Source of the DNA: Campylobacterota bacterium
GTDB lineage: Bacteria; Campylobacterota; Campylobacteria; Campylobacterales; Sulfurimonadaceae
NCBI GenBank assembly: GCA_034717975.1
Contig: JAYEMF010000011.1
Span: 28,471 to 58,700 of the forward strand
Direction: 5' to 3'
Length of the DNA: 30,230 nucleotides
Shown here: positions 1 to 30,230 of the stretch, piece by piece
Numbering within the stretch: the stretch's first letter is position 1
Layout of the letters: each line of letters opens with the position of its first letter
Translations under genes and position numbers: made by a program
The notes under the pieces: generated by a model
Database searches by the model: none
Told to the model about the DNA's origin: nothing
The model's input: only the letters and a program-made list of their open reading frames with translations

Positions 1-990
1 AAATTTGAGGGAATGATCGACAAACTGGTTGCCGAGACGATCGACCACATCGAAACAGCGCTCAAAGATGCCGACCTTGGCAAAGGTGACATCAAAGAGG
101 TGATCATGGTCGGTGGTTCTATCCGTGTTCCACTGGTCCAGGAGCGTGTATCTGACGAGTTTGGCGGAAAAGAGCTGAACAAAGGGGTTAACCCGGATGA
201 AGTAGTTGCAGCCGGTGCAGCGATCCAGGGTGGTGTACTTCGTGGTGATGTCAAAGATGTCCTTCTTCTTGACGTTACTCCTCTTTCTCTTGGTATTGAG
301 ACACTTGGCGGTGTTGCGACTAAGATCATCGAAAAAGGTACGACTATCCCAGTCAAGAAATCACAGGTCTTCTCAACGGCTGAAGACAATCAGCCGGCAG
401 TTAGCATCTCTGTTGTTCAGGGTGAGCGTGAGTTCGCAAAAGACAACAAATCATTGGGTCTGTTTGAGTTGACAGGAATCCCATCTGCACCACGCGGTGT
501 GCCTCAGATCGAAGTTACTTTCGATATCGATGCGAATGGTATCTTGACGGTATCTGCACAGGACAAAGGAACCGGTAAGTCACAAGAGATCAAGATCACC
601 GGTTCATCTGGACTTAGCGAAGATGAGATCAACCAGATGGTTCAGGATGCTGAGAGTCATAAAGCAGAAGATGAAACACGTAAAGCGATGGTAGACCTTC
701 GCAACCAGGCGGATGCACTTGTCGCTCAGACTGAAAAGAGTCTGGAAGAGCTTGGTGACAAGATCGAAGCTGATGAAAAAGCGAAGATCGAAGCAGCTGC
801 AGCAGATCTTAAAGAGACACTCAAAGACGAGTCTGCAACTAAAGAGCAGATCGAAGAGAAAGTCAAAGCATTGACAGAAGCAAGCCACAAAATGGCTGAG
901 CAGATGTACAAGAAAGATGCGCCGGAAGGTGAAGCATCACAGGGTGCTAAGAAAGCCGATGACGACGTTATCGACGCTGAGATCGAATAG
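1..990 (+). CDS. dnaK: Molecular chaperone DnaK (Hsp70), 5'-truncated by window edge
   Basis: Hsp70 motifs [40 protein letters not shown] and [16 protein letters not shown]; acidic DDDVIDAE tail; frame open from base 1. Confidence 0.98.
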
Positions 991-1017
991 CAACAATTCT
1001 TTTACTCCTTTTATGAT

Positions 1018-1053
1018 AGACTTCTTTCAAAACTGAAAGAGGTCTTTCCCTTC
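1018..1053 (+). terminator. Probable intrinsic terminator after dnaK
   Basis: AGACTTCTTTCA-aaac-TGAAAGAGGTCT 12-bp stem (one G.U pair) followed by pyrimidines. Confidence 0.6.
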
Positions 1054-1626
1054 TTGAAACAGATACTTTCCATCTCCAATTTAGATTTCGGCTATTTACA
1101 GGATCATCTTTTATATAATGACTTTTCAATGACACTGGAACGTGGTCAGATCAAAGCAATTGTAGGGTCGAGCGGTGCAGGGAAGAGCACTCTTTTTGAA
1201 CTGATCTTGGGAAATTTGAAACCTTTAAAAGGTTCGATCAAGGTGCTGGGCGTCTCTCAGGTCTTCCAGGACCCTTACAGCTCTTTTCATCCCAGTTACA
1301 CTGTTATCAACCAGATCCGGGATGTCACCTCTACCGATGGTATGAATGTGTATCTTGAGACGATGGACCTCGACAGGGAGTTGCTGGACAAGCTCCCCCA
1401 TGAGCTCTCCGGAGGCCAGCTTCAGCGCTGCTCCATTTTACGGGCACTCCTGATGAAGCCCGATCTTCTGCTCCTGGATGAACCTACCTCTGCACTCGAT
1501 AATGTCATTCAGCTTGATGTGATGCAGATGCTGCTGACTCATCTAGACAAGATGGCCATGCTTCTAATCACCCATGAGATCGATCTGGCACGCTGGTGTG
1601 CCGATGAGATCATCGAGATCGGTTAA
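1054..1626 (+). CDS. ABC transporter ATP-binding protein (peptide/nickel-type), TTG start
   Basis: Walker A GSSGAGKST, VFQDP, signature LSGGQ, Walker B LLLLDEPT, H-loop ITH. Confidence 0.9.
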   Translation: MKQILSISNLDFGYLQDHLLYNDFSMTLERGQIKAIVGSSGAGKSTLFELILGNLKPLKGSIKVLGVSQVFQDPYSSFHPSYTVINQIRDVTSTDGMNVYLETMDLDRELLDKLPHELSGGQLQRCSILRALLMKPDLLLLDEPTSALDNVIQLDVMQMLLTHLDKMAMLLITHEIDLARWCADEIIEIG

Positions 1627-1647
1627 ACAGTGCTGATTATCTAAAAG

Positions 1648-2034
1648 CTATTTTAGAAGTGAAGAAGCTCCGTAATAACCTGCTGCTGCCATCAGGACTG
1701 TACCAAAGGCATTGAGACCCATATTGGCGAGCGCCAGCATGATATGTCCGCTGTTAAGCAGGAGAAAACTTTCAATAGCAAAAGTAGAATAAGTCGTAAG
1801 TGCGCCTAATATACCGGTGGAGAGAAAAGATTTCATATGGACGGAGAAAAGGGTAGTGTACATAAAGTAGGCGATAAGAACACCCATAATAAAACTGCCG
1901 ATAAGGTTGACACCCAATGTGCCAAAAGGAAGATCATGCGGAACTCTGTGAGAGATAAGTCCATTTAGGTAGGCACGTAAAACCGCACCAATAAACCCTC
2001 CAGCGCCGATCGCCAGTATAGTCTGCCAGCTCAT
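1648..2034 (-). CDS. crcB: Fluoride efflux channel CrcB/FluC
   Basis: GGFIGAVLR, PFGTLGVNLIGSF and TGILGALTTYSTF motifs; four hydrophobic segments. Confidence 0.95.
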   Translation of the reverse strand: MSWQTILAIGAGGFIGAVLRAYLNGLISHRVPHDLPFGTLGVNLIGSFIMGVLIAYFMYTTLFSVHMKSFLSTGILGALTTYSTFAIESFLLLNSGHIMLALANMGLNAFGTVLMAAAGYYGASSLLK

Positions 2035-2726
2035 GACCGGGTTGATACCCTTAATTCATCATCATATACTTTTTGCATCTTGACCCTAAGCTCAGTGAGC
2101 CACTCTTTATCACGTTTGTCCGCTTCAAAAGCATCCATATAGATGGCAGTAAGCTGACCGGGTCTGTAGTGGTATTTTTTTATATTGTAATAGGCTGCCG
2201 CTTCAATGATGACAATGGGCTGAACAAGGAGTCTGTACTTATCTGCAACCATCTTTGCACCGGGTTTGAAGGGTAGCATTCTACCGTTGGATGATCGGGT
2301 GCCTTCGGGAAACATGGTGATGACGCGTCCGTCATCCAGGCGGCTTTTGACATCTTTGATCAGTTTGATCAGAGAGGTTTTACTCTCACGCTCTACCGCA
2401 ATATCGTTTGGGAGTTTAAGCAGCAGTCCATAAAAGGGGACATCGAAGAGCTCTTTCTTGGCTACCCAGGCAAGGTTACGCTTGGTGATGGTCTCCAGGA
2501 TACCGATATCTATATCGCTTTGGTGATTGAGCAGAAACATCTGGGCATCCGGATTCTCCTCTCCTTTCACCCTGATCGGTATAAAAAGCAGCGTTCGTAT
2601 GATCCATGCAGAGATCTTCTGGGAACGGGGGCTGCGAAAAATCGGAAAGATAATGATCATAAGTGCCATACTGGCAAAGATCATGAATGTCGCGTAGGCC
2701 CAGCTAAGGCGTGCAAAGATCTTCAT
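2031..2726 (-). CDS. plsC: 1-acyl-sn-glycerol-3-phosphate acyltransferase
   Basis: NHQSDID (HX4D) and FPEGTRS motifs. Confidence 0.92.
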   Translation of the reverse strand: MKIFARLSWAYATFMIFASMALMIIIFPIFRSPRSQKISAWIIRTLLFIPIRVKGEENPDAQMFLLNHQSDIDIGILETITKRNLAWVAKKELFDVPFYGLLLKLPNDIAVERESKTSLIKLIKDVKSRLDDGRVITMFPEGTRSSNGRMLPFKPGAKMVADKYRLLVQPIVIIEAAAYYNIKKYHYRPGQLTAIYMDAFEADKRDKEWLTELRVKMQKVYDDELRVSTRS

Positions 2727-3792
2727 GTCTGACCCATCCTATTTTATTGTTTTGTAGTTTGACTTTGGTGTAGCCTTTGATCTCACCCTGGACTTCCAGG
2801 GAGTATTGGCCGGAAGCTTCCTCAAAGATGGTGCCATTTTCCATCGGCAGCAGGTAGATCGGACTTCCGGCATTGATACAGGCATAACGGATCGGGATCG
2901 CCGCATAAGCGATATAGACAAGCGGAAGGATGATCAGGATCGCATAGCCAAGTTTGCGGCGGATAATGAGCATCAGCAGTGCGGTCACTGCAACGGCACC
3001 TGCGACACCCATTTTTATGAGTTCATGGGTATGCTCTCTGGGCTTAAGATCGGTTTGGGTGGAGACGGTGTCACTATCGATGATGATTGGGATCATCACG
3101 GTTTTAAATTTTGCCAGTTTGGGATTAAAATAGGTAAAGGTCAGGTTTTCCAGTTTATTCGGAATGATCGCATAGTAGGTCATCGTTGATTCGTCATAGG
3201 ATGCTTTCATCGATTCAAATCCCTGCTTTTTGTAACCTGAAAGTGAAAAATCTTCGATATTACAGCGCATCGCGGTAGCACTGAAAACGGCTATGTTGTG
3301 TTTGCGGTCATAGCGGGTGGTTTTATAGTTGGTGAGGGTGAAACTGTCTGCAAGAATATTGGCGAAATCGATATCGGGATTGAGTTTCACACCATCTATC
3401 TTTTTGCCTCTCAAGGTACTGCTGTAGCTGCGGCCGGATGAGCTTAGAACAAGTTCGGCCATGATGTCAGGTGTACGGATCCACTGCGATGTAGCTTGAA
3501 AATAGAAAGTGGCATAGGAGTATGTCCCGCGTTTGCTTCGTTCCGGTATGTCGGAGAGAAGTTTGACACCACTTTTATTTGAAAAGTGATAAATGATATC
3601 TTCAGAACGACCTATAGTGGAGAGGGTCTTGATGGTAATGGTAAATATCTCATTTTTGAAAAGGCGTTTGGGGATCTTTTCGTAGTTTAGGTATAGGACC
3701 TTCTCAATAACTTCAGGCTCATCAGAGTACTCAAATGACTCCGCATAAAGGGAGGTGAGCAGAAGTGCAAATAAGAGTATGAGCCGCATCAC
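2704..3792 (-). CDS. Conserved exported membrane protein with C-terminal SH3-like domain
   Basis: Signal peptide, two hydrophobic segments near the C-terminus, YTKVKL..KIGWV SH3b-like end; overlaps purQ and plsC. Confidence 0.75.
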
Positions 3793-4463
3793 GCGCTTAA
3801 AAACCCTTCTAGCATCTTACGCCCATCATCAGAACCGAGAATTGTATCCATTGCACGCTCCGGGTGTGGCATCAGACCAAAGACATTTTTCTCTTTGTTA
3901 CAGATACCGGCAATTGCATCAACTGATCCATTTGGGTTGCTGGTATCGCCATTGGCATCACAGTAGTGCAGAAGAACCTGATCATTCTCATAGAGCTCTT
4001 TGAGGCCGTCGGGATCGATATAGAAGTTGCCGTCATGATGCGCGATCGGGATATTAACCACTTCGCTTTTTTCACATTTTTTCAAAAAGGTATTGTCGGT
4101 ATTGGCGACTCTTAGGTGGTGATGCTTCGAGATAAAGTGAAGGGAGTCATTGCGTTTCAGTGCACCCGGCAGCATATGGGACTCGGTCAGTACCTGAAAA
4201 CCGTTACAGATTCCCAGTACTTTACCCCCATTGTCAGCATACGCTTTTACTGCTTCCATAACTGGGCTAAAACGGGCGATAGCACCGCTTCTGAGGTAAT
4301 CACCGTAGCTGAAGCCACCGGCTACAACGAGTAGATCTGTATCTTCTGGCAGCACAGTCTCTTTGTGCCAGATGATCTTCGTATTACATCCGAGCTCTTT
4401 AAAGGCGTACTCTGTGTCGTATTCGCAGTTGGTACCCGGGAATTGGACAATGGTCACGTTCAT
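3789..4463 (-). CDS. purQ: FGAM synthase glutaminase subunit PurQ
   Basis: [27 protein letters not shown] and MPHPER motifs. Confidence 0.98.
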
Positions 4464-4702
4464 GAGATGATCTCGATTTCATAATCTTCGATGACGGTAT
4501 TGGCAAGCAGTGATTCACACATCTCTGTCACCTCCTCTTTCGCAGCAGCCTCATCCGCACTACTCAATTTCAATATGATCTGTTTGCCGACACGGACATC
4601 CTCAACACCCTCAAATTTCAGTGCATCAAGTGCATGATGAACGGCTTTGCCCTGAGAGTCAAGGACTCCGGCTTTTAGTGAAATATTTACGATTGCTTTC
4701 AT
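4460..4702 (-). CDS. purS: FGAM synthase subunit PurS
   Basis: GVLDSQGKAV, VRVGK and LLANTVIEDY motifs; 80 aa; directly upstream of purQ. Confidence 0.97.
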   Translation of the reverse strand: MKAIVNISLKAGVLDSQGKAVHHALDALKFEGVEDVRVGKQIILKLSSADEAAAKEEVTEMCESLLANTVIEDYEIEIIS

Positions 4703-4757
4703 ATACTTCCTTCAATAGTTACTCCTGAGAACAGGAGATATCTTTTTATCAATTTTG

Positions 4758-4775
4758 TTTAGAGGTGCCCTTTAT
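4758..4775. repeat. 18-bp intergenic direct repeat, copy 1 (TTTAGAGGTGCCCTTTAT)
   Basis: Identical to 6908-6925. Confidence 0.9.
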
Positions 4776-4776
4776 T

Positions 4777-4799
4777 AAAAAGGTGAAACTCTTCACCTT
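4777..4799 (-). terminator. Hairpin plus short U-tract after purC
   Basis: Minus strand AAGGTGAA-gagt-TTCACCTT followed by TTT. Confidence 0.5.
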
Positions 4800-4808
4800 A
4801 TTAACAAT

Positions 4809-5519
4809 CTATCCTAGAATTCTTTCAAGTACCTGCTCGTAAGCGACTTTGAGTCCGCCAAGACCCTGACGGAAACGGTCTTTGTCCATCTTTTCACCCG
4901 TTTCCATATCCCAGAAACGGCAGTTGTCCGGGCTGATCTCATCAACGAGGATGATATTGCCATCTCTGTCTTTACCAAACTCAAGTTTGAAATCGACAAG
5001 GTTGAGGCCCTTCTCCGCAAAGAACGGGCGGAGAATATCGTTGATCTCACGGGCACGTTTGCGCAGTTCATCCAGCTCATCGGTATTGTCGACAAGTTCA
5101 AGGATCAGACAGTGCTGGTCATTGAGTTTCGGATCGCCAAGATCATCGTTTTTGTAATCAAATTCGACGAGGGTAAACGGAAGGACTTTTCCATCTTCGA
5201 TACCGAGTGTTCTGCTCAGACTTCCTGTTGCGATGTTGCGGACGATCACTTCGATCATGATAACATCCGCTTTTTTATGGATCATGTGGTTGTCATCCAT
5301 CATCTCAACGAAATGGGTTGGGACACCTTTACTCTCAAGTAGTTTGAAGAGCTCGGTAGAGATCTTGTTGTTAAGAGCACCTTTGCCCGCTTCACTTGAT
5401 TTTTTCTCGCCGTTAAAGGCTGTCAGGTCATCTTTGAACTCAGAGATGACGAGGTTTTCATCATCGGTGAGAAATAGTTTTTTAGCTTTGCCTTCGTAGA
5501 GCAGTTCGCGTTTTTCCAT
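4809..5519 (-). CDS. purC: SAICAR synthase PurC
   Basis: [39 protein letters not shown] and DKDRFR motifs. Confidence 0.98.
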
Positions 5520-5521
5520 AA

Positions 5522-6847
5522 TTAGTCTCCTTTGACTATGATTAGTGCTTTTAGAATGCTGACAGCATCATGAAGCAGGTTGTCTTTACTGAGTTGTTCA
5601 GCGGTAATAACTGTTTTATCTTTTTTCTTCGCCTCTACGCTCTTGTTGTCGTCATGACCGTTACCATTACCGTTGGCCTTCTCCAGTTCACCTTCAAGAT
5701 GTTTTTTGAGATCTGCCTCTTTGAGGGAGAAGCTTTCTGCACGGCTTGTACATTCAGCCGGACGCACAATAATATCTGGTGTGACTCCAACTGCCTGGAT
5801 AGTGCGGCCGCTTGGAAGATAGTAGCGGGCGATAGTGAGCTTGATCGCTTCATCTTCACTGATAGGCAAAATGACCTGGACACTTCCTTTACCGAAGGTC
5901 TTCTCACCTACGACAACAGCACGTTTATGATCTTGCAGGGCACCACTGACGATCTCTGAAGCACTCGCACTTCCGCCATTGACAAGAACGACCATCGGTA
6001 TGTCCGTCATGGTAGTCGATGCTGAAGCAGTGTAGGTTTTATTTTCAGACTCATCCCGCCCTTTTTGTGAAACGATATCACCTTTGTTGACAAAGAGGTC
6101 TACCAGGCCAACCGACTGGTCGAGCAGTCCGCCGGGGTTGTTACGCAGATCAAGTATGATCCCTTTTTCACGGCCAAGATTTTTTTTCAACTCGCGTTTG
6201 ACATCATCAACGACCTTTTGGTCAAAATTGGTGACACGCAGATAGAGAATATCGTCACCCACCTGTTTGGCGTAAACAGACTGGATCTTGATGATATCAC
6301 GGATGATCTTGATCGGCAGAGGCTCAGGTTCACCTTTACGAACGATTGTCAGGGTAATCGGTGTTTTCGGTTTCCCCCGCATAAGGCCTACCGCATCATC
6401 AATAGTCATCTCAAGGGTAGATTGATCATCGATCTTCAAGATGATATCACCTGCTTTGATGCCTGCCTTATCGGCTGGTGTTCCCTCGATCGGTGCAATA
6501 ACGGTGAGTGCACTGTCTTTCATTCCGACGGTGATACCTAGTCCGCCAAACTCCCCGCTTGTCTGGACCTTCATGTTCTCAAAACTTTTTACGTTCAGGT
6601 AGGAAGAGTGGGCATCAAGATTGCTCATCATCCCCTGCATCGCTTTGTCCATCAGCTCTTCGATGGTCAGCTCATCGACATTATAGCGCTCGACGATCCC
6701 CAGGACTTTAGTGAACTTGGCCAGTGACTGAAGACGGGAAGCTTCAACCGTCGGTTTATCCTTGGCGAAGAGCGTAGGTGTAAAGACGAGACCGGCTGCT
6801 GCAATGGTCGAGAGGAATCCCATTGCTATAAATTTTCTATGTTTCAT
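5522..6847 (-). CDS. ctpA: S41 family C-terminal processing protease (PDZ + S41)
   Basis: [11 protein letters not shown] start, [15 protein letters not shown] (catalytic Ser), TFGKGSVQ (catalytic Lys). Confidence 0.95.
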
Positions 6848-6878
6848 GTTCTGCCTATTACTTATTTAAAAGGCAGAT

Positions 6879-6884
6879 ATTATA
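6879..6884 (-). promoter_or_regulatory. sigma70 -10 box for the ctpA-pur cluster
   Basis: TATAAT on the minus strand about 30 nt upstream of the ctpA ATG, with AT-rich upstream sequence. Confidence 0.55.
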
Positions 6885-6907
6885 GTTAAAAGAGGTTTAA
6901 AAAAAGA

Positions 6908-6925
6908 TTTAGAGGTGCCCTTTAT
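6908..6925. repeat. 18-bp intergenic direct repeat, copy 2 (TTTAGAGGTGCCCTTTAT)
   Basis: Identical to 4758-4775. Confidence 0.9.
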
Positions 6926-6947
6926 GAAGATGATGGAAGCACTTCGG

Positions 6948-8327
6948 TTAAAGAAGTGATTTTCCATTGACAAGCAGTTGGTCGTCTTTATAGGTAATGT
7001 CGAAGCGGATGTTGTCACCGTCCTCTTTGGCAAATCCGGATGCAAGTACCGTTTGCGGAACCTCGTTTGCGATGTGGGTGTAGAGCGCTTTTGAGAAACT
7101 GAGGCTGGCATCCACGTCAATATTTTCCAGCAGTGCCATCGGATGTTCACGGGATTTCCGGCGAAATGCAGAGTCCGGTCTGACAGTGATTGCTGCACGG
7201 TGTTCAAAGCCCTTCATGGATGGATCACTGTTTAGAGTGATCTGATCGACAGAAAATTCTCTCATATTGAAAAAGAGTCCTTTTGAGACGAGATCACCCA
7301 TGGTATTCATAACTGCCTGAGATGCTTCGACAGAGCTGTCGCTGTTTGCTCGGTTTAGAGCCGTATGCACTGCTTCAAAAGCTTCTCTGTCGAGATTGTC
7401 GACCGTTACGTCAGCTTTGATACTATCCAGTTTCAGAGCAAATTCCGGTGCATTGACCGTGAGGGTGCCAATGGTGCCAAGGCTATTGCCTGCGATCTTA
7501 TTGTCTTTGGCACTGGAGTCACCGTCTATTGCAAGATTTTTAAGTGTTATATCTCCCTTGTTACTTGCATTGCTAAAGTTAAGATGCATACGTTTACAAC
7601 GCATGGATGAACGGTACTCCACAAGTGAGTTGAAGGTGTTGTCCAGGGTGATCTGGTCAAAAGCGATCGAGATCAGCTCACTGCTCTCCTGAAAAGTAGC
7701 CGAAAGCTTTTTGATCGTGCCGTTGATGGCATTGGGTGCGATGAGTGGTCCGGCACCTTTGAAGTGTGCCGAGGCAAGTGTAACTGTTGCTGCGCTTCCA
7801 TCTTTAAAGTCAACAGGTGCCTTGTTGATATCCCGGATCGAGCCATGAAAGGTTTCGGTGCTGACACTGTAGTTGATCTGATAGTAGAGGGTTTTATTGA
7901 GAAGCAGTTTTTCAAGACTGGCATAGAGTACGGGGTCATCTTTTTTAAAGAGGTTCTCCATTTCAGGGGAGAGGGAAGTGGGATAGATACCGACTTCGAT
8001 ATCACTGAAAATAGGAATATTGCTGTAGGTGAGGTCAACACCGATTTTAGTACCGTCGAGTATGCCCTTAAGATAGGTCGGAATCTGCTGCTGGTTATGT
8101 TTGCTGATGTAGGTGAGGAGTTTATCGCCATCTTCAAGGATCAGTTCATAATGGCTGGTTGTACTCAGGTAACCACTGCTGACCTCCTCATTTTCAACAC
8201 CGACTCCGTTAGCTTGCATCATCGCTGTATGTTCACTTATCACTGTTTTAATGGCACTGTTGCCGATCAGCGGCAGTGCTGCAGCAACAAGTACTAAAAC
8301 CAGGAGTGCAATCACCAATTTTTTCAT
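6948..8327 (-). CDS. YdgA/DUF945-family protein
   Basis: MKK plus N-terminal hydrophobic anchor, GYLSTTS early motif, C-terminal YKDDQLLVNGK resembling YdgA-family ends. Confidence 0.7.
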   Translation of the reverse strand: MKKLVIALLVLVLVAAALPLIGNSAIKTVISEHTAMMQANGVGVENEEVSSGYLSTTSHYELILEDGDKLLTYISKHNQQQIPTYLKGILDGTKIGVDLTYSNIPIFSDIEVGIYPTSLSPEMENLFKKDDPVLYASLEKLLLNKTLYYQINYSVSTETFHGSIRDINKAPVDFKDGSAATVTLASAHFKGAGPLIAPNAINGTIKKLSATFQESSELISIAFDQITLDNTFNSLVEYRSSMRCKRMHLNFSNASNKGDITLKNLAIDGDSSAKDNKIAGNSLGTIGTLTVNAPEFALKLDSIKADVTVDNLDREAFEAVHTALNRANSDSSVEASQAVMNTMGDLVSKGLFFNMREFSVDQITLNSDPSMKGFEHRAAITVRPDSAFRRKSREHPMALLENIDVDASLSFSKALYTHIANEVPQTVLASGFAKEDGDNIRFDITYKDDQLLVNGKSLL

Positions 8328-8432
8328 CTTTTTCCCTTGGGTGGAAGTATTTATGAGAGGATACCTCTCAAACTGGCAAAATTATAACAAAATTAGATGA
8401 ATAGTGTTGGATTTATTTCTTTTTTTCAGATA

Positions 8433-8477
8433 GTTGACACAGATAGACTCAATTAGATATAATATAACCAACTCAAG
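8433..8477 (+). promoter_or_regulatory. clpB promoter overlapped by a HAIR-like (HspR) operator
   Basis: TTGACA (8434-8439)-N18-TATAAT (8458-8463); GTTGACA-N7-ACTCAAT (8433-8453) resembles HAIR CTTGAGT-N7-ACTCAAG; a further perfect half-site ACTCAAG at 8471-8477. Confidence 0.75.
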
Positions 8478-8494
8478 TATAAGGAATCTAAACC

Positions 8495-11071
8495 ATGAAT
8501 AATATTTTTGAAAAACTGACCCATCAGATGACCGAAGCCATTGAGTCGGCACTCTCATTAGCGCTTCACAATAAAAACAGTGAAGTAGAACCTATCCATT
8601 TTTTATGGGCACTCTTAACCAATAGTAATTCACTTCTCAATCAGATCTTCAACAAAATGAGTATAGACAAGACAGCCATTGAGCTTGATGTTAAAAGTGC
8701 TGCCGATAAACTGCCAAAATCATCATCTGTCTCAAAAGAAAACCTGAAACTCTCCCGCAACTTTGTGCAGTCACTTGAACAGGGTGTAGGCGAGATGACT
8801 AAAAACGGCGACAGCTTTTTAGCTGTCGACAGTTACATCGTCGCCAATCTTGGCAGTGAGCCTTTTAAGACGATTATTGGAAAATATATTGATCTGATGG
8901 AGCTGAGAAAAACGATTGAAGCTTCACGTGGCGGACAGAAGATCGAATCGCAGACAGCCGATGAGACACTTGAAAGCCTGGAAAAGTATGGCATTGACTT
9001 GACGCACGAAGCGGCAGAAGGAAAGCTCTCACCTGTTATTGGACGGGATGAAGAGATCAGCCGTATGATGCAGATTCTGATCCGTAAAACAAAAAACAAT
9101 CCTATTCTTCTTGGAGAGCCCGGGGTTGGTAAAACGGCGGTTGTTGAAGGTCTGGCACAGCGTATTTACAACAAAGAAGTACCGCTCAGCCTGCAAAATA
9201 AGCGGGTCGTGACACTCGATATGAGTGCCCTGATCGCCGGGGCAAAATACCGTGGTGAGTTCGAAGACCGTCTCAAAGCGGTGATCGATGAGGTGAAGCA
9301 GAGCGGGAATATCATTCTTTTTATCGATGAGATCCATACGATCGTCGGAGCAGGGGCAAGTGAAGGCAGTATGGATGCGGCGAATATCCTTAAACCGGCA
9401 CTGGCACGCGGAGAGCTGCACACCATCGGTGCAACAACACTAAAAGAGTATAGAAAATATTTTGAGAAAGATACGGCACTGCAGCGCCGTTTTCAACCGA
9501 TCAACCTGGATGAGCCGACTGTCAATCAGTCACTTCAGATCTTACGTGGGATCAAAGAGCGTCTCGAAGCGCATCACAATGTCACCATCACCGATTCGGC
9601 GCTGATTGCATCTGCCAGACTCTCCGAGCGTTACATTGCCGACCGTTTCCTGCCGGACAAAGCGATCGACCTGATCGATGAAGCAGCTGCCGAACTGAGA
9701 ATGCAGATCGAGTCTGAGCCACATCTCTTAGCCGCTGTCAAGCGCAAAGTACAGGAACTCCAGGTTGAACGCGAGGCCCTTAAGATGGATGAACGTGCTT
9801 CGAATGACAAGCGTCTTGATGAGATCGCTAAAGAGCTTGCGGATGCTGAAGAGGAACAGCGTTCACTTGAAACACAGTTTACCCATGAGAAAGAGGTGTT
9901 TGAACGTATCGCATCGATCAAAGGGGATATTGAAGCCGCACGCCGTGAAGCGGAGCTGGCAAAAAACAGCGGTGATTATGAGAAAGCCGCTGCTATTGAA
10001 TATGGCGATATCCCTAAACTTCATGATGAAGAGAGTGCTTTGCAAGAGCAGTGGAAAGCAATGCAGGCAGCCGGAACCCTTCTGAAAAACAGTGTCGATG
10101 AGGATGCCATCGCGAGCATTGTAAGCCGATGGACGCAGATCCCGGTGACCAAGATGCTTGAGAGTGAAAAAGAGAAGATCCTGCATGTCGAGGATGAGCT
10201 CAACCGCGATGTTATCGGACAGGAGAAGGCAACCCATGCCGTATCGCGTGCGATCAAGCGGAATAAAGCGGGACTTTCCGATAAAGACCGTCCCATAGGT
10301 TCATTTATGTTCCTGGGGCCGACGGGGGTCGGTAAAACCCAAACGGCTAAAACATTGGCCAACTTCCTCTTCGACTCGGAAGAGGCGCTGATCCGCCTCG
10401 ATATGAGTGAATACATGGAAAAACATGCAGTCTCCCGTCTGGTCGGGGCACCTCCGGGGTATGTCGGCTATGATGAAGGCGGTCAGCTTACCGAAGCGGT
10501 GCGTCGCAAGCCATACAGTGTCGTCCTTTTCGATGAGGTGGAGAAAGCGCATCCGGATGTTTTCAATATGCTGCTTCAGGTCCTTGATGATGGACGCCTG
10601 ACCGATAACAAAGGGGTGACGATCGACTTTACCAATGTGATCATCATTCTGACCTCAAATATCGCGTCTGACAAGATTATGAGCATGCAGGGTGATCCGG
10701 AACTCGAAAGTGTGGTATTGGGCGAACTCAAAAGCCGTTTCAAACCGGAATTTCTGAACCGTCTGGATGATATTGTTCAGTTCAATCCACTTGGTGAGAG
10801 TGAGATCATAGGCATTGTTGATCTCTTCTTTCAGGAGATCGTGGCCAAAGTGGAAGAGCGCACTATTACCCTTACGCTAAGTGATAAAGCTAAGCGGCTG
10901 ATCGCTGAAGCAGGATTTGACCCGGTTTATGGAGCCAGACCGTTGAAACGGGCTCTTTATGAGATCGTTGAAGACCGTTTGGCTGACCTGATCCTCAGTG
11001 GTGAAGTTGATGAAGGCTCTCAAGTCGATTTTGATGCCATAGAGAATGAGATTACCGTTAATGTTCATTAA
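8495..11071 (+). CDS. clpB: Chaperone/disaggregase ClpB
   Basis: Two AAA+ modules ([16 protein letters not shown]), long coiled-coil middle domain, [15 protein letters not shown]; 858 aa. Confidence 0.97.
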
Positions 11072-11095
11072 TTAAATGATGGGTAGAATTGCATC

Positions 11096-11452
11096 ATGAA
11101 AAGTATAGTAATCATTTTGACACTGTTGATGTTCAATCTCTTCGCCTGTACAGGTGACTGTCTTACCTGTCATCCCAACCTGGTTCCGACAATCCATGAA
11201 GATGAACGTCACAAACCGATGCTGGGATGCATCGAGTGCCACACTGCCGATCCGAACTCCATGGCTGAGTGCGGCAGTGACTGCTTCTCCTGCCACCCCG
11301 TCGAGAAGATAGAGCAGCCGGGAATTGAACAGCATAATGTAATCCGTGAATGCCGAGACTGTCATCTTCAGCTTAAAAATGAGATGTTTGGGACCCAGCC
11401 AACCCCTGGGCAGTCTCATGCAAAACCGCTCAAAGAATTTTTACTCAATTAA
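11096..11452 (+). CDS. Small exported tetraheme c-type cytochrome
   Basis: Signal peptide and four CxxCH motifs (CLTCH, CIECH, CFSCH, CRDCH). Confidence 0.8.
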   Translation: MKSIVIILTLLMFNLFACTGDCLTCHPNLVPTIHEDERHKPMLGCIECHTADPNSMAECGSDCFSCHPVEKIEQPGIEQHNVIRECRDCHLQLKNEMFGTQPTPGQSHAKPLKEFLLN

Positions 11453-11491
11453 TGTGTATAATATGAGTACTATATAACTAAAAGGTCCGGA

Positions 11492-11785
11492 ATGAAAAGC
11501 TGCAATACATTAGAAGAGCTGCGTACAGAGATCGATGCTATCGATGACAAGATCGTTGCGATGATCGGTGAGCGTAACGAATATATTAAACAGGCATCCA
11601 AATTTAAAAAGTCTGTTGATGAGATCAAATCAAGTGAACGCATCGATACTGTTGTTGACCGGGTACGTCATAAAGCAGTAATGATGGGGATGTCGCCAAA
11701 TATGATGGCAGAAGTTTATACCATCCTGATTAATGAGATGGTAGAGACAGAGATCGCTGAATTCCGTAACAGCGGCACATTTTAG
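11492..11785 (+). CDS. Chorismate mutase type II (AroQ/PchB-like)
   Basis: LEELRTEIDAIDDKIVAMIGER N-terminal signature; 97 aa; TATAAT at 11457-11462. Confidence 0.85.
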   Translation: MKSCNTLEELRTEIDAIDDKIVAMIGERNEYIKQASKFKKSVDEIKSSERIDTVVDRVRHKAVMMGMSPNMMAEVYTILINEMVETEIAEFRNSGTF

Positions 11786-12315
11786 GCGTAGAGCATCTCT
11801 TCAAATTTGTCCATTCTCTGTAGGACTTTATCTAGGAACTTCTGACTCTCATCGAGCAGCGTTTTGTGCTGTTCGACCTGTTTTAATGCATTATCCATTA
11901 AATTCACAATACCGTTTTTAGCATAGTTCTGTGTGTTGATCGGTTTATCGCCTACCGGGGCAAAGATATCACTTACCGATTTGACAATCTGATTTAACGG
12001 TGTATGCTGCTCACCGCTCTCAAGCTCTTTCATAAAATTATCGATAAAAGGCTGAGCAATCTCCATAAATGCCTCGATCTCTTTTTTATCCTGCTCATCT
12101 ATGCCGTTTGACTCCATATGAAACTGATAGGACTGCATCGATGCAAAGGAGAAAGTGCCGGATTTAGTGCCGTTTTGTTGGCTCTGTTTCATGGAGAGTT
12201 CTTGAGTATTTGAAAATGCCATATCGATTGTATCACCGCTGCTCGTTCGCATCTGGATACTGAGATCATGCGAGCGATAGGCTTCGAGTGATTGATAGCT
12301 GTTAAGAGTGTTCAT
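11782..12315 (-). CDS. Conserved hypothetical protein, probably in the sigma28 regulon
   Basis: 177-aa ORF with AAGGAG RBS and a GCCGATAT box upstream; TSSGD motif. Confidence 0.75.
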   Translation of the reverse strand: MNTLNSYQSLEAYRSHDLSIQMRTSSGDTIDMAFSNTQELSMKQSQQNGTKSGTFSFASMQSYQFHMESNGIDEQDKKEIEAFMEIAQPFIDNFMKELESGEQHTPLNQIVKSVSDIFAPVGDKPINTQNYAKNGIVNLMDNALKQVEQHKTLLDESQKFLDKVLQRMDKFEEMLYA

Positions 12316-12340
12316 AAAAAAACTCCTTTTATTAGGAGTT

Positions 12341-12367
12341 ATATCGGCAGAAAACCTTCTTTAGTTA
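12341..12367 (-). promoter_or_regulatory. sigma28 (FliA) promoter
   Basis: Minus strand TAAC-N15-GCCGATAT versus consensus TAAA-N15-GCCGATAA/T. Confidence 0.7.
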
Positions 12368-13435
12368 ATCTTTTTTTGGCTCAAGCTTACCGGCAACGGC
12401 CTCACGTGATGCAATGAGGTTTTCGATCTGATCTTTGACCTTGTCGTAACGGTACTGCTCTTTAAAGCCATGGATACGGCCGCCTGAGGCATTGGGATGA
12501 CCGCCGCCACCGGCCCACTCTTTGGCAATAAGTGAGACATTGACTTTGTTGTTGGCGCGCAGGCTCATCGTTCCACGATAGCTTATGTCGACAATAAAGT
12601 CATATTCGTCATATTCAGTTAAAAATCCATTACCCACGATGGAGGTGTTGCCTACACCGTAACTGAGAAAGCCTTTGTAGCCCTTATAGTAGATGGTCAT
12701 GGTTGGACGTTTTGAACCAAGCAGGCTTACAATGCGAGCTGTTGCAAGGTTATCGAGTGTATTGTTCTCACTCTCTTTGAAATAGCTTTTTTTCATCTTG
12801 TGGATCGCTTCATCAAGGACGATCGGAGCATTAGGAGTGTCGATCATCTCAGCAGCTCCCAAAAGCAGGGCAAGTTTATATTCACGGTCTTCATTGGCAA
12901 ACAGGACACGGTTGAGTTCACGTGTCTCGGTTATAAGGCGCATACACACTTTGCCGTATTCAAAGTTTTCCGCTTCGCTCTGGATCCAGAGATCAACGGC
13001 ATTGACAACATTGACAAAACTCTCCATCCATGTTGGCTCATCGAGTTCAAAATGCTCTCTGGCATAGTCGTAGGTGATCTTTGTCGCACAGCGCTCCGTA
13101 TCGAGGTAGTACCAATTATATCTGTCGGCACTCTCCTGACCGCTGCCGTGGTGATCAAGCAGGATGAGTTCGATATTTCGTCCCCGGTCATTGAAGTCCT
13201 GAATCTCTTTGTTCAGCCATTTTGCTTCGTTGGCCGTCAGGTTCAGGTCGGTGATGAGGATGATCGCATCTTCGTTGGAATTGTGAAGGGCTTCGAGGAT
13301 CTCTTCAAGACGCTGGACGACTTCAGCCCCGTAATTGGCATTGAAGCTGTGGATAGTGTAGGGCGTATGACGCATAATAAGCTGACAGCTGTAGCCATCG
13401 AGATCAATGTGTGAGAGATGATAAATTGTTTTCAT
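12365..13435 (-). CDS. DHH-family phosphoesterase (NrnB/oligoribonuclease-like)
   Basis: HIDLDG, ITDLN, LLDHH and GGGGHPNASGG (DHHA1) motifs. Confidence 0.88.
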   Translation of the reverse strand: MKTIYHLSHIDLDGYSCQLIMRHTPYTIHSFNANYGAEVVQRLEEILEALHNSNEDAIILITDLNLTANEAKWLNKEIQDFNDRGRNIELILLDHHGSGQESADRYNWYYLDTERCATKITYDYAREHFELDEPTWMESFVNVVNAVDLWIQSEAENFEYGKVCMRLITETRELNRVLFANEDREYKLALLLGAAEMIDTPNAPIVLDEAIHKMKKSYFKESENNTLDNLATARIVSLLGSKRPTMTIYYKGYKGFLSYGVGNTSIVGNGFLTEYDEYDFIVDISYRGTMSLRANNKVNVSLIAKEWAGGGGHPNASGGRIHGFKEQYRYDKVKDQIENLIASREAVAGKLEPKKD

Positions 13436-13531
13436 GAAAAGTATTCCTTTTAAATTTTTAAAGATGCATATTAAAGCATGGTTTATCTATGCATGAGCCC
13501 ACTGGTGAAGTGAACTTAGCTCGTTTGGCGT

Positions 13532-15712
13532 TTACTCAAGTGATATAGAGCCCATGACTTCAAATTTGGCCGTCGAATCGATCTCTGCATGAGAGAGGGT
13601 AACGACATCGAGACTGAAACGTTCAAATATCTCAGCAAGCGGTCGGCGAAGCTGCGGATCGACGATGATAATGACGGGTGAGATCCCTTTTTGCAGAAGC
13701 TCTGTCGCTTTCTCGCTGGTAGCCTGTATAAGCTGGTTGATCTCACCTACGTTCAGCATCAGGTGGCGGACGTTGTCCTGTTCCTGGGATTTCTCCAGCA
13801 TCTTCTGTTCGCTGGCTGTGTCGAAAGTAAGCAGATGAATGACACCGTCTTCACCTGTATAGATATTGGTAATGACACGGGAAAGTCGCGCACGAACCTG
13901 TTCGGTAATAAATTCGACATTCTTAGTGTATTCGGCGACGTCAGCAATGGTCTCCATGGTGGTGAGCATATCTTTGAGTGGTACTTTTTCATGGAGCAGT
14001 GCTTTGAAGATGCGTTGCACAAGACCAACGCTGGCAACCTTGGTCAAATCGTCTACCACGACCGGGTAATCATTTTTGATCTTGTCGATCAGGGTCTGGG
14101 TCTCCTGTCGTGTCAACAACTCTTCAGCATAGCGTTTGACCAGTTCACTCATATGTGTAGAGATAACCGTTGCCGGATCAACGACGGTATAACCATTCAT
14201 GATGGCATCCTCTTTCAGTTCCGGAGCGATCCAGAGGGCATCAAGCCCAAAGGCCGGCTCTTTGGTCGGAGCTCCCTGGATATCGCCGGTTGCCATTCCG
14301 CTGTCCATTGCCAAAAAGCGGTCATGCTGAATGACACCTTCACCGATAGCGACACCTTTGAGCATGATCTGGTATTGGTCGGGCTTAAGGTGCAGGTTGT
14401 CACGGATACGTACCTGCGGCATTAAAAAGCCAAGGTCGGTGGCAATTTTACGGCGCATGGAGCGGATACGTTCCAGCAGGTCACCGCCCTGGTTGGCATC
14501 GGCCAGACGGATCAGCTGGTAACCAAGGGTGAGTTCAAGCATCTCGACTTTGAGGATATCTTCGAGGGCCGTCTCCTCCTCTTTGGCAATCTCCTCTTGT
14601 GATTTGGCAGGCTTGGATACAGATGTGCCTTCAGCCGGTTTTTCACCTGGCTTAGTCGCTTTTTTCTTCTGTGCAGTTTCGGCGTCAAAGATTTGAAGTT
14701 CACCGCGCTCATATTTGTAAAGGGCATAGCCGATTGCCAAAAAGATCAGGCCGACAAAGCCCATGGAGAATGTCGGCAGACCCGGAACGAGTGCAAACAT
14801 AACCATAATGAAACCGACAATGATCAGGGTCTTGGCATTACCCATCAGCTGATTGATACTGCCTTCGGCAAAGTTGCCGCCACTGTCATTGGAGGCACGG
14901 GTGATCATAATACCGGTTGCAGTCGAGACGATCAGGGCCGGGATCTGAGCGACAAGCCCATCACCGATGGTAAGGATGGTGTAGGTCTGGGCACTGGCAC
15001 CTACGTCCATATCGAACTGGAAGACACCGATCAGAAACCCGCCGATAATGTTGATAAGGGTGATGATGATCCCTGCAACGGCATCCCCTTTGACGAATTT
15101 CGACGAACCGTCCATCGCTCCATAGAAGTTGGCATCCTGCAAGATCTCCGCCCGGCGGGATTTCGCTTCAGATTCGTCTATAAGGCCGGCATTGAGATCG
15201 GCATCGATTGCCATCTGTTTCCCCGGCATCGCATCGAGGGTAAAGCGGGCAGCGACTTCGGCGACCCGGGTAGAACCCTTGGTGATGACCATAAAGTTGA
15301 TCAGCACCAAAATACTGAAAACTACGACCCCTATGACGTAGTTCCCGCCGACGACGAACTGACCGAAACTGGTGATGATCTCACTGACTGCTCCCGGACC
15401 TTCGTTTCCATGGCTGAGGATCATTCTTGTCGTAGCAACATTGAGTGAGAGCCGAAAAAGGGTAACGATGAGAATCAGTGTCGGGAACGTTGTCAGATCA
15501 GTCGGTCTTGGAATATAGAGGGAAATCAGAATGATCAATACAGCGATAGAGATGGAGATGGTGAGCATAAAATCAAGAATACCGCTAGGAAGCGGAACAA
15601 TGATAATGGCCAGGATCGCCATAACGAAGGCGACAATGCTTAAATCGCGGTTTTGAACAAGAAAACTGAGAACAATACTCATGTTTTGCATTGGAGAACG
15701 AGGTTTGGCCAA
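13532..15712 (-). CDS. flhA: Flagellar export protein FlhA
   Basis: [46 protein letters not shown] motifs; TTG start. Confidence 0.98.
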
Positions 15713-15716
15713 GGCT

Positions 15717-16121
15717 TTAGCCCTCTAGAATGTCTGATAGTGACAGTGAGTCTAGAAAGTTGTCAATCTTGCCTTGGAGGCGATTTAAAAATGGCCAGAT
15801 GTGACAGCTCATTGCTTTGTCGGAGGGACAGTTTTTTTCAGAAGCGGCACAGTCGAAAACAGCCGGATTTTTACCTTCGGCAGCACACATGATCTCATGC
15901 ACGGTGATCTCATGGCTATCTTTTGCCAGAGCAAAACCGCCGTTGACCCCTTTGTAGGAGTTTAAAATTCCCTGACGTGCCATGGACTGCAAGATCTTGG
16001 CAAGAAAGCTTTTGGAAATATCGAGTTCTGAGGCGAGACTCTCCGCATCGAGAGGTTTCTCAGCCTTGGCAATTACAATAAGCGAAAGAAGGGCATATTC
16101 GCTTGCACGGGTCATCAGCAT
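15717..16121 (-). CDS. Rrf2-family transcriptional regulator with three C-terminal Cys
   Basis: [27 protein letters not shown]6-C-X7-C near the C-terminus. Confidence 0.92.
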
Positions 16122-16260
16122 AGTTTTTAGGCCTGTTTATGAAAAAATATTATTGGTGGTAAATTGACGATATTATAACGGAAAAACTACTTATGCGACT
16201 TAACCGGCCGGTTCATTTAAGTTAAAGCGGTAGAAAGATGGAATTATTTACCTGTATGTA

Positions 16261-16289
16261 TTGCTATGAAAAAGCATTTTAGCTATAAT
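16261..16289 (+). promoter_or_regulatory. sigma70 promoter of rpsO
   Basis: TTGCTA-N17-TATAAT; AGGAGG RBS before the ATG at 16354. Confidence 0.7.
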
Positions 16290-16353
16290 TCCGGCCCAGC
16301 TTGATCGATTGTGTTCATGTTGGTAAATTTTTTATACCCATCAGGAGGTCATT

Positions 16354-16629
16354 ATGGCTTTAGATACGGCGAAAAAACAAGAGATTGTTAACAAATTCGG
16401 ACGTAATGAAAACGACACAGGTTCATCAGAAGTACAGATCGCACTGCTTACAGCGCGTATCGTTGAACTTACTGAACACCTTAAAACATTCAAAAAAGAT
16501 CACGCTTCCCGCCTCGGTCTTCTTAAACTTGTCGGTCAGCGTCGCCGTTTGATGCGTTATTTCAAACGTACAAACAAAGATGCTTATGCAAAACTGATTG
16601 CAGAACTCGGTATCCGCGACAACATCTAA
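16354..16629 (+). CDS. rpsO: 30S ribosomal protein S15
   Basis: [38 protein letters not shown]. Confidence 0.99.
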
Positions 16630-16640
16630 TTTTTTCATCC

Positions 16641-16675
16641 AGAAGGTGGCATTTTCTGTCATCTTCTTCTTTCTC
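16641..16675 (+). terminator. Intrinsic terminator after rpsO
   Basis: AGAAGGTGGCA-ttttc-TGTCATCTTCT stem (with G.U pairs) then TCTTTCTC. Confidence 0.65.
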
Positions 16676-16806
16676 AAATATAACTTTTTACGTGTTATCT
16701 ATTAATCAATCTCTCTGAAGTACGCTTATCTACATTGAATGTGTCTTATGAAGATGAGAAAAGGATATGGTTCCTTCTCCCATAGTTAAATCTAGAAGTT
16801 ATTTCA

Positions 16807-18099
16807 TTACCACTTGGAGACAAGGGCGATATTGACTTTGGCGTATTCGGGATAGTCTTCACCATTAACATTAACTTCATTTTTTGACATCTGACCGGAG
16901 ATATCAAGCTGAATCCATTTTGTGCCAAGACCAACACCGGCAGTATAGATCAGACCGGCATCATCAGAGGAGTCCATATTTTTCATTGCTCCGCCTCTGA
17001 GAGAGAGCCAGGTAAACGGATGGAAGTTGACACCACCGCCGAGATACTGGGCATCGATATTCGGCATCATTGTCTCATTGGCTGTCAGGTCATAATCCAT
17101 GGCTATTTCAAGCGAATCAAAAATATCATAGGCCGCACCGAAACGTATCATCGGTTCGACCTCATAAGCTGAAAGTCCAAGATTGTTGGTTACATAGTCA
17201 AACTCGGGACTATTGAGGTTTTTACCGGCCAAAGCCAAAGTAAGATCCTTACTGAAATTCGGTTTATAGGCCAGACCGAGATCGAGACCGACCTGGCTCG
17301 TCTTTTTATCGTTATTATCCATGGTATCGGAGAAGTCTTCATCATTATCAAGAGCAAATTTTCCAGCGAATGTTGTACCTTGCATGAACTTGACGGCACC
17401 ACCGACGGCGACTTTACCGAATTCGGTATCGAAGGCATGGCCATAGGCGATAGGTATTTCAGCGATTGCGATACCATACAAGAGTGAATAGGTTTCCCCA
17501 TCTTCAATTGACTTGACAATTGATGTATTATTATAGGCGTCTTCATCAGATGGCGTTAAGTTTACAGCATCAAAGTAACTGCCATCATGTTCAAAAATAA
17601 ACTCTGTACGGCCCTCTTCGATTACACCTACAGCCCCACCTTCACCAACAACAAAGAGGCCTGTTCCGAAACTGCCGACCTGGATACCAAGTGCAGCCTG
17701 AGGGGCAACTTGCGCACTCTGCCCATTCATGTTAAGGATGATATCACCGGCATCAACTAAAGTCTGATGATCAGCAGGGGATACATTTGAAAGATCACCA
17801 CTATCTATTCTGTCGATGGTGTCGCTGAAGCCAAGATCGTCAAGTTCTGACATGGAAGCGACCATACCACCATCATGAATACTCATTCCCACACCTGCAA
17901 AGACCTCTACATCATGTTTGGCAAAGGCCAGCATGGCCGGATTGTTATAGGCGGCAGTTGAACCGCTGGAGTTGGCGATGGCTGCCCCGCCCATTCCGAC
18001 TGACTTGTACCCTACCGTGTGAAACTCCAGTGCTGAGACGTTGGCTGAAAGACTTAAAATAGCAGCAGTTGCTATCGATAAGTGACGAAATTTAAACAT
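16807..18099 (-). CDS. Outer-membrane beta-barrel, TraF-like/FadL-like family
   Basis: Signal peptide; G..S.GMGGA..A...YNNPA N-terminal motif; alternating beta-strands; C-terminal Trp. Confidence 0.75.
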   Translation of the reverse strand: MFKFRHLSIATAAILSLSANVSALEFHTVGYKSVGMGGAAIANSSGSTAAYNNPAMLAFAKHDVEVFAGVGMSIHDGGMVASMSELDDLGFSDTIDRIDSGDLSNVSPADHQTLVDAGDIILNMNGQSAQVAPQAALGIQVGSFGTGLFVVGEGGAVGVIEEGRTEFIFEHDGSYFDAVNLTPSDEDAYNNTSIVKSIEDGETYSLLYGIAIAEIPIAYGHAFDTEFGKVAVGGAVKFMQGTTFAGKFALDNDEDFSDTMDNNDKKTSQVGLDLGLAYKPNFSKDLTLALAGKNLNSPEFDYVTNNLGLSAYEVEPMIRFGAAYDIFDSLEIAMDYDLTANETMMPNIDAQYLGGGVNFHPFTWLSLRGGAMKNMDSSDDAGLIYTAGVGLGTKWIQLDISGQMSKNEVNVNGEDYPEYAKVNIALVSKW

Positions 18100-18167
18100 A
18101 AGCTAACCTTTCCTGTTTTTTTGATTATAGGCGATATTCTCTAAAAGTAAACTTGCCTAGGAAAATA

Positions 18168-18191
18168 GTACAGGCGGATGAGTGCCTGTAC
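18168..18191 (-). terminator. Hairpin downstream of the AsmA-like gene
   Basis: GTACAGGC-N8-GCCTGTAC perfect 8-bp stem followed by TATTTT on the minus strand. Confidence 0.5.
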
Positions 18192-18230
18192 AATCAGGAA
18201 CAACTGCTCTGAAATAGAGTTTGGAACTAT

Positions 18231-21200
18231 TTACCTGTCAGCAGTCGGTTGATTGGCCGGATGTACGATATCCCCATTATAGAAGAGATCACAATTACCC
18301 GATACCACCATATCTTTACCCGCACCAAGGACATTAAAGCTTCTGTCAAGGCTGTCGCGTACCAGTGTCACATTATCTCTTTTAACAGGTTTAAGCAGCA
18401 CTGAGGCTGTTCTATCGATCAGTTTTCCGCCGGCATCGAGAATCTGCTTACCGGTATCCAAAATGGCCTCCGGTGTCTTTTGCAGGAGAGAAACTGTCGC
18501 CCCGGTAGTATTGACAAGTTCAGGTGATGCGATATTGCCTTTGAGTTGTTGTTTGAAGGCTGCACATCCATTGGGGTCAATGATCGCAACTTCAAGTCTG
18601 TTGATCATGCCGTCGCGTTTGAGCGATCCTTTTGCTGCAAAGAGATACTCCGGCGTTGAAAGGGCAGTGTCTTTAAGCAGTATACTGTCGGGCTGAATGT
18701 CAAAATCAGCTTCAAGACGGGTGATATGGGTCGAGAGGTTTTTATCTTTTCTCTTCTTGCCAAGAAGCGATGTGTAGGTATCCTTGCCCATGGCAAAGAT
18801 ATTCAGACCCAGAATATCCTGCATATTTTTAAGGGTGTAGTCTATGTCTATTCCCTCTACTTGTGCATCTTTCATAGTCAACTGGAGTTGGCCGGAATCA
18901 TTTTGCAAGTGGTATAGGGCTTCTGCGTTGATACGACCCTGAGTAAACACCGAATTGTTATGGAACATCGTATCGATCTTAACGGGATCGGTGTCTTTCA
19001 TAACGAGGGTAAGATTCTGGTCGATCAGGGAGAGTGTTGTCAAGCCGCCGAAACTTTTTGTATAGAGCTGCAGTTCGGGATATGCTTTATAGGTAAGGTC
19101 GCCTTCTAGCGCAAAAGGGCCGTAAAGATTTTGTTCTTTGAGCAGTGGATAATCATCTAATCTATTGATATCTGCAGAAATATGAGCCTTGAGGAGGGCG
19201 TCTTGATAGCTGATATTTTTTATTGTAAAGAAATCATCCACATGTTTGATGGTTATATTGTTGGCAGGCAGCTGTTTGGCCATATCCAGGTTGGCATAGA
19301 GATCAAGGATCTCGTTACGATCCTTCTGTTTTAACAGAAGTGTTGATTGCAGATCAAGCCGCTTCTTCTCTGTATCGATGGCGAGCGTTCCGCCCTTAAG
19401 TTCAATAGTTGACAGCGTAATATAGGGACGCACTTTCAGTGTGTTGTTCGAAAAGTCTCCTGTCATCGATACGCTTACATTATCATCAAAGCCGGCATGC
19501 TCTTTTTGGAGATGCAGTTGTTGGGTATGGAGTGCAACAGAAAATTTTTTTGGATTTCCTTGGGCATAAAAGTTGAGATTGCCTTTGGTATAGGCTTTGG
19601 AGCCAAGGAGTAGATAGATGTTTTCCGTATGAATATTTTTGGCATCAAATCGGAACTCACTTCCCTTTAGTGTGGCATCGAGTATGGCTCCGAGCTCTCT
19701 GTTTTTAGCATGAAGTGTAAATGTGTCGTTATAACTGAACTCACCTTCAAGCGTAGTCTTACCATCAAGATCCATGAGCTTATTGTCAACAGTAAGTTGA
19801 AAAGGGCTATGCAGCCTGGCATCATCATAGTGTAGCTTGGCAAGAAGCAGGTCTACGCTTTTTGAGTGAAGATTGACCTTGGCATCGAGGATACTCTTCT
19901 TGTAGACCCCGTCAAATGACAGTGACAGTTCATCGCTCAGTTGCTCAACACTCAGCTTGGCCGTTGTCTGAATATGGCCATCTTGATAGGTAGTGTGTGA
20001 GTGTTTCAATTTTGCTTTGGCATGATTGGCAGAGATATCTACTTCAATCATATGAGCGCTCTGTTTCAAGGCAATGTGTAGATCGTTTAACTTATTATCT
20101 TCGATCGTAAGTTTTGGAATGGTGACAGCTCCTCTGCCTCCATTTTTATTCCATGAACCCTCTCCTGTGATTTTTCCACTTACCTTCTGATCTATCATGG
20201 CGAGATGCAACAGTTTTTCAATCAGCAGCTCTTTAGCCTTGAAACGGATCTGTTCATCTTGATAGGAGAGCTTCAACGCACCGCCAAATGAGTCGGTGCG
20301 GAGTGTCGCTGCTATCTTTTTGTCGGCATAGGAAAAATTTCCCGATGCAAGAAGTTCGCCTTGAAAGGTGTGGCCGGTCAGTTTGGGGAGTATTGTGAAG
20401 TTGCTGAGCTCTTTGGCGTCAAATATCCACTTGGCTGTAACAGTGCTGTTGTTGATATCTGCTCTGAAATTGTCAATGCCGATGTGCGTCTTCCCCGAAT
20501 CTATAGTCGCCTGGGCTTTGATGATTTCATCTTTATACTTTCCATTGAGATGAAGATCAAGTTCAAGATTGGTTTTAAGCAGTACAAAATTGACGTTTGC
20601 ATTGAAAAGAGAGCTGTTTTGGTCATAGGCGAAAGAGATGCCTTGATAATCAATATCTTTAGAGTCAAACATCCCTTCGCCCAGCAGATTGTCATCCTGG
20701 CTTGCCAGAGCAAGGTGGATATTCTCCAAGCGGCTTTTTTCGATGCTGATAGTGTCCGAGTGGATATAAATGGAAGAGTCGGCATCGGTATGGACATCAA
20801 AGGTAGCGTGGAGAAGACCTTCCATCTCGACAGGTATTTCGTTTGCTTTTTTTAACTCCTTCAGCTCCAAATTATTAATCTCTCCACTTATTCTCCAGTT
20901 ACTCTCTTTGTGGTTAACCTGGATTTGAGCTGTCGCTTTGTAGGCGAATAGTGTGACATCGATCTGCTCCATGGTCACTGTCGCCTGTGCAGTCGCCTCT
21001 CCTTTAAGAGGGTGAAAAGCACTGAATGCATCGATATCACCGCCGTAATCAACTAGGGCTTCAAAATCAGGGTAAAGTTTTTCTACCTGAATATGGCCTC
21101 TGTTTGAAGGCTTCTCAAAGGTGAGTGTTGCAGATTGGTGAATGAGGTCAAGCTGTTCGATTTCGACAGGTTTTTCAAACAGTTCGGTGAGATAGAGTTC

Positions 21201-21284
21201 AGTGAGGTAGACCGTTATCGGTTTGAAAACTATAAGTAGCAGTAGTACTAGGAGATAGTATCGAAACCGATAGAGTGAAGACAC
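18231..21284 (-). CDS. Large AsmA/TamB-like beta-rich envelope protein
   Basis: N-terminal TM anchor, about 1000 aa of beta-strand-rich repeats, GIDID and LKGNIASP in the C-terminal region as in AsmA-like C-termini. Confidence 0.65.
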   Translation of the reverse strand: MSSLYRFRYYLLVLLLLIVFKPITVYLTELYLTELFEKPVEIEQLDLIHQSATLTFEKPSNRGHIQVEKLYPDFEALVDYGGDIDAFSAFHPLKGEATAQATVTMEQIDVTLFAYKATAQIQVNHKESNWRISGEINNLELKELKKANEIPVEMEGLLHATFDVHTDADSSIYIHSDTISIEKSRLENIHLALASQDDNLLGEGMFDSKDIDYQGISFAYDQNSSLFNANVNFVLLKTNLELDLHLNGKYKDEIIKAQATIDSGKTHIGIDNFRADINNSTVTAKWIFDAKELSNFTILPKLTGHTFQGELLASGNFSYADKKIAATLRTDSFGGALKLSYQDEQIRFKAKELLIEKLLHLAMIDQKVSGKITGEGSWNKNGGRGAVTIPKLTIEDNKLNDLHIALKQSAHMIEVDISANHAKAKLKHSHTTYQDGHIQTTAKLSVEQLSDELSLSFDGVYKKSILDAKVNLHSKSVDLLLAKLHYDDARLHSPFQLTVDNKLMDLDGKTTLEGEFSYNDTFTLHAKNRELGAILDATLKGSEFRFDAKNIHTENIYLLLGSKAYTKGNLNFYAQGNPKKFSVALHTQQLHLQKEHAGFDDNVSVSMTGDFSNNTLKVRPYITLSTIELKGGTLAIDTEKKRLDLQSTLLLKQKDRNEILDLYANLDMAKQLPANNITIKHVDDFFTIKNISYQDALLKAHISADINRLDDYPLLKEQNLYGPFALEGDLTYKAYPELQLYTKSFGGLTTLSLIDQNLTLVMKDTDPVKIDTMFHNNSVFTQGRINAEALYHLQNDSGQLQLTMKDAQVEGIDIDYTLKNMQDILGLNIFAMGKDTYTSLLGKKRKDKNLSTHITRLEADFDIQPDSILLKDTALSTPEYLFAAKGSLKRDGMINRLEVAIIDPNGCAAFKQQLKGNIASPELVNTTGATVSLLQKTPEAILDTGKQILDAGGKLIDRTASVLLKPVKRDNVTLVRDSLDRSFNVLGAGKDMVVSGNCDLFYNGDIVHPANQPTADR

Positions 21285-21290
21285 GATAGA

Positions 21291-22013
21291 TTAATTCTTC
21301 AAGAAGATCTCTTTAGCGCGCTCGAGGTCTTCGACTGTATCGATACCAAAACCGGTGCTCGCTACTTTGACCATGGTGATCTTCTTCCCATGGTAGATGG
21401 CACGGAGCTGCTCAAGCTTCTCAATATCTTCAATCGGTGCGTCATCGAGGGCGCAGAAGTCATGCAGACTCTTTTTTGTAAAGCCGTAGATCCCGATATG
21501 GCCAAAATAGGTAGCCGACCCGCTTCGATTGTAAGGGATTTGACTGCGGGAGAAGTAGATGGCGTTGTGATCGTGATCGAGGATGACTTTGACAAGGTTT
21601 GGATCTTCTGCTGCTTCGGCGTTGATGGCGTTATAACAGCTGCCCATGATGAAAGGTGCGTTATCACTCTTTAATTTATGGAGGCGATCCATCAGCAGGC
21701 TGACCACTTCAGCTTCTATGAAAGGCTCATCTGCCTGGATATTGATAACAAGTTCATCATCGGGGATATCCAGCAGCTGGGCACATTCGTTGATACGATC
21801 GGTACCGCTTTTATGGGTTGATGAGGTGAGCATCGCCTCGACACCGTGTGCTTTACAGATCTCGATGATCTCTTCATCTTCGGCGGCAACTACTACCCGG
21901 TCAAGATGCGCGACCTGTTTAGCCGTACGAACGACCATCGGCAGGCCACCGATATCGGCGATCACTTTTTTAGGAAAACGGGTGGATGAGAGTCGGGCAG
22001 GGATAATGATCAT
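21291..22013 (-). CDS. kdsB: 3-deoxy-manno-octulosonate cytidylyltransferase
   Basis: IIPARLSSTRFPKK, SGTDR, QADEP, YFSRS, HIGIY and EKLEQLR motifs. Confidence 0.97.
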   Translation of the reverse strand: MIIIPARLSSTRFPKKVIADIGGLPMVVRTAKQVAHLDRVVVAAEDEEIIEICKAHGVEAMLTSSTHKSGTDRINECAQLLDIPDDELVINIQADEPFIEAEVVSLLMDRLHKLKSDNAPFIMGSCYNAINAEAAEDPNLVKVILDHDHNAIYFSRSQIPYNRSGSATYFGHIGIYGFTKKSLHDFCALDDAPIEDIEKLEQLRAIYHGKKITMVKVASTGFGIDTVEDLERAKEIFLKN

Positions 22014-22025
22014 GGCGGTACCTTT

Positions 22026-22060
22026 AGGGAAGAGGGAAGGGGGAAGAGGGAAGTGGAAAA
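22026..22060 (+). repeat. Tandem purine heptamer repeat (RGGGAAG)x4 plus one degenerate unit
   Basis: AGGGAAG AGGGAAG GGGGAAG AGGGAAG TGGAAAA. Confidence 0.9.
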
Positions 22061-22087
22061 GGCCACCCTGTTTACCCTGGCTCTTTG

Positions 22088-22110
22088 GATATAATTGCGC
22101 TTATTATATC
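22088..22110. promoter_or_regulatory. Symmetric bidirectional promoter (two opposed -10 boxes)
   Basis: GATATAAT-N7-ATTATATC between divergent kdsB and the methyltransferase gene. Confidence 0.65.
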
Positions 22111-22123
22111 GAGGGAGGACTAA

Positions 22124-22819
22124 ATGCTGCTTTATCAACCTGATTCAGGCTACTGTTACAACAGTGACTCCCTTTTTCTTTACAACTTTATCTCTTCATT
22201 CAATCCGCGTGGCCGGATGCTCGATGTCGGTGCAGGCAGTGGTGTCGTTGGCTTGCTTGTCGCTCGTGATAATCCGAAAGTGCTTCTTGAAGCCGTCGAA
22301 AAGCAGGATGATTTTGTAGCCTATGCGACGAAAAATGCTGAAGTCAATGGCATAGCCTATCAGATGCATCAGGGTGATTTTTTGAACTTTGAAGATGAAC
22401 AGGGGTTTGAGTATATCGTTTCGAATCCGCCGTTTTATCATGAAGGGGCCGATCGCAGTGAAGATGAAATGCGTCATGCCGCCCGTTATAATGTCCATCT
22501 TCCTTTAGAGGGTTTTTTTAAAAAGGCCGCTTGTCTTTTGCGTCCGCAGGGGCATTTTGTCTTCTGTTATGATCCGCAGCAGTTTGGTCTTATTGCAGCG
22601 GCTCTGGCGGCAGCAAAATTAAGGGTGGTTGATGTACAATTCGTCCATCCAAAAGTTGACAGACCAGCCTCGTTGGTAATGATCCATGCGCGGAAAAACT
22701 CCCGCTCACTTGCCAAAGTCTGGCCGCCGTTTATCAGCTTTGACGGGAATGAGTTTTCCGACCAGGCCAAAGCCGTCTATGCCAAAGCAAGGACACACAG
22801 TATAAAATGCCGACTATAA
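22124..22819 (+). CDS. tRNA1(Val) A37 N6-methyltransferase-like (TrmN6/YfiC family)
   Basis: YCYNSDS, LDVGAGSG SAM-binding motif, SNPPFY motif. Confidence 0.85.
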   Translation: MLLYQPDSGYCYNSDSLFLYNFISSFNPRGRMLDVGAGSGVVGLLVARDNPKVLLEAVEKQDDFVAYATKNAEVNGIAYQMHQGDFLNFEDEQGFEYIVSNPPFYHEGADRSEDEMRHAARYNVHLPLEGFFKKAACLLRPQGHFVFCYDPQQFGLIAAALAAAKLRVVDVQFVHPKVDRPASLVMIHARKNSRSLAKVWPPFISFDGNEFSDQAKAVYAKARTHSIKCRL

Positions 22820-23187
22820 TCAAAAAAGAGGGTTTCCCTTATGCTTTTGATCCTGATGAGTGTGCAAATTGCGGCGGACGCTGCTGTACCGGTGAGAGCG
22901 GCAACATTTTTGTCAATTCAGGTGAGATCCGGGCTATCGCAAGCGTGTTAAAGCTTGATGCAGAAGTTTTTAAATCCGGCTATCTGATCAAAAAAGGGTA
23001 CAGATACTCATTGCGGGAAAAAGTCGTCGGGGTATCGCATGACTGTATCTTCTACGATCGTGAGCATAACGGATGCAAGATCTATCTGGCACGGCCGATG
23101 CAGTGTCAAACCTTCCCGTTTTGGGACTACTATAAAGAGCGAGTGGATGAACTTAAAGTTGAATGTCCCGGTATCATTGATGCGTAA
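22807..23187 (+). CDS. YkgJ-family Zn/Fe-chelating cysteine cluster protein
   Basis: CANCGGRCC, CIFYD, CKIYLARPMQCQTFPFW, CPG. Confidence 0.88.
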   Translation: MPTIIKKEGFPYAFDPDECANCGGRCCTGESGNIFVNSGEIRAIASVLKLDAEVFKSGYLIKKGYRYSLREKVVGVSHDCIFYDREHNGCKIYLARPMQCQTFPFWDYYKERVDELKVECPGIIDA

Positions 23188-24454
23188 CACTGTTTTAGCC
23201 TTACTTGCGGTGATGCTCTTTGCCGGCTGTACGACACACCGTGATACTCCTCAGCGATCCAATGCCAAGGCTTTTTACGAAGAGGATGAGTACATCATGT
23301 ATGCACTCAGTGCCGAGCAATATGAAGAGTACGGTGCAGCATCTTCCATCTATATGACACTCTACAAACGTTCCGGAAAATCTGAGTACCTTTACCGCTC
23401 TTTGCAGATCGAACATAAGATGGGTGCCTATGATACGGTACTAGAGCGCGCTCAAAGCAACTTGGAAGAGAACCCTGATGATGAAACATTGATGCGATTT
23501 GAAATTTTTGCCTTGCTGGGCAAAAAAGAGTATGAAGCAGCTAAAACAGAAGCACTGGTTTTGGTTGAACGTACGAAAAAGCCTCAGGACTATCTTATCG
23601 TGAGTGAGATATACATCAAGCAAAAGCATTATGACACAGCACTGAAATATCTTGAACGAGCGTATGCTATCAATTATGACGAGGTGATACTCGACAAGAT
23701 GTCCATTGTCCTATATGTCAACCTTGGCAGAAAAAGTGAAGCGATCTCCCATCTGGAAACGCATAGCCGTCTGCATGGATGCTCTGCGATAATCTGTAAT
23801 CGTCTGGCCGGCTTCTACAGTGAACAGAACGATCTGGAAGGGATGCTCTCAACCTATCTGCGCCTGCATGAGATAGATCCATTCAAAAAAGAGTATGGAG
23901 AGGCAGTTGTCAAGATATACAATTACCAAAAAGATTATCCGAAGCTGATGGTTTTCCTGGAAAAGAGCCATGTGGATGATCGGATGCTGCTGCAGCTTTA
24001 TATCAACAATAAGTCCTATGAGAAAGCAGCCGTATTGGCAGCTGAACTGTATGAAAAAGAGGGTGATGTAGCCTATCTTGGCCAATATGCCATTTTTACT
24101 TATGAAAGCGCTGAGGATAAAAACGATCCTAAGATGCTGCAGCAGGTGATGGATGCTTTCAGAACCGTATTGCAGCAGAGCCGTGATGCCCTTTATTACA
24201 ACTATCTTGGGTATCTGATGATCGATCATGACCTGGATATCGACGAGGGAATCGGCTATGTTAAAAAAGCGCTGGAGATCGAACCGGATTCACCTTACTA
24301 TAAAGACTCATTGGGTTGGGGCTATTACAAGCAGGGTAAATGTGTTGAGGCATTTAAATTGATCAAGCAGGTTGAAAAAGAGCTTGGCAACGATGATGAA
24401 GAGGTCAAAGGCCATCTTGATGCTATAAAAAAATGTTTAAAGAGGATGAAATAA
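23180..24454 (+). CDS. TPR-repeat lipoprotein
   Basis: Start reassigned to ATG 23180 (MRNTVLALLAVMLFAGC lipobox); TPR helices, YYNYLGY and DSLGWGYY. Confidence 0.85.
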   Translation: MRNTVLALLAVMLFAGCTTHRDTPQRSNAKAFYEEDEYIMYALSAEQYEEYGAASSIYMTLYKRSGKSEYLYRSLQIEHKMGAYDTVLERAQSNLEENPDDETLMRFEIFALLGKKEYEAAKTEALVLVERTKKPQDYLIVSEIYIKQKHYDTALKYLERAYAINYDEVILDKMSIVLYVNLGRKSEAISHLETHSRLHGCSAIICNRLAGFYSEQNDLEGMLSTYLRLHEIDPFKKEYGEAVVKIYNYQKDYPKLMVFLEKSHVDDRMLLQLYINNKSYEKAAVLAAELYEKEGDVAYLGQYAIFTYESAEDKNDPKMLQQVMDAFRTVLQQSRDALYYNYLGYLMIDHDLDIDEGIGYVKKALEIEPDSPYYKDSLGWGYYKQGKCVEAFKLIKQVEKELGNDDEEVKGHLDAIKKCLKRMK

Positions 24455-24457
24455 CGA

Positions 24458-25249
24458 ATGATTTTAGATGATATTATTGCGAAGACCAAGGCAGACCTTG
24501 AAGTACGGGAAAAAGAGTTTACGATGGATTGGCTGGGGCGTTCACTCGCGTTCAACTCCCGCCAGCCGCGTGAGGTTATTTCGCATCTGACTTCAACACC
24601 GGATCAGCCTTACCGCATTATCTCGGAAGTGAAAAAAGCGAGCCCTTCCAAAGGGGTTATCCGTGAAGATTTTGATCCGCTCGCTATTGCTCAGGGCTAT
24701 GAGAGAGGCGGAGCAAATGCCATCTCTGTTTTGACTGAGCCGCACTTTTTTCAGGGAGACCTTGAGTATCTCGCCGGTATCCGCCGTTACGTGGGGATCC
24801 CGTTACTGCGTAAAGATTTTATCGTCTCCAAATACCAGGTACTTGAAGCACTGGTCTATGGTGCGGATTTTATTCTTTTGATTGCGGCGGCACTTGGGCG
24901 TAAAGAGCTCAAAGAGCTGTTGAACTATGCCTATCATCTTGGTTTGGGTGTCTTGGTCGAAGTACATGATAAAGCTGATCTGACCAAGGCGATGTATGCG
25001 GGTGCAGATATCATCGGTATCAACCATCGTAACCTTCAGACTTTTGAGATGAATATGAATCTCTGTTACGATCTGATTCCGCTAATTCCAAATGGCAAGA
25101 TTATTGTGGCTGAAAGCGGCATCTACGAACACGGCCAGCTGGAAGATCTCAATAAAGCCGGTGTCGATGCTTTTTTGGTAGGTGAGTCTTTAATGCGTCA
25201 GGATGATGTAGAGAGTGCGCTTCGTTGTTTGAAAACGGGTGAGTGTTAA
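24458..25249 (+). CDS. trpC: Indole-3-glycerol phosphate synthase
   Basis: [30 protein letters not shown] and VAESGI motifs. Confidence 0.98.
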
Positions 25250-25265
25250 GAGGTTAAGGTTTTGG

Positions 25266-25288
25266 CCTGACGATAAGATATCGCCAGG
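25266..25288. terminator. Hairpin between convergent trpC and yqeY
   Basis: CCTGACGATA-aga-TATCGCCAGG (fully paired with one G.U on the minus strand). Confidence 0.5.
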
Positions 25289-25296
25289 AAATAGGT

Positions 25297-25740
25297 TTAC
25301 GAAAGCAGTTGTTTAACACAGCTGCTGATACGCTTACCGTCAGCTTTACCGGCGAGTTCTGTTGATGCCGCTCCCATTACTTTACCCATATCTTTCATTG
25401 ACTCGGCACCTACAGCGGCAATAATCGCTTTAACGCTTGCTTCAAGTTCAGCGTCATCAAGTTGCGTTGGAAGGTAGAGCTCATAGATGGCAATTTCGGA
25501 AAGTTCTTTTTCCAGCAGGTCATCACGGCCAGCGTCTTTGTATTGTGCTGCCGCATCATTACGCTGTTTTATCTGCTTCTGGATGATCTTGATGACAGCA
25601 TCATCATCCAGTTCTATGCGCTCATCCACTTCGATCTGTTTCATGGCACTTGCGAGCAGTCTCAGGGCATCGCGTTTTTCGGTCTCTTTGGCTTTCATCG
25701 CCTCTTTGATGTCATTTTTGATCTGATCTTTTAAGCTCAT
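25297..25740 (-). CDS. GatB/YqeY domain protein
   Basis: DIKEAMKAK, YKDAGRDDL, YLPTQL, KDMGKVMG, GKADGK. Confidence 0.93.
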   Translation of the reverse strand: MSLKDQIKNDIKEAMKAKETEKRDALRLLASAMKQIEVDERIELDDDAVIKIIQKQIKQRNDAAAQYKDAGRDDLLEKELSEIAIYELYLPTQLDDAELEASVKAIIAAVGAESMKDMGKVMGAASTELAGKADGKRISSCVKQLLS

Positions 25741-25748
25741 TGGTTTCC

Positions 25749-25765
25749 TTGGAACAATTTTTGCT
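25749..25765 (+). promoter_or_regulatory. sigma54 (-24/-12) promoter of flgH
   Basis: TTGGAAC-AATTT-TTGCT, with GG and GC 12 nt apart, upstream of a flagellar middle-class gene. Confidence 0.8.
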
Positions 25766-25810
25766 CGAATTATAGCAAAATATGCGTAGTCTTGCGCCTA
25801 AGAGAGAACG

Positions 25811-26524
25811 ATGATCAAAATTATCTCAACTGCATTATTTGTCATTTTACTGTTTAGCGGCTGTACAGCGAAACTGACAGAACCGGAGATCGCTTTTACT
25901 CCGCCGGAATATGTTGAACAGATGCCTGCGCGTGATCATGAGCAGGATTTTGTTTCGACTGGCAGCATCTTTGGAAAAGGGGATAATCCGCTCTTCTCCG
26001 ATCATAAGGCGATGAACGTCAATGATATTGTAACGGTTGTAATCACTGAAAATGCGAGTAGTTCCAATAATGCAAAAAAATCGCTTGCAGAAACTGACAC
26101 CGGTGCTCTAGGCGGCGGAATTTTCAGTACTGCGGGTGATAACGGTGCGGTGAACTCATGGGTTGGTAAAGCCAATGGCCTGACCGATATAGGTTTTAAT
26201 ACCAACAGTACTTCTTCGTACAGTGGCCAGGGGTCCTCCAGCAAAGATGCTTCGTTCTCGACCACGGTTTCTGCCCGTGTGGTTAAAGTGATGCAAAATG
26301 GAAACTATTTTATCAGTGGACGCCGTGAGATCTTGATCGATGATGAAAAACAGATTATTCAGATCAGCGGTGTGATCCGCCCCTACGATATTGATCAAAA
26401 TAACCAGATATATTCTGCGCAGATCTCTGATGCGAAGATTCTCTATAGCAGCGAAGGTGACATAGAGCGTGCGACGAAACAGGGGTGGGGAACGAAGCTT
26501 GTTCACGCAGTCTGGCCTTTCTGA
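25811..26524 (+). CDS. flgH: Flagellar L-ring protein FlgH
   Basis: Lipobox LFSGC, LFSDHKAMNVNDIVTVVI, NGNYFISG, SGVIRPYDI, C-terminal WPF. Confidence 0.96.
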   Translation: MIKIISTALFVILLFSGCTAKLTEPEIAFTPPEYVEQMPARDHEQDFVSTGSIFGKGDNPLFSDHKAMNVNDIVTVVITENASSSNNAKKSLAETDTGALGGGIFSTAGDNGAVNSWVGKANGLTDIGFNTNSTSSYSGQGSSSKDASFSTTVSARVVKVMQNGNYFISGRREILIDDEKQIIQISGVIRPYDIDQNNQIYSAQISDAKILYSSEGDIERATKQGWGTKLVHAVWPF

Positions 26525-26633
26525 TTTTAGACTGTTTTTCTACCTCTGCCCGTAAGGAATTCACTATAGAGGTGGCATAAAGTTATACTTTGCTACGATA
26601 TGTGTACCTTAATACTGTAGAGGATTCCTTGCC

Positions 26634-28124
26634 ATGCACTGCAAAATAATTTTATCGCTCATAATAGCTTTTTTTGGTGTAACATCCCTTCATGCTCAGA
26701 GTTTTGAGGATTTCAAACGAGCTCAATTCAAATCATATAGCAAATATAAAGAAGAGCGCGATCAGGCATTTAAGAACTATTTGACCAAAGAGTGGAAGGC
26801 TTATCAGCTCTCACAGGGTAAAAAACTTTATGAAAAACCCAAGCCTAAGACTATACCAAAAACAATACCAACTGAACATGCACCTGTCGGACCAAAGGTG
26901 ACGATCAAGATTCCTAAACTGCCCGTAGCGCCAAAGCCTGTTGTTGAAATAAAGCCTGAAGTTCCTGCCAAACCTGTCGAAAAGCAGTTTCCTGAACCGA
27001 AAAAACCGATTCAGGCAGAAAAAAAAGCTGTATCAGAGCCTGACAGGATGGATTTTTACTTTTTTGGGACAAAAGTCTCACTGATTGTTCCTGCATCAAT
27101 GCGACATGCCAAACTTTCATCATATGATCAAAGGGGGATTGCCGGTTTTTTTGACCAGCTGGCTACCAATGAGTATGAAAAGGTTCTTAGCTCATTTGAA
27201 AAGCAGCATGAGCAGCTTCAGCTGAATGACTGGGGCGGGTATCTGTTGCTTAAAGCAGTCAGTGAGAAACTTTACAATAAGCCTGCCGAAGCAACGCTGT
27301 TTAGCTGGTTCATCTTAAACAAGCAGGGCTATGCCGTCAAAGTCGGCTTGAGTGGTAGCGAGCCGGTTTTACTCCTCCATTCAAAAAAGGTGATCTATTC
27401 AACACCAAATTACAGTTTTGGCAAAGAGAAATATTACGCCATTGAATATTATGGAAAAAAGGGAACAGGGAGATTGAAAACCTATCCTGAGAAATACCAG
27501 AATGCCGATAAACCATTCAATATGAGCCTTCAGACAATGCCTGATCTTCATCCTTATCAAAAGTCAAAAGTATTGATATTTCGTTATCGGGGGGCTGAAC
27601 ATACCATCAATGTCTCCTATAATAAAAACCTGATCGATTTTATGGAAACCTATCCTCAGGCTGATTATGCAACCTATTTCAATGCTCCTCTAAGCAGTGA
27701 AAATAGAATCTTGCTTCTTAAGCAACTAAAGCCTATGCTCGATGGCAAGCAGGCAAGCCGTGCGATTAACTTTTTACTCTTCTTTGTCCAGCATGCCTTT
27801 GAATATCAGGTAGATGATCAGCAGTTTGGCCGGGAAAAGGTGATGTTTGCTGATGAGACGCTTTATTATAACGCGTCTGATTGTGAAGACCGTGCCGTAC
27901 TCTTTGCCTATCTGGTGAAAGAGCTTTTCAATGTAGATGTAATCGGGGTCAAATATAAAGATCATATGGCCACAGCCATAGCCGTCCCGATGAAAGGTGA
28001 AACTATAAAATTTGGACAATCACGTTATGTGATTGCCGATCCGACCTATATCAATGCCTCAGTTGGACAGAGTATGCCGAAGTACCGAAACATCACTCCG
28101 GACAGTTTTATCCGTGTGGAGTGA
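26634..28124 (+). CDS. Exported hypothetical protein with Pro/Lys-rich linker and C-terminal transglutaminase-like (Cys-His-Asp) domain
   Basis: Signal peptide; SDCEDRA, KDHMATAI and IADPTY motifs. Confidence 0.75.
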   Translation: MHCKIILSLIIAFFGVTSLHAQSFEDFKRAQFKSYSKYKEERDQAFKNYLTKEWKAYQLSQGKKLYEKPKPKTIPKTIPTEHAPVGPKVTIKIPKLPVAPKPVVEIKPEVPAKPVEKQFPEPKKPIQAEKKAVSEPDRMDFYFFGTKVSLIVPASMRHAKLSSYDQRGIAGFFDQLATNEYEKVLSSFEKQHEQLQLNDWGGYLLLKAVSEKLYNKPAEATLFSWFILNKQGYAVKVGLSGSEPVLLLHSKKVIYSTPNYSFGKEKYYAIEYYGKKGTGRLKTYPEKYQNADKPFNMSLQTMPDLHPYQKSKVLIFRYRGAEHTINVSYNKNLIDFMETYPQADYATYFNAPLSSENRILLLKQLKPMLDGKQASRAINFLLFFVQHAFEYQVDDQQFGREKVMFADETLYYNASDCEDRAVLFAYLVKELFNVDVIGVKYKDHMATAIAVPMKGETIKFGQSRYVIADPTYINASVGQSMPKYRNITPDSFIRVE

Positions 28125-28135
28125 TTTGTAGGGAT

Positions 28136-28184
28136 GAGTAACGGTCGCGCTGAGCCCGTTTAGGGTTCAGCGCGACCGTTGCTC
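28136..28184. repeat. 22-bp-stem GC-rich palindrome at the edge of the cassette array
   Basis: GAGTAACGGTCGCGCTGAGCCC-gttta-GGGTTCAGCGCGACCGTTGCTC, 20/22 Watson-Crick plus two G.T. Confidence 0.9.
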
Positions 28185-28202
28185 GTTGCAGCAAAGCGGA
28201 AA

Positions 28203-28269
28203 CGAGCAAGACTGACTTGAACTGTAAATTTTCGCTAGAAAATTTATTAGTTCCAAGGTTTTGTTGTAC
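28203..28269 (-). mobile_element. Integron attC site (terminal, R' box degenerate)
   Basis: Minus strand R'' GTACAAC-AAAAC-L'' CTTGGAAC...L' GTTCAAG-TCAGTC-TTGCTCG; extra base in L''; no GTT at R'. Confidence 0.7.
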
Positions 28270-28272
28270 TTT

Positions 28273-28956
28273 TTAGTCTAGTAAAGCCATACTGTTTTGA
28301 ATACTCTCATCTATAAACTTTAAAAGTTCATTTTTGTCATTAATAGCTGTTAAGTATTCATCTCTATGCTCATTTTCTATAAGTGGTGGAACAATATTAT
28401 TTTGTATTGCTTGAAAAGCCATTATTAATCTTCCAACTCTTCCATTACCATCAGCAAACGGATGCACTCTTTCAAATAATATATGAAACTCTGCAATATT
28501 TAACAGACTCATATTATTGCTATCGAATCTATAAAGTAAATTTTCTAAATCATTTGAGATTTTATTTGGTGCTGATAGTTTTATATCTACACCTTTTATA
28601 TATCTTTCATCTAGTCTATATGCTCCAACGGGTTTAGAAACATATTCAGGTGCTACTTTTAAAGCATCTTCAAACATGATTGCATGGATATCTTTTATAA
28701 AACTACTATTAATAATAATTTCTTTATTGGTAGCCTCACGAACTATTACATCGTAAGCTTTTGCAAAACCCAATATTACAAGTTGTTCACCTAGTGGTTT
28801 ATGCCCTGCTGTATGTCCTAGCTCTAGTAGTTCTTTTGTTTCACCAAAAGAAAGAGTTGTTCCTTCCATCGCATTTGAATGATGAGTGATTGATATACGA
28901 AGTTGTCTGAAAAGTTCTTCTCTTTGTTTTAGTGATAGTTCATTTAATTTTTTCAT
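28273..28956 (-). CDS. Fic-family protein (class II, N-terminal inhibitory helix), cassette-borne
   Basis: HPFADGNGRVGR Fic motif; SNAMEG inhibitory motif; AAGGAG RBS; stop 3 nt before the attC. Confidence 0.92.
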   Translation of the reverse strand: MKKLNELSLKQREELFRQLRISITHHSNAMEGTTLSFGETKELLELGHTAGHKPLGEQLVILGFAKAYDVIVREATNKEIIINSSFIKDIHAIMFEDALKVAPEYVSKPVGAYRLDERYIKGVDIKLSAPNKISNDLENLLYRFDSNNMSLLNIAEFHILFERVHPFADGNGRVGRLIMAFQAIQNNIVPPLIENEHRDEYLTAINDKNELLKFIDESIQNSMALLD

Positions 28957-28962
28957 AATATT

Positions 28963-29202
28963 TTATCTCCTTGTTTATCTTCTTAGTGCAATAATGAAAT
29001 GGTACACTATAAAACCCGTAATAAGTTTATTAAGCATCCATATATAAAAAAATCAGCATAGACTGAATCGTTACTTGGCATTTTTATATTCATAAATATT
29101 GCTAGGTTATTTAGTGATCCAAATTTAAATAAATAAATTATTAAAGATAATCCTAAAATTATTATCTCTTACATATTCAAAACAATTTTTTGCTATTTCA
29201 AC
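28963..29202 (-). pseudogene. Probable eroded gene remnants upstream of fic
   Basis: 14 codons VEIAKNCFEYVRDN, then in another frame a hydrophobic tail needing +1 T in a T7 run and read-through of one TAA (..YHFIIALRR*TRR*). Confidence 0.5.
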
Positions 29203-29265
29203 GTTTCTCTTGAACCATATAGTTTCGCCGTAGGGGAAACTATTGGTTCCTAGTTTTTGTTATAT
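29196..29265 (-). mobile_element. Integron attC site
   Basis: Minus strand R'' ATATAAC-AAAAA-L'' CTAGGAAC-inner hairpin-L' GTTCAAG-AGAAAC-R' GTTGAAA; 70 bp. Confidence 0.85.
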
Positions 29266-29729
29266 GTTTTTTGAAAGTTGATGAAGGTTGGTTCTAGTAC
29301 CAAATGAAAAGCATCTTCAATTAGCCTTCTTTTAAATTCATCGTTTACTTCGATCCAAACTATAGTCACATTGTATGTTGAATTATCACCTTTTAGCTTT
29401 TTATTAAAAAAAGCTGGATACATTCCCTTTTTACTATCTCCGGCTATTCCTAGTTTTTCACCATTAGCTATAAATATAGACTCATCATAATGGCATTTTA
29501 TTCGGGAATACAGTGATTTTGCTTTTCCTACATAAATAACTTTATTCGTATCTTCTAAATAGTAGATATATATGCCACTTTTCTTACTAACATTTTCTTT
29601 TATAGATTTATAAATCAACTCTTTCTTGCAAATATCTCCATGTTCTAAAATAAAACTGTTTTCAGAAGTTTTATTAAAGCTTTTTAATTGTTCTAGAAAA
29701 AGATTGGTGGTTTCTACTATTTCACTCAT
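29250..29729 (-). CDS. GIY-YIG nuclease family protein, cassette-borne
   Basis: SGIYIYY...IYVGKA..L..RI..H, downstream E and N (IE...FIN); GAGGA RBS directly after R'. Confidence 0.85.
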   Translation of the reverse strand: MSEIVETTNLFLEQLKSFNKTSENSFILEHGDICKKELIYKSIKENVSKKSGIYIYYLEDTNKVIYVGKAKSLYSRIKCHYDESIFIANGEKLGIAGDSKKGMYPAFFNKKLKGDNSTYNVTIVWIEVNDEFKRRLIEDAFHLVLEPTFINFQKTYNKN

Positions 29730-29740
29730 ATATAATCCTC

Positions 29741-29809
29741 ATATAACGGTTGAGTTGAGAAATACTTGAGCCGCAGGGTCAAATATTTCTCTCCAATGAT
29801 TTGTTATGT
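29741..29809 (-). mobile_element. Integron attC site
   Basis: Minus strand R'' ACATAAC-AAATC-L'' ATTGGAGA-inner hairpin-L' TCTCAAC-TCAACC-R' GTTATAT; 69 bp. Confidence 0.88.
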
Positions 29810-29810
29810 T

Positions 29811-30230
29811 TTATATTTTAATGATACCTTCGAGATATTTTTTTGCATAACCAGATATTTCAACTCTATTATTTTTTAATAAGCAAAAAACTTCTCCACC
29901 ACGTTGTGAAACTTGTCTTGCTCTAAAAGTATGTTTAGATAAAACCTTATGCCAATAAGGGATTAATTGAGTAAATGCTGAACCTGTCACTGGATCTTCA
30001 TTTATACCATATTTTGGAGCAAAGAATCTATTGATAAAATCGTATGTTTGACTTTTTGAAGTTATTATAATTCCTCGTCCATCAATCTCTTTTAAGAAGT
30101 CAAAATTTGGCTTAGCATTTAAAATATCATCTTCATTTTCAAATACTAAAATATAATCCATGGATTTATAACACTCTATTGGTTTTACTTCAAATGCTTT
30201 TAATAAATTACTTGTTATGTCACATTTTAT
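29811..30230 (-). CDS. PhzF-family isomerase/epimerase, 5'-truncated by window edge, cassette-borne
   Basis: RFFAPKYGINEDPVTGSA and QVSQRGG motifs; frame stays open from 30161 to the window end. Confidence 0.88.
   Translation of the reverse strand: MKCDITSNLLKAFEVKPIECYKSMDYILVFENEDDILNAKPNFDFLKEIDGRGIIITSKSQTYDFINRFFAPKYGINEDPVTGSAFTQLIPYWHKVLSKHTFRARQVSQRGGEVFCLLKNNRVEISGYAKKYLEGIIKI

Follow-up and report, generated by a model that had tools for sequence, protein, structure and literature searches.

The closest described systems to the locus reported here are the sedentary chromosomal integrons, and the end of the window (the whole stretch of 30,230 bases of DNA that was analysed) holds a new member of this group. 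The likeness comprises an integrase (IntI) scoring above the TIGR02249 cut-off, an attI that is divergent and has a -10 box, cassettes that are AT-rich, carry single genes or toxin-antitoxin pairs and lie in one orientation, and attC sites of 66-70 bp with an extrahelical G and bottom-strand folding. The locus differs in that the array is small and belongs to a Sulfurimonadaceae-type genome, in that the link to intI is made by synteny, and in that one of the attC sites, attC3, is degenerate. The terms follow the integron definitions of IntegronFinder, whose description also reports that the splitting of contigs yields false CALIN calls (PMC9024848).

Cassettes that carry no gene have been described before: gene-less promoter cassettes in Vibrionaceae (PMC11014356), cases in Treponema and Xanthomonas that were described with classical attC sites (PMC8876359) and a recurrent, multi-copy 'empty' cassette in Xanthomonas (10.1101/2025.06.18.660453). 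The concept is therefore not new. The gene-less family presented below shares with these cassettes the lack of an ORF, the G|TT boundaries and the presence of several copies per array, but differs from them in a site of about 163 bp, a paired spacer, the lack of an extrahelical base, a two-arm branch and, in one subfamily, a GAT/ATC core. These differences are drawn from the published descriptions of the earlier cassettes. In the literature covered, which includes few subscription papers, no description of such a family in Campylobacterota was found.

MITE-like elements and REP/REPINs are short, gene-less, palindromic and multi-copy, and they depend on an enzyme acting in trans. The gene-less family is likewise short, palindromic, multi-copy and in need of an enzyme in trans, but it has neither terminal inverted repeats nor a target duplication and is confined to integron cores. 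The attG/GWT secondary sites and SALINs offer a further parallel, as IntI accepts a GWT triad, which the G|AT subfamily fits; in that source, GAT stands in a double-stranded chromosomal target, whereas here it stands in the folded core of a cassette, paired with ATC (10.1101/2022.09.11.507474).

Cassette array at the end of the window

The array occupies a low-GC stretch that makes up the last 2.1 kb of the window, with a GC content of 29.7% compared with 45.5% in the rest. Its left flank is a core gene of 496 aa (26634-28124, plus strand) with homologs in 14 of 40 relatives and conserved synteny, described below; no Pfam or NCBIfam match was obtained for it. All of the array features lie on the minus strand.

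An earlier note on this DNA had pointed to three imperfect palindromes on the minus strand at the 3' ends of genes, sharing a layout of R''(..AAC), 5 nt, an 8-nt L'' with an extra base and a 7-nt L'. The palindromes were recovered at 66-70 bp, with the common layout present in each. The site attC1 spans 29741-29809 (69 bp), with the crossover G|TTATAT at 29747/29746, and attC2 spans 29196-29265 (70 bp), with the crossover G|TTGAAA at 29202/29201; attC3, the site of the Fic cassette, spans 28204-28269 (66 bp, or 67 with the start given in the earlier note). The L'' and L' arms of attC1, attC2 and attC3 match at 6/7, 6/7 and 7/7 positions, respectively, and the 8-nt L'' has an extra G. The bottom-strand folds had z values of -4.1, -6.0 and -2.7, which were equalled by 0 of 200 shuffles in each case; the test was run on 70-nt stretches, the one for attC3 being offset from the final coordinates.

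A loose search for attC grammar across the whole genome returned 1341 raw hits, 90 after filtering; these were mostly chance matches or REP-like repeats. The results given here come instead from a stricter scan, which still produced about one false site in every 10 kb of core loci, and from a covariance model trained on seven attC sites that lie outside the window (six on contig C12, one in genome G027). On the 30,230 bases, the covariance model gave seven matches at E<=5. All three sites were matched on the expected bottom strand (attC1, 1.8e-13; attC2, 5e-4; attC3, E 0.015); the opposite strand of attC1 also matched (E 0.0086), and the remaining matches had E>2. The claim of three attC sites is thus borne out by the model, with the exception that attC3 is without the G of the GTT core. 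The base at 28210 is C and not G, so the attC3 core is degenerate in the assembly, and a scan of the window array requiring GTT finds attC1 and attC2 only. The start of the Fic cassette matches its own R'' at only 5/7 positions. The intact form, G|TTGCTC, is present in one contig of run X1 and also in the closest Fic homologs.

The Fic cassette (28210-29201, 992 bp) includes a 245-bp leader with a weak promoter-like site (29033-29006, 9/12 consensus match), followed by a Fic/DOC-family gene of 227 aa (28273-28956; PF02661, E 9e-17). The GIY-YIG cassette (29202-29746) is promoterless and measures exactly the 545 bp reported previously; it starts at G|TTATAT, the exact complement of its own R'', ATATAAC. 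Its gene, encoding a GIY-YIG nuclease-like protein of 159 aa (29250-29729), has its stop codon within attC2. At the right edge lies the 3' part of a PhzF-family gene (29811-30230; PF02567, E 2e-17) that is cut by the contig end. The names given earlier to these genes hold for Fic and PhzF, both above the Pfam cut-offs, while GIY-YIG falls just under (21.5 vs 22.6 bits; E 3e-4), the GIY..YVG..R motif being visible nonetheless. The reading of the locus as attC and gene-cassette architecture is upheld.

Comparison with other genomes and with the contigs of sequencing runs revealed traces of cassette shuffling. The array used as a DNA query matched 82 of 301 family genomes, mostly through the Fic cassette or a single attC, and DNA homologs of the Fic gene occur in many genomes of the family. 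The best Fic-homolog matches stop at or before the attC3 core, and the PhzF match in one genome (G304) stops at the attC1 core. Among 19 Fic homolog loci compared by eye, nine keep the whole attC with GTT and are followed by differing units, and the remaining loci are truncated or have no attC. No homolog of the GIY-YIG cassette was found among the matches listed from 300 family genomes. In the run contigs, loose ends cluster at 28210-28216 and 29806-29807, with varied neighbours at the predicted crossovers. One weak joint in run X1 skips 29202-29742 at a depth of 6.7; its short side has just 22 letters and may come from another organism. The depth falls along the array, which suggests mixed cassette content and is not to be read as a copy number.

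Gene-less cassette family

The three sites of the earlier note did not complete the array, as a fourth unit, a gene-less cassette of 68 bp (28142-28209, minus strand; family model E 1.5e-11), lies at its most distal position. This unit has a fully paired, attC-like palindrome of 49 bp (28136-28184, minus strand; fold z -10.2) and reads as TTGCTC, a 19-nt loop, R'' GAGCAAC (28184-28178), a bulge-free palindrome and the terminal core G|TTACTC (28142-28136). It is an internally deleted form of the family, skipping 116 positions of the family model and without either branch arm, and the arms were likely lost by deletion between GGGC microhomologies seen in the alignment. Since both arms are gone and the upstream G is absent in the assembly, the window copy is likely a relic. 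Given its most distal position, it would be the oldest capture at the locus.

A longer copy of the unit sits after the first cassette of contig C95, and the window's own genome, G000, has two copies. With the window copy as query, the gene-less unit was found in 8 of 301 family genomes (7 of 300 others). A full copy as query matched 24 genomes, from seven families, among the 401 searched in the order, a count that includes G000 and weak partial matches. The first pattern tried on sequence collections gave 0 matches; later pattern scans gave 10 GTDB and 5 metagenome matches, several of which are duplicates. The matching records belong to Sulfurimonadaceae, Sulfuricurvum, Arcobacteraceae, Helicobacteraceae and one Bacteroidales bin. 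A phylum-wide model search found 4 of 151 genomes, every one inside the order; outside it there is a single contig, titled Bacteroidales, which could be mis-binned.

Full-length copies (n=21) measure 180-191 bp, and no conserved ORF was seen in them. Behind attI or attC, their insertion falls precisely on G|TT (or G|AT), 11 being placed after attI and 10 after attC or a unit of the second family described below. The start is G|TT in 17/21 copies and G|AT in 4/21, the latter with a compensating ATC in R'', and further partial copies also start with G|AT; the end is G|TT in 21/21. As the copies that start with G|AT still end with G|TT, the crossover is fixed directly after the G. Within single arrays at four loci (L067, L068, L083 and L086), near-identical copies occur in twos or threes at a spacing of about 1 kb. 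Other deleted forms were found at five loci (L031, L044, L054, L072 and L081), and one truncated copy (L041) lies outside any array, beside a transposase-like ORF (putative).

A second gene-less family of 150-155 bp with the same layout was found behind two Fic homologs. It is present in 23 of 301 genomes of the order, four of these being marginal, and in one case a unit of it forms a tandem with a unit of the first family. Short motifs shared by the two families suggest that they may be distant kin.

The enrichment of the gene-less unit at the first position of arrays is weakly supported: 11/21 full copies are found there compared with 0/30 pattern-chosen attI loci, which come mostly from one family where the unit is rare, and inner copies are under-assembled. 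The idea that a gene-less unit in first position leads to integrase loss was dropped. The intI gene is adjacent in 4/23 such loci and in 7/30 attI-pattern loci, two samples that differ in family make-up, the 30 having been chosen regardless of the gene-less unit.

Predicted fold of the gene-less family

The consensus structure is based on 19 of the 21 full copies, with two near-identical second copies left out. On the bottom strand it consists of 76 pairs, 37 of them with changes on both sides, and 96.4% of the cells are paired. None of 500 shuffles reached as high a value and slid alignments gave 36-43%, controls that overstate the result, given the kinship of the copies and the fact that this alignment also supplied the structure. 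The predicted fold comprises a short hairpin formed by the cassette start and its own R'', a bulge-free stem of 15-16 bp and two branch arms. Helix 1 has 15 continuous pairs, 97.9% paired, 8 of them with changes on both sides, and 11-13 of the first 13 positions are complementary. The first hairpin (helix 6) is also 97.9% paired with compensatory changes; it contains both GTT/AAC triads, and all full copies that were folded show it in their structure of minimum energy. Folding of eight copies predicts about 80-85% pairing for the bottom-strand circle of 182 nt that excision would release.

The conserved C/G-GNA-G/C loops presumably form mini-hairpins of the DNA type and so speak for folding as single-stranded DNA rather than as RNA. 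The arms have a mean column identity of 76% across families, a level of conservation above what would plainly be required of a purely selfish element.

The consensus energy is -112 kcal/mol for the bottom strand and -70 kcal/mol for the top strand. The bottom strand folds better in 21/21 full copies, by a mean of 12 kcal/mol, and is favoured in 13/13 units covering both gene-less families. For ordinary attC sites the bottom-strand bias averages 2.1 kcal/mol (PMC5027507), although these sites are shorter and the folding settings differ. As in a canonical attC, the GTT/AAC core with the crossover after G is present, whereas the unpaired central spacer and the extrahelical base are absent. The site measures about 163 bp in full copies, with about 25 bases of the unit outside it, and 49 bp in the window copy, both outside the published range of 57-141 bp (PMC5027507). 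With the two features missing and the length out of range, the site was not classed as a canonical attC.

Proposed mobility and role of the gene-less cassettes

On balance, we consider it likely that the last 2.1 kb of the window is the distal part of the C95 integron and that its outermost unit is a minimal passenger of IntI. We infer the mobility and role of the gene-less unit as follows. IntI would excise the unit as a folded circle and reinsert it at attI, and replicative resolution, which is established integron biology, would leave extra gene-less copies. As no bulge marks the strand, orientation would be determined by the bias towards bottom-strand folding, which would take over from the extrahelical base and the unpaired spacer. 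A role in strand orientation has been proposed for nucleotide skew, with which the folding-bias idea agrees, and the same source reports that paired spacers or loss of the extrahelical base can cut recombination, 50-fold for VCR2 and not at all at two other sites (PMC5027507). In the integrated state, the fold would bring the two crossover points to one junction, which may ease or hinder excision. Alternatively, excision could be slowed by the short hairpin if it conceals R''. A poorly folding flanking site can raise the excision frequency of short cassettes (PMC5371416). Both the recent duplications and the bias to the non-transcribed strand favour a self-copying passenger.

More broadly, and tentatively, it is possible that Campylobacterales integrons host selfish gene-less minimal cassettes. 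These would be nearly fully paired, branched single-stranded DNA circles of 150-190 nt, belonging to at least two families, with their crossovers side by side, and would use IntI without an extrahelical base or unpaired spacer and even with a GAT core; current attC models would likely miss or mis-split such parasites, which would be comparable to MITEs or viroid-like rods.

It is unlikely, but deserves to be weighed as the main rival, that the gene-less cassette is instead a regulator kept by the host, acting as an internal promoter, as a silencing structured leader in first position or as a small RNA. The position of 11 of the 21 full copies directly behind attI and its -10 box would agree with such a function, as would the conserved arm sequences. 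In Vibrio, Treponema and Xanthomonas, gene-less cassettes have been shown to act in such ways, through promoters or RNAs (PMC11014356, PMC8876359), and poorly translated first cassettes reduce downstream expression (PMC11511950). However, the folding bias concerns the strand that Pc does not transcribe, which leaves an antisense RNA compatible, and the family is GC-rich whereas host promoters are AT-rich. Moreover, when 28050-30230 was scanned against consensus sequences, nothing resembling a promoter or terminator was called in the window copy, and the Rfam search gave 0 matches in the window at gathering scores and, for one full gene-less copy, a best E of 2.3 outside the element.

It appears quite improbable that the unit serves as a lock, in which the first hairpin masks two recombination sites and so freezes the neighbouring cassettes or attI. 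Such a hairpin, conserved with compensatory changes, found in every full copy folded and including both GTT/AAC triads, is what a lock would call for, but the recent duplications within arrays imply movement, cassettes were gained in front of the unit on C95, and the proportion of loci with adjacent intI given above (4/23 vs 7/30) shows no tie to integrase loss.

Integrase, attI and the link between contigs C11 and C95

The earlier note had placed intI and attI beyond the right edge of the window or, as the other option, had proposed a CALIN. The right edge is the end of contig C11; no intI is present within this contig, but its array runs off the contig end. The search for intI and attI in the whole genome revealed one IntI over the TIGR02249 cut-off (408 vs 265 bits), on contig C95 (C95:2100-3065). 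This integrase is intact, with the R, HxxR and Y motifs and the integron-specific insertion motif. Divergent from intI lies an attI with a -10 box and the crossover at 1854, the core of which is common to C95 and contig C12 (C12:801). The first C95 cassette begins at the attI G|TT and its start complements its own R''; it measures 1.6 kb and has four ORFs (TIR-like, Sel1, an unassigned ORF and RelE) and a 133-bp attC. The C95 array runs off the left end of the contig. Behind intI lie sulP, valS and uvrD, the latter two named by sequence resemblance.

The loci around the 496-aa gene were compared in five relatives, and in 4/5 this gene adjoins or is near sulP-valS. In G017, the distance between them is 69 bp, in G003, G005 and G022 one to four genes intervene, and G010 has a differing neighbourhood without sulP beside the 496-aa gene. 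A 70-position attC model found nothing at E<=1 in the five orthologous loci, but as it misses the 133-bp attC of C95, it is blind to long sites. Furthermore, C11 and C95 both end in array DNA in matching orientation, and both carry copies of the gene-less unit. The depths of the core-flank contigs in four runs were about 27-29 vs 25, 43 vs 49, 7 vs 7 and 7-8.5 vs 5, an agreement that is not independent support, since the four runs are from one study, possibly the source of the assembly. No overlap for the right end of C11 or the left end of C95 was found among the contig-end matches listed, and no contig or record bridges the two, though some records run past the left end of C95. Judged from gene order, a single integron was very probably inserted between the 496-aa gene and sulP, the C11-C95 join being drawn from synteny. 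The data thus fit an intI and attI beyond the right edge; the intI and attI on C95 together with the gene order of the relatives, which puts the C95 intI to the right of the window, indicate that the locus is likely one split integron and that the CALIN option is unlikely.

A separate window array without an integrase, as a CALIN or an orphan-attI array, is highly improbable in the light of these results. There is indeed no physical bridge between C11 and C95, and in one relative of the five (G010) sulP does not adjoin the 496-aa gene. A second integron is present in the genome. Its intI is broken by a multi-copy repeat of about 290 bp, with the halves on contigs C34 and C12, and it has an attI and six attC sites; its genes are a RibD-like one, one unassigned ORF and those of four toxin-antitoxin pairs. 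The attI pattern is present in 122/401 genomes, compared with about ten for the reversed control, orphan attI arrays are frequent in the order, and intI is adjacent in just 7/30 of the attI-like sites sampled. It is the second integron and these common intI-less sites that make a separate array possible, but the short distance between the 496-aa gene and sulP in four relatives and the array-end orientation, gene-less unit and depth shared by C11 and C95 speak against it.

That another enzyme, an HUH or IS110-type transposase acting in trans, moves the gene-less unit to integron cores, in the manner of IS1111-attC elements and group IIC-attC introns, which target such cores, is barely credible: the unit has neither the bulge nor the unpaired spacer that normally guide IntI, and the truncated copy outside an array has its putative transposase-like neighbour, but insertion falls exactly between G and TT/AT, the start complements its own R'' and the orientation is constant, as IntI produces, and the unit carries no transposase or reverse transcriptase.

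Significance

The three-gene array is an ordinary chromosomal integron. For annotation, the gene-less repeats mean that assemblies break inside arrays, which leads to false CALINs. The gene-less family with IntI as its likely enzyme matters because it amounts to a widespread natural experiment on what structure attC recognition requires: its site is long, branched and bulge-free, with a paired spacer and, in one branch of the family, a changed core, and still lies in a single orientation at the exact IntI crossover. If the site recombines poorly and yet persists, the unit would be a regulator or a stabiliser of arrays. Efficient recombination would mean that folding bias can by itself determine strand choice and that integrons carry minimal parasites.

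Integrons and dispersed repeats of the source genome

The contig that carries the intact intI and attI of the source genome (G000:C95) opens its array with a 1.6 kb cassette (positions 120-1854, locus L019) that holds four ORFs (TIR-like, Sel1-repeat, RelE and one unassigned) and ends in an attC of 133 bp. The TIR-like match scores below the cut-off, and on this sequence match the ORF could act in phage defence.

A second integron of the same genome is divided between C34:20353-20698 (L021) and C12:1-4540 (L020), with its attI at C12:801. Its intI is both truncated and broken by a repeat of about 290 bp. Six attC-bounded cassettes were recognised, four of which carry toxin-antitoxin pairs, and in most of the six the cassette start is complementary to its own R''.

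The approximately 290-bp repeat belongs to a MITE-like family with terminal inverted repeats of about 31 bp and internal palindromes, present in dozens of copies. It sits at many contig ends (e.g., C12:1-250, C89:39221-39515 and C11:67-197) and accounts for many of the contig breaks. A scan with a loose attC grammar also showed REP-like nested palindromes of about 132 bp scattered over the genome (C2:850-981, C11:23520-23653, C30, C33, C67, C77 and C104).

Flanking genes

The conserved 496-aa protein gene to the left of the window array (26634-28124) lies downstream of flgH. The protein likely has a signal peptide and matched no family in Pfam or NCBIfam; its C-terminal DCED..A motif suggests a putative transglutaminase-like cysteine protease. 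At the orthologous place in the relative G005, an AT-rich toxin-antitoxin-like pair adjoins sulP (L026:3721-4365), and the short attC model detected no attC there.

attI sites and gene-less cassettes across the order

Sites combining attI and a promoter occur in 122 of the 401 genomes of the order, often two to seven per genome (e.g., G096, G102, G592 and G647; loci L088-L117), a few being chance matches. An intI adjoins the site in only 7 of 30 sampled loci. The complete genome G062 gave no IntI match; it carries an attI together with the gene-less unit.

A second gene-less family of 150-155 bp (L120, L123 and L142-L159) has the same hairpin-stem-two-arm layout as the first, with which it stands in tandem once (L156). 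Hybrids were also found, in which half of a first-family unit is joined to the start of a coding cassette or to that cassette's attC (L081:~228-261, L054 and L069). New cassettes or long attC sites could arise by way of such hybrids.
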